Below, one piece after another: positions 1 through 64,000 of a DNA stretch of 64,000 nucleotides. Numbering within the stretch: the first letter of the stretch is position 1; every line of letters begins with the position of its first letter. The stretch comes from a phage. A program made the translations under genes and the position numbers. The stretch is from sequence record PZ053912.1. One strand, written 5' to 3'. The notes under the pieces were generated by a model. It was not told the DNA's origin. It was given only the letters and a program-made list of their open reading frames with translations, and did not search any database.

Positions 1-189
1 ACTGTTATCTAAAGCCACCTTTAATGCATTGATAGACGGCATTGCATTATATTCGTTAACGTGGCTCTTTATAATTTTAAAGACATTTTTTGCCGGTCCA
101 CGCTCAAAATACTCAGAATCCATATAAGGCCAAACCTTAGAAAAATAAGCCTGGTCATATACTAGATGAGACAAAATAATTTCTACCAC
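1..189 (-). CDS. 41: DNA helicase gp41, N-terminal 63 codons only; gene runs off the window start; GTG start at 187-189
   Basis: Minus-strand translation from 189 gives VVEIILSHLVYDQAYFSKVWPYMDSEYFERGPAKNVF..., recalled as the T4 gp41 N-terminus; AAGGAG 7 nt upstream; synteny uvsX-40-41. Confidence 0.6.
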   Translation of the reverse strand, partial: MVEIILSHLVYDQAYFSKVWPYMDSEYFERGPAKNVFKIIKSHVNEYNAMPSINALKVALDNS

Positions 190-198
190 GATAACTCC

Positions 199-540
199 TT
201 AAAAGAATTTAAATTTTTTCTTGGTCCGTTCATTAAAAGCTTGTTGTACTTGCATTGTAACACATTTTTCAACATGTGGTGCAAGTTCTGCTTTTCTATC
301 CTGGTCAAGAACTGCAAAGTCCATTACGATTTTACCATCAACCCAGTCTAGTTTTGTAATATAGACTATATGATGAGAACCGTCTTCAAGTGTAATCAGA
401 ATCTCTTGAATGACATTTTCCATTGCTGAACGGATAATTTTAAGAGATTCATTAAACACTCGTTCTTTGCGAATGTCTTCCCCTTCCGAAGAAGGGGATT
501 CATCAACGATTTCTAGATTTAAATCATCGAGATTATTCAT
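199..540 (-). CDS. 40: gp40-like head vertex assembly protein; start taken at internal ATG 538-540 overlapping the uvsX stop
   Basis: ORF 199..561; 114 aa from MNNLDDLNLEIVD; position between uvsX and 41 as in T4. Confidence 0.6.
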   Translation of the reverse strand: MNNLDDLNLEIVDESPSSEGEDIRKERVFNESLKIIRSAMENVIQEILITLEDGSHHIVYITKLDWVDGKIVMDFAVLDQDRKAELAPHVEKCVTMQVQQAFNERTKKKFKFF

Positions 541-1705
541 CGAAATCTTCCATTTCGTCAAGGTCGTTTTCTATATCTGCTGCAGACGGAGCATCAGAAG
601 TTTTAACCGGAACTTTAGTTGTTGCTTTGCAATTAATAAGGTCATTAACAGCGTCATCAACTTCTTTAATAGAAGAGATAGCACCTAGTTTATATTTAGT
701 TTCAATTGCATCTCGGAAAGGTTTGTGTTTAAACAACGGTCCCCAGAATTCTACACAATCAGTAGCTTTAGCACGCCATGATTTCTCTTCACGAATCATT
801 TCGCCTGTTTCTTCGTCAAGGAATTCTCGAGCATACCAACCAGCTTTAGGCTTAACCACAAAACCGATTTCAGTTGCCATTTCTAACAAGCCACTGAATG
901 GGTCGATACCACCATCGAAATTAACCGTGATTGGGAAAGTAGATTTCTCTTTAACTGTACGAGATTTTTCTGCTTTCAACGTGAAGTCATAACCGGTCAA
1001 TTCTGTACCTTCTTTAACCTGACGTTTAGAGATAAAGAATACGGTGTTAGCAGAGTAAAGAATACCTGTGCCACCGCCCATAATCTCTTTAGGATACAAT
1101 CCGCCAATTTCCATTGCTGTATGGTTGATTGCAACACATGGAATATCTTTAATAGTCAGATAAGGAGTCACAATGCGGAACAGAGATTTAAGTGCCTTAG
1201 CACGAGACATATCACCTACGACTTTCTCGTTCAATGCATCTTCGGTTTCTTTCTTAGATGCAGTATTACCGATTGAATCGATAAAGATAATAACTTTATC
1301 ACCGCGTTCAATCGCGTCAAGCTGATTAGTCATATCAACTTTAAGTTGTTCGACAGATTGAATCGGAGTATGAACTACACGGTCTAAATCAACACCCATT
1401 GAACGAAAATAAGATTCTGAAGCACCAAATTCTGAATCATAGAACAAACAAATTGCATCTTTATATTTCTTCATATATGCTGCAACCATGGTCAGTCCAA
1501 ACAACGTTTTAAAGTGTTTAGAAGGAGCAGCAAAAATAGTTAAGCCTGATTGCAACCCGGCATTCAGTGCACCACCTAATGCAATATTCAACATCGGAAT
1601 ACGAGTAGGGACTTCATCGCGATTATTAAACAGCTTAGACTTAGTCAAGTCTGCAGTCATTTTAGAAGTAGAAGCTTTAATCAGACGAGATTTTAAATCA
1701 GACAT
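533..1705 (-). CDS. uvsX: UvsX RecA-like recombinase
   Basis: 390 aa; MSDLKSRLIKASTSKMTADL... and RecA-fold core recalled from T4 UvsX. Confidence 0.95.
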   Translation of the reverse strand: MSDLKSRLIKASTSKMTADLTKSKLFNNRDEVPTRIPMLNIALGGALNAGLQSGLTIFAAPSKHFKTLFGLTMVAAYMKKYKDAICLFYDSEFGASESYFRSMGVDLDRVVHTPIQSVEQLKVDMTNQLDAIERGDKVIIFIDSIGNTASKKETEDALNEKVVGDMSRAKALKSLFRIVTPYLTIKDIPCVAINHTAMEIGGLYPKEIMGGGTGILYSANTVFFISKRQVKEGTELTGYDFTLKAEKSRTVKEKSTFPITVNFDGGIDPFSGLLEMATEIGFVVKPKAGWYAREFLDEETGEMIREEKSWRAKATDCVEFWGPLFKHKPFRDAIETKYKLGAISSIKEVDDAVNDLINCKATTKVPVKTSDAPSAADIENDLDEMEDFDE

Positions 1706-1804
1706 TGTATTTTTCCATAGGCATCATTATATTTTACTCATGTTTAAAAGATAAGATGATTATATACTAAGGGTTATACAGCATTTAAAACTTTAAACAG
1801 GCTC

Positions 1805-2353
1805 TTAACGAGCCCATTTGATAATTTCTGTAATCAAATAATTACGTTCGCTTGCATTAAATCCTATAACTTTGTTAGCACCGTCATGATTAAGTAATTG
1901 ATACGTTTGGATTTTGTTATGAATTGCAAACTCTTCAAAATATGAAATGACTGTATTAAAACCGAATGAAGACAAAGTAATAAGATCGTCTTCAAAACTT
2001 TCAGTCATTTCGTTACGTGTTAAAATAATTGTGAACACATCATGGTTTTGGCAAAGACGAACATAATCCTGTTCATAAACGTCAAGAACCGAGTCCGCAT
2101 CTTGTCGAATACGTCCATAAACCCAGTTACTAATATATCCACGGTCTAACAGATAAATCTTAGTAGGGTCTAAATAATTCAACATCGTTTCGAAACAGCC
2201 AACTTCATTTCGAGACTTAACATCGAAACGTCCATCAACTGTTCGTTTAGGGAAATCAATCTTTACATATCTTTCACTAATTTCCATTATGTCATTAATG
2301 AAAGTTGTTTTACCAGCATTATCCGGGCCATCTACTAAAATAATTTTAGCCAT
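1805..2353 (-). CDS. P-loop NTPase, small kinase-like protein, substrate unknown
   Basis: 182 aa; Walker A GPDNAGKTT at residues 9-17; sits in the block between uvsX and gene 42. Confidence 0.5.
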   Translation of the reverse strand: MAKIILVDGPDNAGKTTFINDIMEISERYVKIDFPKRTVDGRFDVKSRNEVGCFETMLNYLDPTKIYLLDRGYISNWVYGRIRQDADSVLDVYEQDYVRLCQNHDVFTIILTRNEMTESFEDDLITLSSFGFNTVISYFEEFAIHNKIQTYQLLNHDGANKVIGFNASERNYLITEIIKWAR

Positions 2354-2354
2354 T

Positions 2355-3254
2355 TTATTCCTCGATTACGACATCTTCATATTTAGGTATATTATACGGC
2401 GAAGAAATTAAAGCGTTAAAGTAGATGAACTCGCCAAGACCTGGATGGAATACTTCTTCAGGATTTTCGAAATATTGAATCTTCGGCCGTCCTTTAAGAA
2501 TTTGATAGTACTCAGTTTTAGTTGGTTTAAAAATTCGAATCAGCGCTTCTTCAGGATACTTATTTCTGTCGAAGCTATTATTTGGATCGGTTATATAAAG
2601 CGGTTGGCCTAATTGAATTGCACATTCAACCACTTGTTCAAAACGATAGCACGGGTCACTAATTCGAAATGGATGAAAAATACCATCTAGATGAATAGGA
2701 GCCAAATCACCTACAAGACGCTGCATGATGGAAGGACGTATAACTTTCTGGGTTACGATAATCTTATTACCATCTGCACCTGCGTTAACCAGCACTTCTT
2801 TTTGACGTTCATTCAACACAGTAGTTTGAAGTGAACGATTAACCGACAACATATCAGTTTTTAAGAATTCGTCAATATAAAAACGTGGTTTATTAGGGTC
2901 TGCAGTGATATTGAAATTGAATTCCACATCAAAAGCGCCGTCATATCCGGTGATATCTGTGATTAGAAAATCACAATCATAATAAGCAATTAATGAATCA
3001 ACCACAAATTCATTTTCAGACCAGAAATATTTACGAGTGTTATACGCGTTATCTTTATACCATAATGGAACAAACTTAAATTCTGGAAAAAGACGTTCGC
3101 ATTCTTTAATATCAGATGCATTACGTGGATATGTAATCACATCACCCGGATTAGCACGGTGCAAATGAAGTTGGAAGTTGCCATCCTTAAGGATAGCATA
3201 CTGTCCAGTTTCATAAGACCGCATACTCAAGATAGGTACGCGGAAATTAGCCAT
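2355..3254 (-). CDS. Hypothetical protein at the locus where T4 has beta-glucosyltransferase; candidate DNA sugar transferase (inference only)
   Basis: 299 aa ORF tightly packed between the P-loop gene and gene 42; no resemblance to T4 beta-gt or any motif I recognise. Confidence 0.4.
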   Translation of the reverse strand: MANFRVPILSMRSYETGQYAILKDGNFQLHLHRANPGDVITYPRNASDIKECERLFPEFKFVPLWYKDNAYNTRKYFWSENEFVVDSLIAYYDCDFLITDITGYDGAFDVEFNFNITADPNKPRFYIDEFLKTDMLSVNRSLQTTVLNERQKEVLVNAGADGNKIIVTQKVIRPSIMQRLVGDLAPIHLDGIFHPFRISDPCYRFEQVVECAIQLGQPLYITDPNNSFDRNKYPEEALIRIFKPTKTEYYQILKGRPKIQYFENPEEVFHPGLGEFIYFNALISSPYNIPKYEDVVIEE

Positions 3255-3970
3255 TAGTCAAGGAATCCTTTAACATAATCAAAATCACGTTCAAACACAT
3301 GGGCACTTACCATGGTATGAGTATAATCACCAACTTCTACACCACATTCGTTAGCGATATAATGAAGTAATTTTCCTTGGAGATAAAAATCCAACTGCAT
3401 AACAACAGCACAGTTCTGAGAACGCATATGACAGTGGGTATAAAGCTTACCATCACGAATATAATAAGTCACTGAGTCAGTACATGGATATTCAAGTGTT
3501 TCGTCCGAATCAAGCAAAGCCTGATCTGAACTTTCAAGAATTTGAAACACAACTCTTCGAGAGTTAGGTTTCTCTTTAAGTTCTTTGAGAAGAGCTGGTA
3601 ATTGGGCCGCAATGCGAGGACCATAGAAAGTGTTGAAGTTCGCCGGCAAAACATCTGATTTTGGTTTAGAAATAAATTTAGCGACATTAGGATATGCCTT
3701 AAACGCTTCTTCTGCGTTGGTACCACCAGAAATCATAAACTTCCAGAAGTCTTCGGCATATTCATAAGAGATGCGGTTAATACGTGGGTCGGTCATTTTG
3801 AATGATGATGGAGTGTCAACAACTACTGTCATAGACCCAATTTCATTACAACGTCCAATACGAGAATCAGTTACGAATTCCGGGTTTTCTAAAATTTCAC
3901 GATTGACTGCTTTAAATGCGGTTTGAAAATCTGCGGCTTTGATATATTTCATTGTGTTATGTTTTCCCAT
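3254..3970 (-). CDS. 42: dCMP hydroxymethylase (thymidylate synthase family)
   Basis: 238 aa; CTDSVTYYIRDGKLYTHCHMRSQNCAVV resembles the active-site block of T4 gp42/thymidylate synthases; T4 position of gene 42. Confidence 0.8.
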   Translation of the reverse strand: MGKHNTMKYIKAADFQTAFKAVNREILENPEFVTDSRIGRCNEIGSMTVVVDTPSSFKMTDPRINRISYEYAEDFWKFMISGGTNAEEAFKAYPNVAKFISKPKSDVLPANFNTFYGPRIAAQLPALLKELKEKPNSRRVVFQILESSDQALLDSDETLEYPCTDSVTYYIRDGKLYTHCHMRSQNCAVVMQLDFYLQGKLLHYIANECGVEVGDYTHTMVSAHVFERDFDYVKGFLD

Positions 3971-3990
3971 GTTTACCTCAATACAATTTA

Positions 3991-4014
3991 TTATATACTC
4001 AATTCGTAAAGCTT
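3991..4014 (-). promoter_or_regulatory. Candidate MotA-type middle promoter upstream of gene 42
   Basis: Minus strand AAGCTTTAC (MotA-box-like) about 11 nt upstream of TATAAT, about 20 nt before the gene 42 ATG. Confidence 0.3.
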
Positions 4015-4146
4015 ATTTGAATTTCTTGACAATGTTGATATAACGTAAAGCTTCAGCATCGATACTTCCAAGAACACTATGAAGAAATGCATCAGCGTAG
4101 TATTCCAATTGAACAGGTTTCTTTAATCACTTTAGCCGCTTTAGTT

Positions 4147-4170
4147 TCAAACAGGCCCTTATGGGCCTGT
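4147..4170 (-). terminator. GC-rich perfect palindrome AAACAGGCCC-TTAT-GGGCCTGTTT (10-bp stem); terminator-like hairpin after the 386-aa gene
   Basis: Seen directly; no clear U tract. Confidence 0.35.
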
Positions 4171-4249
4171 TTAAGAATTTGTTCGTTGCTGTTAATTTTC
4201 ATAGTCAAAATCTCTTCATTAAGTTGGTGGTTAAAAGTTTTTCTAGAAA

Positions 4250-5410
4250 TCATTCCGGGTACCTCAAAGCGTCATCAGAGTTAGTTATATCAATAATAGA
4301 TATAGAGTTTTCTGCTAACCCATTTTTAGATAACTGACGTTTATAATATCTTTCACAATATGTACACGTCGTCCCGCAGATTTCATTAGCACAATCGAAA
4401 TCTGGATGTCTGAACCACCTTTTTTCTAAAAAGCCGTCTAACAAAGAGGTTTCAATATTTACTGTATGTGAAAACTCAATTTCGTTTTCAAGAGTGAAAA
4501 TAGTCTCTAAAGGCTTCCACAGTTCTAACAAATTACCTTCAAACTTTTCAGAAGCGTATGCTTCAAGAACTTTCAAAATGTAGTCTGTGCTACCTGTACG
4601 TCCTGAAACTTTGAATTGAGTGATACCAATATCATTATAAAGTTTCAAATCTTGAGGACGAACAAAACGAGTTCTCAACCAGTTAAATGGGTCTGTATCA
4701 CGAGCTTTAATACAGTGCTGCATAGGATATCCGTTTAAGGATTTAGCATCATCAGCTGTAACATCAGTACTATGGAAAATATAGCAAGAGTCACGATAGC
4801 TACAATGTGTTGTATACCCTTTACCAGCATTAGAACAGAACTCATTTACAAGAACTTCAAATATTATATTGTTCTTATTGCAAAACTCTGCTGCACGCTT
4901 CAGGAAAGAAACTGAACGGTTCTTATGAATTCCACAGCAGACCTTTTTGATATTATATTGGTCATGCAAATATTTGATTTGAGTTACAGCATCGACATGT
5001 AGAATTGTTGAAACTTCAATCTCAATGTCTTTATTGACTTCACGAACAATTTCCATAACAACAGGGTTAGCGATAGTAATACGCCATACGCCTATTGACC
5101 AAAGATACTGAACATAATCCTGAATAGCTTTCTTCTTCCACTCAACTAGTTCTCTTTTTGAACCAGGATTTATCGTGTTGAGTGTATAGTTAAAGCAAAT
5201 ACCTAATTCGTTACAACGTTTAACGTAATCTTCTAACATCTTTTTGTCAACGTCAGGAAGCCTAAAATCAGGTCTGGCTGCTACAAAAGCCATTTCTCTT
5301 GTAGAGCCGTATACTTCATTTATCAAGCTATTAGGATAAGTTTTATTGAGCTCTACGATTTTATCAAGAAGAGCTAAATCAAAATTCGTTCCGATTTTAA
5401 AAGTATTCAT
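4250..5410 (-). CDS. Cys-rich enzyme-like protein of unassigned family; possible Fe-S protein
   Basis: 386 aa; Cys clusters CSNAGKGYTTHCSYRDSC and C-terminal CANEICGTTCTYC (contains CxxxCxxC); lies inside the sugar-nucleotide gene block. Confidence 0.45.
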   Translation of the reverse strand: MNTFKIGTNFDLALLDKIVELNKTYPNSLINEVYGSTREMAFVAARPDFRLPDVDKKMLEDYVKRCNELGICFNYTLNTINPGSKRELVEWKKKAIQDYVQYLWSIGVWRITIANPVVMEIVREVNKDIEIEVSTILHVDAVTQIKYLHDQYNIKKVCCGIHKNRSVSFLKRAAEFCNKNNIIFEVLVNEFCSNAGKGYTTHCSYRDSCYIFHSTDVTADDAKSLNGYPMQHCIKARDTDPFNWLRTRFVRPQDLKLYNDIGITQFKVSGRTGSTDYILKVLEAYASEKFEGNLLELWKPLETIFTLENEIEFSHTVNIETSLLDGFLEKRWFRHPDFDCANEICGTTCTYCERYYKRQLSKNGLAENSISIIDITNSDDALRYPE

Positions 5411-5467
5411 TTTTTTACATCTCGCGTTAATTGATGCGATGGTTTTTTGCAGGTCTTACTTAAATTA

Positions 5468-5854
5468 TTATAGATTCGGTTTATATGATTTAAATGTTTC
5501 GAATTCGCCTTTATTCATAAGAGCTTTGAATTCGTCAGGACGCATAGCTTTGTCGTCGATAATCCAATCATATACTGGTTTATGTGTTAGCAAATTATGG
5601 TACTTCAAGCCAATGTTTGCCAAGTTCTGAATCAGACTTGGGAGAATGTCAATTGCTATACGACCAGGACCTACTGACTTCATACCACGAGCAGTGTAAA
5701 GCGTTATGGTATGCCCTGCATCATACAGGGCATTAATGGCAGACACCATTTCGACGTCTGGTTTGAAGTTCACGTAATCACGATTGTTATTCCACTCTGT
5801 TATACAATCATCGACATCAAAACAAAGATTAAGCATGTTTTCTACACGGTGCAT
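5468..5854 (-). CDS. HAD-superfamily phosphatase, small
   Basis: HAD motif I FDVDDCIT and C-terminal KPxxDWIIDD; start ambiguous (ATG at 5869, 5854 or 5836); 5854 gives a TAATG overlap with the upstream stop. Confidence 0.65.
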   Translation of the reverse strand: MHRVENMLNLCFDVDDCITEWNNNRDYVNFKPDVEMVSAINALYDAGHTITLYTARGMKSVGPGRIAIDILPSLIQNLANIGLKYHNLLTHKPVYDWIIDDKAMRPDEFKALMNKGEFETFKSYKPNL

Positions 5855-7542
5855 TAGATTCGTTCCCATTGATGAGTGATATCGCCACCGATTGGACGAT
5901 AGGAAACACCAGTTTCTTTATCAGTTAGTACCCATTTACCAGGATTTTTTGTAATCAGAGTAGCCGTTACAGGTTCTGCTACGTCATAACTAATAGAGCC
6001 GTCTTGAAGTACACGGCCCATGTTACGTAATTGCTTAGTCAGAAGTTCCATACCTTTATAATATGCGGCTACCGCTTTAAGTGGATTATTCTTGAAATAA
6101 CCACCTAATGCAATCCAGATAATTGCCACTGCCAAATGATGATACTCGTTAAACGAACTCATCTTTCCATATTTGTAAACTAATGGATTGATGTTAATAG
6201 TCACATTACAAGTTGTTTCATCAATAGTAAACTGTCCCCAGGTCGGATTAGCATTGAATTCATCATAACCTGAAACAGCATAAAGCACTTTAGCTTCATC
6301 GTACAATTTTGGCCCGTAAATCTTGGTTTCGCCAAAATATCCACGAGGGTCGATAAACTTGACTTCACCATTATCAGTAATCATAGTATTACTGAAGTTC
6401 GGGTCACCATGAATAACAGAGTACTGTCCCTGAGAACGGTTATGATAACGAATAAGGTGTTCTAAAGCTTGTTTCAACATTGGCTTCAGACGTCCAATCT
6501 TAGTGTAGTTCACATGTGTGATTTTACCGAATGAATCAATCAATGGTTGAATACTTTCACAACGATCAATAACTTTCGTATAGAACTCTTTAGTGAAATC
6601 ACGGCGAACAGTTTCAGGACTTACAAAATAAGTGTCTGTGCTGAATTTCAGTGCATCTAAAATTGCATCAACAATTTGTGGACGAGCAAGACTCGATTTG
6701 GATTTAATATATTCAAATGCCGGCTTACCTTTAATGCGTTCCATAATAAAGTGGCCGCCAGGATGATAACTTACAATCCGTGGAACTGAATCTGATTTAA
6801 CTTTCTTATACCAATTGACTTCATCTTTTTGAAGTGCAACGCCCTGTTCTGTTAAAGCAATCTTTGTTACCGTTTCTTCGCCAATTTCAACTGCATTAAA
6901 ACTACGATTAAGTTCACGAACTTCATGAGCTTTTTCAAGTTTAGGCATATCACCAAGGTCGATGATATTCATAAGCTCTGATTTATTGAATGCGCTGCCG
7001 TAAAGGAATTCTACGAAATCACGTCCTTTGCAGTATTCATGAATTTCCTCATCAGTAGAACCCATATAGAATTCCCAGTCTTTGAACTGATAAATTCCTA
7101 CAACATTACCACCTGTTGAACCTACATTAGTGATATTTTCACCGTCGAAATTATATCGACATTCGTCACCCTTAACATAGATTGCGTTAACATTCCAAGA
7201 CCACGAACCAAAATCAGGAATAATATCACACCAGTTAACAATTACATTATGGCCGTCTAAATCTTTGTGCAATTTAGCAAGAGCATAAGCAGAACCATAC
7301 GCTTCATCAACTGTACGAATAGTCACATTGAACCCTTCTTGCTCACAATAAGCTCGAACAGTTTCAGCAAATTTTGAATGAACTACTACAATAATTTCAT
7401 CTGCGCCAAGGTCAGAATAAATTGTATACAAATTGCTCAGAATAGTGTCTTGTTTATAGTTAACAAGCACCTTAGGAATATGATGCGTTATTGGATACAA
7501 ACGAGTTGCCAGTCCAGCACCAAGAATAACAGCTTTTTTCAT
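5854..7542 (-). CDS. Bifunctional sugar-phosphate nucleotidyltransferase (N-terminal) / APH-choline-kinase-fold kinase (central-C-terminal)
   Basis: 562 aa; N-terminal AVILGAGLATRL glycine-rich nucleotidyltransferase signature; later VIHGDPNFSN ... KFIDPRG resembles the catalytic loop of APH/choline kinases. Confidence 0.7.
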   Translation of the reverse strand: MKKAVILGAGLATRLYPITHHIPKVLVNYKQDTILSNLYTIYSDLGADEIIVVVHSKFAETVRAYCEQEGFNVTIRTVDEAYGSAYALAKLHKDLDGHNVIVNWCDIIPDFGSWSWNVNAIYVKGDECRYNFDGENITNVGSTGGNVVGIYQFKDWEFYMGSTDEEIHEYCKGRDFVEFLYGSAFNKSELMNIIDLGDMPKLEKAHEVRELNRSFNAVEIGEETVTKIALTEQGVALQKDEVNWYKKVKSDSVPRIVSYHPGGHFIMERIKGKPAFEYIKSKSSLARPQIVDAILDALKFSTDTYFVSPETVRRDFTKEFYTKVIDRCESIQPLIDSFGKITHVNYTKIGRLKPMLKQALEHLIRYHNRSQGQYSVIHGDPNFSNTMITDNGEVKFIDPRGYFGETKIYGPKLYDEAKVLYAVSGYDEFNANPTWGQFTIDETTCNVTININPLVYKYGKMSSFNEYHHLAVAIIWIALGGYFKNNPLKAVAAYYKGMELLTKQLRNMGRVLQDGSISYDVAEPVTATLITKNPGKWVLTDKETGVSYRPIGGDITHQWERI

Positions 7543-7723
7543 GTTGTGGTCCTCATTGGTAAGTAGGAGTATTGTACACTATTCTAGTTAAAGCATTCAT
7601 ACTTTGCTTGTAGTCCAATCATAATCCATCCAATTACAAGTGTTGGAATCATTACTGGAGCCGTTAAGCTCCAGTAGATAGTCATGACAAGCATCAATAG
7701 TAAAAGTCCTATTGTTATTGCTT

Positions 7724-8359
7724 TCATTGTTCGCCTCGTAACATGGCACCTAGTGCACCGCCAGGGTGGAACTTAAGGAAGTCATTAGAGGTAAATCCAC
7801 GCTCAGACGAAAGGTTGATAGCAAACGTATCGATAAGCGCTAACAACAATGTAGTGGACATGGTCGGAGCCAGAGAATTCTCATCAACCTCTACTGCGAT
7901 GCCTGTACAGAAAGAGTAATCAAAAAGGGCTTCATTTTCTTGTGGAATGTCCGGGTTACAATGCAACAGAATCTGTTTGACGTTCGGACGAATCATTTTA
8001 AGATGCTTAGCCACGCCTATCATTTCTTCAGTTTTACCAGAACGACTAATATGAATCAACACATCATTAGGCGCAATGAATCCTGCATCACCGTGAGAAT
8101 AATGCCCAGTGTTCAAGTACATACTCGGGATACCGAGTGAAGCAAATGTCTCAGAAGCTTTAGTTGCAATATTAGCATTCTTACCAACACCTGTAATAAT
8201 TACTCGGCTTTCATAATTACTAAGTCCTGGGCGTCGAAGAGTTTCTAGAATAGCATTATAACGAGCAGGGTTTTGACTAATTACTTTGGCCATAGCGGCC
8301 AAAGAAGAAGCTTGTTTTATGATTGCGTCAATAGCGATAGTAATAGGAGTAGTTTTCAT
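7724..8359 (-). CDS. SIS-domain sugar-phosphate isomerase, KdsD/GutQ-like arabinose-5-phosphate isomerase core without CBS domains
   Basis: 211 aa; GVGKNANIATKASETFASLG, HGDAGFIAP, ISRSGKTEE and C-terminal FHPGGALG match my memory of the KdsD SIS domain. Confidence 0.75.
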   Translation of the reverse strand: MKTTPITIAIDAIIKQASSLAAMAKVISQNPARYNAILETLRRPGLSNYESRVIITGVGKNANIATKASETFASLGIPSMYLNTGHYSHGDAGFIAPNDVLIHISRSGKTEEMIGVAKHLKMIRPNVKQILLHCNPDIPQENEALFDYSFCTGIAVEVDENSLAPTMSTTLLLALIDTFAINLSSERGFTSNDFLKFHPGGALGAMLRGEQ

Positions 8360-8399
8360 ATTTCTCTCATTTAATTAGTTTACCGTCCATGACATTATA

Positions 8400-11111
8400 T
8401 CAAAAATCGAACATATCGAACAGAGATGCTTTCTTCTCGTAATCGAGTTTCGCTGCTGATGTGAATCCTTCAAGTGGTTTAATAAATGTCTTCTCAAGGA
8501 GAACAGTGTAGTCCATCCAATGAAGTACGTCGTCTTTAATTAAATCGGTGATTTCAGTACCAGAAGGCCATGCGATACATTTATCACCGAATGGGTTTCC
8601 TTCACGTAAAGGCAGAACATATACTTTTTCACCTTCTACAACTTGCGGTGCATCGATATTACCTTTGATAGCCCGGTTATACGTCAGAATTCCACGAATA
8701 TGGAACGGGCATTTGGGACCAGGGAATCCACCTACATCATATTTAGCAATGTTATTCGCAGAAGATACCGACGCGATGCTAATATAATTCAATTGACGGA
8801 ATTCTTTTTCAAACTCTTTAAAATATTCTTGTAATGATTCTTCACCTTCTTGAAGCATACGACGAATACATTCTTTAAGAGCTTTCTGTACTGCTTTAGG
8901 AGTCGAAGATTTCTGAGTCTCTAGACCCATGATTTTGAGTTTAGGCTCAGCGTAACGAGTACCTTCCATATCCCACACGTTTAATGCATAACGTTTCTTA
9001 CCAGTCCAGAATCCACCAATACCTTTAGAACCGAGTGGAGGCCCAGCGATAGCTTCTCGGTCCATGAACATTAAGTGTTGTTTATTGTTCATGTATTCAC
9101 ACATTTCACGGAAACCTCTATCAATAGCTGGTTCCATACGTTCACGAGCGAACTTATCTAAGAAGTCTACCCAATGGTTGGTATCACGGAATTTAGATTC
9201 ACCAACCTTATCGATAATTTTATCAGCAGATACGTAAATAGAGTCTGTATCACCATAAAGAACGAAAGCTTCACCTTCTGTACCACAAACTTCATTCAGA
9301 TATTCATTAACTTTACGTTCAATCCACTGTAAAGCCATTTGACCAAATGTTGTGATTGCAGTAGCATTACGCAAATCATAATAACGGAACCAAACGTTGC
9401 CAAGTGCACCATAAAGTGAGTTGATAAGCAATTTACGGTTAATTTGGGCAGTCATACCTGCAACTTCAGTACGTTGAGCTCTAAACAACATTTCATTAAG
9501 AGATTTAGCAGACAACTTTTTAATCTTTTCTTTAATCTCATCGCTGAAGTCGAAACGATAATCAACATCTAATGGTTCGTCAACAGAAAGATTAGGATTA
9601 TGCAATGCCTCTTTAATTATTTCGCCATTACGTTGAGCCGCAAGCATATAACCTTTATGTTCTTTACGTTGATTAAAGACCTTAGTGATTTCAGTTGGAA
9701 CTACACCATCACGGTCTTTATAATACATCATGCCGTTAGGAGAGCAACTGTACACATCGGAAGGACGTTCAGCGATTGCGTTAATATAATCATGTAGTGG
9801 AGCTACTTTAAACGTTCCTGCTATTGTTTCTGGGCTAATATTCACTTGGCGAATAATACTTGGATACAGAGATGTAAGGTCGAAACTCATTACATATTTG
9901 TATCGATTTGGAATAGGTTCCTTAACAAAAGCGCCGGGATAAGGTTGAACCGGGTGAGAACGACCTTGTGGAATCACCTTGTTCTGCTCTTTAAGGCTAT
10001 TAAAAATAATAGCATCCCATGTTTTAATTGGGCTAAACACAGATTGAATCTGTATCTTAGCATAATAACCCATGTCCAAACTCAAGTTGATGAACTGACG
10101 CTTAGCATCAATTTGCAATACACGATACACGTCGATAATGTTATAAGAAATATATCGTTGGTGATTGCTTTCACGAAGCTTAGAAATAGGGCCGTCATAT
10201 TTCAGTTTACCAACGTTCAATTCAAATTCTGAAATGTAATCCAGAGAATATGACGGTTGATTGGTAAAAGAGAATTTTTTGTAAAGGTCAATGTAATCAA
10301 GAACAGAGATACCGAACAATGTAATGATTTCACGAGAACCATACATGTTTTCGATAACTTTAACACGAGTTTTACGATGTGGTGATAAACGTTTCGCAGT
10401 AGATTCGCCAAAAATATTCTTGATTCGGTTATACACATATGGAATATCAAATGACTCAACGTTCCATCCAGTCAAAATGACAGGAGTTTTCTGTTGCCAG
10501 AAGTTGAGATATTCCATCAACAATTCTTTTTCGTTATCGAACGGCATATAAATGATTTTATCGATAATTTCTGATGGAACTTCATCACCACCTTGTTCTT
10601 GAAGCTTAGCCGCAATTTCGATAGACCATTCTTCTACATTACCATATGGAGAATTCAATAGATCAAATACGTAGAACCTGTCATCAATTGAGTCATAATG
10701 GGTGATAGCATCAATCGGATGTTTTGCTTGCGACGGCTCAGGGAACCCATCCGGAGATGTTACTTCGATGTCGAAGTTAGCCACACGAATTTTTGTATGG
10801 TCGTATTTGATTTCATAGTTATAAGTGTCAGACAAATACGCCAATTTGAAATCGTCCATGCCAAGTGCTTCAAGTCCGATATCTTCCATGCGTTTAATCC
10901 ATTGGGAGGCATCACGCATATTAGCGAACAACTTACGAGTGCACGGCTTACCGTAGATATCGAAATATTTCGTAGCCTGACTTTCTGGACAATGAGCAAA
11001 CAGTGATGGTTTATATTCTACTTCACGAGTACGTTCACGACCATTAGAATCGATGTAACGTTCAAAAATTGAATCACCAATCTGTTCAACCGTTAAGTAA
11101 AATTCTTTCAT
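8400..11111 (-). CDS. 43: DNA polymerase gp43 (family B)
   Basis: 903 aa; MKEFYLTVEQIGDSIFERYIDSNGRERTREVEYKPSLF..., exo motif FDIEV, pol motifs SLYPS and YGDTDS; recalled as RB69-type gp43. Confidence 0.97.
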   Translation of the reverse strand: MKEFYLTVEQIGDSIFERYIDSNGRERTREVEYKPSLFAHCPESQATKYFDIYGKPCTRKLFANMRDASQWIKRMEDIGLEALGMDDFKLAYLSDTYNYEIKYDHTKIRVANFDIEVTSPDGFPEPSQAKHPIDAITHYDSIDDRFYVFDLLNSPYGNVEEWSIEIAAKLQEQGGDEVPSEIIDKIIYMPFDNEKELLMEYLNFWQQKTPVILTGWNVESFDIPYVYNRIKNIFGESTAKRLSPHRKTRVKVIENMYGSREIITLFGISVLDYIDLYKKFSFTNQPSYSLDYISEFELNVGKLKYDGPISKLRESNHQRYISYNIIDVYRVLQIDAKRQFINLSLDMGYYAKIQIQSVFSPIKTWDAIIFNSLKEQNKVIPQGRSHPVQPYPGAFVKEPIPNRYKYVMSFDLTSLYPSIIRQVNISPETIAGTFKVAPLHDYINAIAERPSDVYSCSPNGMMYYKDRDGVVPTEITKVFNQRKEHKGYMLAAQRNGEIIKEALHNPNLSVDEPLDVDYRFDFSDEIKEKIKKLSAKSLNEMLFRAQRTEVAGMTAQINRKLLINSLYGALGNVWFRYYDLRNATAITTFGQMALQWIERKVNEYLNEVCGTEGEAFVLYGDTDSIYVSADKIIDKVGESKFRDTNHWVDFLDKFARERMEPAIDRGFREMCEYMNNKQHLMFMDREAIAGPPLGSKGIGGFWTGKKRYALNVWDMEGTRYAEPKLKIMGLETQKSSTPKAVQKALKECIRRMLQEGEESLQEYFKEFEKEFRQLNYISIASVSSANNIAKYDVGGFPGPKCPFHIRGILTYNRAIKGNIDAPQVVEGEKVYVLPLREGNPFGDKCIAWPSGTEITDLIKDDVLHWMDYTVLLEKTFIKPLEGFTSAAKLDYEKKASLFDMFDF

Positions 11112-11155
11112 TTAATTTCCTTTAGACGAGTTATTGTCTTTTGTTTGTTGATGAA

Positions 11156-11189
11156 CTTATTATACTCCAAATGGGACCGAAGTCCCATT
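11156..11189 (-). promoter_or_regulatory. UUCG-tetraloop hairpin (AATGGGAC-UUCG-GUCCCAUU on the transcript) directly after the regA stop, abutting a TATAAT element upstream of gene 43
   Basis: Seen directly; hairpin 11170-11189, TATAAT (minus) at 11156-11161. Confidence 0.4.
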
Positions 11190-11192
11190 GCT

Positions 11193-11561
11193 TTAATTAC
11201 CAATTGTATATTTTGCTTTCAAAGTCCAGTCATCTTTCTGTTTAAAGGAGATAACACGGAAGTTATTAGTCAGGCCAAACAGATCTTCACGAGCAGAATC
11301 TTCAATAACAATCAATCCCCAGTCTTCAAGCAACTGAGCAATCGAATCACGTCGCTGATAGTCTTCACCGTCAATATCAACCTGACGTCCATCCATACGC
11401 AACATTTCTTTAAAGTGGACGATATAGTACTTACCTTGCTTTTGGAGGATATGACAAGACTGGTAAAGGACTTTATCCTTGTTATTAGCGATGCCCATGC
11501 GGGTCAAAGTCTCTTTGACTTTCAGAAAATCTTCAGGGTTCTTCAATTTAATTTCAATCAT
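11193..11561 (-). CDS. regA: RegA translational repressor
   Basis: MIEIKLKNPEDFLKVKETLTRMGIANNKDKVLYQSCHILQK... closely matches recalled T4 RegA; start at internal ATG overlapping the gene 62 stop. Confidence 0.9.
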   Translation of the reverse strand: MIEIKLKNPEDFLKVKETLTRMGIANNKDKVLYQSCHILQKQGKYYIVHFKEMLRMDGRQVDIDGEDYQRRDSIAQLLEDWGLIVIEDSAREDLFGLTNNFRVISFKQKDDWTLKAKYTIGN

Positions 11562-11563
11562 TT

Positions 11564-12127
11564 TTACCATTCCAATGCTAATTTTTTAAATTGTTTTTGT
11601 TCTTTCACATTTTTTGTAACTTCTTTGAGAAACTCATCAGTGACCATGGCCTTCAGTTCTTTAAGGACTATTGGCAACTTGTTATTTTTTTCAAGGAGCC
11701 ACTTATACTCAGTAGCATCATTCATGTTGATTGTGTAATGTTTCATCAACAGTTTGATAACTAGTAACTCTGAAGTGTCTTCGACTAGTTTAGCCCATTT
11801 AGAGAATCGACGACCACGCGGAATTGCCGCCATCATATAGTTGAAGTGCGCTTCATCACTTAATTCAGAACCGACTAAGTTCATCATGTAAACAGCTGGC
11901 ATACATTCTGGGAACTGGGATAATGAGTTCTCAACCATAAATTTTGAGTAGTCAACCTGAGCAATTGACATAGATTTCTTTTCATTAATAGCATTAATGA
12001 TTTTAAAGAATTCATTCTCAGGTTTTTCTTTAAACATATCAGCACATTTTTGAATCGCATCAGCGTCATTAGACTTCCATGCAATTTGGTGCTCGTTAAG
12101 CTGGACGTCATCATCGAATAAGTTCAT
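11564..12127 (-). CDS. 62: Clamp-loader small subunit gp62
   Basis: 187 aa; T4 position between regA and 44. Confidence 0.8.
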
Positions 12128-12128
12128 A

Positions 12129-13091
12129 TTATTTCCAAGTCAGTTCACAGGTCAGTTGAAGAAGCATATACATAACATGTAATTCAATATTACTTGCTAG
12201 TCCATGAAACTTATTATTTTCGCCTGCAATTTCGTAAAGCGAAATAATACTTTTACCAGGTGCAACTTGGTCATAACATTCTGAAACTAATTTATCGATG
12301 AACCATGAATAATCTGCAGCATATTTTGGAGCTAATGCACGAAGTTGTTTGATATCTTTGTTCTTCATTGCTTCAATAACATCAGAGACTGTGCCACGGT
12401 CATTAGTTACAATAGACAGAATACCTGCATCAAGAACACCTTTAGATGAGTACTGGTCTAATTGGCCAATTGTACGACGAAAGTCTGGGAAGTTCTTTTT
12501 AACAAGAGCTGCAACAACTTTCATATCAGCGATTTCGATATTTTCGTTCTTACAGATTTCAACCATACGATGAATCATTTTCTTCATCATCGAGATTTTA
12601 TCTTCTTCGGTTGGACGCCCGAATTCGATAACTCGACAACGACTACGTAATGGTTCAATAATTCCATCGATGTTGTTAGCAGTAATAATAATAGAACAGT
12701 TACTAGAGAATTCTTCCATAAACGTACGAAGGTGACGTTGTGATTCGGCGAGGCCACTACGGTCAAATTCATCGATAACAATAACTTTTGGCTTGCCTTC
12801 CATTGAGACTGAACGAGCAAATGCAGTTAATGGACCGCGTACAAAATCAATTTTACAATCGGAACCGTTGACGAACATCATTTCAGCGTTGATATCATTA
12901 CATAATGCTTTTGCTACGGTTGTTTTACCTGTACCAGGAGAAGGAGAGTGCAAAATAATATGAGGAAGTTTTCCTTTAGATACTAAAGACTTGAATGTTT
13001 CATGGTCATACGCAGGCAGAATACATTCGTCAATGGAAGAAGGACGATATTTCTGTTCTAGAATGTGTTCTTTGGAATTGATAGTAATCAT
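12129..13091 (-). CDS. 44: Clamp-loader large subunit gp44 (AAA+ ATPase)
   Basis: 320 aa; Walker [11 protein letters not shown]; synteny. Confidence 0.9.
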
Positions 13092-13116
13092 GTAATTTTC
13101 CTCATTATCATTAAAC

Positions 13117-13134
13117 TGGAGGATTTCTCCTCCA
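13117..13134 (-). promoter_or_regulatory. Hairpin UGGAGGA-GAAA-UCCUCCA in the 45-44 intergenic region
   Basis: Seen directly; 7-bp stem, GNRA-type loop on the minus-strand transcript, about 25 nt upstream of the gene 44 SD. Confidence 0.35.
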
Positions 13135-13166
13135 TAATCGTATCACAATAAACGTAAAGCTTTGAC

Positions 13167-13853
13167 TTAGAAGTCGTGAGTAGAATCGGCTTCCATCGCA
13201 ATAACATAACTTACTTGAGAGCTTTCAAACTTGGCTGCAACTTTATCACCAGCTCCCCACAACATTACTTTATAATTACCCGGCTGAATTTTCATATTAG
13301 CCATATTGATTACGAAGTTAAAGTTATTAGAACCATCATAATCGGTAAGAGTCAAAGAATACTTAGGACGAGTTAGTCCAGAATCTTCAACTTTATTATA
13401 GCCATTGATAACAATTTTACCATCTTTATTTGTAATAGCAATTGTATCAATCTGAAGACCACGTGAAACTCGAAGCAATTGTTGAAGGTCTTCAGCTTTA
13501 ATTTCAGTAATCACAGAAGCCACTGGGAATTGAATTGGCTTATTAGGAAAAACAATGGTGCTCTTGTCAGCGGCAGGCCAATAAACTGTGGAACGTGTAT
13601 CTGCAATTTTAATATTGCCATCAGTGTGCATTGAAATTTCAGCATCATCAGACACTAGACTCAAAATGCTTAAGAAGCTATTCAAATCATAAAGTGCTAC
13701 GTCAAAATCAATTTCATCAGAGATATTTGCTTCCGCATAAGTGGTGCCATTAACTGCACGAGTCATAATAAATTTACCTTGACTCAGCAGAATGCCAGAG
13801 TTAATAGAGGCAAAGTTTTTCAGAATAGCGATAGTATCTTTAGACAGTTTCAT
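13167..13853 (-). CDS. 45: Sliding clamp gp45
   Basis: MKLSKDTIAILKNFASINSGILLSQGKFIMTRAVNGTTYAEANISD... matches recalled T4 gp45; the ORF track start at 13868 is a TTG, so the ATG at 13853 is taken. Confidence 0.92.
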   Translation of the reverse strand: MKLSKDTIAILKNFASINSGILLSQGKFIMTRAVNGTTYAEANISDEIDFDVALYDLNSFLSILSLVSDDAEISMHTDGNIKIADTRSTVYWPAADKSTIVFPNKPIQFPVASVITEIKAEDLQQLLRVSRGLQIDTIAITNKDGKIVINGYNKVEDSGLTRPKYSLTLTDYDGSNNFNFVINMANMKIQPGNYKVMLWGAGDKVAAKFESSQVSYVIAMEADSTHDF

Positions 13854-13893
13854 TTTATTTCCTTTCAAGACAATTCAAAGTTTAACAAATTTA

Positions 13894-14310
13894 TTATGCA
13901 GCAACCATTTGCTTTTTGATAGCTTCAGGCAGTGATTCAATATATTCTGGAATTTTAGAAGCAACAATTTCGCCAGCTGCAATTAGTTGTTCGTCGGCAT
14001 CAACACAGTAGAGATCTTCCAGACGCTCAGAACCATCTTTATCAAGAACGATTTTTCCGCCGGCTTCAATAGAATCTTTATAGTGCTTACGCATCAGATG
14101 AATCCACATATCAGATACATCGTTATCAATAAAACCATAAATCATAAAACGAGTTTCTTGTGGCAAAGATTGGAGTTTTTTAGCACTTGCGTCATCACAA
14201 TGCAGGACCCATGCTTTACGAACACGATTATGGTTATGTGGGTTAGCGTCAGTACGGATAGAAGTAACTTTCAGATCAGCAGCAGTGAAACCTTTAGCAG
14301 TAGTAAACAT
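13894..14310 (-). CDS. rpbA: RpbA-like RNA polymerase-binding protein
   Basis: 138 aa ORF at the T4 rpbA position between 45 and 46; sequence not individually recognised. Confidence 0.55.
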   Translation of the reverse strand: MFTTAKGFTAADLKVTSIRTDANPHNHNRVRKAWVLHCDDASAKKLQSLPQETRFMIYGFIDNDVSDMWIHLMRKHYKDSIEAGGKIVLDKDGSERLEDLYCVDADEQLIAAGEIVASKIPEYIESLPEAIKKQMVAA

Positions 14311-14322
14311 ATTATTTCTCTC

Positions 14323-14523
14323 TTATTCGTAGAAGTCGGTAACTGTCCATGCGGAATTGCGATTAGACATTATTTTATTATACTCATCTTTAAAAGCAGA
14401 TTTGAGCATTTGTTCAGTAACAATATGTTCTTCACCTGAAAACGTATTGGTCAAAACATATTTTTTAATTTCAGGGACAACGAGAAGATGTTGGCCGGTT
14501 GAATACTCCATGTTGTTCTCCAT
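14323..14523 (-). CDS. Small hypothetical protein (45.2 position)
   Basis: 66 aa ORF; synteny only. Confidence 0.45.
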   Translation of the reverse strand: MENNMEYSTGQHLLVVPEIKKYVLTNTFSGEEHIVTEQMLKSAFKDEYNKIMSNRNSAWTVTDFYE

Positions 14524-14565
14524 TTAATTTGATGTGGTCATTATAACCACATCATGTTAAAGCGT

Positions 14566-16254
14566 TTATGAAACAGTCATTACCGTAAATCGTCCAACTT
14601 TGCTCATTTGAAGATGTTGTCCATAACGTTGAGGGTCATGGTCTCGATGAGAGATAATGAACACATTAGTATTTTGTAAACTTCCAAGAATGGTATCTAT
14701 AGCCTTAACAGCCTCAGAATCGACAGCACCATCAAAAACCTCATCAAGAATCAGAGTGTTGATTTTAACACCAGAGACCTTTTCAGCAATATCTCGCCAT
14801 GTAAACAACAATGCGATATCGATACGTGCCTTTTCACCTTGACTAAATGAAGCATAACTAAAATCTTCACGACCACGTGATTTTATAGATTCATTGAATT
14901 CTTCATCAATAGAAAACACGTAATCAGCTTCCATGATTTTAAGATAATAGTTAATCTGCTTGTTGAACAGAGGCACATATTTTTTAATGATAGCACCTTT
15001 AATACCAGAATCTTTTAACATATCTGTGATAATACCACGATGGTATTTTTCAAGAACGATATCTGATTTTGTTTTAATGATTTTATCAAGTTCTTTTTGA
15101 AGCAAAGCTATCTCATCAGCATGGTCGATAAATTCCGCCGAGGCTTGTTCTATTGCAGCTTTAACTTTCTTAGCTTTATCAATAGTGGCAATCATTGCTT
15201 GTTTCTTGGTACGAATATCAGATGCAAGGTCCTGTTTAGTCTTAACATTAGCTCTATATTCGTCCACTAGGACACTCAGATTATCTCTGTGACATGTAAG
15301 TTGCTCGAATGAGTGATTACATTCATGAAGCTTATCGGTAATCTTAGAGACAATAGGATCACCCTGGTGCAACTGCGATGCACAAGTAGGACATGTACCA
15401 CCATCATGATACATCTTAATAACTTTGTTATACGAGTCAATTTTAGATTTAATCAAGAATGCTTCTTGTCCTATCTTGTTGAATGCCTCAGTAGGGTCTT
15501 CATCAAGAACGATATTAAGTAGTCGCTCATTAGCTTCTTCGATTTCTGCTTTTAATGAACGAGCTTCTTTGGCTAGGTCGTCATACATATTCTGTAGACG
15601 CGCTACATTATCACCAGATAATTTCTTTTGACGTTCGATATTCTCGTTATAAATCTTAATTTGTTGGATAACACCATCTTTCTTGGCATCGAGAACTTGT
15701 CCCTGGGAATTAAGTTCTCGAACTTGAGACTTATTGATTTTATCCATTTCAGCGAGTGTGCCGACTTCTAAAAGGTCTTCGACAAGTTTTCTACGAGCAG
15801 GGGTGCTAAGAGCCATGAAAGGGGTATACCCTGCCGTCCCAAGCACAACGATTTGTTTAAAAGACGCGTATGACATTCCGATGCTACGTTCAAATTCTTC
15901 TTGGAAGTCACGACTGCTGGCAGATTCATCAAGACGAACACCGTCAACGGAGATTTCGAAAATATTGGGTTTTTGGCCACGTTTAATGAAGTATTTTTTA
16001 CCATCGAATTCCATCCAAAGCTCAACTAAGAGCTCTTTCTTGTTCGTGCTATTAATGATTTGCCCTTTCTTAACATCACGAAATGGTTTACCAAAAAGTC
16101 CGAAAGTAATGGCTTCTAACATCGTAGATTTACCACCACCATTTTTACCAGTGATTAATGTCTTTTGGACTTTATCTAATTGGATGTCAATAGGATTCCC
16201 ACCTACCGACATGATGTTTTGATAACGAACACGATTTAATTTAAATGATTTCAT
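14566..16254 (-). CDS. 46: Recombination endonuclease subunit gp46 (Rad50/SbcC-like ATPase)
   Basis: 562 aa; Walker A ITGKNGGGKST, long coiled-coil middle, C-terminal LILDEVFDG (Walker B-like). Confidence 0.9.
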   Translation of the reverse strand: MKSFKLNRVRYQNIMSVGGNPIDIQLDKVQKTLITGKNGGGKSTMLEAITFGLFGKPFRDVKKGQIINSTNKKELLVELWMEFDGKKYFIKRGQKPNIFEISVDGVRLDESASSRDFQEEFERSIGMSYASFKQIVVLGTAGYTPFMALSTPARRKLVEDLLEVGTLAEMDKINKSQVRELNSQGQVLDAKKDGVIQQIKIYNENIERQKKLSGDNVARLQNMYDDLAKEARSLKAEIEEANERLLNIVLDEDPTEAFNKIGQEAFLIKSKIDSYNKVIKMYHDGGTCPTCASQLHQGDPIVSKITDKLHECNHSFEQLTCHRDNLSVLVDEYRANVKTKQDLASDIRTKKQAMIATIDKAKKVKAAIEQASAEFIDHADEIALLQKELDKIIKTKSDIVLEKYHRGIITDMLKDSGIKGAIIKKYVPLFNKQINYYLKIMEADYVFSIDEEFNESIKSRGREDFSYASFSQGEKARIDIALLFTWRDIAEKVSGVKINTLILDEVFDGAVDSEAVKAIDTILGSLQNTNVFIISHRDHDPQRYGQHLQMSKVGRFTVMTVS

Positions 16255-16505
16255 ATGTATTCTCTTCGAATGAAGTCCTCTACATATTTTAACATGTCAT
16301 CTCTATCAGCAAAATATTCATCTAGTTCTGCATATATAACAACACCTGGCGCGTACTCACAGGTAACATACATTGTTCCAAAGAAACGAGGAGTTGATTC
16401 CTCGTAATTCTCAGTCCATTCAACGACGCCAATATAACCGTCACCAATACTAAATTCATGACGATGGATTTCATAATCAGTCTTCGTCATTATATGCATC
16501 CTCAA
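16251..16505 (-). CDS. Hypothetical protein (46.1 position)
   Basis: 84 aa ORF; overlapping stop-start arrangement. Confidence 0.45.
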   Translation of the reverse strand: MRMHIMTKTDYEIHRHEFSIGDGYIGVVEWTENYEESTPRFFGTMYVTCEYAPGVVIYAELDEYFADRDDMLKYVEDFIRREYI

Positions 16506-16734
16506 TACACGCTTCAGCCATTTTAAGAATAGAGCCAGGAGTATCGTTGTCCATTATATTAAAGCTAAATTCAATAGCCCAGTCGGTGCAGACATGAACT
16601 GCTTTAACTTCATTGCCTTCAACGCGTAATGGCTCAATCCAATACTTGATAGTGTTCTCGAATCCATCATCGTCTTTAACGTCCATTTCGACTTCAAGCC
16701 TGAGTCCAGCATTGTTAAATTCATCTAAAGTCAT
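16477..16734 (-). CDS. Hypothetical protein (46.2 position)
   Basis: 85 aa ORF. Confidence 0.45.
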   Translation of the reverse strand: MTLDEFNNAGLRLEVEMDVKDDDGFENTIKYWIEPLRVEGNEVKAVHVCTDWAIEFSFNIMDNDTPGSILKMAEACIEDAYNDED

Positions 16735-17750
16735 TGTGTTGCCTCAATATAAAGTTCGTTGGAATATTTGACCAGCGCTTCTCTGTCTTCGTCTGAGATA
16801 TCTGGAATCGCGTCAATATATTCTTTAATGATATCTTGAAGTGATTTAATCTCGATTTCCTGGTCGTCATCAGATTCAACACTGTTATCAACTTTAGAAA
16901 CCATACGAAGAGAGTGGACTACTTTTTCAAGTTCAGATTCAAACTTAGTCAACTCTGAATCAATTTCTGATACTATAACACGTAAGGCTAGATTAGTATA
17001 ATCAGAATAATTGATTTTGCCTTTAAACGGATAAGTGATTCGTCGATGCCATGTTGTTTCATTAGGAATAAATTCCATACGTTCAACATCAGTGTCAAAT
17101 ACCCAGAATCCGCGCGGGTCGTTCTCATCGCCTGCAGTAAGGGTCCATGGTGTCCCAATATATTTGACGTTAGCAGCTTCAGAGATTGTGTGGAAGTGGC
17201 CGGACCAGACTTGTTTATAGGTCTTTAAGAAATCAGGTTCAAGCCCATGAGACTTCATTCCTTTATAGAAATAAAAGCCATTCAGTTCCCAGTGCCCAAC
17301 ACAATACGCGGCAGAAGAAGTCTTGATGTGCTCTAAGATTTCACCTGTATTTTCTTCACACATCCATGGAACGATATCAATCAGACATCCGTCAAAATCT
17401 ACAGTAGTTGGATGCTCGTAAATAGTAAAGTTTTCAAATTGAGTTAACAATTCAGAAACAGTGTTAGGTGTTATTGTATTCTTGAACGCCATGTCATGGT
17501 TTCCTATCGTGACATGAACGTGAATGCCTGCTTTAGAAATCATATCAACGATTTCACGATTGAATTCCATTGTACGATGTGTTATTGCTTTACGGACGTC
17601 AAACCAATCACCATACTGAATCCAAGTTTTAATCCCGTGTTTCTTAGAGTATTCAATTGCTTGACGAATACCATCACGTTGAATATCTTGAACCCATGGG
17701 TCATCTTGTTTGACTCCGATATGGAAGTCGCCTAAGTGCAAAATTTTCAT
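16731..17750 (-). CDS. 47: Recombination endonuclease subunit gp47 (Mre11/SbcD-like phosphoesterase)
   Basis: 339 aa; MKILHLGDFHIG metallophosphoesterase motif I, later GNHD. Confidence 0.9.
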   Translation of the reverse strand: MKILHLGDFHIGVKQDDPWVQDIQRDGIRQAIEYSKKHGIKTWIQYGDWFDVRKAITHRTMEFNREIVDMISKAGIHVHVTIGNHDMAFKNTITPNTVSELLTQFENFTIYEHPTTVDFDGCLIDIVPWMCEENTGEILEHIKTSSAAYCVGHWELNGFYFYKGMKSHGLEPDFLKTYKQVWSGHFHTISEAANVKYIGTPWTLTAGDENDPRGFWVFDTDVERMEFIPNETTWHRRITYPFKGKINYSDYTNLALRVIVSEIDSELTKFESELEKVVHSLRMVSKVDNSVESDDDQEIEIKSLQDIIKEYIDAIPDISDEDREALVKYSNELYIEATQ

Positions 17751-17796
17751 ATTATTTCCTCATTAGTTAATTCATTCTATCATCCGTTTATAAAGC

Positions 17797-17820
17797 AAAA
17801 AAGGAACTCCGAAGAGTTCC
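17797..17820 (-). terminator. Rho-independent terminator: GGAACUC-UUCG-GAGUUCC followed by UUUUUU
   Basis: Seen directly; hairpin 17803-17820 with the U run at 17797-17802 on the minus strand; lies upstream of gene 47. Confidence 0.7.
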
Positions 17821-17993
17821 TATCCACATAGTACACCGTACAGAGGCTCATTTGAACTTTTAAATCGAATGGGCTTGTATGTAATAGTTCCTTCGGCTTT
17901 AGCTTTATCATAAGACTCTTTAAAACGTCTCATTCTTTCTGCTTTGCCTTTACGGATTTTATCGAAATTTTCAGAGGTCAGGTCGTTCGTCAT
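17820..17993 (-). CDS. Small ORF (57 aa) missing from the ORF track
   Basis: Minus ATG at 17991-17993 preceded by GAGGTGA; translates MTNDLTSENFDKIRKGKAERMRRFKESYDKAKAEGTITYKPIRFKSSNEPLYGVLCG; stop abuts the terminator hairpin. Confidence 0.45.
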   Translation of the reverse strand: MTNDLTSENFDKIRKGKAERMRRFKESYDKAKAEGTITYKPIRFKSSNEPLYGVLCG

Positions 17994-18032
17994 GCATAAT
18001 CACCTCTCAGAAAATACCTAAATCGATTTCTC

Positions 18033-18254
18033 TCATCGTTTCCACCATTTCTTAACTTGAAATGAATCAACCCACACGAGTTGTTTTGGGTCTGCCTTTA
18101 CAATAGGCGGACAAATTTCTGTAATAGAACCGTCGTGATATTCCTTTTCGGAAATTTTAACACAAAGAGGACCTCCCAATTTAAGGGTGAATCCTGCGTT
18201 CAGATTAAGACGTTTAAACTTTGTTTGAACTAGCGCCATTAATGATGTCCTCAA
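18033..18254 (-). CDS. Hypothetical protein
   Basis: 73 aa ORF. Confidence 0.4.
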   Translation of the reverse strand: MRTSLMALVQTKFKRLNLNAGFTLKLGGPLCVKISEKEYHDGSITEICPPIVKADPKQLVWVDSFQVKKWWKR

Positions 18255-18537
18255 TAGCCTGACGAGTAGTAATCCACTGGATTTTAATTAACTTGTCATT
18301 ATATGGTTGTCGTAGAATATCCCGAGATTTCTTAATAGCATATTCGTAAGCTTCGAAGTTGTTTTGAATTGCTGCTTCTTGAGCATGAGCATAAAGACGG
18401 TTTAGTTCAAAACGATTCTTTTTAAGAATCTTTTCGGATTTTTTACGTGCTTCAGCTTCATTTTTCTTTTGGATTTCTTGTAGCATTTTAGCTACTGCAT
18501 CTTCTGCTTCTTTATTTTCAATAATCTCGGTAGTCAT
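18214..18537 (-). CDS. Hypothetical protein
   Basis: 107 aa ORF. Confidence 0.45.
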   Translation of the reverse strand: MTTEIIENKEAEDAVAKMLQEIQKKNEAEARKKSEKILKKNRFELNRLYAHAQEAAIQNNFEAYEYAIKKSRDILRQPYNDKLIKIQWITTRQAIEDIINGASSNKV

Positions 18538-18538
18538 A

Positions 18539-18748
18539 TTATCTCATTAAATTAAAATAAAAACGTCCATCCTCTTCAATACAGAACTCATACTCAACCG
18601 GAGTCCCATTTATCGAAAATGACACGTCATGTGGGTTCAAAGGGTCGATGTCAAAATTAATTTTAAATTCACGACCCAACAGTTTTACCAAATAAGGGAT
18701 TGCTTCGTCAAAAGGTTCTTCTAAGTAGTTAGAGATGTCAATTGTCAT
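18539..18748 (-). CDS. Hypothetical protein; start trimmed to an internal Met to avoid a 95-nt overlap with gene 55
   Basis: ORF 18539..18832. Confidence 0.4.
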
Positions 18749-19295
18749 CCTCATATAAAAAATCCAAACTAGGCGAATCGCTAACAACTTCCTTCTTTTC
18801 AGCCCCAGGAGCTTTATAAGCGGATTCTTCATAATGCGTCATTTTATCGTAGATGTCTTGAATAAACGTTTCATCTACCAACGCTACCATATCATCGTCA
18901 TGACTGTCGTAGACATTATGAACGAAGTAACTATATTTCTTTGCAACTTCCTTACGTTCTTTTTTGATACGTTGGACAAAAGCATTAAAACAAGCTCGAG
19001 TTATGTATGCATGTGGGTTATTGTACTTAGTTTCGTCGAAATTATGAAGTCCCTTAATAGAGGCTTCAATCCCATCTGCAATCATCTCCTGCTTCCAAGA
19101 CTGGGTATATCCTGAAAAGTTGAAACGTTTGGACAGGCCTTCGGCGATAAGCATAATTGCTAAACCGATGGTATCATTCTGACGAATAATTTTGTTTGGG
19201 TCTTTATTATTTAAGAGCTCCTTTTTCCACTCGATTATAGCGGCGAGAAGCTCTTTATTATTCACATAGTTATTTTTAGGTTTTTGTTCAGTCAT
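18738..19295 (-). CDS. 55: Late-transcription sigma factor gp55
   Basis: 185 aa; [74 protein letters not shown]... matches recalled T4 gp55. Confidence 0.95.
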
Positions 19296-19335
19296 AAGTA
19301 CCTCTTAGCTCAATTCATAGGTCTATTATATCATA

Positions 19336-19359
19336 ATATTTAGAGACCTATCTTAAAGC
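19336..19359 (-). promoter_or_regulatory. Candidate MotA-dependent middle promoter upstream of gene 55
   Basis: Minus strand TGCTTTA (MotA-box consensus) at 19353-19359, 11 nt upstream of TAAATA; a second TATAAT lies at 19324-19329. Confidence 0.4.
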
Positions 19360-19450
19360 ACGAGATACTATCAAAGATACATAACTTTCATAAAGTTGTT
19401 GACTTAAAATTCACCAAACTTTTCTTCGGTTATAGCGATTCAAGATAGTT

Positions 19451-19678
19451 TCATTCTATTTCCTTTGCTGCAAATAAGGCAGCATCCAACGAATCAAATT
19501 GGTCAACGAAATCAATATTCAACGCATCGTCAACTGTAGCATATAACCACCATTGTTTGAATTCGTATTCAAGAATAAATCCAGGACCTTCAATCTGAGG
19601 AAGACCTAGGCTATTTGTACCAACTTCGTAACCAGCTAGACGCAGGTCATTAATCAAAGTTTCTGTTAATACGCTCAT
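19451..19678 (-). CDS. Hypothetical protein
   Basis: 75 aa ORF. Confidence 0.45.
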   Translation of the reverse strand: MSVLTETLINDLRLAGYEVGTNSLGLPQIEGPGFILEYEFKQWWLYATVDDALNIDFVDQFDSLDAALFAAKEIE

Positions 19679-20007
19679 TTTACCGCCTTAACAATTTTCA
19701 AGTCAGCGAATTTTTTCTTACGTTGATTTTTCATACGACGGATAGTTTTTTCAGAGATTTCATGTTTCTGATAAGCTTTAGATTCAACACCAAATGCAGC
19801 AACGTCAAATTCAGAAAGAATATATTGTACTAGAATTTCGCGAATAGAATTACGTCCAATTTTCTGGTCGTGTTTTTGCATGATTTCATAAAGACGGAAT
19901 TCCCACGCGTCAAGAACTTGAGGAGTAACAATATTGCCGGATTCCAGAAGAGCAACAACTTTATCGAAAGCGAAAGAATTAACTACGTTTTTGATTTTAG
20001 TAGACAT
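19675..20007 (-). CDS. Hypothetical protein; start at MSTKIKN after GAGGAAAA
   Basis: ORF 19675..20046; the first 13 codons of the track ORF translate the promoter cassette. Confidence 0.45.
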   Translation of the reverse strand: MSTKIKNVVNSFAFDKVVALLESGNIVTPQVLDAWEFRLYEIMQKHDQKIGRNSIREILVQYILSEFDVAAFGVESKAYQKHEISEKTIRRMKNQRKKKFADLKIVKAVK

Positions 20008-20037
20008 ATTATTTTCCTCGGTTGTTTTATTATCCAA

Positions 20038-20066
20038 TGAGAGCATTATACTCTGCTCTCAAGAGT
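20038..20066 (-). promoter_or_regulatory. Early sigma70-type promoter (TGTACA-17-TATAAT) with inverted repeat GAGAGCA/TGCTCTC flanking the -10
   Basis: Seen directly; near-identical 47-nt copy at 49741-49788. Confidence 0.5.
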
Positions 20067-20073
20067 TTGTACA

Positions 20074-20313
20074 TTATTTCGTGATAAGATAATGTAAATA
20101 GTTTGCTTGACGAACACTGATATCAACACCCATATCAAAGATACCTTTATAGAACGGGTATTTGTTTTCAGTAGAATCTAGACTAAAAGCCTTTCCACCA
20201 CAACTAACGGTAATAGCATCAGTTAAAGTGTCATATACAAACTTAATAGTTGAGCCATTCACTACGACTTCAAGACGTTTTTTCGATGTAGTAATGTCTA
20301 ATTCTTGTTCCAT
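20074..20313 (-). CDS. Hypothetical protein
   Basis: 79 aa ORF. Confidence 0.45.
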   Translation of the reverse strand: MEQELDITTSKKRLEVVVNGSTIKFVYDTLTDAITVSCGGKAFSLDSTENKYPFYKGIFDMGVDISVRQANYLHYLITK

Positions 20314-20334
20314 GATATTTTCCTCATTTTAAGA

Positions 20335-20363
20335 CGATAGGAATATAATAACATGTCTTCCTA
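20335..20363 (-). promoter_or_regulatory. Early promoter-like element (TGTACA-17-TATTAT) with 9-bp arms CGATAGGAA/TTCCTATCG flanking the -10
   Basis: Seen directly. Confidence 0.4.
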
Positions 20364-20376
20364 TCGTTGTACATTA

Positions 20377-20589
20377 TTAACCGAACTTTTTAGCGCCTTT
20401 CCAGCCTTCGTACATAACTGCGCAAGTCAGTAGTACAGCGTGCTGGCATTCTTTGTATTTGTAAATCCAGAACCAACGTAAAAAGTCTTCATCATCAACA
20501 CCGTTGAGTTTCATATTGGCAAAGAATTCGGCACGTTCTTCACGAAGTTGCCATGACACAATATTTTCAGGATTCATTTTGTGTTCCAC
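20377..20589 (-). CDS. Hypothetical protein
   Basis: 70 aa ORF. Confidence 0.4.
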   Translation of the reverse strand: MEHKMNPENIVSWQLREERAEFFANMKLNGVDDEDFLRWFWIYKYKECQHAVLLTCAVMYEGWKGAKKFG

Positions 20590-20801
20590 GCCCCATTTTC
20601 ATCGATGAACTTAATCCAGTCATTTACAGACCATTTAGTTGTATCACCCTTTGGATTAGCATTTAAAGTATATAATCCCTGCTTAAAAAGCATTCGTTTG
20701 ATATTCATAATTTCCTCAACTGTACCGATAACATTCGTTAGCTTTACGTTTGGCTTCAGTATGAGAAGTATTATAATCATAATCTTCTTTACTGTAAACA
20801 T
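20574..20801 (-). CDS. Hypothetical protein; start uncertain
   Basis: 75 aa ORF; hydrophobic N-terminal part may be spurious. Confidence 0.3.
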   Translation of the reverse strand: MFTVKKIMIIILLILKPNVKLTNVIGTVEEIMNIKRMLFKQGLYTLNANPKGDTTKWSVNDWIKFIDENGAWNTK

Positions 20802-21009
20802 CTTTTTTCAACTTACGAACTTCTTTGCGAAGTTGTCGATTCATTTCATTCTTGACTTCAGAATCAACGCCTTTCATACGTTTCCATTTATCTGAGCGGA
20901 AAATGTTTTCAACCATGTCTTTGTGGCTAACACCGTCAGGAGCTTTACGCTTACCAAAATAGTCGTAATCACGAACTTTCAAATCTTTACGACGATACGT
21001 TTTACCCAT
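20716..21009 (-). CDS. Hypothetical basic protein
   Basis: ORF 20716..21036; Lys/Arg-rich. Confidence 0.4.
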   Translation of the reverse strand: MGKTYRRKDLKVRDYDYFGKRKAPDGVSHKDMVENIFRSDKWKRMKGVDSEVKNEMNRQLRKEVRKLKKDVYSKEDYDYNTSHTEAKRKANECYRYS

Positions 21010-21016
21010 AGGTACC

Positions 21017-21265
21017 TCAGAGGTTGATTGATACAATGCGTTTGATAAAATTCACTTCACTTACTGAAAGGTCTTTAAGACCGATTGATTCTAAACGCTG
21101 AGTAAGCGTCAACATTGGGATATAGTCCCATTGTGTTTTAGACGTTTGATAAGTACGGACGCCATTAGCAATTTCAACATGCAAATCGGAAATGGTAATG
21201 AATATCAGACGTTCGTTGTTTACATTAAGAGTTAGAACAACTTTCTTTGAATCTAAACTAATCAT
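21017..21265 (-). CDS. Hypothetical protein; start at MISLDSK after GAGGAAAA
   Basis: ORF 21017..21385. Confidence 0.4.
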   Translation of the reverse strand: MISLDSKKVVLTLNVNNERLIFITISDLHVEIANGVRTYQTSKTQWDYIPMLTLTQRLESIGLKDLSVSEVNFIKRIVSINL

Positions 21266-21430
21266 TTTATTTTCCTCTATAGTAGATGGTTTAATCTTAA
21301 CACATCTATTGAGGATGTAAACTGTTTTATGAAAATATTTTCGATTTGAGAGGGGCACAAGGAGATAGTGAAGTGAAGATTCCAATGGATTATATTAGAA
21401 ATGAGATAAAGAAGACCAGGCGGCACCTGG

Positions 21431-21730
21431 TCAATCTTCTATGATATCAGAGTCATATCCTAATGAAATCAAGGACTTTTTAAACTCTGCAATATTCTTT
21501 TGTTTCTTATCATTTAAAAATATGACAGGATAACGAATATTAAGTGAAGTGAATCCTGCACGTTTAGCAAGAGATACGATTAAAGGACGGTCGTATTCAA
21601 TCTTACCATTATTAGTGAGGACTTTATAAAACGTATAAGGAGCATTGAGCTCCTTTAAAAGTTTTGTAACAGTATAACATCCCGGACAACGTCCTACTTC
21701 TTCAGGGATGCCATAAATTTCAATCTTGTT
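21431..21730 (-). CDS. Glutaredoxin/NrdH-like redoxin; start unresolved
   Basis: CPGC redox motif in IEIYGIPEEVGRCPGCYTVTKLL; the reading frame overlaps the upstream ORF 21720..22037 by about 160 nt and has no in-frame ATG after that ORF's stop. Confidence 0.5.
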   Translation of the reverse strand, partial: NKIEIYGIPEEVGRCPGCYTVTKLLKELNAPYTFYKVLTNNGKIEYDRPLIVSLAKRAGFTSLNIRYPVIFLNDKKQKNIAEFKKSLISLGYDSDIIED

Positions 21731-22037
21731 CTTTAAGTTCGAGTTTTGTTCCACGAGAAATAATTCCTTGGTAAGCCCAATAAGGAGGATTAACAGAATC
21801 CTCACCAGAGTTTTCTTCAGGAAAATAAACCTGGATAACAAATCCAGATTCATCAAAGGTAAAATAAACCGTAGGCAGTTCACCTAACAATTCGGCGCGA
21901 GCATTAATTTCTTCGAGATCTCGTTCACGTCCAGCCCAAAAACTAGGATTTAGATTACATTCGTAAAAATAATAGTCATTACCGAACATATCAAACCCAT
22001 TCCAACTCTCTACCACGTACCGCTCAAAACTAATCAT
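21720..22037 (-). CDS. Hypothetical protein
   Basis: 105 aa ORF. Confidence 0.45.
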   Translation of the reverse strand: MISFERYVVESWNGFDMFGNDYYFYECNLNPSFWAGRERDLEEINARAELLGELPTVYFTFDESGFVIQVYFPEENSGEDSVNPPYWAYQGIISRGTKLELKEQD

Positions 22038-22039
22038 AA

Positions 22040-22255
22040 TTAAGCCTTTTTATCAAGAACAGAATTCAGTTTGTTAGTAATTTTGTCCAAACGTTCATTG
22101 AATTCGCTGGAGGATAAACCCTTTTCCGGAGAAATTAAACTAATCAAGAAAAATACAACAGTAAAAGGAATAAGAAAAATAGCTCCAACTGCCATAAACA
22201 GAAAGAATGTTACAGTTGTAAGAAAATCAGCTAAACCTTTACGAAATTTATACAT
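22040..22255 (-). CDS. Small membrane protein
   Basis: 71 aa; one hydrophobic span. Confidence 0.45.
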   Translation of the reverse strand: MYKFRKGLADFLTTVTFFLFMAVGAIFLIPFTVVFFLISLISPEKGLSSSEFNERLDKITNKLNSVLDKKA

Positions 22256-22365
22256 ATTTACCCTTAATTAACTAAGCATTGATAAGCACTAAACTATATT
22301 GCGAATAAAATTCTGGACCAAAACGAAAAATCATATCATTTATAGTATCCATAATGTAATTCAAT

Positions 22366-22836
22366 TTAATCATGTTTCCACACCCCATCGGTATTTGACC
22401 AAAGTCGCTGATTATCTGATCCTCGCCACAGCTTTTTAGTCGGAAGATTTTTCTCATACTTCCCATCAATAATAACATCAACATATTTAAGCATTTCTAG
22501 TTGTTTAATATCTTCAAACTTATATCCTGTCCACAACCAAATGCTTTTATTAGGATAAAGATTTTTTACTGTTTGAACGATGCAATGAACAACATCTCGG
22601 TTGTCAGGATAGAGAGGGTCACCTCCGGTTATAGTCAATCCTTCTATATAATCATTATTCAAGCATTCAATTAATTGTTCTAGTGTCTCTCCAGTGAATG
22701 GAATGCCATTTCTAGCATTCCATGTTGATTTATTATAACACCCTTCGCATTTATGCAAACAACCTGTAACGAAAAGAACGACCCTGCATCCAGGGCCATT
22801 CACAAAATCGCAAGGATAAAATCTATCATAATTCAT
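22366..22836 (-). CDS. nrdG: Anaerobic ribonucleotide reductase activase NrdG (radical SAM)
   Basis: 156 aa; CLHKCEGCYN (CxxxCxxC); adjacent to nrdD. Confidence 0.9.
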   Translation of the reverse strand: MNYDRFYPCDFVNGPGCRVVLFVTGCLHKCEGCYNKSTWNARNGIPFTGETLEQLIECLNNDYIEGLTITGGDPLYPDNRDVVHCIVQTVKNLYPNKSIWLWTGYKFEDIKQLEMLKYVDVIIDGKYEKNLPTKKLWRGSDNQRLWSNTDGVWKHD

Positions 22837-24650
22837 TGGTGTTTAACCCTATGCATGATTTCTTTATTTTTACCGAGATTAAATCCGCGTTCGTTCGGAT
22901 TTCCCAAATAACCGCATGTTCTTCTTATGGTGTTCATCTTTTTAGGATCACTTTCTCCACAAATAGAACAAACAAATCCGTTTTCAGTAGGAGTCATTTC
23001 ATGGGTACTTCCACATGTAAAACATTTATCTACTGGCATATTAACACCAAAATAATCTAAATGCTGTGCAGCATAATCCCATACAGCCTCAAGACCTTTT
23101 AGGTTATTTTTCATATCAGGAAGTTCAACATAAGAAATGTGACCACCTGTTGCAATGAAATGATACGGGGCTTCGCGAGAAATCTTTTCAAACGGAGTAA
23201 TATTTTCTTCTACCGAAACGTGGAAACTATTAGTGTACCAGCCTTTATCAGTAACATCTTTTACACTTCCATATTTCTCAGTATCAAGTTTACAGAAGCG
23301 ATAGCACAGGTTTTCAGCAGGTGTAGAATACAAGCTAAAAGCAAAACCGGTTCTTTCAGTCCACTGCTTAAGACGAGCATTCATTTTAGTTAAAATTTCC
23401 TGTCCAATATCACGTCCGACAAGAATATTCAATTCGTGAATACCAATGTATCCTAGGGACACTGAACTTCTACCATTTTTAAATAACTCAATTATATCGT
23501 CATCAGGTTTAAGACGAACCCCGAATGCACCTTCTTGGTAAAGAATAGGAGCTACAGTTGCTTTAACACCCTTTAAAGAACTAATTCTACACATCAAAGC
23601 TTCAAAACACAGATCCATTCGTTCATTAAATAGCTCAACAAATTTCTGTTCATTGAATTGTGTTCCAATATAAGAATCTAATGCAATACGAGGAAGATTC
23701 AGTGTTACAACACCAAGATTATTACGTCCATCAAGAATTTCATTACCAGTCGAATCTTTCCATACGCTCAAGAAACTACGACAGCCCATCGGAGAAACAG
23801 GAACTGAAGAACCAGTAATAGCTTTATTATTCTTAACCGAAATAATGTCAGGATACATTCTTTTGCTTGCACATTCTAACGCAAGTTGTTTAATATCATA
23901 GTTCGGATCATCTTTATAAAGATTAACACCTTCTTCAACAAACATAACAAGTTTAGGAAAAATAGGAGTTATCCCATCACGACCAAGGCCTTTAATGCGG
24001 TTTTTAAGAATTGTCTTCTGAATAATTCGTTCAGTCCAGTCAGTTCCAGTACCAAATGTAATTGTCACAAAAGGCGTTTGTCCGTTTGAACTAAAGAGAG
24101 TATTTACTTCATATTCATAAGCTTGGAATGCATCGTATACGTCTTTTTCTGTTTTAGATTGGGCGTAATTCAACGCATCAGCGATTTGCCATTTTTCTGC
24201 ATCCTCAATATGTTTTGCATAGGTGCGTTTAACATAAGGAGAAAGTACTTTATCTACATTCGCAAATGTAGTTCCACCATACTGATGCGAAGCAACTTGT
24301 GCAGTAATTTGTGCCATAATTGCAGTAGCAACGCCAATAGATTTAGGCGTTTCAATTTGAGCATTGCCTAATTTAAATCCATTCTCAAGCATTCCTTTTA
24401 AATCTACTAAACAGCAATTAGTAAATGGAAGAGCAGGAGAATAATCAATATCATGGAAATGGATAATTCCGCTTTCATGTGCTTTCATAATAAAAGACGG
24501 GACCATATTTTTGGCAATGTGCTTAGACACAATACCAGCCATAAGGTCCCGTTGAGTTGGAAAAACACGAGAATCTTTATTAGCATTCTCGTTCAAAAGA
24601 TCTTTATTAGTTTTATGAATTAATCCTTCAATTTCTTTTTCAATTTTCAT
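22833..24650 (-). CDS. nrdD: Anaerobic ribonucleoside-triphosphate reductase NrdD (glycyl radical enzyme), uninterrupted
   Basis: 605 aa; C-terminal Cys cluster CFTCGSTHE...CSICGESD and glycyl-radical tail RTCGYLG. Confidence 0.95.
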   Translation of the reverse strand: MKIEKEIEGLIHKTNKDLLNENANKDSRVFPTQRDLMAGIVSKHIAKNMVPSFIMKAHESGIIHFHDIDYSPALPFTNCCLVDLKGMLENGFKLGNAQIETPKSIGVATAIMAQITAQVASHQYGGTTFANVDKVLSPYVKRTYAKHIEDAEKWQIADALNYAQSKTEKDVYDAFQAYEYEVNTLFSSNGQTPFVTITFGTGTDWTERIIQKTILKNRIKGLGRDGITPIFPKLVMFVEEGVNLYKDDPNYDIKQLALECASKRMYPDIISVKNNKAITGSSVPVSPMGCRSFLSVWKDSTGNEILDGRNNLGVVTLNLPRIALDSYIGTQFNEQKFVELFNERMDLCFEALMCRISSLKGVKATVAPILYQEGAFGVRLKPDDDIIELFKNGRSSVSLGYIGIHELNILVGRDIGQEILTKMNARLKQWTERTGFAFSLYSTPAENLCYRFCKLDTEKYGSVKDVTDKGWYTNSFHVSVEENITPFEKISREAPYHFIATGGHISYVELPDMKNNLKGLEAVWDYAAQHLDYFGVNMPVDKCFTCGSTHEMTPTENGFVCSICGESDPKKMNTIRRTCGYLGNPNERGFNLGKNKEIMHRVKHQ

Positions 24651-25120
24651 TTTAAACTCTTTCTAAGCTGCTTTTTGAATGAAGCTATTAATTGTGTTTT
24701 GGTATCAGATTCATTATATTCAAATCCTCTTTGAAGCATCTCGGACATCATTTCCTCTTTACCTAGTCTTGAGAACTCTTTAGTTTTGTCTGGAACAAAA
24801 TTAGGATGGATATTATTATCAGAATAATCTTGTTTCAAATAAGCAAGAAGAGCTTCAAGCCATTCGAGGTAGTCGACATCACGTCCTTTAAGACCGGAAC
24901 GGTTGAACTTATGCTTCATTTGACCTTCTGCTGCATTGCACAGATTACAGAGTAACCCACGAACTCTACCTGCTTTTGGCCCGTTTAATTCATGGTCGTG
25001 GTCAAGATGGTTACCTTGAACATCAGGGTCTAATTCACGGTGGCAAATAGGACACTTACCATTCTGTGCATCGTAAAATTTTTGTTTTTCTTCTTTATAT
25101 TTTGCGCCTGATAATAACAT
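24647..25120 (-). CDS. 49: Endonuclease VII (Holliday junction resolvase) gp49
   Basis: 157 aa; CPICHRELDPDVQGNHLDHDHELNGPKAGRVRGLLCNLCNAAEG matches recalled T4 endo VII. Confidence 0.9.
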   Translation of the reverse strand: MLLSGAKYKEEKQKFYDAQNGKCPICHRELDPDVQGNHLDHDHELNGPKAGRVRGLLCNLCNAAEGQMKHKFNRSGLKGRDVDYLEWLEALLAYLKQDYSDNNIHPNFVPDKTKEFSRLGKEEMMSEMLQRGFEYNESDTKTQLIASFKKQLRKSLK

Positions 25121-25159
25121 GATAAACCCTTACCTTAAATAGATAAGGGTATTTATAAT

Positions 25160-25585
25160 TTAGTAAACGTTATAAAAGTCTCGATGAAAACGTCTTTCTA
25201 AATATTCAATGTATTCCGCTGCGGCTTGCATCAGATTACCTTCATAACCGTCATTATTTTCTTGGGCGGCTAATTTAGCTAGAGCATAAGAAATACGTTC
25301 ACCTTCGAATTCGCCAACACAAACTACTTGGTCAATTTCTTCGAGTTCATCTATTGAATGGGATTCCCAGAAGCACCAAAGAGAAGTATCACGGTCATAG
25401 ATGCAAAGTTTCTCACCTGTGTTCAACATCACTTCGTTAATGCCATGGCCGCCATAACCATCTTCGGTAGTAGTACCAATTACCTTGATGAGTGTTCCTT
25501 TCTTTAATTCAGGAAACTTGACTTGTAGTTCTTCATCTTCTTTAACAATCTTGAACCATTTACCGCGAGTTTCAGAAATATTCAT
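25160..25585 (-). CDS. Hypothetical protein (T4 pin / 49.x position)
   Basis: ORF 25160..25723 trimmed to internal MNISETRGKW. Confidence 0.4.
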   Translation of the reverse strand: MNISETRGKWFKIVKEDEELQVKFPELKKGTLIKVIGTTTEDGYGGHGINEVMLNTGEKLCIYDRDTSLWCFWESHSIDELEEIDQVVCVGEFEGERISYALAKLAAQENNDGYEGNLMQAAAEYIEYLERRFHRDFYNVY

Positions 25586-25586
25586 A

Positions 25587-25757
25587 TCAATATTCTCTAT
25601 AAAAGTTACGATGAGAACGTTTAGCTTTGCGAAGCTGACGTTTAGTAGGACGAACTGTAAATGGTTGTCCAGAGAAAAAATTCGGATCGGTTTTAATAAG
25701 CAAATACCAATCATGCTTGCCATTTTTTAATAAACGGTACAATAATTTAACTTGCAT
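25587..25757 (-). CDS. Small basic hypothetical protein
   Basis: ORF 25587..25784. Confidence 0.3.
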   Translation of the reverse strand: MQVKLLYRLLKNGKHDWYLLIKTDPNFFSGQPFTVRPTKRQLRKAKRSHRNFYREY

Positions 25758-25885
25758 AATAATCTCTTCCCATTTCCATATCAATTAATTCATTTATTGA
25801 AGGTTCATCATAACACGTTTCTTCGTCATTGTAAACTGTTTCGACGTCTGGCTCGACTGTCTCCCATCGAGCCGAATACCACGGT

Positions 25886-26242
25886 TTAACCCCGGAGTTT
25901 ATTGAGCTCTTCATAATCAATCCAGGATTCTAGTCCGGATGGCAGGTCACATTCAATGTTCCACAGAAGCTCTTCAATGGCTTGCAGGCGATTATATTCT
26001 TCAACGGTAATGGTAACCATTGGTGCAACCGGTTCTGCCTTTTTAACCATCATATCGTTCATCAGGACGTAAAGGTCATCACGAACGACAGTGTCGTTCC
26101 AACCCCATGATTTGGCTTCGTAAGCTAATGATGAAGGGAGCACATTTAAAACTTCAATAATAGTTGGAGCATCAGGACCAAGTTCATTGGCACAAACTTC
26201 GTATACATCTTGGAAATCTTTAAGATTTAATGAATATGTCAT
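25886..26242 (-). CDS. Hypothetical acidic protein
   Basis: 118 aa ORF. Confidence 0.45.
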   Translation of the reverse strand: MTYSLNLKDFQDVYEVCANELGPDAPTIIEVLNVLPSSLAYEAKSWGWNDTVVRDDLYVLMNDMMVKKAEPVAPMVTITVEEYNRLQAIEELLWNIECDLPSGLESWIDYEELNKLRG

Positions 26243-26502
26243 TTAAAATATTCTCGTAGTTGGTCAAAGCCACCGATCGAAGTTCCATCAGGAGCAAACA
26301 CTTGAGGCATAGTCAATCCAACTTGTGATTCACGTCCAAGCTTAACCAGAAGCTCAGCAATTTTCTCATCATCGAACACACCTTTTTCTGGCATAACATT
26401 AATGAATTCGAATGGTTGTTTCTTAACAGTCAGCAATCGTTTCGCATTATCGCAATAAATGCATTTATGAATAGTAGAGTCATACCCGTACACTTTAAAC
26501 AT
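26239..26502 (-). CDS. nrdC: Glutaredoxin NrdC
   Basis: MFKVYGYDSTIHKCIYCDNAKRLLTVKKQPFEFINVMPEKG... matches recalled T4 NrdC; AAGGA before the internal ATG. Confidence 0.9.
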   Translation of the reverse strand: MFKVYGYDSTIHKCIYCDNAKRLLTVKKQPFEFINVMPEKGVFDDEKIAELLVKLGRESQVGLTMPQVFAPDGTSIGGFDQLREYFK

Positions 26503-26908
26503 TATTTTTCCTTTCATCGATTAAATATGCAATGCCAAATACAATACATATAATAAAACCTGTGATACAGATAGAAACCAACAACACTGTACCAAAGAAC
26601 CAAATCAAGTTATCTTTAGTAGTTTGTTTGATATCCATCTCACGAATTTCTATAGCTATCGTATCACCTTTATTCAGAAGCGTATAAAACGATGGCGATA
26701 CACGCCTGTCAAAAACTCGTCCTTGCTCATCTTTATAGACTGCAATAAATTCTAATTTAGAATATTTTCCTGTAGATTGGCCTGAGATTAATTCCACTAC
26801 CTCCACAGGAATTACTTTAGTTTCCATGTAAGTATTCTGGCTGTTCCAAATGAATGGAATAATAGCAAAAACTAAAGCTGCGATAAAACAACGAAGGCTA
26901 TATCTCAT
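26495..26908 (-). CDS. Membrane protein, hypothetical
   Basis: 137 aa; N- and C-terminal hydrophobic spans. Confidence 0.45.
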   Translation of the reverse strand: MRYSLRCFIAALVFAIIPFIWNSQNTYMETKVIPVEVVELISGQSTGKYSKLEFIAVYKDEQGRVFDRRVSPSFYTLLNKGDTIAIEIREMDIKQTTKDNLIWFFGTVLLVSICITGFIICIVFGIAYLIDERKNNV

Positions 26909-27213
26909 TATAATGTTCTCTCAAATTTGTGGAAGCATTTACGGCATTTCAATTTCAAGTTATCAGTGGTCCAGTTAACCAGTTGGACTTGGATAGTTCC
27001 ACATTCCGGGCACGGATGTTTTGCTGCCGATTTGGCAGCATTTTCACGTCGTTCAACCATTTTCATTATTTCGTTCCATGCCGGAGGAACGAACTCTTCT
27101 TCACCGTGGATTTTATCTCGCTGAACAAATTCAATCTTTGAACTATCGTCAATAAACTTAACCAAGCCGTGATTAGTGCTCATATCAATATCCTCTAAAA
27201 GACGTAGTTTCAT
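26908..27213 (-). CDS. Zn-ribbon-like hypothetical protein
   Basis: 101 aa; CPECG ... CRKCFHKF. Confidence 0.45.
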   Translation of the reverse strand: MKLRLLEDIDMSTNHGLVKFIDDSSKIEFVQRDKIHGEEEFVPPAWNEIMKMVERRENAAKSAAKHPCPECGTIQVQLVNWTTDNLKLKCRKCFHKFERTL

Positions 27214-28157
27214 TATAAAACCTCAATGGCATTTCGTAAACCATCAGCTTTTGCATTCAGAGCTTTTAATGATTTAGTTTGTTCTGCAATCTGGGCTTCG
27301 ACTTCTTTCAGGCGAGATTTGAGATATTCGCGTTCTTCTCTTAAGTTATCAACTTTTTCTGCTTTAGGCTCTTTAATAGGCTTATACTCGTTATGGTTCT
27401 TCAACTTAATTTGAATGCGAGAACTGTATAACATTGAACCATTATCTTCGGTTTCATCATACATTTCTACCACGTCCATGATTCTTAACATCATGCGAAG
27501 TTTATAAGACAGCGAACGAATGGTTTTGTTGTGCTTATTAATTTCTTCGGCTTTCATGGTACCGAGATTACGTGAGTAGTAATAAGGAACCTGGATATCA
27601 ATTGATAATGATGCGGTACCATTACCTGTTGGTTTGAACACTGCAGTAACCCAATCTTTAGCATGAACTGTATTTGTACGATCATCGCCACCTGTGAATA
27701 ATTTACGTGAATGTTTAAAAAGCATATTCACTTGGTTATTGAATTCACAAGCAAATTTATCAGCAAATTTAGTTTCAGGAATGGTAGATAACCAATCAGC
27801 CAAATGAGTCTTTTTAACATCGTTAATAATAGTAAATTCAACTAAATCAGTTTTAGATGTCACAGATTTAATAAAGCTCGGCTTCATAAAGTTTTTAATG
27901 TTATCACGAGCTACAGTAGAAGATAATAAACGAGAACGTTTGAACCATTGAAGCAGTGTCCCTAATGAATGAGAATATGCATTCTGAGTATCTTTACAGA
28001 TATGATTTTCTTGGCCTGTGTATGTACCAAAATCGCGAAGAATACCACTTACTACAACTCGGTGTGGAACATCAAATCCTAATGAACCAGAAGCACGTTG
28101 GGCATGAACGTTAGCGATAAGACCTGCAAAATAATCAATGTAATGTGAACGTGTCAT
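27213..28157 (-). CDS. Hypothetical protein with C-terminal coiled coil
   Basis: 314 aa ORF. Confidence 0.55.
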   Translation of the reverse strand: MTRSHYIDYFAGLIANVHAQRASGSLGFDVPHRVVVSGILRDFGTYTGQENHICKDTQNAYSHSLGTLLQWFKRSRLLSSTVARDNIKNFMKPSFIKSVTSKTDLVEFTIINDVKKTHLADWLSTIPETKFADKFACEFNNQVNMLFKHSRKLFTGGDDRTNTVHAKDWVTAVFKPTGNGTASLSIDIQVPYYYSRNLGTMKAEEINKHNKTIRSLSYKLRMMLRIMDVVEMYDETEDNGSMLYSSRIQIKLKNHNEYKPIKEPKAEKVDNLREEREYLKSRLKEVEAQIAEQTKSLKALNAKADGLRNAIEVL

Positions 28158-28185
28158 AATATTTTCCTCTCGTTAAGATAGAAAG

Positions 28186-28214
28186 ATTATACTCCAACCA
28201 TCCTTGGTTGTAAA
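28186..28214 (-). promoter_or_regulatory. Early promoter (TTTACA-17-TATAAT) with hairpin CAACCA-AGGA-UGGUUG inside the spacer
   Basis: Seen directly; same architecture at 29182-29210 and 50056-50084. Confidence 0.5.
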
Positions 28215-28219
28215 CTGAT

Positions 28220-29155
28220 TTATGATTTTAATGCATTCATTGCGTTAAAAAGTTTAGAGTACTGCAACTGGAGCTTGGTAACTACTTGTTGAGCATCACG
28301 AAGCTTAGCTTGTGCTTTGTCAAGTTCAACAGACAGTTGGTCCACAGTGGCTTTGATTTGATTATAATAGTAATCTTCGGCAGGAAGAAGACCGTTAGAG
28401 ATTTCCAGTTTAGTCGACGGTGAAGTGTATATAGATGGAGCAGTAAAATATGCACCTTGAACTTCAGCATTGCCAATTGGGGTTGTAGTAATTGACGCTT
28501 CGAACGTTGCATTTTCCTTTTTAAGATTTTTATAATATTCAGAGTCTTTGTGCCACCATGGCGCAGGAACCTTTTTACCAATAGATACACGAGCCTGGAT
28601 AGCGATATGGCCCTTATTCTTGATAGGGTTGATAATATTAAGCTCACGAGAATAAATTGCTTTAATCTGGTGAATATTATCACCTAACACTTCCAACGCT
28701 TGGTGGAATACACGAGCAACGTTATCATTCTTAGGTTTATACGTAAGAGTGAACTCGTTCTCACTGATAACCATGATTTCTAACTTATCGTAAGTATATT
28801 TCAAATGTTTCATGTTAATTGCTTGAGGACGAATACGAGAAGCAATGGCCATCAGATTGTTAAGGTTATTTCTGAACTGTTTAGCAAAATATTGTCCTTC
28901 ACCGCCAATACAAAAATTACGAAGTTTCTGTTTGGCTAATAAACGGCTGAACTCACCATTTTTAATGAACTCTTTAACGGGTGTGTTAGTAACGCATTCA
29001 AATTGAGTAAACTTACGAGAATTAATCCCATAATATGAACAGATTTCCTCAATCTCTTCAGGAGTCTTTACAGGCATACGGATAGGATTAGGTCCTGGGG
29101 TATATGCGTTCGAGGTAAATTCTTTGATAAGTTCTCTACGTGTAATAGAAGCCAT
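28220..29155 (-). CDS. Hypothetical protein
   Basis: 311 aa ORF. Confidence 0.55.
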   Translation of the reverse strand: MASITRRELIKEFTSNAYTPGPNPIRMPVKTPEEIEEICSYYGINSRKFTQFECVTNTPVKEFIKNGEFSRLLAKQKLRNFCIGGEGQYFAKQFRNNLNNLMAIASRIRPQAINMKHLKYTYDKLEIMVISENEFTLTYKPKNDNVARVFHQALEVLGDNIHQIKAIYSRELNIINPIKNKGHIAIQARVSIGKKVPAPWWHKDSEYYKNLKKENATFEASITTTPIGNAEVQGAYFTAPSIYTSPSTKLEISNGLLPAEDYYYNQIKATVDQLSVELDKAQAKLRDAQQVVTKLQLQYSKLFNAMNALKS

Positions 29156-29181
29156 TTTATATTCCTCATGTTGAAAAATTT

Positions 29182-29210
29182 ATTATACTCCAACCATCCT
29201 TGGTTGTACA
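29182..29210 (-). promoter_or_regulatory. Early promoter (TGTACA-17-TATAAT) with the CAACCA-AGGA-UGGUUG spacer hairpin
   Basis: Seen directly. Confidence 0.5.
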
Positions 29211-30206
29211 TCATTCCTTAAGAAGTTTTACTACCTGAATAAGATTAGCTCGTTCTGTTTTATTTTTACTGTTTAAGCCTGCTAATCGTGAGATTTCATC
29301 GTCAGTCTGTTGAATAGTTACATTAAGTTCGTTAATCAAAGCTTCAAAGTATTTGATTTGCTCAGCATGTTTTGATTCGAATTTCTGAACCGGAATAACG
29401 TCTTGGTTTAGTTCATCAATAAGGTCTTTAAGAGCATCTTCTTGGTTGATATCATATTCAACTTCTTTTATTTCTTCAACGAGCTCGTCTTTATATCTAA
29501 CGTCTTTTAGTCCTGGTGCTGGTCCTGAAATCTCTTCTTTAAGAGTACAAACATATCCAATACGGTATCCAATGCTGTCTCGCTTGATATCAACTTCGTC
29601 GATAAATCCACAATGTTTAAGTCCAGAGCCGATTAGGTCAAAATATCCTTGACGTCGTCCTTCAAACGTTACACGAACTACTAAGACAGTTTTACCTGCG
29701 ACCTTTTGAAGCTCACATTTATAAAAGTCTGTTGAACCTGAATAACGTGGATGAGTTTTAAAGTTCATCTGACGATCTAGGCCCATTTGTAAGCGTGCTG
29801 ATACGGCCATAAAACGTGTTTGATTCTCGTTAAGATGAGCAACAATCCATTTCAAAGGCATTTTACACTGTTCACGACCGAACAAATCAGTACGTCCTAG
29901 ATTACGCAGGATGTTGTTAGAGTTAATCATCGACAGAACGTTAAGTTTATTCAGCGCGCTGAAGATTCCATCGGCCATTGATTTTCCGTAACCTTTACAC
30001 GCTTTAATAAGCGCTCGTGGTAGGTTAGTATAGATTTCAGACGGCATATGAAAATCAAATTTACTAGTCAGTAATTGATGAACTTGGATAGCAATTTGCT
30101 CATAATTAAGTGCTCTGCGATCATTATGGTCTTTAAACCACACTTTAATCTGTGAAGCACATAAACCGTTAATTTCATGTTTTACCGCATCAGATGTAAT
30201 GCTCAT
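29211..30206 (-). CDS. Hypothetical protein
   Basis: 331 aa ORF. Confidence 0.55.
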   Translation of the reverse strand: MSITSDAVKHEINGLCASQIKVWFKDHNDRRALNYEQIAIQVHQLLTSKFDFHMPSEIYTNLPRALIKACKGYGKSMADGIFSALNKLNVLSMINSNNILRNLGRTDLFGREQCKMPLKWIVAHLNENQTRFMAVSARLQMGLDRQMNFKTHPRYSGSTDFYKCELQKVAGKTVLVVRVTFEGRRQGYFDLIGSGLKHCGFIDEVDIKRDSIGYRIGYVCTLKEEISGPAPGLKDVRYKDELVEEIKEVEYDINQEDALKDLIDELNQDVIPVQKFESKHAEQIKYFEALINELNVTIQQTDDEISRLAGLNSKNKTERANLIQVVKLLKE

Positions 30207-30268
30207 AACTATTTCCTCAGATTGAATTGGAACTCAAAACCATTATAACCCGTCCTTGGGTAAAGCGT

Positions 30269-30796
30269 TTATGCGTGAACCGTCTTTAAACGTTCTTCAA
30301 ATTTCCGAAGAGTACTAATACGTTCTGCTTTCTGTTTTGTATAGTTTGCAATACGTTCTGAAGTGAGAGCGTATCGTTCGTTTACTGTTTCTTTCATGAA
30401 GTCAGGGATTTCACGAGAAGCTTTAATTTCATCAAACTTATCGAGTACTGCCTGGTCTTCAGCAATTAAATTTTCGTACATCTCGATATCTTTCTTGATG
30501 AAGTCGATATCTTCCTGGGTTACTTTGGATAAACGAGATGCTTTATCCTTTTTGTACTGCTCGTTAGTTTCACGAGACCAGAATAATGTACGTTTTTTGT
30601 TAGTGTTTTTGTAGACTTCCACAATTCCAACTGAATCGATGATAACAATCCAATTCCAGCGAGATTTGAAAATCTGACCTCCGTCCACGGTAATCTCGTT
30701 ACCATAAGCAACGTCATTAAAGAACTTGCTTTGTGCTTCAGATTTAAATTTACCGTCGTTATAATTTACCAGGTTGAAAATATCTTTAGCGTTCAT
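30269..30796 (-). CDS. Hypothetical protein
   Basis: 175 aa ORF. Confidence 0.55.
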   Translation of the reverse strand: MNAKDIFNLVNYNDGKFKSEAQSKFFNDVAYGNEITVDGGQIFKSRWNWIVIIDSVGIVEVYKNTNKKRTLFWSRETNEQYKKDKASRLSKVTQEDIDFIKKDIEMYENLIAEDQAVLDKFDEIKASREIPDFMKETVNERYALTSERIANYTKQKAERISTLRKFEERLKTVHA

Positions 30797-30823
30797 GTTT
30801 TACCTCCAGTAGTTGATAGGTCT

Positions 30824-30852
30824 ATAATAACATAAACATAGACCTTGTAAAC
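30824..30852 (-). promoter_or_regulatory. Early promoter (GTTTAC-17-TATTAT) with AGGTCTAT/ATAGACCT arms around the -10
   Basis: Seen directly. Confidence 0.45.
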
Positions 30853-30854
30853 AA

Positions 30855-31142
30855 CTAAAAGAAACTTTTTTCGGTATTTTTTCCACTGAACCAAACCGAC
30901 TTCGGGACTTTCTGTAATTTTTCGGATTTAAGTTTCTCTTCCTGTTCTTTCTTATATGCATCCTTGTCGTACTGGAACAACTCTAGGGCATTCTTTTGCA
31001 AACGATCTAAGGTAATTAAGGCTTTAGTTTTTCCTTTCAAGGAAGAGTCCTGGCGAACCTCCTCGCTATATTGCATCGTAGAACTAACCATACGATGAGC
31101 ATAGAGTTCTACTGCGGCTTTAATTTTTTGCATAAAATCCAT
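30855..31142 (-). CDS. Hypothetical protein
   Basis: 95 aa ORF. Confidence 0.45.
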   Translation of the reverse strand: MDFMQKIKAAVELYAHRMVSSTMQYSEEVRQDSSLKGKTKALITLDRLQKNALELFQYDKDAYKKEQEEKLKSEKLQKVPKSVWFSGKNTEKSFF

Positions 31143-31280
31143 AACATATCCTCTTTGATTTGTACATCATTATTTTTAAATATTTCTATGCCCTCAGTAG
31201 GTTCCTGGTGTCCTTATTTGAGGTAAGCCATATGATTATTCATCTTTATGGCTTTTGTTACCTCAGGACTTCCTGTAAGC

Positions 31281-32261
31281 TTATTTCAGTAAAGTTACTT
31301 CAGAGATTTCCTCCCAACCATCTTTATCAGTTGAAATAAAATCTGCTACGTAAAGAGCCGTACGTAATGATACATTGCGAAGACGAGATACGTTAGCCTT
31401 CATCCAGGACAATGCTTTATACGTTTCTGCATCCGTCAGACCACGTTTCTGCATCATGTCAGTAGATAATATTACATCTTCAACTCGAACCATAATCTCT
31501 TCATTAGAGTGTACTCCAAGGTCGAGATACACTGAACGAGATACTAAAGCTTGAAGGTGTGGGGCAAGTTTCGAACCGCGTTCTAACTCTTTATCGATAT
31601 CAACGTTAGTAATGAAAACGATAGTACCTTCAAACTCAAATTCTTTATCAATACCCTTATCATCGAGATAAGATGACGCAGTGCTCCAACAAACTTTGCG
31701 TTTATCTCCAGTATCTAATGCTGCTTTAAGAAGGTTCAAGATGTCCATATCTGAGAATACGTCAACGTCGTCGATTAAGAGAACGCTGTCTGCATCACGG
31801 TTGAGCCAAAGTTGTTCGTAAAGGCCGATACCAGAGATTTTACCATTAATGCTTTTGTATTTGATGAAACCATTATCATTAGCGTTATTAAGTGCTTTAT
31901 CCAGAGAATACGTCTTACCAATACCGGCTGCACCTGAAATAATGAGTGAACGAATTTTGCCATCAATAATGCCATTCGTCATCATGTTCATTACTTTAAA
32001 GCGTTTGTTGATACGAGTTTTCATATCTTCAGTGCTTTCAACAACTGCAACTGGTGACGTCTCAACTCCTTCCATTACGATGTCTGATTTGAAGACCCAT
32101 ACTCCACGTTCAGAACCATCAATCATAACGAAAATTTTGCCATCACCTAAGTGGGAACATTCAGGATTAAGCTTTGCCGGGAACCAGGTCTTTGTGGCAA
32201 CATAAGAACCAGAGATTTCGTTATTACGATAGATACCTTTTTTGATTTGAACGTTGAACAT
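31281..32261 (-). CDS. P-loop ATPase (AAA-like), hypothetical
   Basis: Walker A ISGAAGIGKT and Walker B-like LLIDDVD; start moved to MFNVQIK after GAGGAGAA. Confidence 0.6.
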   Translation of the reverse strand: MFNVQIKKGIYRNNEISGSYVATKTWFPAKLNPECSHLGDGKIFVMIDGSERGVWVFKSDIVMEGVETSPVAVVESTEDMKTRINKRFKVMNMMTNGIIDGKIRSLIISGAAGIGKTYSLDKALNNANDNGFIKYKSINGKISGIGLYEQLWLNRDADSVLLIDDVDVFSDMDILNLLKAALDTGDKRKVCWSTASSYLDDKGIDKEFEFEGTIVFITNVDIDKELERGSKLAPHLQALVSRSVYLDLGVHSNEEIMVRVEDVILSTDMMQKRGLTDAETYKALSWMKANVSRLRNVSLRTALYVADFISTDKDGWEEISEVTLLK

Positions 32262-32289
32262 TTTATTCTCCTCTTGTTTTGATAGGTCT

Positions 32290-32318
32290 ATAATAACATA
32301 TCCTAAAAGCATGTACAC
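32290..32318 (-). promoter_or_regulatory. Early promoter-like element (TGTACA-16/17-TATTAT)
   Basis: Seen directly; lies inside the N-terminal extension of track ORF 31281..32318. Confidence 0.4.
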
Positions 32319-32347
32319 TACTTTTTTAAAAATATTTTAACCCCATA

Positions 32348-32365
32348 AAGGGCCCGAAGGCCCTT
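32348..32365 (-). terminator. Hairpin AAGGGCC-UUCG-GGCCCUU directly after the stop of the 328-aa gene
   Basis: Seen directly; weak U-rich tail. Confidence 0.45.
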
Positions 32366-32366
32366 A

Positions 32367-33353
32367 TCATTTATAGTATGAATTGTGGTTTTCTAAGTAG
32401 ACTTGCTCAAGGAAGTCATCCCAGAAACTCATATCTACTTTTTGTTGCATACCATTCTTGGCAGCTTGTTCTGACGCATGTTCAACTTGGTCAACGATAT
32501 CTTCTAGGAATTCTTGTACAGTTTTAAACGTATGTTTACCAAGCTTAACATCGAGAATAAATGGAGCATCCTGAAGTGGGTAAACCAGGTCGCCGGTTTT
32601 GTAAATTTCCAATAGTTGAAGTCCACCGCGACATGCATGACTCAGTGCTTTCCAGTCAATACCTTCGTTAGCTTCTGCCTTACGAGCACGTTCACCATAG
32701 TTCTCTTCCAGTTTAACCAGGATGGCATTGAACTCTTTATTGGTTAACGTGTCTTGGAATTTACGGTCTAACAGATTATAGAATGTTTGCTTACCTGTTT
32801 TCTCGTTTTCGGTTTCAACCCATGAAGCAAATTCACCTACAGGCAGAACATTCTTCATATGTGATAAACGAATTACTGCACCATTATCAAAGTATTGTCC
32901 CCATTCATTAGAACGTTTAAGGGCTTGACGAAGAACAGCCAGTCGAGAACCCTTGACACCGTATTTAGAAGCTTGCTTACGGACATACCCTAAATAAGAT
33001 TTCATGTTAGTGGTATAGAAACGAGACCTGTTGTCTTGAATATACTTCCATACATCAGGCAAATCGGATTTAACTACTAAACTTGGCGGAGTGTGAAGCA
33101 TATCTAATGCGACAGTTTCACCATCCGCAGCTAGTTTAAAGAAATATTTGAGACTATACAACTCATGGTCCACGTCGTCTTTTGTGTTCTTAGAAGATGT
33201 GTTATTCGTGTTCTTGCTCATGTGTTCTTTAACGTTACCGGTCAAGATATCACGAGCATGAGGGACATAAATTTCTTTAAAATCGACGTCAGATTCAGGA
33301 GTAGACGTTCCATAAAGGTGGCTACCAAAGTAAGCCTTAACAATCGTTTTCAT
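32367..33353 (-). CDS. Nucleotidyltransferase-fold protein (pol-beta superfamily-like)
   Basis: 328 aa; N-terminal GSHLYGTSTPESDVDF resembles the G[SG]...DxD nucleotidyltransferase signature. Confidence 0.5.
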   Translation of the reverse strand: MKTIVKAYFGSHLYGTSTPESDVDFKEIYVPHARDILTGNVKEHMSKNTNNTSSKNTKDDVDHELYSLKYFFKLAADGETVALDMLHTPPSLVVKSDLPDVWKYIQDNRSRFYTTNMKSYLGYVRKQASKYGVKGSRLAVLRQALKRSNEWGQYFDNGAVIRLSHMKNVLPVGEFASWVETENEKTGKQTFYNLLDRKFQDTLTNKEFNAILVKLEENYGERARKAEANEGIDWKALSHACRGGLQLLEIYKTGDLVYPLQDAPFILDVKLGKHTFKTVQEFLEDIVDQVEHASEQAAKNGMQQKVDMSFWDDFLEQVYLENHNSYYK

Positions 33354-33826
33354 TATTTAGCCTTATATTCAAGAGTAGGACAGACTTTTTCTTTACGAGC
33401 TTTAAGGTATTCACCTATTAATGATTTCTTACGTTCAATAGGTTCAAGTCCATTTTTAATTCGTTCTTGGTTTTGCGCAATGAGCTCAATTTCTTTATAA
33501 TATTTTCTGTCGTTATATTTGTCTAACAACCAAGACGGACCAATTACCAACCCGGTAGAAATAAAAGCCATGACTGATACCATTAAAATGCCTACACCAA
33601 TTGAGGCCGGAACTAATGTCCATAGACTGCTAAAAACAAAGAATCTAGTTAAAATTTCCTGACCAATGATTATGACTGCTGCTAAAATCGCAAATCCAAT
33701 AATTGAAACAGACAATACTGGGATTAACGTTTTCCAAAAATAAGCACACAACGTTTTCGGGCGATTCCATGTACTATTGAACGCGGCATAAATTTTAAAG
33801 TGCCAAGAGTTTTCATTGATAATCAT
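33353..33826 (-). CDS. Membrane protein, hypothetical
   Basis: 157 aa; multiple hydrophobic spans. Confidence 0.45.
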   Translation of the reverse strand: MIINENSWHFKIYAAFNSTWNRPKTLCAYFWKTLIPVLSVSIIGFAILAAVIIIGQEILTRFFVFSSLWTLVPASIGVGILMVSVMAFISTGLVIGPSWLLDKYNDRKYYKEIELIAQNQERIKNGLEPIERKKSLIGEYLKARKEKVCPTLEYKAK

Positions 33827-33835
33827 AATAATTCC

Positions 33836-34378
33836 TTATTTCAAAGTCGGGATAATAGAATCAAGATAAGCTTTAAGAGCAACTGCTTCATCTTTGTCTA
33901 ATGTAACGATATGTTGACGAAGGTCATCAATTTGACGAATAACTACGACATCACCATCTTCATACGAAGGATTAACGCCTAGGACTGTTGTATAGTCAGG
34001 GTGGTCCTGATTTGTAATAAAAGCATTACGGCATTTAGCCCATTGAAGTTTGGCCTTTTTGGCTGTTTCAGATTCCATTAATTCTTTCACCTTAGTGACG
34101 AATGTTTTCCAATTATTAATAGAAAAACATTCGTCTTCAGTTTCGATATTAACCCCACTATAAAGTCCATGATAAAAACGAACTTGGAGGTCTTCACCAA
34201 TGTTAATTACAGATGCATGGCCGGGTGGATTGAGTTTCAAAATCTTGTCTAGTTCCATAGGAAGAATAGTAGCAGCATCATCTTCTTGTGTCAGAACATA
34301 CACATAACCGCGTTTTTCGATACATAAATCACCAAACAACTCGGTTGTTTCAATTACAGTTTTCATATTATTCACCAA
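33836..34378 (-). CDS. Hypothetical protein
   Basis: 180 aa ORF. Confidence 0.5.
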   Translation of the reverse strand: MVNNMKTVIETTELFGDLCIEKRGYVYVLTQEDDAATILPMELDKILKLNPPGHASVINIGEDLQVRFYHGLYSGVNIETEDECFSINNWKTFVTKVKELMESETAKKAKLQWAKCRNAFITNQDHPDYTTVLGVNPSYEDGDVVVIRQIDDLRQHIVTLDKDEAVALKAYLDSIIPTLK

Positions 34379-34645
34379 TTAAAGTTTCGACAAAATTCAC
34401 CAAAGCGTTCTGGCAAGCATCAACCTGATTTCTATAAAATTAAATAAGATCCATCAATTTATTAGCTTGTTCACGGGTCATTTTACCATACTCGTTTCAA
34501 TAAGATTCACTATGCCGTTTACCATGTTATAAGTAAACATCGGATAATTGTATTGTACTACAACATAAGCGATAAGCAAAAGTTTCATTTTGTTCTCCAT
34601 TTGTTTTGGTAGGATTACTATATCATAGTCCTACCAAGACGTAAA

Positions 34646-34879
34646 CTACCGATTGTGTTTTAAATGTTGATAAAGTTCTTCAACTTGTTTAGGGTCTAAA
34701 ACAATTAAGTCATTTTCTTGGCGAAGATAAATCCATCCCTTATCCCCAGGGCCATTTTTACAAAACATCACCACCATATCGTCATCTTCAGCGCTTTCAG
34801 GTAAAAGTTCAAGTACGCCGTCTTCAGATTTTCCAGTATAATCGTAAAGCATAATATCCTCACATAATCTCGTTAACAT
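34646..34879 (-). CDS. Hypothetical protein
   Basis: 77 aa ORF. Confidence 0.45.
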   Translation of the reverse strand: MLTRLCEDIMLYDYTGKSEDGVLELLPESAEDDDMVVMFCKNGPGDKGWIYLRQENDLIVLDPKQVEELYQHLKHNR

Positions 34880-35038
34880 ACATTTGCAATTCGGTGTGGG
34901 CTTCGGTCATCTTTTTCATAGCTCTGTTAATGTCGATGTCTCCATCTTCGCAACCATGAGCATTTTCCCAATCGGACACCGCATTAGCGTACTCTTCAAT
35001 CAAAAACATTAACTTAGAAATTTTTTCTTTACGTGTCA
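34860..35038 (-). CDS. Small hypothetical protein; start at MTRKEKISK after GAGGAGAA
   Basis: ORF 34860..35108 trimmed; the upstream part is promoter/hairpin sequence. Confidence 0.45.
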
Positions 35039-35043
35039 TAACG

Positions 35044-35095
35044 TTCTCCTCTAGTAAGTAAGATCTACTATAACACAACCTGAGGAGAAGTAAAC
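35044..35095 (-). promoter_or_regulatory. Early promoter (GTTTAC-17-TATAGT) enclosed by 8-bp arms that pair the SD (GAGGAGAA) with an upstream anti-SD
   Basis: Seen directly; arms at 35044-35051 and 35082-35089, -10 at 35067-35072. Confidence 0.5.
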
Positions 35096-35105
35096 TGATA
35101 GATGC

Positions 35106-35135
35106 CAAAAAGCCCCAACCTTTCGGAAGGGGCTT
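35106..35135 (-). terminator. Rho-independent terminator (GCCCC...GGGGC stem plus U5) after the 185-aa gene
   Basis: Seen directly; near-copies at 35729-35757 and 51369-51396. Confidence 0.6.
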
Positions 35136-35138
35136 TGA

Positions 35139-35696
35139 TTAGTTTTTGTAATATCGTAAAGGGTTAATATGGAATGAAAGCATTGCGCGTGGAATAGGAC
35201 GACTCAAAAGACTCTTAAGTTTCCAACCACAGTAAACACGCAGATAAAATGTAATACCACCAACCTTAAGATAAGGTATAGCAGCGAATAATCCCCATGC
35301 CGACTCGTTCCAAACTAAAAGATATCCATGATGTGCCGGATCAGGAGATCCAGATTTAGTTTCGGCGTTGCCTTTATAGTGCCATTCTGATGAAGCTTCG
35401 CGACCTAAAACATGATACGAAAAATTATATGCTTTGTTGCGCCATAGCCAAGCTACGCGTTGAGCATATTTACCTATAACAGGAATTTTACGTATTTTAG
35501 ACCAACGTTCAACATGGCCGCGGTCACCATCGATAGGATTATCGTAAGTCATCATCCAGTCAAAGCCATAAGGTAGTTTACCGGTTTTTTCACTATGGAA
35601 TGGAACTACAAATGGTGCTAGAATAATTGCTAAAATCGCTGCGATCCAATCTATAGGAACAAGAACAACCCAACTTATGTATTTTAAAAATTTCAT
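35139..35696 (-). CDS. Membrane-anchored hypothetical protein, apparently late-expressed
   Basis: 185 aa; N-terminal transmembrane span; TATAAATA late promoter 25 nt upstream. Confidence 0.55.
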   Translation of the reverse strand: MKFLKYISWVVLVPIDWIAAILAIILAPFVVPFHSEKTGKLPYGFDWMMTYDNPIDGDRGHVERWSKIRKIPVIGKYAQRVAWLWRNKAYNFSYHVLGREASSEWHYKGNAETKSGSPDPAHHGYLLVWNESAWGLFAAIPYLKVGGITFYLRVYCGWKLKSLLSRPIPRAMLSFHINPLRYYKN

Positions 35697-35720
35697 ATAT
35701 CCTCTCTTAGTTTACAAGGA

Positions 35721-35728
35721 TATTTATA
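35721..35728 (-). promoter_or_regulatory. T4-type late promoter TATAAATA
   Basis: Exact consensus on the minus strand, immediately downstream of a terminator and about 25 nt before the ATG at 35696. Confidence 0.6.
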
Positions 35729-35757
35729 CAAAAAAGCCCCAACCATAAGGAAGGGGC
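35729..35757 (-). terminator. Rho-independent terminator (GCCCCUUCC...GGUUGGGGC plus U6)
   Basis: Seen directly; follows the stop of gene 35765..36067. Confidence 0.6.
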
Positions 35758-35764
35758 AGGTAAA

Positions 35765-36067
35765 TTAGATAGATGTAGGCTCTAATTTTATTTTCATGAA
35801 CTCTGCAAATTGTCTGGCAGTTTTTATGCCTTGTTCATGACATTCAAATGCATCATCACAGGGGCTATTTTTGTAATGCTTTGCCATATACTTATAGAAT
35901 TTTTCAGAATTCTCGACATTTTGAATTTCAAACAAAGTATATACGTTTTTAATCCCTGATTCCATAAAGTTGTCAAAATATGGGTCGGTGTACGCAGTAC
36001 CAACGATAGGAGTTGTTGCTGCAAAAAACCCCAGCATCGCCATGACAGCTATCGCTCTTAAGGCCAT
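35765..36067 (-). CDS. Secreted or periplasmic small protein
   Basis: 100 aa; N-terminal signal-peptide-like MALRAIAVMAMLGFFAATTPIVGTA. Confidence 0.5.
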   Translation of the reverse strand: MALRAIAVMAMLGFFAATTPIVGTAYTDPYFDNFMESGIKNVYTLFEIQNVENSEKFYKYMAKHYKNSPCDDAFECHEQGIKTARQFAEFMKIKLEPTSI

Positions 36068-36079
36068 ATAGGCCTCCTG

Positions 36080-36292
36080 TTAATTTTGGCCAGTATTTAT
36101 TTTTCGCCTTTGGACGGCCTTAACATCTGTGAGGTATTTTTCCAGCTTGCGCTTGCGTGTATAATCAGCTTTAGAACCAGTTTGACGGATATCCTCGTTT
36201 AAATGAGAAATAGAATGTCCTAATTCTCTTCGGATTTCATCCAGTTGGGTTACAGTAAGATTACGAAGTTGTCTTTCGTTTAATTGCTGCAT
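36080..36292 (-). CDS. Hypothetical protein
   Basis: 70 aa ORF. Confidence 0.4.
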
Positions 36293-36319
36293 ATATACCT
36301 CTTGGTTAGATATTAGTAT

Positions 36320-36901
36320 TTATAACAACCCTGTCAAATCATTCCAATGCTTCCGGCATAATGACACATATCTATCAGTATCACCAATTTCAATTTGACT
36401 GCCATCTGTAATTGGAAGTCCGTCTTCCGTGACTCTAGCTACCATTGTGGCCTTTTTACCACAATGACAGACACCTTTAAGTTCAACAAGCTTATCGGCA
36501 ATAGCCATTAACGCTTGAGAACCTTCAAATAGATTACCTTTAAAATCTGTTCGTAGTCCATATGCCATTACCGGCACATTGTATACGTCAACAATACGAC
36601 TAAGTTGATACACCTTTTCAGTAGTTAAGAATTGAGCTTCGTCAACAAATACACAATGAATATCCTTTTGTGCTGCAGCCCATTTATAGAACTCAAAAAT
36701 ATCCATGTCTTTTGTAATTATATTGGCGTCCTGACGAATACCAATACGAGAGACTATTTCACCTTTTGAATCGCGAGTATCAATAGCCGGTTTAAGAACT
36801 AATACACCCATGCCACGTTCTTTATAGTTATGTGCGGCCGTAAGTAATGAAGCAGACTTACCAGCGTTCATAGCGGCATATGTAAAAATTAAACTAGCCA
36901 T
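36320..36901 (-). CDS. tk: Thymidine kinase
   Basis: 193 aa; Walker A AAMNAGKS; C-terminal Cys pairs CHCG ... LCRKH typical of type II thymidine kinases. Confidence 0.92.
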   Translation of the reverse strand: MASLIFTYAAMNAGKSASLLTAAHNYKERGMGVLVLKPAIDTRDSKGEIVSRIGIRQDANIITKDMDIFEFYKWAAAQKDIHCVFVDEAQFLTTEKVYQLSRIVDVYNVPVMAYGLRTDFKGNLFEGSQALMAIADKLVELKGVCHCGKKATMVARVTEDGLPITDGSQIEIGDTDRYVSLCRKHWNDLTGLL

Positions 36902-37091
36902 AAGAGTCCTTAGTTAAATTTTCTAAATATGTTTCTAAATCATTTTCAGCTTTATCGATAGATTTTACTAATTCGTAGTATGTTTCAGCATCTCCATAAT
37001 CCGAAGCCAATTCAAAAGATAAATCTCGTTCTAAACTAATAATTTCGCTGATTAAAAATCGTATTTCATTCTTTTGTTCGCGAGTAATCAT
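36894..37091 (-). CDS. Hypothetical protein
   Basis: 65 aa ORF. Confidence 0.4.
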   Translation of the reverse strand: MITREQKNEIRFLISEIISLERDLSFELASDYGDAETYYELVKSIDKAENDLETYLENLTKDSYG

Positions 37092-37294
37092 AAGGAATTT
37101 ATATAATCAATAAGTTCTTGTTCTTTATCGTCGAAATCTTTACACAGTTCTTCGTATTCATCGGTATTAAAAGGACCGCATTCATCGCAAACTTTTTCCA
37201 ATTCACTATTTTTATCCATAACTTCGTGAATAAGAGAAAACAGTCTGTCTTTTTGTTCTTTACTTAAACTCATAACCATGTAACCTTTAAGCAA
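37088..37294 (-). CDS. Hypothetical protein
   Basis: 68 aa ORF. Confidence 0.4.
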   Translation of the reverse strand: MLKGYMVMSLSKEQKDRLFSLIHEVMDKNSELEKVCDECGPFNTDEYEELCKDFDDKEQELIDYINSL

Positions 37295-37497
37295 TATTCT
37301 TCTACATGTTGTTTACGACCTTTCTTATCAATAAAGGTATATTCAACGAATGTTCCAATATAGTCTTTATCTACATCATGTGGACTATTAATTGGGCATT
37401 TAGTACGGCAAATACGTTCCCATTGACGAATAATTACTGCCTTATTCTTTGGGTCATATGGATGTGGATAATGTATATTCATAATAATGGTTCCCAA
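37270..37497 (-). CDS. Hypothetical protein
   Basis: 75 aa ORF. Confidence 0.4.
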   Translation of the reverse strand: MGTIIMNIHYPHPYDPKNKAVIIRQWERICRTKCPINSPHDVDKDYIGTFVEYTFIDKKGRKQHVEEYCLKVTWL

Positions 37498-37976
37498 TCA
37501 ACAATCACAATTTCTAGTTTAGTGGAATACGTATCTAAAATCTCTTCGATGACATCCCAGTTTCCACCACCGATACCTGCACCAATTCTTGGCATATAAA
37601 TTACAGGCTTTGTTATCTTATTCTTTCCGAATTCATTTAATTCTATTATACAATTCATTAAAGCAGAGTACTCAAAATTAGGTCCCGGCTCAAACTGCGT
37701 ATAAAGATTAAAGCAATAAGCTTTATGGGTCTTAAAATATTTTTCATAAACTGAATAAGTCCCGAGTTTAGACTCGTCTCCGAATTCGGTTTGAAGTTTA
37801 TCGGCTTCTAAAATTTTTGGATAAGCCTTTGCTAATTGTCCTGCCACACCAGCGCCCATTGTATGAAAACAATTACACCCATGAGCAATATTATTACCTT
37901 TAGAAAACAGGGCGACAATATCGCCCTTGATATAGTTTTTAATCACTTGCTGCAAGTCCTCTAGTATAAGAGTCAA
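37479..37976 (-). CDS. Macro-domain protein (ADP-ribose binding/processing)
   Basis: 165 aa; GNNIAHGCNCFHTMGAGVAGQLAKAYP and IGAGIGGGNW resemble macro-domain glycine-rich loops. Confidence 0.6.
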   Translation of the reverse strand: MTLILEDLQQVIKNYIKGDIVALFSKGNNIAHGCNCFHTMGAGVAGQLAKAYPKILEADKLQTEFGDESKLGTYSVYEKYFKTHKAYCFNLYTQFEPGPNFEYSALMNCIIELNEFGKNKITKPVIYMPRIGAGIGGGNWDVIEEILDTYSTKLEIVIVDWEPLL

Positions 37977-38286
37977 CTAGACGGTCCACCATAGAATTGC
38001 ATGCTGCCTTATCTTTAGGTTCCGCCACCGAGCATTCTAATATTTGCCATTTTTTATAGTATCTTTTAATTAAGGTAGACGCCTTGAACCTACTAGACGC
38101 CCCATCTTTTTCTCCGTCTTTATACGCATATAACAATTTTTGTGAAAAATCTACTTTACACTCTTGACTTTTACCACAATAATCAGACGCTGTTCTGTTT
38201 GTATACTCCGTTACATCAGTATATGTAGTATTAGCAAGAGCGTTAAATGAAACCAAGCCAACTATTAAAGCCAACATTTTGGTCAT
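37939..38286 (-). CDS. Secreted small protein
   Basis: 115 aa; signal-peptide-like MTKMLALIVGLVSFNALA. Confidence 0.45.
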   Translation of the reverse strand: MTKMLALIVGLVSFNALANTTYTDVTEYTNRTASDYCGKSQECKVDFSQKLLYAYKDGEKDGASSRFKASTLIKRYYKKWQILECSVAEPKDKAACNSMVDRLVDSYTRGLAASD

Positions 38287-38825
38287 TCTTTTATTTCCAG
38301 TAGTTTATTTGATTTAAGGTAATTAGCCTTTTCTAGGACTTCAGAAGCATATTTACTTCCAGCACTTGTCTTCCATCCCGCATTATATGAGGATATAGCT
38401 TTTCTTATATCCCCATTATGTATATTTAACCAATAAGAAAATTCGATATAAGCCCATCTGGCTGAATTAGACCGCTTAGATAGCATTTTCTTAATTTGGG
38501 CATCAGTCATATTATAACCAAGCTGGTTAATTCTTGCCCTCATTGTTGGTAGATAATTTTGGAACATTCCATACGCATGGTGACCTTTCTTATTTTTAAG
38601 ATTAATACCGGCAGATGATTCCTGCCATAGTATTGCGGCCATTATGTATCCAAGTCCTTTCTTATGCATATTTTCATGCGTTTTAAATTTTCCGTCCTTA
38701 GAAAACTGTTCCCCAAACTGATAAGCATAATTCAAGTTATCGAGTTGGACATTACTAAAAGTATGCTCGGAGCTATGTGCTGATAATGAAAGAGCAAATA
38801 GACCAGCGAGTAGTGCTTTTCTCAT
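38283..38825 (-). CDS. Exported lytic transglycosylase-like protein (SLT domain)
   Basis: 180 aa; signal peptide MRKALLAGLFALSLSAHS; motifs WQESS, AYGMFQ, YNAG. Confidence 0.55.
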   Translation of the reverse strand: MRKALLAGLFALSLSAHSSEHTFSNVQLDNLNYAYQFGEQFSKDGKFKTHENMHKKGLGYIMAAILWQESSAGINLKNKKGHHAYGMFQNYLPTMRARINQLGYNMTDAQIKKMLSKRSNSARWAYIEFSYWLNIHNGDIRKAISSYNAGWKTSAGSKYASEVLEKANYLKSNKLLEIKE

Positions 38826-38833
38826 GTTTACCT

Positions 38834-39292
38834 CTAGATTTTAATCACTGCTTTAGAAGCTTTTCCTGGTAGTCGTTTACTGTTAATAATAGCCATTCTG
38901 CATTGAAGAGTCTTCATTTTGAATGCTGGATTTTCGCGACAAACTGTAAGTCCTAACCAAAGATTTCCATCAGTTATTTCTAAACGGCCTGGACGATATT
39001 CGACACCTTCGACAAAATCTTCATCAACATCTGGACGTGCCGGCATTGATAAAAATTCTGCAACTTCTTTAACATGATTTTTTACTTTACGAAATAATTC
39101 AAAAACGTAATTCTCATCTATTTCTCTCTGGATGGCACGATCTAAGAGATGTTGAGAATACTTGATATGAAAGCCTGGTAGTCCAAGAGACTTTGCAGCA
39201 TCTTTTATACCGGCATTTATTTTGCGGAACTCCGTTTCAAAGATTCGACGGAGTTTATTACGGCGGATAAAAACGTCAGAATTGATAGTCAT
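38834..39292 (-). CDS. regB: RegB sequence-specific endoribonuclease
   Basis: MTINSDVFIRRNKLRR...HIKYSQHLLDRAIQREIDENYVFELF...YRPGRLEITDGNLWLG...CRMAIINSKRLPGKASKAVIK matches recalled T4 RegB. Confidence 0.9.
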   Translation of the reverse strand: MTINSDVFIRRNKLRRIFETEFRKINAGIKDAAKSLGLPGFHIKYSQHLLDRAIQREIDENYVFELFRKVKNHVKEVAEFLSMPARPDVDEDFVEGVEYRPGRLEITDGNLWLGLTVCRENPAFKMKTLQCRMAIINSKRLPGKASKAVIKI

Positions 39293-39300
39293 TTTTGATT

Positions 39301-39350
39301 TCTCCTCTAGTTGACAGGTCTATAGTAACACATCTAGAGGAGAAGTAAAC
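39301..39350 (-). promoter_or_regulatory. regB early promoter (GTTTAC-17-TACTAT) enclosed in a 10-bp hairpin pairing the regB SD with an anti-SD in the promoter spacer
   Basis: Arms UCUCCUCUAG (39334-39343) and CUAGAGGAGA (39301-39310); -10 at 39322-39327. Confidence 0.55.
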
Positions 39351-39354
39351 AACT

Positions 39355-39570
39355 TTATTGATAAAATGGAGTTAAAGCCCAAGATTCTTTAGATACCATA
39401 TCGGCGAAATGCCTCATCTCTTCGATTTGGCGACGACGTTGGTCAGCATAGTCTTCTTCGCCTTCTTCCTTACAATCATCAAGGTCTTCTTCAAGATACT
39501 TTAAGTATTCACTACAAATTTTGTTGACCTTTTCTTGAAAGTCCAATAACCCAGTAATAGTAGAAGCCAT
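39355..39570 (-). CDS. Hypothetical acidic protein
   Basis: 71 aa ORF. Confidence 0.45.
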   Translation of the reverse strand: MASTITGLLDFQEKVNKICSEYLKYLEEDLDDCKEEGEEDYADQRRRQIEEMRHFADMVSKESWALTPFYQ

Positions 39571-39836
39571 TAGTATTTTTCCTCAGGTCGAAATACTGCA
39601 CGGCATGCCCACATGCTGGCTTCTTTTAGATGTTGCTTAGCATACTTAAGAGCCTGCACTGCATCCATATCTTCTTTGGTTTGTTGCTCTGATTCATTTT
39701 CTTTCAAGATATATGCTTCTTCAATCAGAGCATCAAACATCAATCCAAGACGGACTTCTGCATCTTTAATAGCGTTCACTTTACTGATTTTATCATCGGT
39801 ATGCGGCTTGTAGCCTTTGATGTCTTCAATCGACAT
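39570..39836 (-). CDS. Hypothetical protein; start trimmed to MSIEDIKG
   Basis: ORF 39570..40004 overlaps the upstream ORF by 180 nt in another frame. Confidence 0.4.
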   Translation of the reverse strand: MSIEDIKGYKPHTDDKISKVNAIKDAEVRLGLMFDALIEEAYILKENESEQQTKEDMDAVQALKYAKQHLKEASMWACRAVFRPEEKY

Positions 39837-40050
39837 AAGGAATTTCCTCATCGGTGGCAAGGTCATATTCGACCAATTGGATAGGCTCATTAATACCATA
39901 TCCACGTACAGTGATATCGGTTGTCGGATATTTTCCAGTAATATCACCCATTCTAAATGCTTCAATGAATGATTGCTCGCCTGAGCAACTAAACCAGGCG
40001 GCAAAACATTTTAAAACATCTTCAGACCCTTCTATAATCAATTTAGCCAT
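39826..40050 (-). CDS. Hypothetical protein
   Basis: 74 aa ORF. Confidence 0.45.
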   Translation of the reverse strand: MAKLIIEGSEDVLKCFAAWFSCSGEQSFIEAFRMGDITGKYPTTDITVRGYGINEPIQLVEYDLATDEEIPYVD

Positions 40051-40412
40051 TATAGACTCTCAGTAAAGGTACGAGCGATAACATCGCGCTGCTGTTCCGG
40101 AGTCAGAGAGTTAAAGCGAACTGCATAACCGGATACACGGATGGTCAGCTGCGGATATTTTTCCGGATGCTTAACTGCATCTTCCAGAGTTTCACGACGC
40201 AGAACGTTAACGTTCAGGTGTTGACCACCTTCAATTTTAACTTTAGGTTGATGTTCAATTTCAATTTCACGGGCATTCAAACCGTAGAAAATTTCCGGGT
40301 CTACAATAGCGTCTTCTTTAAAAGTCTTAGAGACAATAATCCGGGCTTGAGTACCGTCTTCAAAATAAATAGTGCCTTTATGTGCACCTTCAAGAATTTG
40401 ATATGCTTTCAT
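40050..40412 (-). CDS. Autonomous glycyl-radical cofactor (GrcA/YfiD-like; T4 Y06I-type)
   Basis: 120 aa; C-terminal [43 protein letters not shown] with the RVSGY glycyl-radical motif. Confidence 0.8.
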
Positions 40413-40418
40413 ATAACC

Positions 40419-40727
40419 TCAATTAGAAAATAAATTTATCCAAGATTTTTCTTTAATCAAAAATGGGTCGGAATTAAACGCCATTAAACTTTGAGTGATT
40501 AATCCCTTAAATGGCCCATCAATAAATTCCATTTTGAAATGCGGAATACTAGTCATCAACCGTGCATTAGGAGCAGTACAAAGAACATGCTGCCCTGCGA
40601 ACGGACCTTTAGTCAAACGATATCGTTTAGGTTTAAAATGGTAAATCTCGTAATTTTCTACAAGAGCCCTTTTATTGCATGCTGGGCTGTTATAACAATA
40701 CTCAAAAACTTCAATAGTGGTCATCAT
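40419..40727 (-). CDS. Hypothetical protein
   Basis: ORF 40419..40775; start uncertain. Confidence 0.4.
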   Translation of the reverse strand: MMTTIEVFEYCYNSPACNKRALVENYEIYHFKPKRYRLTKGPFAGQHVLCTAPNARLMTSIPHFKMEFIDGPFKGLITQSLMAFNSDPFLIKEKSWINLFSN

Positions 40728-41263
40728 TGCATTCCAATCACAAAAAATTGAGGACGAGCAATACCGCCTATGCAATATTTGCTTTTGCAGCAGTGCTGTA
40801 CTGATTTAATATGGACATTGTAAATCTTATCCATATCAGGAGCTTTAATAGGCTCGTCAATTATGTATAGAATACGAGAAAGCGTTAATCCACGGAATTT
40901 AGAACCTTCATTGCCAATAAAACTACGGACAGAATCAGTAAATAAACGGAATCGAATATCATCGCTAGAATAACGAGAAAATTCTTTTTTAATGTTGCCA
41001 GCAGAAATTTTAGCATAAGCTGAAGTATTAGAAAGAACAATAACTGTTCCATCGTCGTGCAGCCAATTAGCAGCAAAATTAGTTACTGCAGTGGATTTAC
41101 CTGATTGTCTGCCACCGTCTAAACGAAGTGTACAGTACTGCTTGAGTATGTCTTCAAATGGTGGGACATAACCGTTCTTACAAATTTCTTCTACTCTAGC
41201 ATCAGAATGGTGTGTAAAAGCATTCATCAGGGATAGATAAGGTCCAGTTAAAAATGTTTTCAT
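40724..41263 (-). CDS. P-loop NTPase, hypothetical
   Basis: Walker A GGRQSGKST; start taken at MKTFLTGP after GAGAGAA. Confidence 0.5.
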   Translation of the reverse strand: MKTFLTGPYLSLMNAFTHHSDARVEEICKNGYVPPFEDILKQYCTLRLDGGRQSGKSTAVTNFAANWLHDDGTVIVLSNTSAYAKISAGNIKKEFSRYSSDDIRFRLFTDSVRSFIGNEGSKFRGLTLSRILYIIDEPIKAPDMDKIYNVHIKSVQHCCKSKYCIGGIARPQFFVIGMQ

Positions 41264-41535
41264 TTTGTTCTCTCTAAGTTTGGGCCATTCCATGGCACAT
41301 GAATTGTCCATTTCTGTATTTACCCATTACCGCACTTGGGCTCGACCTTATTACAGGTTGGCGGGAATCCCTCATAGAATCATGAGGTCCAGCTTGTTCC
41401 CATGTTATTTGAATGTAAATATTTTTGCCTTAATACTTATACCAGTGTGGCTTCATTAAAATTTTTTCATCGAGTCATTTTACCTCTCCAAGTAATTATG
41501 ATTATACTATCACAATTCTAGGAGAAAGTAAACTG
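41264..41535 (-). other. 272-nt untranslated leader with an early promoter-like element near 41500-41530, a 3-codon uORF and internal hairpins
   Basis: No ORF longer than 8 codons on the minus strand; hairpin CCUCAU-GAUUCU-AUGAGG. Confidence 0.35.
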
Positions 41536-41838
41536 TTATTTACCTTTAATTACTTTAGCTGCTTCGATAGCCGCTTGCTGAAGGTCATCCATAGACATAC
41601 CGAATTTAGAAGCAAAGTTATCAATTTTCTTTTCAACAGCATTCAAAGGCTTGGCCTGTTTACCTTCATTAGCGCCAGGAAGAGCGAGAATACGCTCTTT
41701 GTCAATATAAAGGCTTACAAGTTTCTTACGGTCTTTATCGGACAAATCGTGAAATGAATGGGCCTTTTTATTTATAGCGGCTTCTAATTTACCTGCACTC
41801 ACTCGCGCTTCAGTAATAAATTCTTGATATGTTTTCAT
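41536..41838 (-). CDS. ipIII: Internal head protein IPIII-like, with N-terminal capsid-targeting sequence
   Basis: MKTYQEFITEARVSAGKLEAAINKKAHSFHDL...; the leader MKTYQEFI-x-E is the recalled T4 CTS. Confidence 0.8.
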   Translation of the reverse strand: MKTYQEFITEARVSAGKLEAAINKKAHSFHDLSDKDRKKLVSLYIDKERILALPGANEGKQAKPLNAVEKKIDNFASKFGMSMDDLQQAAIEAAKVIKGK

Positions 41839-41929
41839 TTTTGTTTCCTTGTTTGTTTTGATAGAGTAATTATACCATATTAATACTTAAGCGTAAACTG
41901 TTTAAGCTTTACCATCGCAACCTTTTTCC

Positions 41930-42343
41930 TTAGTAAATTGATTTACCATAGTATTTGTACCAAGTAGGACGTTGAGCAATTTTTTCATCTAAACGAGCTT
42001 GACTTATCGCAATGGACGCTTCGGTCGGGACATAATTATTACGAAATTCGGCAGGGATGTCGGAAATATCTTGGACAGTCGTGTCCTTGATTTTGAAACC
42101 ACGTTTCAAGCATTCAGCGATTAGCTCGATTTGACGTAAACGTAAAAATTCGAGTTTGTCGTAAAAGAATGTTACATGACCTGTGCCTAAGATAAATGTC
42201 GGGGAGATTTTAAAATCCTTTACACGTTTACCGTTTTGAACATGTTTACGGACTGCACCAAATACGCGTGGTAATTCACGATACTCAGCCATAAGATGTT
42301 GGTCGGTCAGTTCAGAAACAAGTGTTAAATTGATACGAGTCAT
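41930..42343 (-). CDS. denV: Endonuclease V (pyrimidine-dimer DNA glycosylase) DenV
   Basis: [34 protein letters not shown]... matches recalled T4 DenV; start at internal ATG after GGAGGAA. Confidence 0.9.
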
Positions 42344-42346
42344 AAT

Positions 42347-42400
42347 TTCCTCCAAGTAGTTGATGAATGTATAGTATCAAAACCCTTGGAGGAAGTAAAC
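42347..42400 (-). promoter_or_regulatory. denV early promoter (-10 TACTAT at 42371-42376) enclosed in a 10-bp hairpin pairing the denV SD with an anti-SD at the -35/spacer
   Basis: Arms ttcctccaag (42347-42356) and cttggaggaa (42385-42394) on the plus strand. Confidence 0.5.
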
Positions 42401-42401
42401 A

Positions 42402-42683
42402 CTATTTTTCTGAAGCGCCTGAAATATATTTTTCAAGACGTTGTTTCATCAGCGAGCCATTCTTAGCGATTTCTTCCGGTTTATCACACATACGCAACAA
42501 GGCTTCAAGCTTAACGATATCACTGGTGCGCTCAAATTTGCGAGTATCTATCTTACTAGCAAGTTCAGAAATACGTGCTAATAGACTTTCAGCTTCAACC
42601 AAAGCTGCACCTAGCTTGGTTGCAAATGTGTCAGTAGCTTCGTTAAGAATAGATTCTGATAAAAATTCACTATATGTTTTCAT
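42402..42683 (-). CDS. ipII: Internal head protein IPII-like, with capsid-targeting sequence
   Basis: [15 protein letters not shown]...; start at the internal Met of ORF 42402..42698. Confidence 0.75.
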
Positions 42684-43168
42684 ATATACGCTTTCCAAGT
42701 TCCTGTTTTAAATGTTGAGATTACGCGTTTCGCGCGATTAGGTGTCTGACGATACCATTTAGATTGGGCTAGATTTACTGCCGCTTCATCCCAACGTTTC
42801 TGTTGAAGCATACGAAGAGAATTAGTAAAACCTGCGACGCCTGCTACACCCATTTGGAAGACCATATTGACCAATGCACATCGACGAACTGCATCTAAAG
42901 AATCATATACCGGTTTAAGTTTAGCATTACCCAAGATTCCGCGAACGGCTTTATCAACGTCTTCATTAAATAGCTTTTCAGCCTCATCAAGGGTAATTGT
43001 ACCGTTGCATTTACGACCGATCATTCTGTCAAGTTCAGCTTTAGCTACGGCTAAAGACGGGTTCTTTGTTACTAAATGGCCTATGCCAATCGTCCAAAAG
43101 CCTTCGGTGTCTTTGTATAAAGTCAGTCTAAGACCTTCGTCATTACGAAGCATTTCAAATATATTCAT
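42680..43168 (-). CDS. e: Endolysin (T4 lysozyme, gene e)
   Basis: [32 protein letters not shown]... matches recalled T4 lysozyme, including the catalytic Glu and the DTEG block. Confidence 0.95.
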
Positions 43169-43170
43169 AA

Positions 43171-43194
43171 TACCTCCCACGTTTATAGGAGGTA
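43171..43194 (-). promoter_or_regulatory. Hairpin sequestering the gene e ribosome-binding site, with a late-promoter-like TATAAACG in the loop
   Basis: Arms UACCUCC and GGAGGUA, loop UAUAAACGUG; the same arrangement is documented for T4 gene e. Confidence 0.6.
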
Positions 43195-43202
43195 TTTATT
43201 AC

Positions 43203-43661
43203 TTATAGGAGGGTAGTGAGCACCTTATATAATGATTTGCCCATTACATATTCCCATTGAGAAGGTTTAATTAAAGCGAATGCATCAAATTCAGGAATCT
43301 GTCGTCCGTCTGGGAATGTATGATAGGAATTACAAACACTGTTTCTGAATTGCTCGTGCTCTACAGGGATGGTATATAGGAACAGATGAATATTCTTATT
43401 GTCTGAGTAATGATGTTCACCTAGGTCTTTCAGGAAGGCAGGGTCATATTGTGTAAACCCAGTTTCTTCTTCGCATTCGCGAATAGCGGCTTCAATAGGA
43501 GATTCGGCGGGCTCGACACGTCCTTTAGGAATATCCCACCGATGAGCTAAAGAACCTTTAGGACGAGAACCAGTTACACGCCCCATGAATAATTCTTTAT
43601 CTTCGGTAAGGAAAATAATACCGGCTGATAGTTCTTTCACTTTATTTTTCTTACTCATCAT
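43203..43661 (-). CDS. nudE: Nudix hydrolase NudE
   Basis: 152 aa; Nudix box GRVEPAESPIEAAIRECEEETG. Confidence 0.85.
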   Translation of the reverse strand: MMSKKNKVKELSAGIIFLTEDKELFMGRVTGSRPKGSLAHRWDIPKGRVEPAESPIEAAIRECEEETGFTQYDPAFLKDLGEHHYSDNKNIHLFLYTIPVEHEQFRNSVCNSYHTFPDGRQIPEFDAFALIKPSQWEYVMGKSLYKVLTTLL

Positions 43662-43902
43662 CTCGGTCCCATGATTTAGCCATTAATTCGGACATAAATT
43701 CTTCAATGCGCGTTTCTTTAGATGGACTTTCACTATTAGAGACCGCAAGTTTGTAATCTGCAATAGGACAGAACATATCAAGGTCCATATTAAGATCGTC
43801 TTTGATTTTTTCTTCTGACACGTCTTTATCGTATGTGTACAGATAACTATCACATGATTCTGATTTAATGTAAATTGCTATACTCATCTCAAATTCCTGC
43901 AT
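43651..43902 (-). CDS. Hypothetical acidic protein
   Basis: 83 aa ORF. Confidence 0.45.
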   Translation of the reverse strand: MQEFEMSIAIYIKSESCDSYLYTYDKDVSEEKIKDDLNMDLDMFCPIADYKLAVSNSESPSKETRIEEFMSELMAKSWDRDDE

Positions 43903-44375
43903 TCGGTAATAAAACGTTCAACTTCATTATTCTTGGCCTTTATCTTGGCTTTATGTTCTTGTAAACTACTTTTAATAAGATTAATAATGATGGCGGCGGT
44001 ACCGCCGCCAATGATGCCACCAACAACACTTATGATACTAGATGCTAATAAGATGGCAATAATATCAACAAAACCGAAAGAACTCACCTTAGTACTGAAA
44101 AACCATATAGACGGTACAAATATAATCCATCCTGTTATCCATTGGCACTTATTGAAAAACTTTTCAAGCTCAGCTTGAGTTGTTCGTATTACTTCATCGA
44201 TAGGTTGATATCCATTAATGTATCTGTTCACGATAATACCTGCTGGCTGGTCGATTTTAAATTCTTGGCAAATATGTTTCACTAAGTAGGATGGACATCC
44301 TGTCCAATCTACTGAATAGTATGAAATACCTTCGTTGCCATCGTCTATATTAGACCAATATGTTTTGCTAATCAT
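43884..44375 (-). CDS. Membrane protein, hypothetical
   Basis: 163 aa; central hydrophobic spans. Confidence 0.45.
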   Translation of the reverse strand: MISKTYWSNIDDGNEGISYYSVDWTGCPSYLVKHICQEFKIDQPAGIIVNRYINGYQPIDEVIRTTQAELEKFFNKCQWITGWIIFVPSIWFFSTKVSSFGFVDIIAILLASSIISVVGGIIGGGTAAIIINLIKSSLQEHKAKIKAKNNEVERFITECRNLR

Positions 44376-45061
44376 TACCAGCCTTCCATAGGGAATTCCA
44401 GATAAACTTGAGCGTTGACACGAATTTCATTGGTAATCTTTTTAACTCGGTCTGTATTACGAGATACACGGCCGAACCAACGCCATCCATTACTAATTGC
44501 ACGAGAACCAGTGTGCCATGTTTGCCAATCAAACTGAAGAAGAGTACGATCTGGAGCTTCCCATTTCTCTAGTTCGCCTTTTTCGATTTTTTCGAGGACT
44601 TCTTTGTGCCACTGGCGATAGATAAGTTCGCCATCAGGAATCTGACTGAACTCTGCAGTTCCTGTTGCAAAATGAGTAGGACACACATCAGCGTTAACAA
44701 GACCAAGAATATGTTCAGACAAATAGCGAGGATTGTCATAATCAGGTTGTCCCGCAGTAATAAAGTGCTGACCAACTGGAATATCAGGGCGTGGTACGTC
44801 ATCATGGTGATATCCAGGAATAGCAGGATACCAACCAGGCATCAGCATGTGGACTCGTGAATCAAATACAACCTGGTCGGTGTTCCAATCATCAGGCAAG
44901 TTCATGATGAAGCTGCGAGTAATAGGACCACCGTTATTATAAGCAAATTCTAAACTACAGTTGAAGAACATAGGCTCGTTTTTAATCTGGTCATTTTTAA
45001 TCGCATGAGCAAAACCACCTACTGCACGAGCTTGACTATTAAACACTTTAGAACTATTCAT
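44375..45061 (-). CDS. Hypothetical protein
   Basis: ORF 44375..45088 trimmed to the ATG after GAGGAAAA. Confidence 0.5.
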   Translation of the reverse strand: MNSSKVFNSQARAVGGFAHAIKNDQIKNEPMFFNCSLEFAYNNGGPITRSFIMNLPDDWNTDQVVFDSRVHMLMPGWYPAIPGYHHDDVPRPDIPVGQHFITAGQPDYDNPRYLSEHILGLVNADVCPTHFATGTAEFSQIPDGELIYRQWHKEVLEKIEKGELEKWEAPDRTLLQFDWQTWHTGSRAISNGWRWFGRVSRNTDRVKKITNEIRVNAQVYLEFPMEGW

Positions 45062-45062
45062 A

Positions 45063-45368
45063 TTATTTTCCTCGACATTCTTTAACAAAATTTTCTAAAT
45101 CTGTTGATTCAATAGCTTTTTTACGAGCTTCAGCGTGTTCTTCTTCAGTTAATCTACGTTTAAACTTGACCCAAACATTATGGTCGAAACCTGTTGTCGC
45201 GTATAATAACAGAGCACCAACGAATAACAAAAACGGTGATAAAAATACACAACCAGGAACACCGTCCATGCCATAGGCCTTTTGTAATACTGCAACAGAA
45301 AGCACAGCATAAAAAGGTGATGTAAGTATCGTTAAAAGGCCAATTCGGTTGGTTTCTGTTAATTTCAT
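45063..45368 (-). CDS. Membrane protein, hypothetical
   Basis: 101 aa; two hydrophobic spans. Confidence 0.45.
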   Translation of the reverse strand: MKLTETNRIGLLTILTSPFYAVLSVAVLQKAYGMDGVPGCVFLSPFLLFVGALLLYATTGFDHNVWVKFKRRLTEEEHAEARKKAIESTDLENFVKECRGK

Positions 45369-45396
45369 ATTATTCTCCTCATGTTTTAATAGGACT

Positions 45397-45425
45397 ACTA
45401 TAACATAGCCCTATCAATTTGTACA
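45397..45425 (-). promoter_or_regulatory. Early promoter (TGTACA-17-TATAGT) with arms ATAGGGCUA/UAGUCCUAU flanking the -10
   Basis: Seen directly; same cassette at 46950-46978 and 53685-53713. Confidence 0.5.
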
Positions 45426-45426
45426 C

Positions 45427-45627
45427 TTATTTTGACATTTCTTCGATATCACGACGATACCCGTCACGAACTTCACGAAGAGCTTCAAGGCCACACATAG
45501 GCTCGATGCCAGTAATGTGAACTTGATTAATCTGATACTCTACATCTTCTAACTGAGCGAAAATGTAACGACGTTCTGCTGCACAGCCAGGTTTAGCTTT
45601 ACCGAAACGTTTATTCAAAGTAGTCAT
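45427..45627 (-). CDS. Small hypothetical protein
   Basis: ORF 45427..45648 trimmed to MTTLNKRF. Confidence 0.4.
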   Translation of the reverse strand: MTTLNKRFGKAKPGCAAERRYIFAQLEDVEYQINQVHITGIEPMCGLEALREVRDGYRRDIEEMSK

Positions 45628-45664
45628 TTTGTATCTCCATTCACTCATTTGTTTTGATAGGTCT

Positions 45665-45693
45665 ATAGTATCAACAACTACAGACCTTGTAAA
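45665..45693 (-). promoter_or_regulatory. Early promoter (TTTACA-17-TACTAT) with arms GGUCUGUAG/CUAUAGACC
   Basis: Seen directly. Confidence 0.45.
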
Positions 45694-45706
45694 CAGTTTG
45701 GTGAAA

Positions 45707-46663
45707 TTATTTGAAAGGTTTTACCATATGGAAATTTTGTTTGAAACGTTTGACGTAATCATCATGTCCTAAGCTTTGGTACATACTTACTACTTTGCTG
45801 TAGTTCTCCCAGGCATACTCACGGAACCAGCCTGATGTGATTGAAGTACAGACCTTTTCTAATGCCATCATAAAACTATCACGAGGATGGATTTCAAAGC
45901 CATTAGGAATCTGAGAACGTTCTAATGCTAGTACACATGATTCTTCATATACACCGGCCAATTTGACCATTTCTGGTAACGATTCGAACTTCTCGCGTGA
46001 GGTCATGACTTCAGAACCGTCTTTCATATAAAATGTATATGCTGGACGGTCTGTTAGTGCAATGGCTTCATGAATAGTATCATGGTCATATGTATAGATG
46101 TCATCTTTAAAGAACGCACTTTTAGAAGTGTCAAGAACTGGGTGAGCATAGTTCAAGGTTTCTTTCTGACGTTTCAGCATAATTTCAGTAAGTTCATCAT
46201 TCAGTTTAACACCTTTACCACGAAGATACTGAATATGGTTCATAGTCTTTAAAAAGAATGGATTATTTTTCTTGAAACGATGAGACATCTTAATTGCAAG
46301 GCACATCTCAGGAGTTGCCCAGTAAAACCCGTTCAAACGGTCTTTAGTCAAATTTTTCTTGGCGTATTTTAAAAGGTCATAAGAAGACGTGAAATCTTCA
46401 GGAGTGAGTTCACCGACTAGTTCACGGACATTAGTGATTGCCGGAACAATATATGCTTCAAAATGAGTTTCGCGTCCGTTATGGAAGCATTTGAAAACTT
46501 GGACATCAGGGTTATCTTGATGAACATATATACCCATCATTTGATTTTTGAATGCATTCCAAGAACCTTGGTCTGCAATAAAGTCCCAGTCACTATTTTT
46601 GATAGCGTTAGAATCAATAAGACCGTGATAGTGAAGTGCACGAGAACCAATAACTAACATCAT
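45707..46663 (-). CDS. Hypothetical protein
   Basis: 318 aa ORF. Confidence 0.55.
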   Translation of the reverse strand: MMLVIGSRALHYHGLIDSNAIKNSDWDFIADQGSWNAFKNQMMGIYVHQDNPDVQVFKCFHNGRETHFEAYIVPAITNVRELVGELTPEDFTSSYDLLKYAKKNLTKDRLNGFYWATPEMCLAIKMSHRFKKNNPFFLKTMNHIQYLRGKGVKLNDELTEIMLKRQKETLNYAHPVLDTSKSAFFKDDIYTYDHDTIHEAIALTDRPAYTFYMKDGSEVMTSREKFESLPEMVKLAGVYEESCVLALERSQIPNGFEIHPRDSFMMALEKVCTSITSGWFREYAWENYSKVVSMYQSLGHDDYVKRFKQNFHMVKPFK

Positions 46664-46691
46664 AATATTTTCCTCGGATTAATTCATTAAC

Positions 46692-46943
46692 TTAAATTTC
46701 ACGACATGCGGTATCATATTCATCCCAGAGGTCGTCATGTGAAGCCTCTACCAATGGAACGATTGTACCATTTATATCTTCATTATAAGGGCAAATTGTA
46801 CAATGTGCATCTTCGAATCGGATGCCTTTGTGTTCAGATTTTTTATAACGCATATCGAATATCTTTGCAAACTTTTCACGAGTAATGGTTTTAGCAACCA
46901 CTTCGGTTCCAACACTTTCGTAATAAATCATTGTGGACTCCAT
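46692..46943 (-). CDS. Hypothetical protein
   Basis: 83 aa ORF. Confidence 0.45.
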   Translation of the reverse strand: MESTMIYYESVGTEVVAKTITREKFAKIFDMRYKKSEHKGIRFEDAHCTICPYNEDINGTIVPLVEASHDDLWDEYDTACREI

Positions 46944-46949
46944 TTAATT

Positions 46950-46978
46950 TGATAGGACTACTATAACATAGCCCTATC
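46950..46978 (-). promoter_or_regulatory. Early promoter (TTTACA-17-TATAGT) with arms ATAGGGCUA/UAGUCCUAU
   Basis: Seen directly. Confidence 0.5.
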
Positions 46979-46993
46979 TTGTTGTAAACTGTT

Positions 46994-47191
46994 TTAGCAA
47001 GAATAACTAGATGATACCCAGCCTTGAACAGTAATACTATTATTTGATACCGAGATTGCGTTCTGGAGATTCAGACCTGCGTTATCTTCAATCCATAATG
47101 TAACTTCTTCGTGTTCTTCTGTTGCAATTTGGAACAGGTTTTCCAGGGCAGCTACTGCCGTACGTACAGCACAATCTAATTCACGAGACAT
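46994..47191 (-). CDS. Hypothetical protein
   Basis: 65 aa ORF. Confidence 0.4.
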   Translation of the reverse strand: MSRELDCAVRTAVAALENLFQIATEEHEEVTLWIEDNAGLNLQNAISVSNNSITVQGWVSSSYSC

Positions 47192-47200
47192 ATGGTTTCC

Positions 47201-47473
47201 TTAGCAAGTGTGAGAAGATGCAATCCAACCACCAGTTTCGAGGCTCAGGTTGTAGTCGTATTGGTAAACGTCAGCCCATTCGGCATAGCCGTTTTTTGTA
47301 CAACGTTCAAGATCGGCTTTAAGTTGTCCGGGTGAATGATAGGTTCCACCCATACCATAAGCTGGATACAAGTCGAATGATGTGTTTTGTTTATCAGCAA
47401 TTTCTTTGGCAGCCTCAATAGCTGCATAGATTTTTGCTACAGCTTCAGCCAGTTCGGTTTGTTCTTTAGACAT
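47201..47473 (-). CDS. Hypothetical protein
   Basis: 90 aa ORF; shares the C-terminal ...WIASSHTC / ...WVSSSALC theme with its neighbours, suggesting local paralogs. Confidence 0.45.
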   Translation of the reverse strand: MSKEQTELAEAVAKIYAAIEAAKEIADKQNTSFDLYPAYGMGGTYHSPGQLKADLERCTKNGYAEWADVYQYDYNLSLETGGWIASSHTC

Positions 47474-47482
47474 AGTGATTCC

Positions 47483-47788
47483 TTAGCACAACGCAGAAGA
47501 CGAAACCCAAGCACCTTCAGTAATAACGTAACCATTACCTTCACGCTTAACATCGCCACCGTTATTTTCAATTTCATCTTTCATCCACTGGGATACAATT
47601 TCACCCTTAGGATAATAAGTACGACCGCTACCATAATCACCTACAGAAAATGATACAGCATATTGGTCTGCGATCTTTGTTGCTTCTTCTTCGATACGTT
47701 CAGCTTGATTCAGAAGTTTATAAATTGCATCTGAAGCGGATTTAGCATCATTAAACTCTGGTACTTTAATTTCAATAATCTTACTCAT
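47483..47788 (-). CDS. Hypothetical protein
   Basis: 101 aa ORF; C-terminal GAWVSSSALC. Confidence 0.45.
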   Translation of the reverse strand: MSKIIEIKVPEFNDAKSASDAIYKLLNQAERIEEEATKIADQYAVSFSVGDYGSGRTYYPKGEIVSQWMKDEIENNGGDVKREGNGYVITEGAWVSSSALC

Positions 47789-48144
47789 TTTCTACATTCC
47801 TTAATAAAGTTTTCTATTGTTTCATTTTCACGTCTAGCTAGGAGTTCATTATAACTAATCATTTGAGAAGCGTAAACCTTTTTATTTTTCTTGTTATGGT
47901 TTATAAAATCGTAGTAAAAATAGACTACAGTACAAAATGATGCGATAGATGCAAAAGCTTGGGTGTATCTTAGGTCCTGCCATTGGTCTGTGAATCCACC
48001 TGTATTCCCTATAAATCCTAACACAACTCCGTCAATAAGAAATCCAACTAATCCAAAGGCAAATCCCATGCCAATACTCATAATAAAAATTAGAATGTTC
48101 TCACCAAGAGACGGCCATACGGTTAAGAGTTGAGGCTTTTGCAT
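47785..48144 (-). CDS. Membrane protein, hypothetical
   Basis: 119 aa; hydrophobic spans. Confidence 0.45.
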   Translation of the reverse strand: MQKPQLLTVWPSLGENILIFIMSIGMGFAFGLVGFLIDGVVLGFIGNTGGFTDQWQDLRYTQAFASIASFCTVVYFYYDFINHNKKNKKVYASQMISYNELLARRENETIENFIKECRK

Positions 48145-48548
48145 CTTATTTCCTTAACGAATTCCATAGCTTCTTCATATTCATACTTTTTAACAGCTTC
48201 ATCATATTGAGCTTGGGCTTTTGCGCACTGAACTTTCCATTCTCTTAATCGGGCTCTGTGATGACGGCCTTGGTGCCAATATCCTACCCAATTAATAGGC
48301 ATTAATAAAAACGGTACAATAAGTGGTGCGACGAACATTAATGAAAATGCTGCATCAGACGATATAACTTTATTGGAATCTAAAATAGCTCCTATAATCA
48401 TAAAGATTAAAAATGCTAAAGCTAAAATAGGACCAAACAACACTTCATTAGGAATTAGTTTACGTTTGTATTCGTATGCCCAGGGCTTAATTGGCATGTA
48501 TAGGGTTGGCTTTGACATATTCTCTACATTCCATAATAAATTGCTCAA
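48123..48548 (-). CDS. Membrane protein, hypothetical
   Basis: 141 aa; hydrophobic spans. Confidence 0.45.
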   Translation of the reverse strand: MSNLLWNVENMSKPTLYMPIKPWAYEYKRKLIPNEVLFGPILALAFLIFMIIGAILDSNKVISSDAAFSLMFVAPLIVPFLLMPINWVGYWHQGRHHRARLREWKVQCAKAQAQYDEAVKKYEYEEAMEFVKEIRCKSLNS

Positions 48549-49104
48549 GGATTAAATTGTTAGTGAAATTAGGACTAACAACCATGGTTTCATAAAGCGC
48601 ATCAATAGCACTTAAAGCATCAACTCTTTTAAGCAAAGGCTTGCCTTCATACATAGTTTCAGAATCGACGATTAACGTAAAGTAATATTTTTTATTATCG
48701 ACTAGAACTTCAGTATCGATATAAAACATGTTAGACCTTAAGAGCTTATCTCTAAAACCATAATAATCTTCAGAGCGTTCACTGATATAGTCCCATTCAG
48801 TGTTTAAACAACAAACAGACCACGTAGGAGCAACGAAATCAGTGAATCTAATATCATGGTCCGCAACTAGTTTAGCAATAGCTCCGATATCATGAATCAT
48901 AATACCTGGGGCTAATAAAGATTTTCGGTTATTTGCATATTCAGTTGTCTCATAAGAAGACGACCAGTACCATTTACGTCCAGTTGCAACATATCGTAAT
49001 GAATCAACTAAAGACGTAGGTGGATTTACCTTATCTCGGAACTCTTCGAACATTGAGTCAATATCATTATTTTGGTTTCGCATGTTAACTCCTTTATTAT
49101 CCAA
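48487..49104 (-). CDS. Hypothetical protein
   Basis: 205 aa ORF; start uncertain. Confidence 0.5.
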   Translation of the reverse strand: MDNKGVNMRNQNNDIDSMFEEFRDKVNPPTSLVDSLRYVATGRKWYWSSSYETTEYANNRKSLLAPGIMIHDIGAIAKLVADHDIRFTDFVAPTWSVCCLNTEWDYISERSEDYYGFRDKLLRSNMFYIDTEVLVDNKKYYFTLIVDSETMYEGKPLLKRVDALSAIDALYETMVVSPNFTNNLILEQFIMECREYVKANPIHAN

Positions 49105-49132
49105 AAGGAGGACCGGAGTCCTCCGTATTATT

Positions 49133-49726
49133 TTATTTCAAAGAGTTAATATATTCTTGTACATCAGCAGAAGTGGTTTCGACACCGGCTGGAGTACCAT
49201 TGAACGTTTCAACACGAGTCAGAGTGTCTTCGATATCAACCTTAGTCAGTGCAGCGATTTCAATTACATCATCGGCCGTAGAGATACCAAGGGCATTGGC
49301 TGCTCGAGTTTCACGAATGTATTCGAGTTTGATTGCCAGATTCTGACGAGCATCGTCAAGTTCAACCACCTTACGAGCAATTTCAATTCGCATAGCAGCG
49401 TACCCGTCAGCTTTTGTATTAAGTTGTTCGGCAGTTCGACGATACAGAAGACCAAGCTTAGCATGCATGGTAACATCTTGTCCTTCAGCCAGGAGCTTAC
49501 GAATTTCACGTTCCTTAGAAGCGGCTTGCTTATTCTTTTCAATAACAAGTTCGCGAATACGTTTTTCTTCATTAATAGATTTAACAGAAGCCGTTTTTAG
49601 TTCTTTGATTTGGGTAATCAACTTATCTGCAGCTGCGTTATACTGTTCTTCGACAGTCAGATTTTTAGCCATAGCAGTACCCAGTTTAGTGCGGATGAAT
49701 TCAACAAGTTTCTTCAGTGTGTTCAT
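49133..49726 (-). CDS. Coiled-coil hypothetical protein; start at [10 protein letters not shown]
   Basis: ORF 49133..49771; the first 15 codons of the track ORF translate the promoter cassette. Confidence 0.5.
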
Positions 49727-49759
49727 ATTATTACCTTTCAATTGGTGGTGTTTATTATC

Positions 49760-49788
49760 CAATGAGAGCATTATACTCTGCTCTCAAG
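49760..49788 (-). promoter_or_regulatory. Early promoter (TTTACA-17-TATAAT) with the GAGAGCA/UGCUCUC arms; copy of the cassette at 20038-20066
   Basis: Seen directly. Confidence 0.5.
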
Positions 49789-49798
49789 AGTTTGTAAA

Positions 49799-50026
49799 TT
49801 ATTTTTTAATCAAATTGACATAAAACTCGGCGTCTTCCGGGTGCATGCCTTCGCAGTATTCTTCAACCATGAACTTCTTAACGGCTTCATAAGGACCACT
49901 CAGATTAAGCTCAGTTGTCCAGAACTTGGAATCTTGGACTGAATCGATACGAACTTCAGGGTGACGGTTGCGAATAACTTCTTCGGTGTATTCATAATCA
50001 ACGACATCAATACTAACTGTAGCCAT
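49799..50026 (-). CDS. Hypothetical protein
   Basis: 75 aa ORF. Confidence 0.45.
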   Translation of the reverse strand: MATVSIDVVDYEYTEEVIRNRHPEVRIDSVQDSKFWTTELNLSGPYEAVKKFMVEEYCEGMHPEDAEFYVNLIKK

Positions 50027-50055
50027 TTTGTTTCTCCTCTGTAGTTGATAAGTCT

Positions 50056-50084
50056 ATAGTATCACCATCCTTGGTGCTTGTACA
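50056..50084 (-). promoter_or_regulatory. Early promoter (TGTACA-17-TACTAT) with spacer hairpin CACCA-AGGA-UGGUG
   Basis: Seen directly. Confidence 0.45.
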
Positions 50085-50588
50085 TCATTTATTTTTAATT
50101 TTGCAAATTTTTTCTGCTTCAACAATTGCAGCGTCAATGATGCTTTGTGCAATTTTATTACTAGTTGACCTGGCAATCACACTAAGAACAATTTCTTTTT
50201 CTTCACCACCCCAACCCCAAGTCCTTTGTTCGTGGGTACCTTTAACTACAGCTGAAACTTCAACAGAACGTCCGCCATCAGAAGTTTTAACATCTACAAC
50301 CCAATCACCATCTTTCTCTTCTACCCTTGATTTATCCCAAGAAATACTAATATATGATTCGCTATCAATAGAAGTCGCCTGGTTTTTCTCTACCGTAAGA
50401 CCTTCACTTTCCAGCCATTCAATAGTATTTGCGCATAAATCAGAAGAACACCTCATCGGAAACTGGCAAGATTTTTCACCTTTAGATGCAGCGTTATACA
50501 TCTTTTCTAAAATACGCTTTTGCACGTTTTTAAAAATAGTTTCAGCGGATTCTTCAGATTTTTTATTCAGTTCAGTATAAAGACTCAT
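50085..50588 (-). CDS. Hypothetical protein
   Basis: 167 aa ORF. Confidence 0.5.
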   Translation of the reverse strand: MSLYTELNKKSEESAETIFKNVQKRILEKMYNAASKGEKSCQFPMRCSSDLCANTIEWLESEGLTVEKNQATSIDSESYISISWDKSRVEEKDGDWVVDVKTSDGGRSVEVSAVVKGTHEQRTWGWGGEEKEIVLSVIARSTSNKIAQSIIDAAIVEAEKICKIKNK

Positions 50589-50616
50589 AATATTCTCCTC
50601 ATGTTTTAATAGGACT

Positions 50617-50645
50617 ATAGTAACACATCTAGGGAAGAAGTAAAC
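50617..50645 (-). promoter_or_regulatory. Early promoter (GTTTAC-17-TACTAT)
   Basis: Seen directly. Confidence 0.45.
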
Positions 50646-50673
50646 AACTTTTTCAGTAAGTTATAGACCCCCT

Positions 50674-50695
50674 AATGGGGACCGAAGTCCCCATT
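50674..50695 (-). terminator. Hairpin AAUGGGGAC-UUCG-GUCCCCAUU directly after the stop of the IPI-like gene; no U tract
   Basis: Seen directly; near-identical to the hairpin at 11170-11189. Confidence 0.4.
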
Positions 50696-50697
50696 CT

Positions 50698-51324
50698 TTA
50701 CTTACGAGTTTTTGCATACTGAGCAGCGTCAGCAGCCAAACGACCTGCCTGACGAAGTTTTTCTTTAATCGCATCGTGAAGTGGTTGAGTATACTTCAAA
50801 CCTTCGATAGTCAAATAAAGACGATAAAGGTCTGGGGTATCAAGGTTGTTGATATGTTGGCCATTACGAAGACTGTTGAATTCACGAACGAGTGAAGATG
50901 TATCGGATTCAATATCACGAACAAGCGAAGATAGTTGTTTATATTTTTTTTCCAGGCTAGAAGTATCAAACTTAAGAGCAGGAGCTTTAGGAGTTGCTTT
51001 TACTTCCGGCTTAGGCTCAGGTTTTGCTATTGCTTTAGGGGTCGCAGGCTTAGGAACGGTAGGAGCAGGTTTTACTTTAGGCGAACCCGATTTAGCAGAA
51101 ACACCGCCACTAACAATATCTTTGAATGCTTTAGAAGCTCTGTAATATTCTTTTTGGCTGGAAGTGTCGATACCATACATGGCTTGAACGTTTTTGAAAA
51201 ACTCTGTACTAGTTTTTGTACCAGAAATAGCATCGTAAGCAGCTTGCCATTTCTCTTTTGTCATACGTACACCGGCTTCGGTGATTACTTCCGTTTCGGC
51301 TAAAAATTCATTAAAAGTATACAT
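50698..51324 (-). CDS. Candidate internal (injected) head protein: CTS-like N-terminus plus Pro/Lys/Ala-rich linker
   Basis: 208 aa; MYTFNEFLAETEV resembles the MKTYQEFIAE capsid-targeting leader; late promoter TATAAATA upstream; T4 ipI sits at this locus. Confidence 0.5.
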   Translation of the reverse strand: MYTFNEFLAETEVITEAGVRMTKEKWQAAYDAISGTKTSTEFFKNVQAMYGIDTSSQKEYYRASKAFKDIVSGGVSAKSGSPKVKPAPTVPKPATPKAIAKPEPKPEVKATPKAPALKFDTSSLEKKYKQLSSLVRDIESDTSSLVREFNSLRNGQHINNLDTPDLYRLYLTIEGLKYTQPLHDAIKEKLRQAGRLAADAAQYAKTRK

Positions 51325-51359
51325 TGATGGTCCTTAGAAAGTAGGTTTATTGTTTACTA

Positions 51360-51367
51360 TATTTATA
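51360..51367 (-). promoter_or_regulatory. T4-type late promoter TATAAATA
   Basis: Exact consensus on the minus strand, about 36 nt upstream of the ATG at 51324 and just downstream of a terminator. Confidence 0.55.
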
Positions 51368-51368
51368 C

Positions 51369-51396
51369 AAAAAAGCCCCAACCTTTCGGAAGGGGC
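51369..51396 (-). terminator. Rho-independent terminator (GCCCCUUCC-GAAA-GGUUGGGGC plus U6)
   Basis: Seen directly; same element as 35106-35135. Confidence 0.6.
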
Positions 51397-51440
51397 TATA
51401 TACCTTGTTGGGGTTTCCACCTACTAAGGCAAGTGTTTGT

Positions 51441-51531
51441 ACGAAACGCCGGGATTCGAACCCGGTTATTAAGCAGTTGACGCTACTCAATATTTTTAAA
51501 AGGCCATATCTCGACCATATCCGAACGTTCC
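51441..51531 (-). ncRNA. tRNA-like element: canonical T-arm and a 7-bp acceptor stem can be drawn but no convincing D or anticodon arm; degenerate tRNA or stable-RNA 3' end
   Basis: Minus strand CCGGG-UUCGAAU-CCCGG followed by CGUUUCG, which pairs with CGGAACG 91 nt upstream. Confidence 0.3.
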
Positions 51532-51700
51532 GTCAAAAACGCTACTCGGCTTACGGCAAAGATATTTCCTCGAATCGATAATTCTTTGCGCCGTTTCTGC
51601 TGTGATGTAAGGGGATATTAACAAATCATAAAGATTTATTAAGACCAGTCCTTACTCAGGGAACATCAGTCCGACGACTTGCCGGTAGCGACCCGGCTTC

Positions 51701-52045
51701 TTATTTTGACATATCATCAATTTGTTCTCTACGTCTACGCCATAGATTAATTACTTCATCAACACATTCAGCATTTGGTATATGACGACAATAGTATAGT
51801 GATTCGCGTTTCTGGAACCGATGTTGTAATGGAATTTCGTTTAAAAGGTCTTTACGGTCAAAGTATTCAAAACTAGTTAACCCGGAACGGTTTTTAAGAA
51901 ACTTCCAATGTCCGAATTCATTTTGAAAATAAACGTAATCAGCGTGTTGATATAACGAATTAATCAACCGATCGGAAATAACTGTATCCTGTTCGTTAAA
52001 ATAAAACGTTAAATCATGAACTACCAAATAAATATTGCCTTTCAT
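51701..52045 (-). CDS. Hypothetical protein in the tRNA region
   Basis: ORF 51701..52093 trimmed to MKGNIYLVV so that it does not overlap tRNA-Arg. Confidence 0.45.
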   Translation of the reverse strand: MKGNIYLVVHDLTFYFNEQDTVISDRLINSLYQHADYVYFQNEFGHWKFLKNRSGLTSFEYFDRKDLLNEIPLQHRFQKRESLYYCRHIPNAECVDEVINLWRRRREQIDDMSK

Positions 52046-52055
52046 ATTTTCCTCA

Positions 52056-52132
<77 letters not shown>

Positions 52133-52136
52133 ATGC

Positions 52137-52210
52137 CTCGAATTGGTGACCCTGGCTGGTTTCGATCCAGCTACCTATCAGTTATGAGCTGACAGCTCTC
52201 CCATTGAGCT
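52137..52210 (-). tRNA. tRNA with CAU anticodon (Met, or Ile if lysidine-modified)
   Basis: Cloverleaf drawn by hand: acceptor GGCCCUG/CAGGGUC, D-arm GCUC/GAGC, anticodon loop CUCAUAA, T-arm GCUGG-AUCGAAA-CCAGC, encoded CCA. Confidence 0.8.
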
Positions 52211-52297
52211 ACAGGGCCTAAATAACTTTCTATTATGAAAGGCACTTTAGAGTACCTTTGGTAATAGAGGGTATGAATTAATAATAACACATAATTC

Positions 52298-52813
52298 TTA
52301 AAGCAAATCAATCATTTTAACAGTCGGCAAAACAATTTCTTCTTCAATATAAGCGAATTCAACACGTTCAACTACACGCAAGAAATCATAGTCGTAGTAT
52401 TCAGAAGCATAGCCAAGAATATCAATAAGGCCTTGGGATATCTCATCGCCTTTCACAAAGAACAGGTCGAATACACGCGATTCGTCTTCTTCAGATTTAT
52501 TACCAAGGTCGACTTCAATATCAAAGACCTTTTTAATGAATTCTGGATAAAGCTGGTCTGAGAACAGTCCTTCAACCAAGTATTCATAGATTAAAAGCGA
52601 GCAATCACTGAATGGTGTATTACCACAGTAACGTTCAGCTTTAGTGCTAGAATGACGACTCTTAAATTTCTTCAAGAGATATTTAAACTGTTGGAGCTCA
52701 TGCTCTTCTACACCAAATAATGTTTTGGTTTTATAGTTGTCGCCGTCATTTTCCCAAGTAGTGACATCAATTACGTAACCTTTAGGAATTGTACTGCCTA
52801 AACAAATATTCAT
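52298..52813 (-). CDS. Hypothetical protein
   Basis: 171 aa ORF. Confidence 0.5.
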   Translation of the reverse strand: MNICLGSTIPKGYVIDVTTWENDGDNYKTKTLFGVEEHELQQFKYLLKKFKSRHSSTKAERYCGNTPFSDCSLLIYEYLVEGLFSDQLYPEFIKKVFDIEVDLGNKSEEDESRVFDLFFVKGDEISQGLIDILGYASEYYDYDFLRVVERVEFAYIEEEIVLPTVKMIDLL

Positions 52814-52817
52814 TTAC

Positions 52818-53108
52818 TCACCGTACCATATTAATGTAATTATATTCAATGCAACATAATTTCAAAGGATTCTTGAAAATATCATATTCAAGAGGACCTT
52901 TTTCTGTTTCAATAAAGAAATCAAAGTTCACACTATTAAATTTGCGGTCTTCCCAAAGTAATTTAACCTGTGAAGATGAACGGTCGACGTAAACCTTTTC
53001 AACTTCAAAGTGGGTCAAAATACCATAGTAATCGACTAGTGCTTTAGCTGCAGCTCGGTCGCTTTCATATCCATTCTCAACGGATTTTACCTTAGCATAA
53101 AGAATCAT
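52818..53108 (-). CDS. Hypothetical protein
   Basis: 96 aa ORF. Confidence 0.45.
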   Translation of the reverse strand: MILYAKVKSVENGYESDRAAAKALVDYYGILTHFEVEKVYVDRSSSQVKLLWEDRKFNSVNFDFFIETEKGPLEYDIFKNPLKLCCIEYNYINMVR

Positions 53109-53485
53109 GAATGTTCCACCATTTCAAAGGTATGAGCATCAACAATATGATACCAGTCGAAATTTTCTTCAGCGTTCTTATATATTTCACGAAGAGCTTC
53201 GACAGTTTTACCTTTAGCGTAAAGGTCGTCGATACCACCATAAGGATAGTATTCATAACCAGCAAACAGAAGGAAATTAATAGTTTCCGTAGGGGCTGGA
53301 TGCAGTGTACCATTGTCATCGACTACTTCAAAGAACATATAACCGGGTGATTTAGATTTAATCCAGTGCCATGCTTCTGTGGCTGAATCAAACGGTTCAC
53401 GTAACAAACGACAATCAGGGTCTTTAGAAGGATTAGCTTCAAAATCAGAATATACATGATATTTCATTTTACTCACCTTTTGCAA
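53105..53485 (-). CDS. Hypothetical protein
   Basis: 126 aa ORF. Confidence 0.45.
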   Translation of the reverse strand: MQKVSKMKYHVYSDFEANPSKDPDCRLLREPFDSATEAWHWIKSKSPGYMFFEVVDDNGTLHPAPTETINFLLFAGYEYYPYGGIDDLYAKGKTVEALREIYKNAEENFDWYHIVDAHTFEMVEHS

Positions 53486-53654
53486 TTTTATCCATAACGA
53501 TGGCGATTAAGCCGATTAGAAATGCCACTACCAATGAGATAGAGTTTTCGGTTGTCGTCAGTAGTCCACAAATGAATCCTACAAACATCGAAAAACTAAA
53601 AGCCATTGAAGCAATTACTACAGCAACATTACGAATCAGTTCAGCGCGTTTCAT
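53469..53654 (-). CDS. Small membrane protein
   Basis: 61 aa; hydrophobic. Confidence 0.4.
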   Translation of the reverse strand: MKRAELIRNVAVVIASMAFSFSMFVGFICGLLTTTENSISLVVAFLIGLIAIVMDKIAKGE

Positions 53655-53684
53655 TTTATTATCCTCTCATGTTTTGATAGGACT

Positions 53685-53713
53685 ACTATAACATAGTCCT
53701 ATCATCATGTAAA
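53685..53713 (-). promoter_or_regulatory. Early promoter (TTTACA-17-TATAGT) with perfect 9-bp arms AUAGGACUA/UAGUCCUAU flanking the -10
   Basis: Seen directly; arms at plus 53677-53685 and 53694-53702. Confidence 0.5.
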
Positions 53714-53716
53714 CTA

Positions 53717-53980
53717 TTAAATACCAGCTTCGCGTTTAACATAATCGACGTAAGCTTGGATAGCTTTCTTGCTGGTAATTTTTACCTGACCACGACCATT
53801 GCCTTCTTTAGAGTTTTTCTTAACAACTACATTACCATCTTTAACACCCCATACATGGACGTAAGTACCGATGTTTCGGTCGTAGAACATTGCATGGTCG
53901 TTGTTGTAAGAGAATGATTCGTAGTTCTCTGTCAGAGTAGAAGATTGAGATTCGGCGATAAATTCTTTATAGGTTTTCAT
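53717..53980 (-). CDS. Internal head protein IPI-like, with capsid-targeting sequence
   Basis: 87 aa; MKTYKEFIAESQS is a near-consensus CTS; small and basic as expected for an injected internal protein. Confidence 0.65.
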   Translation of the reverse strand: MKTYKEFIAESQSSTLTENYESFSYNNDHAMFYDRNIGTYVHVWGVKDGNVVVKKNSKEGNGRGQVKITSKKAIQAYVDYVKREAGI

Positions 53981-54014
53981 TTTATTTCCTTGAGGCTGTT
54001 TATTTGATAGGATG

Positions 54015-54043
54015 ATAGTAACACACCATCATCCTTATGTAAA
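54015..54043 (-). promoter_or_regulatory. Early promoter (TTTACA-17-TACTAT) with arms GGAUGAU/AUCAUCC flanking the -10
   Basis: Seen directly. Confidence 0.45.
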
Positions 54044-54057
54044 CTGTTTTGTGAAAA

Positions 54058-54743
<686 letters not shown>

Positions 54744-54747
54744 TTTA

Positions 54748-55482
54748 TTACCTTAAGATTGTTTCAATTTTAGAATAAAGCTCTTCTAAAGAGCCGTCGT
54801 TTGTAATAACTAAATCGCCTTCTTCAATAGGCAACCCAGCTTCTGTAATATGTTTATCAGTGGATTCCGTACCAGAGCGAACCACATGAATAACTGTAGC
54901 ACCCATCGCTCTAGCGGTTTCCATTTCATGGACTTGACGTGTATCTGTTACAACATAGTAATCGAAATCACTTCCAATATAATCCATATAGTTTAATGCA
55001 AAAAGCTTAACCCAATACATACGGTCAAATAAATTAACGACAACATCCGTACCGAGGGCTTGCATAAGACGGCGGATTGACCATGTGTCGTTGATATTAT
55101 TTATAGCTTCACGCAGGGCTTCGTATGGTTTAATATCTAGATACGAATATCCACCTTCTAACGATGATAATACTTTAACATTATTAATTGGTAAATATTG
55201 ACTTTGCAAATAAATTAGCGCTTCTTCCAATAATTCAATAACATCCAACTTATTGAGATTTAATGGTGTTTCACGGTCGTATCCAATGCCTTCAAAGTAT
55301 TCGTATTTCAACTCTGTGAATACATCAGGGTTTTCAGCATGCCTACGTCCCCAGGCTATTGCTAGAGCGTCTTTAATCGGATATGCCAATTGGTATTTTA
55401 CGGATTTAAAGTTTGAATTGATGTAATCAGCAGTAGTGTCTTTACCACTACGTTTGATGCCACTTAAAAAGATTAGCTCCAT
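54748..55482 (-). CDS. 1: Deoxynucleoside monophosphate kinase gp1
   Basis: 244 aa; IFLSGIKRSGKDTTAD and RRLMQALGTDVVVNLFDRMYWVKLFAL... match recalled T4 gp1. Confidence 0.93.
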   Translation of the reverse strand: MELIFLSGIKRSGKDTTADYINSNFKSVKYQLAYPIKDALAIAWGRRHAENPDVFTELKYEYFEGIGYDRETPLNLNKLDVIELLEEALIYLQSQYLPINNVKVLSSLEGGYSYLDIKPYEALREAINNINDTWSIRRLMQALGTDVVVNLFDRMYWVKLFALNYMDYIGSDFDYYVVTDTRQVHEMETARAMGATVIHVVRSGTESTDKHITEAGLPIEEGDLVITNDGSLEELYSKIETILR

Positions 55483-55535
55483 AGGTTTTCCTCATATAAT
55501 TTATGAGTGATTATAACATACGGAGCTAGAAGCGA

Positions 55536-56126
55536 TTAACGCAAGGAAGGGTGTCTAGAAATGGATTTAGATTCGACAGCTTGGCGTGGTTGTTGAGATA
55601 CAATGACTTCGCCATCCTTTTCTATCGTCATATACGCGTAGTGAATAGTTGCTACGCACGTAACGGCAGGGTCAGAGTCTTCGGTGTAACTAAATTCAAT
55701 TTCACTCAAATCAGAAATCCATGGTTTATAGAAATTTGCCGTCAAAACTACTTCGGTCTTATTGTTGTTTAAAATGTGCAAAGTAACAAACTCAGGACCA
55801 TCAGAGTGGGCCGTATTATGGCCGGTTATATAGTTATTAGTGCTGAGCATCCATTTATACATGTTCATCCAGGACGTCATGTCTTCATCAACTATAAATC
55901 GTACAATAAAAGGGTCATATTCAAATGTGGTGCCTGCACGCATTGCACGCCCTAGCCCCATTGTGCCTGTCACAGTTTCAACAACAGGAATTCTCACACC
56001 TGGCAATGGAGCCGTTTGGGCATTGAGCACAAAACCTGAAGTTCGTGTACTATCTGGGATATCCACAACAAAGTTTGTTATATTTGTTTGGTTAAAAATC
56101 TGTCTCGCTGGACGAGTCATAAGCAC
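55536..56126 (-). CDS. 3: Tail completion / sheath stabiliser gp3
   Basis: 196 aa ORF at the T4 gene 3 position; start may be internal. Confidence 0.65.
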   Translation of the reverse strand: MLMTRPARQIFNQTNITNFVVDIPDSTRTSGFVLNAQTAPLPGVRIPVVETVTGTMGLGRAMRAGTTFEYDPFIVRFIVDEDMTSWMNMYKWMLSTNNYITGHNTAHSDGPEFVTLHILNNNKTEVVLTANFYKPWISDLSEIEFSYTEDSDPAVTCVATIHYAYMTIEKDGEVIVSQQPRQAVESKSISRHPSLR

Positions 56127-56222
56127 CTCAAAAACGCTTTAATAAAAATGCAGTATAATGGTTTTAGGTCTCTTCCATTAATCCGGTTCAATAGAATATC
56201 AGACGAACGGAAGAGAATAGAA

Positions 56223-57044
56223 TTAAGATTTCCAAACAGTATTCGCAGAGAAACGTTTTCCTTTTGACATAAACTGTTGAGTAGGTAACATGATTATGTT
56301 AGCCCAGTCTTTAGGAGCTATTTCTGTTATTGTTCCTCTAATGTGGCCTGGCAGGTATGCTTTAATCATTTTGTCAGCACCTTGAAATCCTTTCACCTTG
56401 CTCCAGTCTATCTTCAACTTTGTGTTATTAGTAATAGTAGTTGTGCTAGCATATTGCTTCAGCAATTCTTCAAGAAACTGTTGACGTGCTTTAGGTGGGA
56501 TATAGTGCAAGTTTAACCCATACATCAAATTATGTTTACCTAATCCTAAATAAATAATCAAAGGATATCGGTCCCAGTATGGCAGAGTATCTTTATGTTT
56601 AGCATCATACACGTAAGTATAAATTTTGCCTGGCGTAGGCTTGACTACTTTATGACCTTTTACACTTTTCTTAATTGTTTCAACAAACCACTTAGATGAT
56701 TTGTTGTTTACTGCTGCGCCTTCATTTCTAATCTTTTCTCGTATTGAACTGCGAAACGAGTTTATCATCAGAAGTTGACGTTCTTGCTTATTGAGTTTAT
56801 TTTTAGGTTTAGATTCAAGCGTTTCAATTTTCTGTGCAATCTTAATAGATGATGCATATCTAGACATTGCAGATGTAAACGACGAGTATTTTATTCCTTT
56901 TGATTCTGCAAATGCTTTTGCAGTGATTCCTTTCTCTTTAGCTTTCCTGTATTCTAATCCTATCTCAATCCATTTTCTTTCATTCATAGACTGAGCAATC
57001 TTAGGGGCTTGTACGCCTTCAGATATAATTTGGAATATGCTCAT
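56223..57044 (-). CDS. 2: DNA end protector gp2
   Basis: 273 aa, basic; T4 position between 3 and 4. Confidence 0.75.
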
Positions 57045-57046
57045 AA

Positions 57047-57496
57047 TTACCCCTTGTATCCGAGTTTTCTAAGTCCGTCTTCGGTTAGAACTCGAAATTT
57101 TATATTTCTCTTTTCAGCAACAGCTGAGGCAGCTTTCCATTTGTCACAGTTCACAGACCACGTGTAGATTTCATTCATATAACGTTTCTTAGCCGCAGTT
57201 GTAAGATTCACCGGTTTAATAGGTGGCTGAGTTTCTTTCTTTGGTTTTATTTCTACAAAGAACTCTTGACCTGATGCATCTTTCATCCATATGTCCATAT
57301 AGTATCGACGTTTCTTACCTTCAGCATTACAAAAATATGGAATTACTGCTGTTTCACTACCCCATGCAATAATTTCTGGATTTTTATCTAACCATTCGAA
57401 AAAGAATTTTTCCCAGTTTGAACGATACGTTATTTTGGTATGGTCTCCACGGTATTTTTTTAAATTTTTTGGGACCCATTTACCAGAGTAGGCCAT
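57047..57496 (-). CDS. 4: Head completion protein gp4
   Basis: 150 aa from the ATG at 57494-57496 preceded by AAGGAGGA; the longer track ORF would run through the divergent promoter and into gene 53. Confidence 0.75.
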
Positions 57497-57506
57497 GTTG
57501 TCCTCC

Positions 57507-57514
57507 TTATAAAT
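57507..57514 (+). promoter_or_regulatory. Late promoter TATAAATA for gene 53
   Basis: Exact consensus on the plus strand, 44 nt upstream of the gene 53 start. Confidence 0.55.
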
Positions 57515-57521
57515 AGTATTA

Positions 57522-57529
57522 TTATTTAT
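57522..57529 (-). promoter_or_regulatory. Late promoter TATAAATA for gene 4 (divergent from the gene 53 promoter)
   Basis: Exact consensus on the minus strand, 26 nt upstream of the gene 4 ATG. Confidence 0.55.
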
Positions 57530-57557
57530 ACCAATTTCATATTGGAAGGAGACTATC

Positions 57558-58133
57558 TTGTTATTTACATTCTTCGACCCAATAGGATATAGTGCTAAAA
57601 CAGTTAATAAGAACGCACCTACTATTCCTATGACAGACATATTTCGTAACTATAAAGAGTACTTTAAGCGTGTTGCTGCCAATTATAGATTACGTTCTTA
57701 TTATATTAAAGGCTCTCCGCGTCCTGAAGAACTAGCAAATATAATTTATGGCAACCCTCAATTATACTGGGTCCTTTTGATGTGTAATGACAACTATGAT
57801 CCGTATTATGGTTGGATTACATCTCAGGAAGCAGCGTATCAAGCTTCTATTCAGAAATATGCTAATGCTGGCGGTGACCAAATTCTTTATCATATTAACG
57901 AGAACCGTGAGAAATTTTACAATTTGGTTTCATATCCGGACGAGCCTTTAGTGTGGTACGATAAAGGTGATGAAGCTCGTAAGTATCCGCAATATAAAGG
58001 ACCTTTAGCTGCAGTAGATACTTATGAAGCGGCAGTATTAGATAATGAAAAACTTCGTAAAATAAAAATTGTTGCAAAAGAAGATATAAACTCGTTTATC
58101 ACAGATTTGATTCGTGAGATGGAGATTGCATAA
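57558..58133 (+). CDS. 53: Baseplate wedge protein gp53
   Basis: 191 aa; MLFTFFDPIGYSAKTVNKNAPTIPMTDIFRNYKEYFKRV matches recalled T4 gp53. Confidence 0.85.
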   Translation: MLFTFFDPIGYSAKTVNKNAPTIPMTDIFRNYKEYFKRVAANYRLRSYYIKGSPRPEELANIIYGNPQLYWVLLMCNDNYDPYYGWITSQEAAYQASIQKYANAGGDQILYHINENREKFYNLVSYPDEPLVWYDKGDEARKYPQYKGPLAAVDTYEAAVLDNEKLRKIKIVAKEDINSFITDLIREMEIA

Positions 58134-59866
58134 TGGAAATGATTAGCAGTAGCCTTAATTGGTTCGTGGGTGTTGTCGAGGACAGAATGGACCCATTAAA
58201 ACAAGGGCGAGTTCGAGTTCGAGTCGTTGGTCTTCATCCGGCACAGAGAACACAAGGTGATGTACAAGGTATTCCTACAGAAAAACTTCCATGGATGACT
58301 GTTATTCAACCTATTACGTCTGCATCAATGTCAGGTATTGGTGGTTCTGTTACAGGTCCTGTTGAAGGAACTCGAGTATATGGTCATTTCTTAGACAAAT
58401 GGAAAACAAACGGGATTGTACTTGGTACATACGGTGGAATAGTACGTGAAAAACCTAATAGACTTGAAGGTTTTTCAGACCCGACAGGTCAGTATCCGCG
58501 ACGTTTAGGTAATGATACGAACGTATTAAACCAAGGTGGTGAAGCTGGTTATTATTCGAACTCTAACGTAATTCAAGATAACAACTTGGATTATGGTATA
58601 AACCCAGACGATACAGATTTAGCAAATATTCCAGAAGATGATGACCCTAATTTTACAATAACAGAAATGTTACGTCGTGACGAAGGTCTTCGTGATAAAG
58701 TGTATTGGGACCATCTCGGATATCCTACAGTAGGTATTGGACACCTTATAGTAATGGAAAAAACCCGAGATATGTCTCGAATTAATAAATTGTTATCTGA
58801 TCAAGTAGGGCGTGAAGTAACAGGAAATCCGGGAACTATTACATTAGAAGAAGCAACAGCGTTATTTGAGAAGGACCTTGCTAAGATGCAGAAAGACATT
58901 CGTTCTAATTCTAAAGTAGGTCCTGTTTATGCTAAAATGAACAGATCTCGCCAAATGGCATTAGAAAACATGTGCTTCCAGATGGGCGTTGGTGGTGTAG
59001 CAAAATTCAATACTATGCTTAAAGCAATGGCCACAGGTGATTGGAAAACCGCATACAAATCTGGACGCGATTCGTTATGGTTCCAACAGACTAAAGGGCG
59101 TGCTTCACGTGTAACAACAATTATTTTAACTGGTAACATGGAATCATATGGCGTTCCTGTTAAAACACCACCTTCACCAGGAGTTGGTGCTGATTTAGTT
59201 ACTAGAAATACCGATCCAGAAGACCCAGCTGGTCCTCCTGTTCCGTTAGATTCACGCATCCTTTTTAAAGAACCGGAATCAAGTTATCGTGGTGAGTATC
59301 CATACGTTCATGCTATGGAAACAGAAAGCGGTCATATCCAAGAATTTGACGATACTCCAGGTAATGAACGTTATCGCTTAGTTCATCCAACAGGGTCATA
59401 TGAGGAAGTTTCTCCGTCTGGGCGTCGTACTCGTAAAACTGTAGAAGACCTTTTTGACATCACTAATGGCGATGGGAACTTCTTGATTTCTGGTGATAAG
59501 CTTGTTAACGTTGGTGCTAACGAAATATATTATAACATGGCAGACCGCCTCCATCAAATAGATGGCAATGACACAATCTTTATTCGCGGTAACCAATCTA
59601 AAACTGTTGAAGGCGATGGAACTCTTTACGTTAAGGGTAATATCAAAATAGTTGTTGACGGAAATGCAGATATTCTTGTTAAAGGTGATGCTAAAACTCA
59701 GGTCGAAGGGAATCATGATTACACCGTCAACGGAAACGTTAAATGGACTGTTAATGGTAATGTTGATATGACTGTTGCCGGGGATTGGGCAGAAACAATG
59801 ACTACAATGAGCTCAGTAGCTTCAGGACAATACACTGTTGACGGATCTCGTATTGATATTGGGTAA
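58133..59866 (+). CDS. 5: Baseplate hub / cell-puncturing protein gp5 with lysozyme domain
   Basis: 577 aa; T4-lysozyme-like block TEMLRRDEGLRDKVYWDHLGYPTVGIGHL; C-terminal VxGxxxxxV beta-helix repeats. Confidence 0.95.
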   Translation: MEMISSSLNWFVGVVEDRMDPLKQGRVRVRVVGLHPAQRTQGDVQGIPTEKLPWMTVIQPITSASMSGIGGSVTGPVEGTRVYGHFLDKWKTNGIVLGTYGGIVREKPNRLEGFSDPTGQYPRRLGNDTNVLNQGGEAGYYSNSNVIQDNNLDYGINPDDTDLANIPEDDDPNFTITEMLRRDEGLRDKVYWDHLGYPTVGIGHLIVMEKTRDMSRINKLLSDQVGREVTGNPGTITLEEATALFEKDLAKMQKDIRSNSKVGPVYAKMNRSRQMALENMCFQMGVGGVAKFNTMLKAMATGDWKTAYKSGRDSLWFQQTKGRASRVTTIILTGNMESYGVPVKTPPSPGVGADLVTRNTDPEDPAGPPVPLDSRILFKEPESSYRGEYPYVHAMETESGHIQEFDDTPGNERYRLVHPTGSYEEVSPSGRRTRKTVEDLFDITNGDGNFLISGDKLVNVGANEIYYNMADRLHQIDGNDTIFIRGNQSKTVEGDGTLYVKGNIKIVVDGNADILVKGDAKTQVEGNHDYTVNGNVKWTVNGNVDMTVAGDWAETMTTMSSVASGQYTVDGSRIDIG

Positions 59867-59869
59867 TAT

Positions 59870-60385
59870 ATGGCACAAATACTTCCTTTAAATACCGACT
59901 TAGGAGAAGACATGGAAGGGGCGTCTATTGACGTCCTTTTTACTCCACAGTTAGAAACAACCGAAACTTTAGTGTCAATAAATATAACAGATTATGAACC
60001 GACACAAGGCATTACGGTAGACGGTAATCGTTTATATGGAACATATGAAAGTGTGTTTAGCTTTTCTTCGGATGCATTGAAATACCGATTAAATGATGAT
60101 TTTGAAACCGCATCTTCATGGGATGATTTACCAAAAGATGAATCCACACAGTTATATTTGTGGAGAGCTCCTCAGAATCTTCGTAAAGTGTTTAGTTATA
60201 CGGTTGAAATGATTTATAACTACCAAGAAGAAAGTTCATCAGGCGGTTCTAGAAGTGACTCTGGTACAGAACCTCCACCGGCTCCAGTACAAAAAACTCT
60301 TACTAAGGTTTATACAAAAACTATAGTAGGAAATTGGAGCAAATGGGCTCAACAATTACGAAACTATGTTTATGTGAGGCCGTGA
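59870..60385 (+). CDS. 5.1: gp5.1-like baseplate-region protein
   Basis: 171 aa ORF immediately after gene 5. Confidence 0.6.
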
Positions 60386-60387
60386 AA

Positions 60388-60681
60388 ATGTCTGGCTTAA
60401 GTTACGACAAGTGCGTTACAACAGGTCATGAAGCATGGCCTCCTACTGTGATAAATGCTTCCCAATCTAAAGTGTTCACCGGTGGTATTCCTGTTCTTGT
60501 GGCAGGAGACCAAATAACACCTCATACAGAAATTAAAAAACCATACGAGACTCATGGAGGTGTTACTGAACCTCGTACATCCAAAGTATACGTCACCGGT
60601 AAAAAGGCCGTTCAAATGGCCGACCCAATTTCATGCGGGGATACTGTTTCTCAGGCCTCGTCAAAAGTCTTTATAAAATAG
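60388..60681 (+). CDS. 5.4: PAAR-repeat spike-tip protein gp5.4
   Basis: 97 aa from [14 protein letters not shown]...; small Gly/Thr-rich PAAR-like protein; the track ORF start at 60334 overlaps 5.1. Confidence 0.7.
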
Positions 60682-60689
60682 GAATTAAA

Positions 60690-62663
60690 ATGGCAAACAC
60701 TCCTGTAAATTATCAATTAACACGAACAGCGAATGCTATTCCCGAGATTTTTATCGGGGGCACATTTGCCGAAATCAAACAGAACATTATCGAATGGCTC
60801 AATGGACAGAATGAATTTCTTGATTATGATTTTGAAGGTTCGCGTTTAAACGTATTATGTGACCTTTTAGCATATAACACTCTTTACATCCAACAGTTTA
60901 GTAATAGTGCAGTGTATGAAAGTTTTATGCGTACTGCAAACTTGCGTAGTTCTGTTGTACAAGCGGCTCAAGATAACGGATATCTGCCTTCATCTAAATC
61001 AGCAGCACAAACAGAAATTATGCTCACATGTACGGATGCATTAAATAGAAACTATATCACCATTCCACGTGGCACTCGTTTCTTAGCATACGCTAAAGAT
61101 ACTTCTGTTAACCCGTATAACTTTGTTTCTACTGAAGATGTCATTGTAGTTAAAGACAAAAATAACCAATATTTTCCACGTCTTCGATTAGCTCAAGGAC
61201 GTATTGTTCGCACTGAATTAACATTCGATAGATTAAAACCTATCATTATTCGTGATAAGAATATTGACCGTAATTTGGTTAAGTTGTATGTTGACGGAGC
61301 AGAATGGATTAACTGGACTCGTAAGTCGATGGTTCACGCTGGTTCTACGTCAACAATCTATTATATGCGTGAAACAGTTGATGGGAACACCGAATTTTAT
61401 TTTGGTGAAGGCGAAATCTCTATTAACACATCAGAAGGTGCGTTAACATCTAACTATATTGGTGGCCTTAAACCTGTTCAGGGTTCTAAAATCGTAATTG
61501 AGTATATTTCTACTAACGGCGCAGATGCTAACGGTGCTGTAGGATTTTCTTATGCTGATACATTAGCTAATATCACGGTAATCGGTATTAACGAGAACCC
61601 TAGCAATAACCCAGACTTTGTTGGGGCTGATGGTGGTGGCGACCCTGAAGATATTGAACGTATCCGCGAATTAGGCACAATTAAACGCGAAACTCAACAA
61701 CGTTGTGTAACTGCTTCCGACTATGACACATTCGTCTCTGAGCGGTTTGGTTCTATTATTCAAGCGGTTCAAACATTCACAGATTCATCTAAACCAGGGT
61801 ACGCATTTATTGCTGCTAAACCTAAGTCTGGGTTGTATTTGACTTCTGTTCAACGTGATGATATCAAAAACTATTTAAATGATTATAACTTAGGGACTAT
61901 TACACCTGTTGTTATTTCGCCTGATTATTTGTTTATCAAAATGAATATCAAAGTTACGTACGCGTTGAATAAACTCCAAGAATCAGAACAATATCTTGAA
62001 GGGCAGATTATTAATAAAATAGACCGTTATTATATTGAAGATGTAGAAATTTTTAACTCATCGTTTGCAAAATCTAAAATGCTAACTTATGTCGATGATG
62101 CAGATATTTCTATTATTGGTTCTTCAGCTACTATTCAAATGGTTCGCGAAGTACAAAACTTCTATAAAACGCCTGAGGCCGGTATTAAATACAATAATCA
62201 GATTAAAGATAGATCGATGGAATCTAATATATTCTCGTTTGATTCACACAGACCTAATCCAGAAAATGCAAACGAAACTATTAAATACGGTGTTCGCATA
62301 GTATCTTCTGACCGTAATGACCGTGGCATAGGTCAAGTTATTATTGGTCCATTTGCAGACGGCGATGTTGTTGAAAACGAAAATATACAACCTTATACAG
62401 GTAATGATTTTAATAAACTTACTGTTACTGACGGACGAAACAAATACTATTCAATTGGTGAAGTGAATTATCCTGCCGATTCGATTTATTGGAACATTGC
62501 TAAAATTGACCTCACTTCAGACCGTTTTGAAGTTCAAACAATTGAACTTTATTCCGACCCTGCAGATGATATTATTTTTACAAAGGATGGTTCTTTAATC
62601 GTATTCGAAAATGACTTACGTCCTCAGTACTTAACTATAGATTTGGAGCCTATTTCACAATGA
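60690..62663 (+). CDS. 6: Baseplate wedge protein gp6
   Basis: MANTPVNYQLTRTANAIPEIFIGGTFAEIKQNIIEWLNGQNEF... recalled as T4 gp6; start at the ATG after GGAATTAAA. Confidence 0.88.
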   Translation: MANTPVNYQLTRTANAIPEIFIGGTFAEIKQNIIEWLNGQNEFLDYDFEGSRLNVLCDLLAYNTLYIQQFSNSAVYESFMRTANLRSSVVQAAQDNGYLPSSKSAAQTEIMLTCTDALNRNYITIPRGTRFLAYAKDTSVNPYNFVSTEDVIVVKDKNNQYFPRLRLAQGRIVRTELTFDRLKPIIIRDKNIDRNLVKLYVDGAEWINWTRKSMVHAGSTSTIYYMRETVDGNTEFYFGEGEISINTSEGALTSNYIGGLKPVQGSKIVIEYISTNGADANGAVGFSYADTLANITVIGINENPSNNPDFVGADGGGDPEDIERIRELGTIKRETQQRCVTASDYDTFVSERFGSIIQAVQTFTDSSKPGYAFIAAKPKSGLYLTSVQRDDIKNYLNDYNLGTITPVVISPDYLFIKMNIKVTYALNKLQESEQYLEGQIINKIDRYYIEDVEIFNSSFAKSKMLTYVDDADISIIGSSATIQMVREVQNFYKTPEAGIKYNNQIKDRSMESNIFSFDSHRPNPENANETIKYGVRIVSSDRNDRGIGQVIIGPFADGDVVENENIQPYTGNDFNKLTVTDGRNKYYSIGEVNYPADSIYWNIAKIDLTSDRFEVQTIELYSDPADDIIFTKDGSLIVFENDLRPQYLTIDLEPISQ

Positions 62664-64000
62664 CAGTAAAAGCGCCAGCAGTCACAAGTCTCAGAATATC
62701 CAAGTTGTCCGCTAACCAAGTTCAAATACGCTGGGATGACGTTGGTGCTAATTTCTACTATTTCGTAGAAATCGCTGAGACTAAAACGGCAGACGGGGAA
62801 ATAATTCCCCTTGCCAGCTACAGATGGATAAATTTAGGATATACTCCTAATAGCGACTGGTTCGAAAGTAGCTTAGACCCATTAACTTCTTATATTATTC
62901 GTGTATCAACTGCCGCCGAAGGCTTCGAGAGATCTGATTGGGTATATACCGAAATATTTGAATCATTTCAGACCAACGCGTATACATTTCAACATATGAT
63001 TGAAATGCAATTGGCTAACACTTTTATTAGAGAAAAATTTACAAATAACAACACGGCTTATGTCGATTTTAATAACGACACTATAATGGCAGCTCTAATG
63101 AATGAATCGTTCCAATTTAGCCCTGCTTATGCGGATATTTCATCTATTAAAAATTTCATTATTGGCGAAAATGAGTATCATGAAATTCAAGGTTCGATTC
63201 AACAGGTGTGTCATGATATAAACCGCGTTTATTTGATGGAATCCGAAGGAGTTCTTTATTTGTTTGAACGGTACCAGCCTGTGGTTAAAGTCTCTAATGA
63301 TAAGGGACAAACCTGGAAATCGGTTAAATTGTTTAATGACCGTGTAGGGTACCCTGTATCAAGAACAGTGTATTACCAGACAGATCACACCACGTATGTT
63401 CTTGGGTATGATAAATTATTTTACGGCCGTAAATCAACTGACGTTCGTTGGTCTGCTGATGATGTGAGATTTAGTTCTCAAGATATAACATTTGCTAAAA
63501 TTGGCGACCAATTAAATTTAGGATTTGATGTAGAAATATTTGGTAACTACGCATCATTACCTGCTAACGTATCGCGTATTGCAGAAGCTATCGTTTGCAA
63601 TGACGATTATGTATACGTTGCTGCTCGAGATAAAGTTCGTTTTATTAAAACTAGTAATGCCCCTATTGATTCGGACCCATTATCTCCGACATATTCCGAA
63701 CGTTTATTTGAACAAGAAACATTTAACATCACAGGTAACCCTAAGGCAGTTTGCTATAAAATGGATTCTGTCGGTGGTAAAATATTTGCACTGATTATCG
63801 GTGAAGTTGTTAATCTTAATGACGACCCGAGGACCACTCCTATTGTTGATTCTGTTGATAAGGGTGTTTACGTTCTAGACCATGATGCTGGCACATTTAA
63901 ACGTGTGTTTGGTAATACTGAAGAAGAACGCCGTCGTATTGAACCTGGGTACACCAGTATGTCTACTGATGGTGTTGAGTTATCTATTTCATCTAGTAAT
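62660..64000 (+). CDS. 7: Baseplate wedge protein gp7, N-terminal 446 codons; continues beyond the window end
   Basis: ATG at 62660 overlapping the gene 6 stop (ATGA); hand translation MTVKAPAVTSLRISKLSANQVQIRWDDVGANFYYFVEIAET... stays open to the end of the window. Confidence 0.85.
   Translation, partial: MTVKAPAVTSLRISKLSANQVQIRWDDVGANFYYFVEIAETKTADGEIIPLASYRWINLGYTPNSDWFESSLDPLTSYIIRVSTAAEGFERSDWVYTEIFESFQTNAYTFQHMIEMQLANTFIREKFTNNNTAYVDFNNDTIMAALMNESFQFSPAYADISSIKNFIIGENEYHEIQGSIQQVCHDINRVYLMESEGVLYLFERYQPVVKVSNDKGQTWKSVKLFNDRVGYPVSRTVYYQTDHTTYVLGYDKLFYGRKSTDVRWSADDVRFSSQDITFAKIGDQLNLGFDVEIFGNYASLPANVSRIAEAIVCNDDYVYVAARDKVRFIKTSNAPIDSDPLSPTYSERLFEQETFNITGNPKAVCYKMDSVGGKIFALIIGEVVNLNDDPRTTPIVDSVDKGVYVLDHDAGTFKRVFGNTEEERRRIEPGYTSMSTDGVELSISSSN

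Follow-up and report, generated by a model that had tools for sequence, protein, structure and literature searches.

The interval between uvsX and the DNA polymerase gene of this phage, which its sequence identifies as a Mosigvirus, is best read as the RB69-type Mosigvirus cluster, whose enzymes would replace cytosine with mono- and di-arabinosylated 5-hydroxycytosine. We consider this explanation, taken as a whole, highly probable. The cluster is already known as the published pathway of RB69-type phages; experimental chemistry has been published for RB69 and for NP, a phage of the same genus, and we infer modification in the present phage from its near-identity to RB69, HY126 and NP.

Gene content and relatives

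The window is the whole 64-kb stretch of DNA analysed here. Between uvsX and the polymerase gene, its ORF list holds seven co-oriented minus-strand genes (1805-8359; Table 1), all at the positions given in an earlier note made from the sequence without database searches. Packing is tight: at four junctions the gap or overlap is just 1-16 nt. All seven ORFs of that inventory are real, but it overlooked two small ones, a frameshifted remnant and a 50-aa ORF. A Pfam search with the 50-aa ORF gave no match; small ORFs are annotated in its slot in NRG-P0074, RB69 (ORF054c) and LC53. T4 has the order uvsX-segA-b-gt-42-imm-imm.1-43 across the same interval, in line with the T4 genes that the earlier note had placed there (b-gt, 42 and imm). 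It had also seen no α-gt or β-gt homologue in the window, which is correct at the sequence level: tblastn of T4 a-gt, b-gt and imm and of RB69 ORF003c against all 64 kb found no match (best E 0.11). The window also encodes NrdD/NrdG, the anaerobic ribonucleotide reductase.

Table 1. Genes and gene remnants of the interval and its two flanks
Feature	Position	Strand	Length (aa)	Basis
uvsX recombinase (flank, outside the pathway)	533..1705	-	390	UvsX annotated at syntenic position in NRG-P0074 and RB69
P-loop thymidylate-kinase-like nucleotide kinase	1805..2353	-	182	Walker A GPDNAGKT; RB69 gp45 homologue
GT-B fold glycosyltransferase, predicted base-proximal arabinosyltransferase, intact	2355..3254	-	299	RB69 gp46:47 homologue
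Predicted 5-hydroxy-dCMP synthase, ThyA superfamily, flavin-/O2-dependent	3254..3970	-	238	RB69 gp48 homologue
RB69 ORF049c homologue remnant, frameshifted	4013..4253	-		Split into partial ORFs 4092-4253 and 4013-4108; A-run 4118-4120 has one A more than in RB69 and NRG-P0074
U32-family Fe-S protein, putative pyrimidine C5 hydroxylase	4250..5410	-	386	RB69 gp50 homologue
HAD-type phosphatase AfhF, predicted arabinose-1,5-bisphosphate 5-phosphatase	5468..5869	-	133	RB69 gp51 homologue
Bifunctional AfhE, intact	5854..7542	-	562	RB69 gp52:53 homologue
Small putative gene, GTG start	7597..7749	-	50	ORF list; gap between SIS and bifunctional genes
Predicted D-arabinose-5-phosphate isomerase, SIS domain only	7724..8359	-	211	RB69 gp55 homologue
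DNA polymerase gp43 (flank)	8400..11111	-	903	DNA polymerase annotated at syntenic position in relatives

The interval is 97.5% identical to RB69 at the nucleotide level and 98.1% identical to HY126 over all 6555 nt, and at least 80% of it is covered in 152 phage records. Its proteins are 98-100% identical to those of RB69 wherever the RB69 reading frames are intact. Gene content and order are those of the arabinosyl-5-hydroxycytosine pathway (Afh genes; RB69 gp45-gp55) of the Mosigvirus phages RB69, HY126, Bas46 and NP (97-98% nucleotide identity): 5hodCMP synthase, API, AfhE-like bifunctional enzyme, AfhF-like phosphatase, GT-B transferase, TMK-like kinase and U32 protein are common to both. 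In the RB69 reference, the 299-aa and 562-aa genes are split through sequencing errors (for 52/53, see Thomas 2018), whereas both are intact here. Unlike that of RB69, the ORF049c homologue carries a one-base frameshift, and the homing endonuclease found between the HAD and bifunctional genes of NRG-P0074 is missing.

Base branch

The earlier note had labelled the 238-aa protein dCMP hydroxymethylase (42) and described the module as fused to the hmC pathway; neither statement holds. The protein matches Pfam Thymidylat_synt (2.3e-15) and shares only 24.8% identity with T4 gp42, whereas 236 of its 238 residues are identical in RB69 gp48 and it is ~98% identical to the solved structures 9iqc, 9ir2 and 9iqu (PDB search: 9iqc/9ir2, 7.9e-161 over 238 aa; 9iqu, 1.7e-157). 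Cys146 is kept, and D169N, N177D and L143E are present (E. coli ThyA numbering for 169); Asn169 is a published predictor of 5-hydroxy-dCMP synthases. RB69 gp48 yields 5hodCMP with oxygen from 18O2 (Lee 2026, PMC13326640). The enzyme encoded here would likewise hydroxylate dCMP at C5 with flavin and O2, and 5hodCMP would then join the dNTP pool. Judged by this homology, the arabinose is accepted by 5-hydroxycytosine rather than 5-hydroxymethylcytosine, which would separate the module from the hmC pathway; a flavin-/O2-dependent 5-hydroxy-dCMP synthase would make the product arabinosyl-5-hydroxycytosine.

Arabinosyl-hmC, which the earlier note had mentioned for RB69-type phages, was reported in RB69 by Thomas et al. 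2018 (HPAEC, MALDI), but this assignment has since been corrected in the literature. A T4-type dCMP hydroxymethylase, with transfer of a pentose to 5-hydroxymethylcytosine, would agree with the ThyA-superfamily membership of the protein, with its retained catalytic Cys and dCMP-specifying Asp, and with the dCMP hydroxymethylase annotation in many GenBank records. We regard it as extremely improbable: NMR, LC-MS and 18O2 labelling in RB69 placed the ether link on C5 itself and identified the enzyme product as 5hodCMP, refuting ara-hmC for that phage, a Durham study called the hmC assignment erroneous, and the near-identity to gp48, D169N and distance from gp42 all point away from it. Compared with T4 hmC glucosylation (gp42, α-gt, β-gt), the predicted system differs in its base (5-hydroxyC rather than 5-hydroxymethylC), in its synthase chemistry (flavin and O2, where the ~25% identical T4 gp42 uses methylene-tetrahydrofolate and water), in its donor (phage-made UDP-arabinofuranose rather than host UDP-glucose) and in the absence of a-gt/b-gt sequence homologues.

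Sugar branch

The SIS protein is identical to RB69 gp55 at all 211 positions and matches Pfam SIS (1e-10), NCBIfam KpsF/GutQ (2e-32) and KdsD (7.1e-31), and the PDB entries 3etn (2.6e-25), 5uqi (4.1e-23) and E. coli KdsD 2xhz (3.5e-19). For the HAD protein, we detected matches to PDB 9iqw (7.8e-88, near-identical) and 1xpj (5.2e-10) and to the capsule biosynthesis phosphatase family TIGR01689 of NCBIfam (4.3e-13); phosphatase activity of its HY126 homologue is attributed to He 2026 in Lee 2026 (PMC13326640). The 562-aa protein matches Pfam NTP_transferase at residues 3-99 (9.6e-10), NCBIfam sugar-1-P nucleotidylyltransferases (down to 6.7e-14) and PDB LicC 1jyk (2e-05), with weak APH, Fructosamin_kin and EcKL matches at residues 238-410. 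By sequence, its N-terminal domain is assigned as a sugar-1-P nucleotidylyltransferase (UDP-Araf pyrophosphorylase) and its C-terminal domain as an APH/choline-kinase-like Ara5P 1-kinase. These matches agree with the families that the earlier note had proposed for the three ORFs.

As described for near-identical homologues in Lee 2026 (PMC13326640), including its summary of He 2026, Ara5P is made by the SIS isomerase, the C-terminal kinase of AfhE converts it to Ara-1,5-P2, AfhF then takes off the 5-phosphate, and AfhE, through its N-terminal domain, yields UDP-arabinofuranose. The same enzymes here would take ribulose-5-P through arabinose-5-P, phosphorylation at C1 and loss of the 5-phosphate to UDP-arabinofuranose. 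The earlier prediction of an activated pentose made from ribulose-5-P by NDP-heptose-like logic matches this pathway, and an arabinose-type sugar on phage cytosines is published RB69-type chemistry; both the arabinose and the isomerase/kinase/phosphatase/nucleotidyltransferase logic agree with Thomas 2018 and Lee 2026, the latter citing Mahler 2025 and He 2026 as well. Like the NDP-heptose pathway (GmhA, HldE, GmhB), the branch has an isomerase, anomeric kinase, distal phosphatase and nucleotidyltransferase in identical order, with kinase and transferase fused in one protein. It differs in that the SIS domain is of the KdsD/GutQ type, the kinase is APH/choline-kinase-like where the HldE domain is ribokinase-type, and the substrate and nucleotide are a pentose and UDP.

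Transfer and nucleotide kinase

The 299-aa ORF is real, as the earlier note had it, but not unassigned: its product has a GT-B glycosyltransferase fold, where that note had named no transferase. This enzyme would attach the first arabinose to the 5-hydroxyl via an ether link, and a second transferase, the RB69 ORF003c homologue, encoded outside the window, would add the second. Single DLP3 transferases showed no activity on 5hoC-containing DNA (Lee 2026, PMC13326640). The 182-aa P-loop protein matches PHROG 761 thymidylate kinase (5.8e-45) and shares 179 of 182 residues with RB69 gp45, a 'nucleotide kinase' from structure only (Lee 2026 Table 1, PMC13326640); it probably phosphorylates modified dCMP. 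In loci L024 and L025, homologues of this kinase follow the GT gene (3e-17 and 3e-16); in L020, a homologue lies ahead of it.

A U32-family protein in the cluster

The Cys-rich 386-aa protein, previously left unassigned, scores above the Pfam Peptidase_U32 cutoff (7.3e-11; 42.2 bits, cutoff 22.4). Its conservation is the highest in the module (79-86% identity; synthase, 67-82%; GT, 45-68%), and ten Cys are invariant in a phage U32 family spanning 48-87% identity, which suggests Fe-S clusters. In a low-identity alignment with a ~10-residue insertion, E185/C203/C209 align with E161/C169/C176 of RlhA and E162/C170/C177 of TrhP, residues shown to be essential. U32 members with an assigned function have all been implicated in O2-independent, prephenate-requiring hydroxylation, and two act on pyrimidine C5: RlhA makes ho5C and TrhP ho5U. 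We infer that the phage protein hydroxylates cytosine at C5 in a prephenate-dependent, O2-independent manner, a reading that is new as far as we have checked the literature; beyond a label as 'sugar or heterocycle reductase' (Lee 2026, PMC13326640), the literature that we could read assigns no role to RB69 gp50-type U32 proteins. The Fe-S protein would take oxygen from prephenate, without O2. If so, it would give the phage a second, anoxic route to the same 5-hydroxypyrimidine precursor where the flavin/O2 enzyme cannot work, parallel to the TrhP/TrhO dual pathway.

Genomic context points to prephenate through recurring chorismate mutase and DAHP synthase partners. In 51 phage records, spanning more than 10 host genera, the gene directly downstream of U32 encodes a Pfam-validated chorismate mutase, and in Thanatos-1 the pair is relocated yet still together. 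The window holds no chorismate mutase; the ORF049c slot, its position in other genera, is occupied by the frameshifted ORF. Intact Mosigvirus ORF049c was rejected as a chorismate mutase (no Pfam match; hhalign probability 0.16%). U32 is missing from every synthase-carrying phage of Acinetobacter (57 records) and Rhizobium (20 records); few independent lineages underlie the correlation of U32 with host and oxygen lifestyle. E. coli Dhakaviruses have the pathway without U32; thus, U32 is not required for modification. In three T4-like contigs, the GT homologue adjoins a D169N ThyA-like gene and a flavodoxin-like gene, without U32. Five non-T4-like contigs carry a homologue of the 299-aa GT immediately upstream of a U32 homologue (49-54% identity), four of them with DNA polymerase III alpha encoded nearby. 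The 15-21 kb examined per locus contained no ThyA-like gene; since the metagenomic loci span at most ~10 kb per side, and less at contig ends, such a gene could lie farther off. One of the five has API and AfhE-like genes upstream and a DAHP synthase gene directly downstream.

The published reductase label implies that the protein works on the heterocycle or within the sugar branch, through reduction or some other modification, for example in pentose tailoring. The gene does lie inside the sugar/base cluster, between phosphatase and synthase genes, its TIM-barrel product resembles, more weakly, the structures of aldolases and methylenetetrahydrofolate reductase, and in L014 U32 has sugar-nucleotide genes and an NAD-dependent epimerase/reductase gene as its flanking neighbours. 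We nevertheless think such a role unlikely. API, AfhE and AfhF, counted as four enzymes, already explain UDP-Araf, DLP3-type phages make tri-arabinosyl-5hoC without U32, and no U32 member is known as a reductase. Chorismate mutase and DAHP synthase recur as partners of U32, and its neighbours in L006, L013 and L022 are not sugar genes but those for dCMP deaminase, thymidylate kinase, ThyX and polymerase. Less likely still is a collagenase-type peptidase, as database annotations ('peptidase' or 'collagenase-like protease') would have it, or a role away from DNA, in host RNA or ubiquinone modification during infection. Since RlhA and TrhP work on RNA, host rRNA or tRNA could be the target of a phage copy, but the phage protein lacks their C-terminal domains (DUF3656 and Peptidase_U32_C, respectively), and across widely differing phages its gene consistently sits amid genes for deoxynucleotide metabolism and DNA glycosylation. 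Peptidase activity is itself doubtful in this family, the best-studied members being implicated in hydroxylation, and the ten invariant Cys would fit Fe-S clusters.

As a putative hydroxylase, the phage U32 protein belongs to none of the E. coli U32 subfamilies: it is 14-23% identical to RlhA, TrhP, UbiU and UbiV, with weak hhalign and HMM scores, and falls below the NCBIfam equivalog cutoffs, its sole NCBIfam match being UbiU (9e-4, 18.5 bits, far under the cutoff). It shares the U32 fold with the O2-independent ubiquinone hydroxylases UbiU/UbiV, to whose Cys-ligated 4Fe-4S clusters and demonstrated use of prephenate as oxygen donor we liken it; these form a heterodimer with a lipid substrate and a UbiT partner, whereas the phage has a single U32 gene and no UbiT. 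Unlike RlhA and TrhP, it has its own C-terminal C-x4-C-x3-C-x2-C motif, and its putative substrate is a deoxynucleotide or DNA, not RNA. In E. coli, with TrhP/TrhO (tRNA ho5U34) and RlhA (23S rRNA ho5C2501), a pyrimidine C5 hydroxyl arises by two unrelated routes, one requiring O2 and the other using a U32 Fe-S protein and prephenate; similarly, the phage cluster holds both an O2-dependent hydroxylase and U32, joined in most genera by chorismate mutase.

Arabinosyl-5-hydroxycytosine genes between uvsX and gene 43

Between uvsX and the gp43 gene lie ORFs encoding proteins of 182, 299, 238, 386, 133, 562 and 211 aa, all on the minus strand and with gaps or overlaps of 1-16 nt at four of the gene junctions. 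These coordinates, sizes and strands confirm the seven co-oriented genes described in an earlier note on this DNA; we found two additional small ORFs, listed in the table. In T4, the same interval is instead uvsX-segA-b-gt-42-imm-imm.1-43. The nucleotide sequence of the interval is 98.2% identical to that of Escherichia phage vB_EcoM-ZQ3, 98.1% to HY126 and 97.5% to RB69, and at least 80% of it is covered in 152 phage records; the relatives belong to the Straboviridae, Tevenvirinae, genus Mosigvirus. Residues identical to the RB69 proteins number 179/182 for the kinase-like protein, 236/238 for the ThyA homolog, 383/386 for the U32 protein, 127/128 for the HAD protein and 211/211 for the SIS protein. 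In the RB69 reference, the genes for the 299-aa and 562-aa proteins are each split by sequencing errors, as acknowledged in print, whereas both are intact here. Judged by its genes, the interval is the phage arabinosyl-5-hydroxycytosine (ara-5hoC) modification cluster, a published system whose product is likewise known.

Features of the window and of the compared loci (L001 and L016, relatives; other L numbers, metagenomic loci)
Feature	Location	Remark
uvsX	533-1705	flank of cluster
ara-5hoC cluster	1805-8359	minus strand
GT-kinase gene pair	1805-3254	window
RB69 ORF049c homolog remnant	4013-4253	extra A in A-run 4118-4120, giving 53-aa and 31-aa pieces
Hairpin	4153-4168	minus strand, within small ORF
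50-aa ORF	7597-7749	GTG start; overlaps SIS gene end, within 181-nt gap before bifunctional gene
DNA polymerase gp43	8400-11111	flank of cluster
nrdG/nrdD	22366-24650	anaerobic ribonucleotide reductase
GT-kinase gene pair	L024:8001-9588
GT-kinase gene pair	L025:8001-9555
GT-kinase gene pair	L020:8495-10032
L014 cluster	L014:6939-12804	Logan contig SRR13394437_29825, 80 kb
L020 cluster	L020:7777-16179	Logan contig SRR33454321_1371, 61 kb
Flavodoxin_2 gene	L023:605-1123	FMN-reductase-like
Flavodoxin_2 gene	L024:6539-7054	FMN-reductase-like
Flavodoxin_2 gene	L025:6715-7275	FMN-reductase-like
Radical SAM gene	L006:1-249	SPASM-type
Radical SAM gene	L007:12160-13185	SPASM-type
Radical SAM gene	L015:7972-9000	SPASM-type
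Radical SAM gene	L021:7980-9011	SPASM-type
Homing-endonuclease gene	L001:7003-7764	NRG-P0074; between HAD and bifunctional genes
Homing-endonuclease gene	L016:4078-4716	LC53; between HAD and U32 genes

The SIS protein matches the NCBIfam models KpsF/GutQ (E = 2e-32) and KdsD (7.1e-31), falling under both equivalog cutoffs because the SIS domain alone is present, and PDB entries 3etn, 5uqi and 2xhz (E. coli KdsD; 3.5e-19). We predict that it is a D-arabinose-5-phosphate isomerase of the KdsD/GutQ type. The 562-aa protein, a single ORF that matches PHROG 4098 at 2.9e-294, has a nucleotidyltransferase domain at about residues 3-109 (Pfam NTP_transferase, 9.6e-10, residues 3-99) and weak matches to APH, fructosamine-kinase and EcKL families at residues 238-410. 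This is the architecture of AfhE, with an N-terminal nucleotidyltransferase and a C-terminal kinase, and the protein is the predicted Ara5P 1-kinase/UDP-arabinose pyrophosphorylase. The HAD protein is near-identical to PDB 9iqw (7.8e-88), is related to 1xpj (5.2e-10) and TIGR01689 (4.3e-13), and is the putative phosphatase AfhF. According to the summary in PMC13326640 of the work of He et al. 2026 on phage HY126, AfhE phosphorylates Ara5P at C1 and later forms UDP-arabinofuranose, the 5-phosphate being removed by AfhF. The sugar-nucleotide logic of the earlier note and its parallel with NDP-heptose pathways agree with the published RB69/HY126 pathway; its prediction of arabinose has since been confirmed in the literature, and the base has since been corrected.

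The correction concerns the 238-aa protein, which had been read as dCMP hydroxymethylase (42), and with it the proposed coupling of the module to the hmC pathway. When aligned with E. coli ThyA and T4 gp42, the 238-aa protein retains Cys146, Arg166 and Ser167; its residues at positions 169, 177 and 143 are Asn, Asp and Glu (D169N, N177D, L143E). These residues match exactly the published signature of 5hodCMP synthases, in which D169N is the predictor and N177D and L143E also occur (Lee et al. 2026, PMC13326640). The protein matches Pfam Thymidylat_synt (2.3e-15) and, over its full length and with 5-6 substitutions, PDB entries 9iqc/9ir2 (7.9e-161) and 9iqu. Its identity to T4 gp42 is 24.8% over 218 aa, and position 169 is Asn here but Asp in gp42. 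Given this identity and the signature at 169, 177 and 143, the protein is not gene 42; D169N and the structure matches identify it as a hydroxylase. The coupling to hmC is likewise wrong, because the acceptor is 5-hydroxycytosine and the supposed hydroxymethylase is a hydroxylase. Thomas et al. 2018 detected arabinose in RB69 DNA, interpreted the base as arabinosyl-hmC, and proposed that ORF055c and ORF53_52c serve in the synthesis of UDP-arabinose. Using LC-MS, NMR and 18O2 labelling, Lee et al. 2026 (PMC13326640) found an ether oxygen linking the sugar straight to C5; they also showed that the precursor, 5-hydroxy-dCMP, is made by gp48 (the RB69 ThyA homolog) with flavin and O2, and that RB69 DNA contains mono- and di-arabinosyl-5-hydroxycytosine. 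A 2026 study of Mosigvirus NP considers the hmC assignment erroneous. In both RB69 and NP, which share the genus, arabinosyl-5-hydroxy-2'-deoxycytidine has been demonstrated to replace dC in virion DNA.

The earlier note had left the 299-aa protein unassigned and the transferase unnamed; the 299-aa protein, a GT-B glycosyltransferase whose gene adjoins that of the synthase, is predicted to be that transferase (arabinosyltransferase 1). Its family profile gave chance matches only against PDB sequences. A search of the whole window with T4 a-gt and b-gt detected no alpha- or beta-glucosyltransferase homolog of the T4-type hmC system, as the note had stated. The second arabinosyltransferase (RB69 ORF003c / HY126 9iqz type), which is needed for di-arabinosylation, is also absent from the window (tblastn, best E 0.11). 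In RB69, ORF003c lies between rIIA and gene 39, ~20 kb upstream of the corresponding interval; hence, a homolog is expected outside the window, and its absence is no argument against cluster membership.

The 182-aa protein has a Walker A motif and matches the PHROG 'thymidylate kinase' (5.8e-45), with no significant match among PDB sequences. Genes for the GT and the thymidylate-kinase-like protein are adjacent, and often overlap, in very different phages. Single transferases showed no activity on 5hoC-containing DNA (Lee et al. 2026, PMC13326640). Together, the conserved gene pair and this result raise the weaker possibility that glycosylation begins at the mononucleotide and that the TMK-like kinase takes the glycosylated dCMP as its substrate.

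The 386-aa protein belongs to the U32 family

The Cys-rich 386-aa protein, for which the earlier note had no assignment, passes Pfam Peptidase_U32 (PF01136; 7.3e-11, 42.2 bits against a gathering cutoff of 22.4) and has the U32 TIM-barrel fold. The U32 members studied are RlhA (5-hydroxycytidine in 23S rRNA), TrhP (5-hydroxyuridine in tRNA) and UbiU/UbiV (ubiquinone). All are Fe-S proteins tied to O2-independent hydroxylations that require prephenate, although none of them is yet known to act directly as a hydroxylase in vitro; for UbiU/V, 18O labelling identified prephenate as the oxygen donor. In two of the three reactions a pyrimidine is hydroxylated at C5, and one of these yields 5-hydroxycytosine itself.

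We aligned 21 family sequences with 48-87% identity to the window protein. Ten cysteines are invariant (C158, C177, C192, C203, C209, C233, C340, C345, C349 and C352), as is E190; at least 90% of the sequences also have E185. E185 lies opposite E161 of RlhA, E162 of TrhP and the equivalent Glu of UbiU and UbiV. The family HMM places the phage motif YRDSC209YIFHS opposite YSGQC176YISHA of RlhA, with C203 six residues upstream of C209; the C203/C209 pair lies opposite C169/C176 of RlhA and C170/C177 of TrhP, which, with E161 and E162, are the essential residues of those enzymes. The Glu and two-Cys motif of U32 proteins is therefore present, as read from alignments of 14-23% identity with a local insertion and weak profile scores. 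No PDB sequence matched the U32 protein at E up to 1, and probabilities were low when the family profile was compared by hhalign with the individual TrhP and UbiU sequences of E. coli; for the residue mapping we therefore rely on the MAFFT and HMM alignments. Membership of the TrhP, RlhA, UbiU or UbiV subfamilies was rejected, since the equivalog cutoffs are missed (UbiU, the sole NCBIfam match, scores 18.5 bits where the cutoff is 440) and the subfamily C-terminal domains, Peptidase_U32_C and DUF3656, are absent in a Pfam search. The protein falls in a clade of its own, whose members seen to date all come from phage or phage-like contigs.

U32 and chorismate mutase in T4-like phages

By tblastn, the U32 protein is found in 222 phage records, all at 81.6% identity or more, from phages of Enterobacterales and Shewanella. 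Records with the 5hodCMP synthase number 374, among them 57 from Acinetobacter phages and 20 from Rhizobium phages, and tblastn detected no U32 match in these 77. An Acinetobacter Lazarusvirus cluster has isomerase, AfhE-like, HAD, synthase, GT and kinase genes without U32. Because E. coli Dhakavirus VR5 also lacks U32, we conclude that U32 is accessory and is not required for the modification. Across genera, U32 has the highest identity of the module, 79-86%; the ranges for the synthase, the GT and the kinase are 67-82%, 45-68% and 35-72%, respectively.

In the Enterobacter phage Entb_45, a 79-aa gene directly after U32 encodes a chorismate mutase (Pfam CM_2, 2.4e-10, above the cutoff). This chorismate mutase was found by tblastn in 51 phage records from more than 10 host genera, beside U32, the ThyA-like gene or both in nearly all of the matches listed. 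CM_2 was also detected in Serratia phage LC53 (1.7e-11) and Shewanella phage Thanatos-1 (2e-8); the gene order of Thanatos-1 is rearranged, yet U32 and chorismate mutase are still adjacent. Invariant residues of the phage chorismate mutases are R8, R25, K36, E49, S71 and Q75, which we take to correspond to the active-site residues Arg11, Arg28, Lys39, Glu52, Ser84 and Gln88 of the E. coli enzyme. No chorismate mutase is present in the window. A 79-aa ORF occupies that slot in Mosigvirus; it is not detectable as a chorismate mutase, and we rejected the idea that it is a diverged one.

U32 loci in metagenomes

Homologs of U32 with 48-58% identity are plentiful in metagenomes. We inspected eight such loci of 15-21 kb each, all phage-like: six have DNA polymerase III alpha, and primase, RecA, SSB or Mu F genes are also present. 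No ThyA-like gene was detected in any of the eight, within the 15-21 kb of each. A homolog of the 299-aa GT lies directly upstream of U32 in five (L014, L015, L020, L021 and L022; E from 3e-15 to 3e-8).

The L014 phage lies outside the T4-like group and has a gene for DNA polymerase III alpha. It carries a run of genes for a GT homolog, a SIS isomerase (31% identity, 1e-18), an AfhE-like protein (28% over 523 aa, 1e-44), U32, a DAHP synthase and an NAD-dependent epimerase/reductase; a ThyA-like gene is absent within 10 kb. The DAHP synthase assignment (NCBIfam 2.6e-70, 237 bits, under the curated cutoffs) is favoured over KDO8P synthase, a user of arabinose-5-P (2.9e-17, 63 bits). From its gene content, L014 appears to hold another kind of cluster for pentosyl-hydroxypyrimidine DNA modification, a second type. 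The U32 gene has independently gained two different shikimate-pathway neighbours, chorismate mutase and DAHP synthase.

The L020 run comprises homologs of the 182-aa kinase and the 299-aa GT, U32, a TAGT-like (Tet-associated) glycosyltransferase and a dUTPase/DCD, with a Gly_transf_sug protein upstream and a UDP-galactopyranose mutase ~3 kb downstream. This arrangement is reminiscent of hexose-modified 5hoC in Rhizobium phage RL38J1, except that U32 replaces the ThyA-like enzyme. In the three of the eight loci outside the group of five with the GT homolog, U32 is beside genes for dCMP deaminase, thymidylate kinase, UDG, nucleotidase, deoxynucleoside kinase or nucleoside deoxyribosyltransferase. 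Radical SAM genes recur near U32 in four of the phage contigs that are not T4-like, and their products are possible partners or maturases of U32. L007 has a second, very divergent U32 paralog.

In three T4-like metagenomic contigs (L023-L025), each GT homolog comes after a flavodoxin-like gene and a ThyA-like gene that encodes D169N, N177D and L143E, and no U32 gene is found within 8 kb. The 182-aa kinase homolog directly follows the GT in L024 and L025; L023 has a similar-sized ORF there, without a kinase match. In L024 and L025, the synthase gene has the Flavodoxin_2 gene as its immediate upstream neighbour; in L023, the two belong to the same cluster but the Flavodoxin_2 gene is ~5 kb upstream. 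Its product may supply reduced flavin to the hydroxylase; the window's cluster has no such gene. Across the few lineages and partial loci compared, the transferase family adjoins the ThyA-like hydroxylase, U32 or both.

A possible O2-independent route to 5-hydroxycytosine

We judge the balance to be even for a joint reading in which the phage-specific U32 subfamily would carry out O2-independent C5 hydroxylation of cytosine, with oxygen from prephenate, and the substrate would be dCMP, another deoxynucleotide or DNA. The ten invariant cysteines, the adjacent chorismate mutase in 51 relatives and the DAHP synthase of L014 point indirectly to a protein that would bind 4Fe-4S and depend on prephenate rather than O2. 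There would then be two routes to the base: the flavin- and O2-dependent ThyA-like synthase for oxic growth, and the U32 Fe-S enzyme for anoxic growth, e.g. in the gut, where it would back up the flavin enzyme as TrhP backs up TrhO. A phage chorismate mutase, often present, would raise the supply of prephenate; since the window has none, host PheA and TyrA would have to supply it. In some phages that are not T4-like, most with DNA polymerase III alpha nearby, U32 would be the sole hydroxylase feeding the GT family. The window also encodes an anaerobic ribonucleotide reductase, with NrdG of 156 aa (80% identical to T4) and NrdD of 605 aa; hence, the phage is equipped for dNTP synthesis without O2, though the characterised cytosine hydroxylase needs O2. 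The spread of NrdD among phages is too broad to bear on phages that infect aerobes.

Two other readings can be set beside this one. Lee et al. 2026 (PMC13326640) tabulated the RB69 copy of U32, without discussion, as a 'sugar or heterocycle reductase'. That U32 tailors the sugar or the heterocycle is in our estimate unlikely. We consider it improbable that the protein is a true peptidase, as the Pfam name has it, or has a function unrelated to DNA modification.

Published work indicates that ara-5hoC protects phage DNA against restriction enzymes and CRISPR nucleases but renders it a target of type IV systems, with relevance to phage therapy and to the sequencing of such genomes. In the literature that we read, which did not include Mahler 2025 or He 2026, U32, prephenate or chorismate mutase is not linked with phage 5-hydroxycytosine. 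The U32 gene is the one strongly conserved member of the module without an assigned role in the readable literature, and our analysis offers an explanation of it that can be tested. The shift from hydroxymethyl- to hydroxycytosine made the base pathway O2-dependent, yet the hosts are gut bacteria; a prephenate-dependent U32 hydroxylase, if real, would lift that dependence. It would also be the first U32 enzyme in DNA precursor metabolism, would extend the recently discovered chemistry of organic oxygen donors to viruses, and would be a marker for glycosylated 5-hydroxypyrimidine DNA in uncultured phages of anoxic habitats. With the cluster itself known, the residual interest lies in the association of U32 with chorismate mutase and in the conserved GT-kinase pair.

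Small features of the interval

A promoter and terminator scan of 1600-8500 returned no more sites than shuffled sequence, and a preprint on transposon mutagenesis in which LC53 is mentioned gives no essentiality data for the cluster. The homolog of RB69 ORF049c, 79 aa and intact in RB69 and NRG-P0074, is broken here by a one-base insertion; the frameshift could be a sequencing error, mark a pseudogene, or be a sign that the ORF is no real gene. Within this small ORF is a hairpin, AGGCCC-ATAA-GGGCCT, with a 6-bp GC-rich stem. The stem is kept in RB69 and NRG-P0074, where the loop alone differs (TGAT); this conservation points to an RNA or DNA structure that lies between the genes for U32 and the synthase. 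The hairpin is not followed by a T-run. The 50-aa ORF has no family match; small ORFs are annotated at its place in RB69 (ORF054c), NRG-P0074 and LC53 (a predicted transmembrane peptide). The window's cluster has no homing-endonuclease gene; NRG-P0074 and LC53 each have one, at different gene junctions.

Follow-up and report, generated by a model that had tools for sequence, protein, structure and literature searches.

A thymidylate-kinase-fold protein in the 5-hydroxycytosine module of a Mosigvirus is a candidate kinase for 5-substituted dCMP

Introduction

Glycosylated 5-hydroxycytosine (5hoC) is a recently recognised DNA hypermodification (2025-2026) by which many phages, T4-like and other, are protected against restriction and CRISPR. 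RB69-type DNA contains arabinosyl-5-hydroxycytosine (PMC13326640), and roles in the published schemes have been given to the hydroxylase, to the enzymes that activate the sugar and to the transferases that act later. The RB69 genes gp45-gp55 have been placed under 'pre-replicative synthesis of 5hodCTP' and sugar activation and transfer (Lee et al. 2026, PMC13326640). In the pathway scheme, the 5hodCMP kinase step is given to the gp1-type protein gp159, the RB69 orthologue of gp1, which makes 5hodCDP from 5hodCMP in vitro; for 5hodC to appear in E. coli DNA, co-expressing gp48 and gp159 is sufficient (PMC13326640). When single glycosyltransferases (GTs) were offered 5hoC-DNA with UDP-Araf or UDP-Arap, none of them arabinosylated it ('data not shown'; Lee et al., PMC13326640). 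We found no reconstitution of the first glycosylation step in the accessible literature.

The first gene of this series, gp45, is the subject of this study. It is already on record, as a putative 'nucleotide kinase' listed from a fold search only (Lee et al. 2026, PMC13326640), and as a 'thymidylate kinase' in many GenBank records. Activity data for an RB69 gp45-type kinase were not found in the accessible literature, and the Bas46 transposon-mutagenesis preprint contains no essentiality data for the gene.

Several described kinases can be set beside the gp45 family. The thymidylate kinases (TMPKs) of E. coli, human, yeast and vaccinia have in common with it the fold, a P-loop with an acidic third position, and FPxR-like and DRxxxSxxxY motifs; a chemistry of phosphate-to-phosphate transfer is presumably common to both as well. 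Nevertheless, the kinase described here is only ≈ 14-19% identical to the TMPKs and ≈ 25-30 residues shorter, and it has a minimal lid with R113 and FxDDLI in place of their Arg-rich lid. To our knowledge, YorR of the B. subtilis prophage SPbeta lies outside any base-modification cassette. YorR (PDB 2axp / 3kb2) is an uncharacterised small nucleotide-kinase-like protein and offers no function for transfer. The T4 gp1-type kinase (PF21448) is a phage kinase for a modified dCMP, and its RB69 orthologue runs the reaction that we propose below for the gp45 family; every T4-like phage has gp1, whereas the gp45 family is limited to phages of the 5hoC type. Finally, the 5-hmdU DNA kinase (5-HMUDK), which occurs together with HhH-fold amino-acid:DNA transferases, is likewise a small P-loop kinase in a cluster for hypermodification of pyrimidine C5 (PMC8989533).

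Results

The kinase gene is real and tightly packed with its neighbours

The DNA analysed here (the window) is a stretch of 64,000 nucleotides (PZ053912.1) from a Mosigvirus, that is, an RB69-like T-even phage. An earlier note, made from the sequence of the window, had pointed to a 182-aa ORF at 1805-2353 with the Walker A motif GPDNAGKTT, without giving its strand. We find this ORF at 1805..2353 on the minus strand, initiated by ATG. It is a TMPK-fold kinase CDS and the orthologue of RB69 gp45 (RB69p045, NP_861735.1); DLP3 gp78, the counterpart of RB69 gp45, belongs to the same protein family. The translation begins MAKIILVDGPDNAGKTT, and the Walker A motif occupies aa 9-17 (nt 2303-2329). 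The protein falls into PHROG 761 (phrog_761, E 5.8e-45), of which the RB69 gp45-type kinases from glycosyl-5hoC cassettes form a subset. It is 98% identical to RB69p045 over 182 aa, relatives are present in 344 phage records, and ≈ 40 positions are invariant in an alignment of 20 kinase sequences. Judged by this conservation, the ORF is a real conserved gene and not a chance ORF.

The gene lies between uvsX (533..1705, minus strand) and a 299-aa transferase-like gene (2355..3254, minus strand), which agrees with the position described earlier. We call the latter gene GT1; it encodes the putative first (base-proximal) glycosyltransferase, belongs to PHROG 3891 and is an intact orthologue of RB69 gp46:47. 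Between the GT1 stop codon TAA (2355-2357) and the kinase ATG lies a single base, and a Shine-Dalgarno sequence, GAGGA, read from the sequence at 2359..2363 (minus strand), would place the ribosome-binding site of the kinase inside the last GT1 codons. The GT1 start in turn overlaps the stop of a ThyA-like gene at 3254. A promoter and terminator scan of 1500-4400 gave no terminator-like sites, and promoter-like sites at chance level by a scan that did not cover T4 middle and late promoters. The lack of terminators between the genes, together with their tight packing, lends weak backing to the earlier proposal that the kinase is co-transcribed with the adjacent module.

The module is of the 5hoC type

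The earlier note had regarded this module as one for hmC and sugar. The ThyA homologue (3254..3970, minus strand) indicates otherwise. It is in essence the crystallised HY126 enzyme (PDB 9iqc, E 7.9e-161) and carries the RSxN...D signature (D169N), here RSQN...D, of the ThyA-like flavin-dependent 5-hydroxy-dCMP synthase (RB69 gp48 / HY126 enzyme; function from PMC13326640). The module is therefore a 5hoC module, namely the arabinosyl-5hoC one reported by Lee et al. in 2026 (PMC13326640).

A gp1-type dNMP kinase is present as well, at 54748..55482 on the minus strand (Pfam DNMK, E 1.4e-96), as had been noted before. The P-loop kinase-fold protein at 1805..2353 is indeed additional to it and has no sequence similarity to it: BLASTP against the gp1 of the window gave no significant alignment, and there was no DNMK (PF21448) match, so that we rejected a paralogue of gp1.

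A sugar had also been suggested as the substrate. It is very improbable that the protein serves the UDP-arabinose branch by phosphorylating a sugar or a sugar phosphate. Another protein of the window, the 562-aa bifunctional AfhE-type protein (5854..7542), has been assigned the arabinose-5-P kinase step, in its C-terminal APH-like domain. Moreover, the kinase keeps TMPK-specific motifs, the fold search gives TMPKs higher scores than sugar kinases, and the trio of module genes persists in loci that show no arabinose genes (see below).

The kinase accompanies GT1 and the ThyA homologue

Using tblastn against the phage collection, we found the kinase in 344 records (down to ≈ 35% identity) and GT1 in 349, and the two counts were equal in 8 of the 10 organism-name groups listed. 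Co-occurrence of the kinase with GT1 is thus nearly 1:1. Salmonella (25), Tequatrovirus (10) and Citrobacter (11) phages match the surrounding region and are missing from the top groups of the kinase. T4 itself has beta-gt at the position of the kinase gene.

The order ThyA(RSxN)-GT1-kinase, with or without intervening module genes, was seen in Mosigvirus, Dhakavirus and Marfavirus, in Acinetobacter and Shewanella phages and in several metagenomic lineages. The trio was present in every one of the about a dozen related loci with enough flank; two short contigs, L017 and L020, end before the ThyA position. In the loci read, the kinase position shuffles between lineages, always inside the module. 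In most lineages kinase and GT1 lie side by side or overlap; in Dhakavirus and Marfavirus they are separated. In the PolA-phage lineage the trio is kept and no arabinose genes are visible. This persistence suggests that the kinase is tied to the base rather than to the sugar.

Rhizobium phage RL38J1, whose DNA carries hexoses, has been reported to encode a P-loop protein whose predicted fold is TMPK-like (Table 1 of Lee et al., PMC13326640). We find that RL38J1 carries a ThyA-GT1-kinase-like trio, with no arabinose genes in the module stretch read, and that RL38J1_215, the neighbour of the P-loop protein RL38J1_214, is a clear GT1 homologue. As a true orthologue of the kinase, RL38J1_214 was rejected: the hhalign match is marginal (44%, E 2e-4) and comprises the P-loop and a motif with PR in place of DR, and we regard it as an analogous partner.

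The protein has the fold and catalytic residues of an NMP kinase

The AF2 model of the kinase has a pLDDT of 87 and a pTM of 0.83, with lower values at residues 31-50 (pLDDT 68-69) and 121-130 (64). The residue assignments given below derive only from sequence and profile alignments. Single-sequence searches of Pfam, NCBIfam and PDB were uninformative: all matches were either confined to the P-loop or below threshold, among them thioredoxin noise and an IS4 transposase. A profile built from 48 kinase sequences matched YorR at 9e-10 and TMPKs from 4e-9, and hhalign of the family against E. coli Tmk and human TMPK gave 96% probability (E 3.8e-9). Pfam Thymidylate_kin gave weak matches in 39 of 48 relatives (best E 5.8e-8). 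The earlier note had proposed a profile search against kinase families; the best fold and profile matches were all thymidylate or nucleotide kinases, those of the fold search being TMPKs.

The TMPK fold is accompanied by its motifs. All 48 sequences, which include relatives down to ≈ 20% identity, have G9, G14, K15, T16, D70 and R71 in common, and conservation reaches 90% or more at each of D11, S75, N76, Y79 and R113. The P-loop GxxxxGK[ST], here G9-P-D-N-A-G-K-T-T17 (2303..2329, minus strand), aligns with GLEGAGKTT of E. coli Tmk. It has Asn12 and, as in type II TMPKs, no Arg; in TMPKs the catalytic Arg is found in the P-loop (type I) or in the lid (type II). Its third residue, D11, is found in 47/48 sequences and aligns with the acidic residue of TMPKs that contacts the 3'-OH of dTMP. 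The segment F34-P35-K36-R37 (2243..2254, minus strand) aligns with the nucleotide-binding motif FPER/FPQR of eukaryotic and poxvirus TMPKs, according to HMMER alignments to vaccinia and yeast TMPK; F34, P35 and K36 are invariant in the 20-sequence alignment. The presence of FPKR also led us to reject a deoxynucleoside kinase (dNK/dCK, PF01712), in which a general-base Glu after strand 2 (xEPV) serves the 5'-OH acceptor; this Glu is absent here, and the HMM of that family does not match.

The segment D70-R71-G-Y-I-S75-N76-W-V-Y79 (2117..2146, minus strand) corresponds in HMMER and hhalign alignments to the TMPK-family motif DR(Y/F/H)xxSxxxY. The matching segments are MDRYVYSGVAY in yeast TMPK and GDRHDLSTQAY in E. 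coli Tmk, and the third residue, [YFH] in the motif, is Gly in the kinase. In TMPKs, the Asp of this motif binds Mg or water and the Arg bridges the donor and acceptor phosphates; the same Arg holds the acceptor 5'-phosphate, and the acidic P-loop residue contacts the free 3'-OH. By this structural knowledge, D11 and the DR Arg point to a free deoxymononucleotide as the substrate and not to a residue within DNA. The Arg-rich TMPK lid is absent. A short lid, R113...F120-E-D-D-L-I125 (1979..2017, minus strand), is specific to the family; R113, D122 and D123 are each kept in at least 90% of the sequences, and R113 (44/48) is the only conserved Arg nearby.

It is extremely improbable that the protein is a non-kinase P-loop NTPase of an AAA-like or GTPase-like type or a catalytically dead scaffold. 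Weak Pfam matches to AAA_14 (E 0.04) and MMR_HSR1 (E 0.1) and PDB matches to the RecA P-loop would fit such a protein, but they span only 25-40 residues around the P-loop (residues 1-28 for RecA), and the fold of the whole chain is NMP-kinase-like. On these grounds the AAA, GTPase and RecA identities were rejected. A non-kinase family such as the AAA ATPases had been named beforehand as the assignment that would speak against a kinase; the sole AAA signal was the match confined to the P-loop. In addition, neither the P-loop Lys nor the DR pair varies, which argues for catalysis.

Base specificity may differ from that expected of a dTMP kinase

TMPKs read thymine O4 with an Arg (human R76 / E. 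coli R78). Glu50 of the kinase (2204..2206, minus strand) aligns with this Arg in hhalign alignments to E. coli Tmk and human TMPK and in HMMER alignments to yeast TMPK. Alignment confidence at this column is moderate; it contains E in 22/48 and D in 13/48 sequences, i.e. an acidic residue in 35/48, and Glu50 is invariant among close relatives. TMPKs stack an aromatic residue on thymine; the position aligned with it is unconserved in the kinase family. Since an acid at Glu50 would suit the N4 amino group of cytosine, Glu50 is a candidate for a switch to a cytosine-type base. This is a hint of base specificity, drawn from low-identity alignments in a region of modest model confidence.

These data bear on the simplest identity, an ordinary dTMP kinase that raises the dTTP supply, as implied by many GenBank records. 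PHROG 761 bears the name 'thymidylate kinase', the best fold matches are TMPKs, and P-loop, FPxR and DR motifs are common to both. However, the dTMP-kinase equivalog TIGR00041 scored 15.6 bits against a cutoff of 83.25, and Pfam PF02223 did not match the protein at E<=1. The thymine-reading Arg aligns with an acidic residue, the distribution tracks GT1 and the 5hoC cassette almost 1:1, and dTMP is already served by gp1 and by the host Tmk. We consider a dTMP kinase distinctly improbable, and the database label 'thymidylate kinase' is probably misleading.

Some relatives are fused to an MBD4-type domain

Proteins of the PolA-phage lineage and of locus L009 join the kinase domain to a complete MBD4-type HhH-GPD DNA glycosylase domain (PDB profile match E 7.6e-19), in which the catalytic Asp column is kept in 7/8 sequences. 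The fusions occur in ThyA(RSNN)-[kinase-MBD4]-GT1-like trios. The neighbours of the fusions, X349/X360, showed no BLAST link to GT1; profile-profile comparison related them to GT1 (90.7%, E 1.3e-6), with a shared PxxSMRSY N-terminus.

The fusions are a hint of action near DNA. The kinase might act at the DNA level with GT1, either as an obligatory partner, presenting or flipping the 5hoC nucleotide, or, by analogy with the 5-hmdU DNA kinase / HhH-fold transferase pairs of thymidine hypermodification, as a nucleobase kinase. GT1 alone was inactive on 5hoC DNA, and DNA nucleobase kinases paired with HhH-fold enzymes provide a precedent (PMC8989533), the pairing of 5-HMUDK with HhH proteins being echoed by the kinase-HhH-GPD fusions. 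The fused domain is MBD4-like, however, and not of the ADDT / aGPT-Pplase family. The 5-hmdU DNA kinase itself was rejected as an identity, as PF18748 matched neither the kinase nor its 48 relatives; M6 gp54 matches PF18748 at 7.7e-18, but its hhalign alignment to the kinase family covers only 24 columns, all in the P-loop. Furthermore, the conserved residues are equivalent to the TMPK residues that hold a free 3'-OH and a terminal 5'-phosphate. In contrast to the 5-HMUDK pathway, the O-glycosylation chemistry of the kinase module calls for no activated acceptor, and glycosyl transfer from a UDP-sugar requires no phosphorylated one. The MBD4 domain may be no more than a glycosylase for the repair of deaminated 5hoC whose gene became joined to one expressed alongside it. 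Action at the DNA level is thus unlikely in our view.

Discussion

We propose, at a probability of about 50%, that the protein is an ATP-dependent NMP kinase, divergent within the TMPK fold, for the 5-substituted dCMP of the module. With the ThyA-like 5-hydroxy-dCMP synthase and GT1 it makes up a three-gene core of the route by which these phages exchange cytosine for glycosylated 5hoC. The analysis shows the fold, the conserved catalytic residues, the nearly 1:1 co-occurrence with GT1 and the gene order of the trio; both the substrate and the direction of flux are what we infer. The enzyme would bind a free 2'-deoxy pyrimidine mononucleotide with a cytosine-type base and a C5 substituent, namely 5-hydroxy-dCMP, and would transfer the gamma-phosphate of ATP to its 5'-phosphate. 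From the resulting diphosphate, the NDP kinase of the host would produce the triphosphate for the phage polymerase. In T4-like phages this role would overlap with that of gp1. As gp159 already makes 5hodCDP, a second 5hodCMP kinase is not strictly needed in these phages, yet the gene is kept everywhere.

A second NMP kinase would be explained if GT1 arabinosylated 5hodCMP before replication and the kinase carried arabinosyl-5hodCMP, a bulky nucleotide that gp1 may refuse, on to the diphosphate for incorporation. The failure of single GTs on 5hoC-DNA with either UDP-Araf or UDP-Arap (PMC13326640) is consistent with such an order of events, as is the nearly 1:1 occurrence of kinase and GT1, which are mostly adjacent and here are one base apart with the Shine-Dalgarno sequence inside GT1. 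D11 and R71, if they act as in TMPKs, would likewise suggest a site for a free mononucleotide. The precedent of T4, on the other hand, is post-replicative glycosylation; sugar-free 5hodC readily enters DNA, and the later arabinoses go on at the DNA level. The kinase lies apart from GT1 in Dhakavirus and Marfavirus, and the failed GT test ('data not shown') could mean a missing partner or wrong conditions. We therefore regard arabinosyl-5hodCMP as quite unlikely to be the substrate. The broader proposition that the first sugar is added in a way unlike that of T4, be it by a pre-replicative GT1 acting on 5-hydroxy-dCMP with a dedicated kinase or by GT1 on DNA with the kinase as an obligatory ATP-using partner, is possible though doubtful.

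The substrate of the kinase would tell whether the cassette brings its own 5hodCMP kinase, an ordinary role, or whether the protein catalyses an unrecognised step, on a sugar-bearing nucleotide or as a partner of GT1. If true, a pre-replicative sugar or a role as GT1 partner would represent a new logic of phage DNA glycosylation, and either would explain the failure of single GT1 enzymes on 5hoC DNA in vitro. ThyA(RSxN), GT1 and the kinase together form a compact genomic signature that predicts 5hoC-type DNA in phage genomes and metagenomes.

The 182-aa protein is a divergent member of the thymidylate kinase family

The minus-strand reading frame at 1805-2353 opens with ATG and encodes a 182-aa protein whose N-terminus, MAKIILVDGPDNAGKTT, contains a genuine Walker A motif, as the earlier note had claimed. 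Searched as a single sequence, it gave only Pfam matches confined to the P-loop (AAA_14 and MMR_HSR1) and noise in a phmmer search of the PDB. PHROG 761 ('thymidylate kinase') matched at 5.8e-45. The AF2 model, built with 20 homologues, was confident (pLDDT 87, pTM 0.83), and Foldseek comparison with the PDB agreed with a kinase fold. Among predicted viral structures, a single close relative was found (from a Pseudomonas T4-like phage, TM 0.91), followed by ordinary phage thymidylate kinases (TMPKs) at TM ~0.6. A 48-sequence profile retrieved YorR at 9e-10 from the PDB, together with numerous TMPKs, the best at 4e-9; hhalign against E. coli Tmk and human TMPK gave 96% probability, and 39 of the 48 relatives weakly matched Pfam Thymidylate_kin. 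The profile, fold and hhalign results thus place the kinase within the TMPK family as a divergent lineage. Its own family is small: a search of 1.84 billion representatives yielded 309 clusters at E ≤ 1e-3.

The earlier note had named a non-kinase P-loop family such as the AAA ATPases as the assignment that would overturn its view. Profile and fold searches placed the protein in the TMPK family instead, and we rejected an AAA ATPase because the AAA_14 match is local to the P-loop; a non-kinase NTPase of any sort is the least probable reading that we considered. A paralogue of gp1, the T4-type dNMP kinase, was also rejected. A gp1-type gene is indeed present elsewhere (54748-55482, minus strand; Pfam DNMK, 1.4e-96), and the two kinases are distinct, having no sequence similarity to each other. 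Likewise rejected was a 5-hmdU DNA kinase: none of the 48 relatives matched that family, and its bona fide member M6 gp54 aligned with ours over the P-loop alone.

Active-site residues

Relatives down to ~20% identity share invariant G9, G14, K15, D70 and R71; D11, S75, N76, Y79, R113, D122, D123 and N133 are at least 90% conserved among them. D11 aligns with the acidic residue of the TMPK P-loop, which contacts the 3'-OH of dTMP, and FPKR aligns with the TMPK FPER. The DR(Y/H) motif, with its Arg spanning donor and acceptor phosphates, is matched by D70-R71, and the pocket's S...Y/F positions, which bind the nucleotide, are matched by S75 and Y79. By analogy with TMPK structures, these residues are compatible with a catalytically active phosphotransferase that would use a free 2'-deoxynucleoside 5'-monophosphate as acceptor.

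The kinase differs from TMPKs in its very short lid, where R113 and an FxDDLI motif replace the Arg-rich lid, and in Glu50, which occupies the alignment column of the Arg recognising thymine O4 (human R76, E. coli R78). Conservation of the TMPK stacking Phe was not seen at the aligned position. Glu50 is invariant among close relatives and its column is acidic in 35 of 48 overall, with moderate alignment confidence and the AF2 model at its weakest in residues 31-50 (pLDDT 68-69). As a lead only, an acid here would be a suitable partner for cytosine's N4 amino group, a logic resembling the Asn-to-Asp switch by which ThyA homologues come to act on dCMP. An ordinary dTMP kinase is unlikely; the NCBIfam dTMP-kinase equivalog scored 15.6 bits against a cutoff of 83.25.

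The kinase gene lies in a 5-hydroxycytosine module

The gene sits where the earlier note had put it, with uvsX (533-1705) downstream and the 299-aa gene for GT1, the putative first glycosyltransferase (2355-3254), upstream; a 238-aa ThyA-like gene (3254-3970) lies upstream of GT1. All are on the minus strand. The ThyA, GT1 and kinase genes are tightly packed one behind the other: the start of GT1 overlaps the end of ThyA at its stop codon, 1 base separates the GT1 stop from the kinase ATG, and the kinase ribosome-binding site, GAGGA, falls within the final codons of GT1. A sequence scan of 1500-4400 found no terminator-like sites.

The module had been taken for an hmC module, a view that we revise. 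Mosigvirus genomes (phi25-307, HY126, ST0, JS09 and others) share 97.5-98.2% identity with the window's first 8 kb, the kinase is 98% identical to RB69p045 (NP_861735.1), and the closest structural match to the ThyA-like neighbour is the HY126 enzyme, which has been crystallised (PDB 9iqc, 9ir2; E 7.9e-161). This neighbour carries the RSQN...D signature of flavin-dependent 5-hydroxy-dCMP (5hodCMP) synthases, not of dCMP hydroxymethylases (Lee et al., NAR 2026, PMC13326640). RB69-type DNA therefore contains arabinosyl-5-hydroxycytosine rather than glycosyl-hmC. The other neighbours form the UDP-arabinofuranose branch: a HAD phosphatase (5468-5869), a bifunctional nucleotidyltransferase/kinase (5854-7542) and, beyond it, arabinose-5-P isomerase.

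GT1 and the bifunctional gene (562 aa) are each one intact reading frame here and are split in the RB69 reference (L019; p046/p047 at 4598-5498 and p052/p053 at 8095-9781), which agrees with published work ascribing the splits in RB69 to errors of sequencing. Phage NRG-P0074 has a homing endonuclease gene between the HAD phosphatase and bifunctional genes (L001, 8806-9567); it is absent from the window, where the two genes overlap (~5854-5869). Records also annotate the module inconsistently; the bifunctional gene, for instance, appears as 'dCMP deaminase', 'GlmU' or 'UDP-glucose dehydrogenase'.

The module also holds a 386-aa 'peptidase U32' gene (4250-5410, minus strand), RB69 gp50, labelled 'sugar or heterocycle reductase' (Lee et al., PMC13326640). 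Its product weakly matches NCBIfam UbiU, an O2-independent hydroxylase subunit, and in a metagenomic relative (L006, 3469-4901) a gene for chorismate mutase (CM_2), a prephenate source, directly precedes the U32 gene. The U32 proteins RlhA and TrhP use prephenate to make 5-hydroxy-C and 5-hydroxy-U in RNA. The U32 protein may provide a second, oxygen-independent route to 5-hydroxycytosine (5hoC) that backs up the O2/flavin-dependent ThyA-like enzyme.

The kinase accompanies GT1

By tblastn, the kinase was found in 344 phage records and GT1 (PHROG 3891) in 349. Counts were identical in 8 of the 10 listed organism-name groups (Escherichia 177/177, Acinetobacter 57/57, Shigella 15/15 and others) and differed in Klebsiella (25/26) and Serratia (9/14). 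Salmonella, Tequatrovirus and Citrobacter, prominent in matches to the surrounding region, are absent from the kinase's main groups. In the lineages read, the kinase varies in position and always stays inside the module: ThyA-GT1-kinase in Mosigvirus, Shewanella phage Thanatos and several metagenomic contigs, bifunctional-HAD-kinase-ThyA-GT1 in Dhakavirus, HAD-kinase-U32-small ORF-ThyA-GT1 in Marfavirus, ThyA-GT1-kinase-GT-GT in Acinetobacter phages, and ThyA-GT1-small ORF-kinase-bifunctional in a 177-kb relative (34% identity). The order ThyA-GT1-P-loop protein recurs in Rhizobium phage RL38J1 (Pootjesviridae, hexosylated 5hoC), where GT1 is clearly homologous (PHROG 3891, 8e-88) and the P-loop protein only marginally similar to the kinase family. 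Gene orders and co-occurrence with GT1 link the kinase to the pathway's base and first-transfer steps rather than to the synthesis of arabinose. The earlier suggestion of a sugar substrate fared poorly on this account, and a sugar kinase is very improbable.

Genes for FMN reductase/flavodoxin-like proteins lie directly upstream of ThyA in one distant module (L005, 5507-6016) and just after a kinase fusion in another (L009, 9068-9613), as would fit a 5hodCMP synthase that depends on flavin; no gene of this kind is present in the window's module.

Proposed reaction

We give roughly even odds (probability about 0.5) to the protein serving the cassette as its own NMP kinase, acting on the 5-substituted dCMP that the neighbouring synthase produces. 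It would convert 5hodCMP + ATP to 5hodCDP + ADP, overlapping with gp1 in T4-like phages; this redundancy, set against the gene's universal retention, is the main weakness of the proposal. Lee et al. (PMC13326640) found single GTs inactive on 5hoC DNA and cannot say whether the first arabinose is added to the mononucleotide or to DNA, which makes two other roles conceivable. Action together with GT1 at DNA is unlikely, and service to a sugar-bearing nucleotide about equally so; both were graded less likely than 5hodCMP phosphorylation, if more interesting.

The published accounts of the GT1 reaction conflict. The purified Thanatos homologue (TH1_063; L013, 7004-7906) is reported to make UDP-xylose from UTP and xylose-1-P and was called a pyrophosphorylase (PMC12838424), whereas Lee et al. 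(PMC13326640) assign the family the role of first arabinosyltransferase on DNA, although they obtained no activity on 5hoC DNA.

Glycosylase-fused relatives and extent of the trio

Eight representative clusters of 314-357 aa (P0059, P0060, P0065, P0067, P0069, P0074, P0076 and P0116) join the kinase domain to a C-terminal domain that matches the complete MBD4-type HhH-GPD mismatch-glycosylase domain over its whole length (PDB profile, E 7.6e-19); the catalytic Asp column is retained in seven. Fusion loci are L009 8001-9074, L010 127-1092, L016 1446-2390, L017 216-1190 and L018 5454-6425. A possible role of the fused domain is repair of 5hoC that has undergone deamination (5-hydroxyuracil opposite G); alternatively, the domain may point to action at DNA. 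P0136 (309 aa, on a 1.4-kb contig) is a second, independent kinase-glycosylase fusion, in which a uracil-DNA-glycosylase-superfamily domain (PF03167) is attached to a distantly related kinase domain.

The 2026 literature already lists the kinase gene under a provisional label, and the observation itself is not new. Added here are the negative membership tests, the trio signature (ThyA-like synthase, GT1 and kinase) across lineages, the near 1:1 ratio to GT1, the acidic residue aligned with the thymine-reading Arg and the MBD4 fusions. In the five contexts read, the fusion directly follows a ThyA homologue with an RSNN...YD signature in three, and directly precedes a ~350-aa protein, linked to GT1 by profile comparison (90.7%, E 1.3e-6), in three plus one truncated; one module also has FMN reductase, SIS isomerase and an AfhE-like gene. 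On contigs long enough to show both sides, the fusion is flanked by the RSNN-type ThyA and the GT1 homologue, a distant one. These contigs come from non-T4-like (PolA) phages, and the trio therefore predates the T4-like phages and extends beyond them.

Follow-up and report, generated by a model that had tools for sequence, protein, structure and literature searches.

The 386-aa protein studied here, the ortholog of RB69 gp50 in an RB69-like Mosigvirus, is probably a divergent Fe-S enzyme of the U32 family, and its sequence and gene context point to an O2-independent, prephenate-dependent cytosine C5 hydroxylase with dCMP as the most likely substrate. The window analysed was a 64,000-nt stretch of sequence record PZ053912.1. 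A preliminary description made from the sequence alone had drawn attention to this Cys-rich ORF as a possible Fe-S enzyme inside a DNA-modification module, which might tailor a sugar or be the transferase. The ORF starts with ATG, encodes 13 cysteines and proved to be real, and its placing was correct, with genes for a SIS-domain protein, an NTP-transferase/kinase, a HAD phosphatase, a ThyA homolog, a glycosyltransferase and a P-loop kinase around it. An O2-independent base hydroxylase, which the evidence favours, was absent from the functions listed in that description.

In Pfam searches, the gp50 ortholog matched Peptidase_U32 (PF01136) at 42.2 bits against a cut-off of 22.4 (E = 7.3e-11). 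The structure comparison proposed in the preliminary description gave the U32 structure 5D88 (Mk0906) as the top fold match, with a TIM barrel. Based on the Pfam score and the fold match, the protein is a true member of Peptidase_U32, and the earlier doubt about this family was wrong. The same description had also doubted a radical SAM assignment, and that doubt held for a canonical enzyme of this type: no match to Radical_SAM (PF04055) was obtained in the gp50 ortholog at E ≤ 0.1, and the motif concerned is C-terminal. A canonical radical SAM enzyme was therefore rejected.

To our knowledge, Mk0906 is the only U32 protein with a solved structure; its sequence identity to the gp50 ortholog was 11–14%, and neither the Cys-rich insert nor the C-terminal extension of the phage protein is present in it. 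Searching PDB sequences by phmmer with the gp50 ortholog as the query produced zero matches, and a PDB profile search produced spurious matches only. Among the E. coli paralogs, RlhA (YdcP) was the best hhalign match (its residues 46–258, probability 80%, E = 1.3e-5); TrhP reached only E = 2e-3, confined to the N-terminal half, UbiU was matched weakly, and nothing was found with UbiV. Pfam detected in the gp50 ortholog neither DUF3656, which with U32 and a length of ~650 aa marks the RlhA subfamily, nor Peptidase_U32_C, which marks the TrhP subfamily. The NCBIfam model quinone_UbiU scored 18.5 bits against a cut-off of 440, and no UbiT- or UbiV-like neighbour gene was present in the ORF list of the window. 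Between genera, the U32 protein is the best conserved of the cluster, with 83–89% identity versus 65–79% for DNA polymerase.

Most GenBank records call the U32 protein a 'peptidase' or 'collagenase-like protease', and these names, together with membership in MEROPS family U32, would suit a collagenase-type protease (PrtC). This is scarcely credible, as those cellular U32 proteins that have been studied act in hydroxylation, and a protease would give no reason for the invariant Cys clusters, for the surroundings in nucleotide metabolism or for the linkage to chorismate mutase described below. We know of no catalytic residues defined for the U32 family as proteases.

The cysteines of the gp50 ortholog are located at residues 66, 72, 158, 159, 177, 192, 203, 209, 233, 340, 345, 349 and 352. 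Both clusters of the preliminary description were recovered exactly as claimed, the C-x10-C-x5-C in the middle being C192/C203/C209 and the CxxxCxxC near the C-terminus being part of C340-x4-C345-x3-C349-x2-C352, CANEICGTTCTYC. C158, C192, C203, C209, C233, C340, C345, C349 and C352 were present in all of 121 homologues with identity down to ~46%, and C177 was kept in 118 of them, indicating that the pattern is not due to chance; C66, C72 and C159, outside the clusters, varied freely. When 128 distant full-length representatives were compared, C192 was found in 126, C233 in 128 and each of the four C-terminal cysteines in 105–113, and C203 and C209 fell to ~60%, being replaced in ~40%.

The conserved [4Fe-4S] motif of U32 proteins is the four-Cys CX6CX15CX3/4C, and the ligands have been proven experimentally in UbiU (PMC6747719). 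Half of this canonical motif is present in the gp50 ortholog: its first two cysteines correspond to C203-x5-C209, which align with C169/C176 of UbiU, C170/C177 of TrhP and C169/C176 of RlhA (motif '..C-x5/6-C-Y-I-x-H' in the last case). The third and fourth, present in RlhA, are absent, apparently replaced by C192, which sits inside a family-specific insert, and C233, which corresponds to UbiU C232 ('GYPMQHC233' resembling 'GYPTLC232'). The four invariant central cysteines are thus in a non-canonical arrangement. Four further C-terminal cysteines are essential in RlhA (PMC5727448); the phage protein likewise has four, which could not be aligned with those of RlhA. From the alignment of its conserved cysteines with those of UbiU, TrhP and RlhA, the gp50 ortholog looks like an Fe-S enzyme, as had been supposed in the preliminary description.

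The C-terminal residues C345-GTT-C349-T-Y351-C352 match the motif CX3CXphiC and are invariant in the 121 homologues, and radical SAM/SPASM genes lie close to U32 homologues in two contexts. Both observations could be read in favour of a radical-SAM-like enzyme of a non-canonical kind, whose radical chemistry on a base or sugar would depend on the CX3CXYC cluster. Such an enzyme is extremely unlikely: besides the missing Pfam match, the motif is placed 35 residues from the C-terminus on a U32 barrel, SAM-binding motifs were not identified, and the link to chorismate mutase would be left unexplained.

The module is flanked by gp43 and uvsX and runs in the order SIS isomerase, NTP-transferase/kinase, HAD phosphatase, U32, ThyA homolog, glycosyltransferase and P-loop kinase (Table 1). 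NrdD and NrdG are also encoded in the window. In promoter and terminator scans, matches were no more numerous than in shuffled sequence. The product of the RB69-type cluster is arabinosylated 5-hydroxycytosine, and the known cytosine hydroxylase is the flavin-using ThyA homolog, which requires O2; no role for gp50 is discussed in this account of the cluster (PMC13326640). The O2-dependent route to 5-hydroxycytosine was first published in 2026. A transposon-mutagenesis preprint covering phage LC53, among others, reports nothing at gene level for the locus.

Table 1. Features of the U32 gene and the surrounding module in the window of PZ053912.1
Feature	Position	Strand	Basis
Thymidylate-kinase-like P-loop nucleotide kinase (RB69 gp45)	1805..2353	minus	phrog_761
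DNA arabinosyltransferase 1, RB69 gp46:47 ortholog, intact	2355..3254	minus	phrog_3891, RB69 annotation, Table 1 of PMC13326640
ThyA homolog, equivalent of the flavin/O2-dependent 5-hydroxy-dCMP synthase RB69 gp48	3254..3970	minus	Pfam Thymidylat_synt; 99% identity to RB69 gp48; function, PMC13326640
RB69 gp49 ortholog	4013..4253	minus	Start overlaps U32 stop (ATGA)
U32-family gene, RB69 gp50 ortholog	4250..5410	minus	ATG ORF, 386 aa
C-terminal cluster C340-x4-C345-x3-C349-x-Y-C352, putative second metal/Fe-S site	4355..4393	minus	Conservation
Peptidase_U32 domain, TIM-barrel core, residues 94-286	4553..5131	minus	Pfam match coordinates and hhalign to RlhA
Central Cys cluster C192-x10-C203-x5-C209-x23-C233, putative [4Fe-4S] site	4712..4837	minus	Invariant in 121 homologues; alignment
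HAD phosphatase (AfhF-like, RB69 gp51)	5468..5869	minus	phrog_1238; function, PMC13326640 section 27
Bifunctional NTP-transferase/kinase (AfhE-like, RB69 gp52:53), makes UDP-arabinose	5854..7542	minus	Pfam NTP_transferase and APH-like domain; function, PMC13326640 section 27
SIS-domain arabinose-5-phosphate isomerase (RB69 gp55)	7724..8359	minus	Pfam SIS, phrog_5670

The glycosyltransferase of the cluster, the RB69 gp46:47 ortholog, is encoded by a separate gene, and the suggestion that the Cys-rich protein might be the transferase was dropped. Tailoring of the sugar was the other suggested role. The sole published label of RB69 gp50 is 'sugar or heterocycle reductase' (Table 1 of PMC13326640), and the gene lies between those of the HAD phosphatase and the base-modifying enzyme, which would agree with a reductase or tailoring enzyme of the UDP-arabinose branch. 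However, three enzymes complete the published route to UDP-Araf without U32, and phage DLP3, which has no U32 gene, makes the same arabinosyl-5-O-cytosine core (Araf-Araf-5-O-cytosine) as RB69 (PMC13326640), as is the case for the arabinofuranosyl-5-O-cytosine of other Acinetobacter phages lacking U32. Moreover, at least six non-T4 lineages combine U32 with the glycosyltransferase and a kinase but have neither a SIS nor an NTP-transferase gene for sugar activation nearby, and a linkage to chorismate mutase has no sugar rationale. A role in the sugar branch is accordingly quite improbable.

Prephenate is the product of chorismate mutase. A chorismate mutase gene was found within 10 kb of U32, mostly directly downstream, in 13 of the 15 T4-like loci, and CM_2 was confirmed by Pfam in all eight proteins tested (best E = 1.3e-13). 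When 50,697 phage genomes were searched by tblastn with this mutase, all 51 matches were in T4-like phages, at this place beside the ThyA homolog, with genus counts agreeing with those of the U32 carriers. Chorismate mutase also lay no more than 10 kb from U32 in eight of the 33 non-T4 lineages, with six loci carrying it in the form of a DAHP-synthase/chorismate-mutase fusion. RB69-like phages, including that of the window, have no chorismate mutase; the slot that it holds in most related genera is filled by the unrelated gp49, the ortholog of which is frameshifted in the window by an extra A at 4118–4120. A cryptic chorismate mutase was ruled out for gp49, with no Pfam or NCBIfam match and an hhalign probability of 0.1%.

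All 15 T4-like loci contained a ThyA homolog. Outside the T4-like phages, U32 was linked to a homolog of the RB69 arabinosyltransferase in 20 of the 33 lineages, often anaerobe-associated, and within 10 kb of U32 a gp45-like kinase was found in 15 lineages, an NTP-transferase/kinase in 12 and a SIS gene in 9. The gp45 kinase is homologous to the kinases adjoining U32 in these phages (hhalign 97%). Scanning 10 kb on either side of U32 revealed no ThyA homolog in 19 of the 20 glycosyltransferase-linked non-T4 lineages, and the remaining one had a ThyA-like gene. A contig-wide scan for ThyA also matched no non-T4 U32 contig, which is a weak negative because the patterns used in it were tailored to the enzyme of T4-like phages. 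Also beside U32 in non-T4 phages is a family of ~200-aa proteins with no Pfam match and similarity to HAD phosphatases at a probability of 39% at most.

These distributions bear on whether the U32 protein could serve the ThyA-like hydroxylase as a redox accessory, such as an Fe-S electron-transfer or flavin-reducing partner, rather than a hydroxylase. In T4-like phages, the two genes lie side by side with coupled translation, and the flavin enzyme depends on a reductant (PMC13326640). A partner of this kind should hardly occur in the 19 lineages with no ThyA homolog nearby; in addition, the flavin enzyme of Acinetobacter phages runs without U32, and chorismate mutase would again have no explanation. 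The accessory role is thus very improbable.

The genome contigs related to these loci were mostly from gut anaerobes. The cultured carriers of U32 comprised 222 phages, the hosts of which were all Enterobacterales or Shewanella. In phages of the aerobes Acinetobacter and Rhizobium, a ThyA homolog was found in 57 and 20, respectively, and U32 in none of these, a host pattern behind which there are few independent evolutionary events. Some E. coli phages with a ThyA homolog, e.g., Dhakavirus VR5, lack it as well, indicating that U32 is not indispensable for all enterobacterial phages of this type.

With regard to the substrate, a U32 hydroxylase of the same type may act on cytosine in DNA after replication, or on dCTP or dCDP, instead of dCMP. 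Some U32 loci have no dedicated kinase, and the substrates of RlhA and TrhP are polynucleotides (PMC5727448, PMC6599085), as this variant would expect. Nevertheless, many lineages carry U32 with a dCTPase-like gene, a dCMP deaminase and Tmk-like kinases, a nucleotide-pool signature, and the RNA-binding extensions of RlhA and TrhP were not found in the phage protein by Pfam. Since T4-like phages destroy dCTP, unmodified cytosine should stay out of their DNA. Action on a substrate other than dCMP therefore retains a minor but real probability. A host or phage RNA hydroxylase acting on tRNA U34 or rRNA C2501-like sites, with the DNA-modification context being incidental, is highly unlikely: RlhA is indeed the nearest E. 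coli paralog, but DUF3656 and U32_C are absent, E. coli already supplies RlhA and TrhP, and linkage to DNA glycosyltransferase and nucleotide-kinase genes is kept across very divergent phages.

The proposed cytosine hydroxylase has several cellular counterparts. Genetic evidence shows that RlhA, TrhP and UbiU/V are each needed for a hydroxylation that proceeds without O2, and all three pathways require prephenate (PMC5727448, PMC6599085, PMC6747719, PMC10990095). RlhA, the 23S rRNA 5-hydroxycytidine C2501 synthase, shares the U32 domain with the phage protein and is implicated genetically in the very chemistry proposed for gp50, namely cytosine C5 hydroxylation dependent on Fe-S and prephenate (PMC5727448). 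It differs in being a 653-aa protein with DUF3656 that acts on pre-50S rRNA, whereas the gene context of the 386-aa phage protein points to deoxynucleotides or DNA. TrhP and TrhO, which form ho5U34 in tRNA, provide the same logic of a prephenate-dependent U32 enzyme working without O2 beside an unrelated O2-dependent enzyme that gives the same 5-hydroxypyrimidine, and organisms living with and without O2 retain both (PMC6599085). In that pair, the substrate is a tRNA uridine, TrhP has a U32_C domain, which the phage protein lacks, and the O2-dependent partner is rhodanese-like instead of a ThyA homolog.

UbiU-UbiV, which work with UbiT, are U32 proteins with proven [4Fe-4S] clusters and the anaerobic counterpart of flavin monooxygenases in O2-independent ubiquinone hydroxylation; 18O labelling identified prephenate as their oxygen donor (PMC10990095). 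Their functional unit has two clusters, compared with two Cys clusters on a single chain in the phage protein; unlike the latter, they form a heterodimer with a lipid substrate and an SCP2 partner. The flavin-dependent 5-hydroxy-dCMP synthase (RB69 gp48, DLP3 gp80, HY126) is encoded ~280 bp downstream of the U32 gene in the same operon. It makes the product proposed for gp50, 5-hydroxy-dCMP, which feeds the same arabinosylation pathway, but has an unrelated thymidylate synthase fold and uses FMN and O2; its activity has experimental proof, and the role of gp50 is proposed.

Taken together, the gp50 ortholog would hydroxylate C5 of cytosine without O2, and prephenate would donate the oxygen, with a deoxycytidine nucleotide (dCMP) as the most likely substrate and cytosine that is already part of DNA as a less likely one. 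The 5-hydroxycytosine formed would be the acceptor arabinosylated by the neighbouring glycosyltransferase. In RB69-like phages, gp50 may do anaerobically what the flavin/O2-dependent synthase encoded next to it does with O2, a pairing that would parallel TrhP/TrhO (tRNA), UbiUV/UbiIHF (ubiquinone) and the NrdDG/NrdAB pair of the phage itself. The enzyme would enable the phage to produce the modified DNA that is obligatory for it even in the gut, where O2 is lacking. Phages whose hosts are strict anaerobes may have the U32 enzyme as their sole hydroxylase. There is about an even chance that gp50-type proteins are the first U32 hydroxylases acting on DNA precursors or DNA, that is, phage-encoded, prephenate-dependent, O2-independent C5 hydroxylases of cytosine (or pyrimidine).

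None of the U32 hydroxylases has so far been reconstituted or shown directly to be active in vitro (PMC10990095); if the hypothesis is right, gp50 would therefore be a valuable test case for the field, as a small and soluble enzyme of one chain whose substrate, dCMP plus prephenate, is simple and likewise soluble. RB69-like phages would then own an aerobic/anaerobic enzyme pair for one DNA hypermodification, and phage chorismate mutases and DAHP-synthase fusions would be explained as auxiliary genes supplying the oxygen donor. DNA modification in the anoxic gut by such phages is not treated in the literature located, a gap that the hypothesis would fill. Many uncultured phages infecting strict anaerobes of the gut, jumbo phages among them, would build glycosylated 5-hydroxypyrimidine DNA with the U32 enzyme alone, and 5-hydroxypyrimidine hypermodification would be predicted to be widespread in phages of anaerobes, with relevance to evasion of restriction and CRISPR and to gut phage therapy.

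The window belongs to an RB69-like T4-type phage of the genus Mosigvirus, and region 1700-8450 was 97.5-98.2% identical to the corresponding DNA of RB69, HY126, ZQ3 and many relatives. The 386-aa ORF in this region is genuine and is the ortholog of RB69 gp50, annotated as "peptidase".

Genes around the U32 gene in the window, all on the minus strand
Gene	Position	Strand
uvsX	533-1705	-
Tmk-like P-loop kinase	1805-2353	-
Glycosyltransferase	2355-3254	-
ThyA homolog	3254-3970	-
Small gp49-like ORF	4013-4253	-
U32 gene (gp50)	4250-5410	-
HAD phosphatase	5468-5869	-
NTP-transferase/kinase	5854-7542	-
SIS isomerase	7724-8359	-
DNA polymerase gp43	8400-11111	-

The glycosyltransferase and NTP-transferase/kinase genes were each a single intact ORF in the window and are each split in the RB69 reference record (gp46/47 and gp52/53), consistent with the published view that these splits are sequencing errors. 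The start of the gp49 ortholog (79 aa) overlaps the U32 stop as ATGA. RB69 and locus L005, which also encodes a gp50 homologue, carry this gene intact; in the window, an additional A within the 4118-4120 run causes a frameshift leaving a 53-aa ORF (4092-4253), which may reflect a mistake in sequencing or a genuine pseudogene.

RB69 DNA contains beta-Araf-(1-3)-alpha-Araf ether-linked to 5-hydroxycytosine, not hydroxymethylcytosine (Lee et al., NAR 2026, PMC13326640). The same study showed that 5-hydroxy-dCMP is synthesized by the flavin-binding ThyA homolog gp48, with the oxygen derived from O2 as determined by 18O2 labelling; UDP-arabinofuranose is produced by the SIS, kinase/NTP-transferase and HAD enzymes (PMC13326640). 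Its only mention of gp50 is in Table 1, where the protein is labelled "Sugar or heterocycle reductase" and left without discussion; in earlier papers it is a co-occurring "peptidase" at most, or is unmentioned. An anaerobic ribonucleotide reductase, the 605-aa NrdD, which includes a glycyl-radical domain, is encoded in the window at 22366-24650 (-) together with the 156-aa activase NrdG, so the phage is equipped for replication without O2, and there is a precedent for one phage having aerobic and anaerobic versions of a step in nucleotide metabolism. Despite this, the phage makes its obligatory cytosine analogue by only one known route, which requires O2.

Both cysteine clusters reported in the preliminary description were present (C192-x10-C203-x5-C209 followed by C233, and C340-x4-C345-x3-C349-x2-C352). 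Among 121 homologues, down to approximately 46% identity, nine cysteines (C158 and the eight of the two clusters) were invariant and C177 was found in 118, with the other cysteines outside the clusters (66, 72 and 159) being variable. The doubt initially cast on U32 membership was misplaced, as Peptidase_U32 matched at 42 bits against a Pfam gathering score of 22.4. The AlphaFold prediction, made from 37 homologues, was confident (pLDDT 91.4, pTM 0.90). Of the four U32 paralogs in E. coli, RlhA, the 23S rRNA 5-hydroxycytidine synthase (PMC5727448), gave the best profile match (probability 80%, E 1.3e-5), with TrhP, UbiU and UbiV matching more weakly. In MAFFT L-INS-i alignments, C203/C209 fell onto UbiU C169/C176, TrhP C170/C177 and RlhA C169/C176, "GYPMQHC233" resembled "GYPTLC232" of UbiU, and C192 lay inside an 11-residue insert found only in this family; only half of the canonical four-Cys motif is conserved. 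The UbiU cysteines are experimentally proven [4Fe-4S] ligands (PMC6747719), and RlhA also requires four additional C-terminal cysteines (PMC5727448), which parallel the C-terminal cluster of the phage protein. Judged by the Pfam score and the profile and cysteine alignments, the gp50-type protein is a U32 member belonging to a distinct subfamily, and the earlier suggestion of an Fe-S enzyme appears reasonable. The two clusters, carried on its single chain, may be functional counterparts of the pair in the UbiU-UbiV heterodimer. The subfamily comprised 472 clusters (50% identity, E <= 1e-30), whose distant members kept C192, C233 and the C-terminal cysteines, with C203 and C209 replaced in approximately 40%.

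Prephenate is the product of chorismate mutase. In Enterobacter phage Entb_45, the U32 stop is overlapped by the start of a 79-aa gene encoding a chorismate mutase (CM_2 in Pfam, 40.9 bits; cut-off, 27). With an HMM of this protein, 13 of 15 T4-like loci were found to have the domain at most 10 kb from U32, in most of them as the gene separating U32 from the ThyA homolog, and all eight family members tested matched CM_2. Searching 50,697 phage genomes by tblastn with this mutase gave 51 hits, all T4-like and in the same position beside the ThyA homolog; the GenBank record of LC53 carries both annotations, "putative peptidase" and "chorismate mutase domain-containing protein". RB69-like phages, including that of the window, lack the mutase, its place being occupied by the 79-aa gp49, which is unrelated to it and was ruled out as a chorismate mutase. 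Outside the T4-like phages, fusions of type I DAHP synthase and chorismate mutase were located within one or two genes of U32 in uncultured phage contigs of up to 199 kb (L030, L032-L034, L044 and L055), an arrangement resembling a shikimate-pathway auxiliary metabolic module, and a small chorismate mutase gene was found directly after U32 in a jumbo-phage group and near it in one other non-T4 locus. RlhA and TrhP have a genetic requirement for prephenate as cofactor (PMC5727448, PMC6599085), and for UbiU/V it is the demonstrated oxygen donor (PMC10990095).

For comparison of gene contexts, 47 viral and 11 genome loci encoding homologues were collected together with two metagenomic contexts, ORFs were called and the proteins clustered; dereplication at 90% identity left 33 non-T4 lineages. 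In 20 of these 33, U32 was linked to a gene homologous to that for the RB69 arabinosyltransferase. Within 10 kb were a gp45-homologous kinase in 15 (hhalign 97%), NTP-transferase/kinase in 12 and SIS in 9; a dUTPase_2/MazG-type dCTPase-like gene and a dCMP deaminase were each present in 5. The 5-hydroxy-dCMP synthase occurred in all 15 T4-like loci. Six-frame HMM searches 10 kb either side of U32 found a ThyA-family gene in only one non-T4 lineage, and this was closer to true ThyA. Within that distance, the ThyA homolog is therefore the sole module member absent from every locus in which U32 stands alone.

In 11 non-T4 lineages (L028-L058), the gene immediately upstream of U32 belonged to an unannotated protein family of approximately 200 aa, f4, with no Pfam match and only weak similarity to the HAD phosphatase (hhalign 39%); it could be the AfhF analogue or a U32 partner. 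In L002, a phage-like 466-kb JGI contig, a homolog of 55% identity directly follows dCMP deaminase and DNA polymerase III alpha subunit genes, near MazG/dUTPase_2-like, thymidylate kinase, UDG and radical SAM-SPASM genes and with no glycosyltransferase in the vicinity. Homologs of 40-49% identity lie in a separate conserved operon in anaerobe MAGs and Phocaeicola faecalis (L003, L053 and L059-L062), ordered GP88 (PF17338), guanylate-kinase/SAM-methyltransferase fusion, unknown 267-aa protein and U32. In L003 these are followed by NT5C, a PnuC-like transporter, deoxynucleoside kinase, a radical SAM-SPASM protein, a second U32-like protein and nucleoside 2-deoxyribosyltransferase. This operon may constitute a pathway for 5-hydroxy- or 5-methoxy-pyrimidine nucleotides.

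The genome hits were mostly gut-anaerobe MAGs (Erysipelotrichales, Oscillospiraceae, Romboutsia, Gastranaerophilaceae and Clostridia), with a Phocaeicola isolate and one MAG each of Planctomycetota and BRC1. Among cultured phages, U32 was found in 222 genomes, all with Enterobacterales or Shewanella hosts, and the ThyA homolog in 374, including 57 Acinetobacter and 20 Rhizobium phages without U32 (absence confirmed in fHyAci03), a pattern representing few independent events. Dhakavirus VR5, which infects E. coli, has the ThyA homolog and no U32. Across T4-like genera, U32 was the most conserved cluster protein (83-89% identity, compared with 65-79% for DNA polymerase and 74-83% for the ThyA homolog).

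These sequence comparisons best support a reading of gp50-type proteins as C5 hydroxylases that depend on prephenate, work independently of O2 and yield 5-hydroxycytosine. The substrate would most likely be at the nucleotide level because of the dCTPase, deaminase and kinase neighbors, and the product would pass to the glycosyltransferase. The preliminary description had proposed sugar tailoring or a transferase. The former is unsupported, since the Araf-Araf-5-O-cytosine core made by DLP3, a phage without U32, is the same as that of RB69, leaving no mark of U32 on the sugar chemistry; nor is the latter, the cluster having a separate glycosyltransferase. As a hydroxylase, the U32 enzyme would be paired with the flavin/O2 enzyme in phages of facultative anaerobes, similar to TrhP with TrhO and UbiUV with UbiIHF, and would act alone in phages of strict anaerobes. 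In vitro reconstitution of any U32 hydroxylase is not yet reported (PMC10990095). The gp50 gene was already known and annotated; no account of its proposed hydroxylase role appears in the accessible literature. The proposed function is directly testable and would extend the U32 hydroxylase theme to phage DNA hypermodification.
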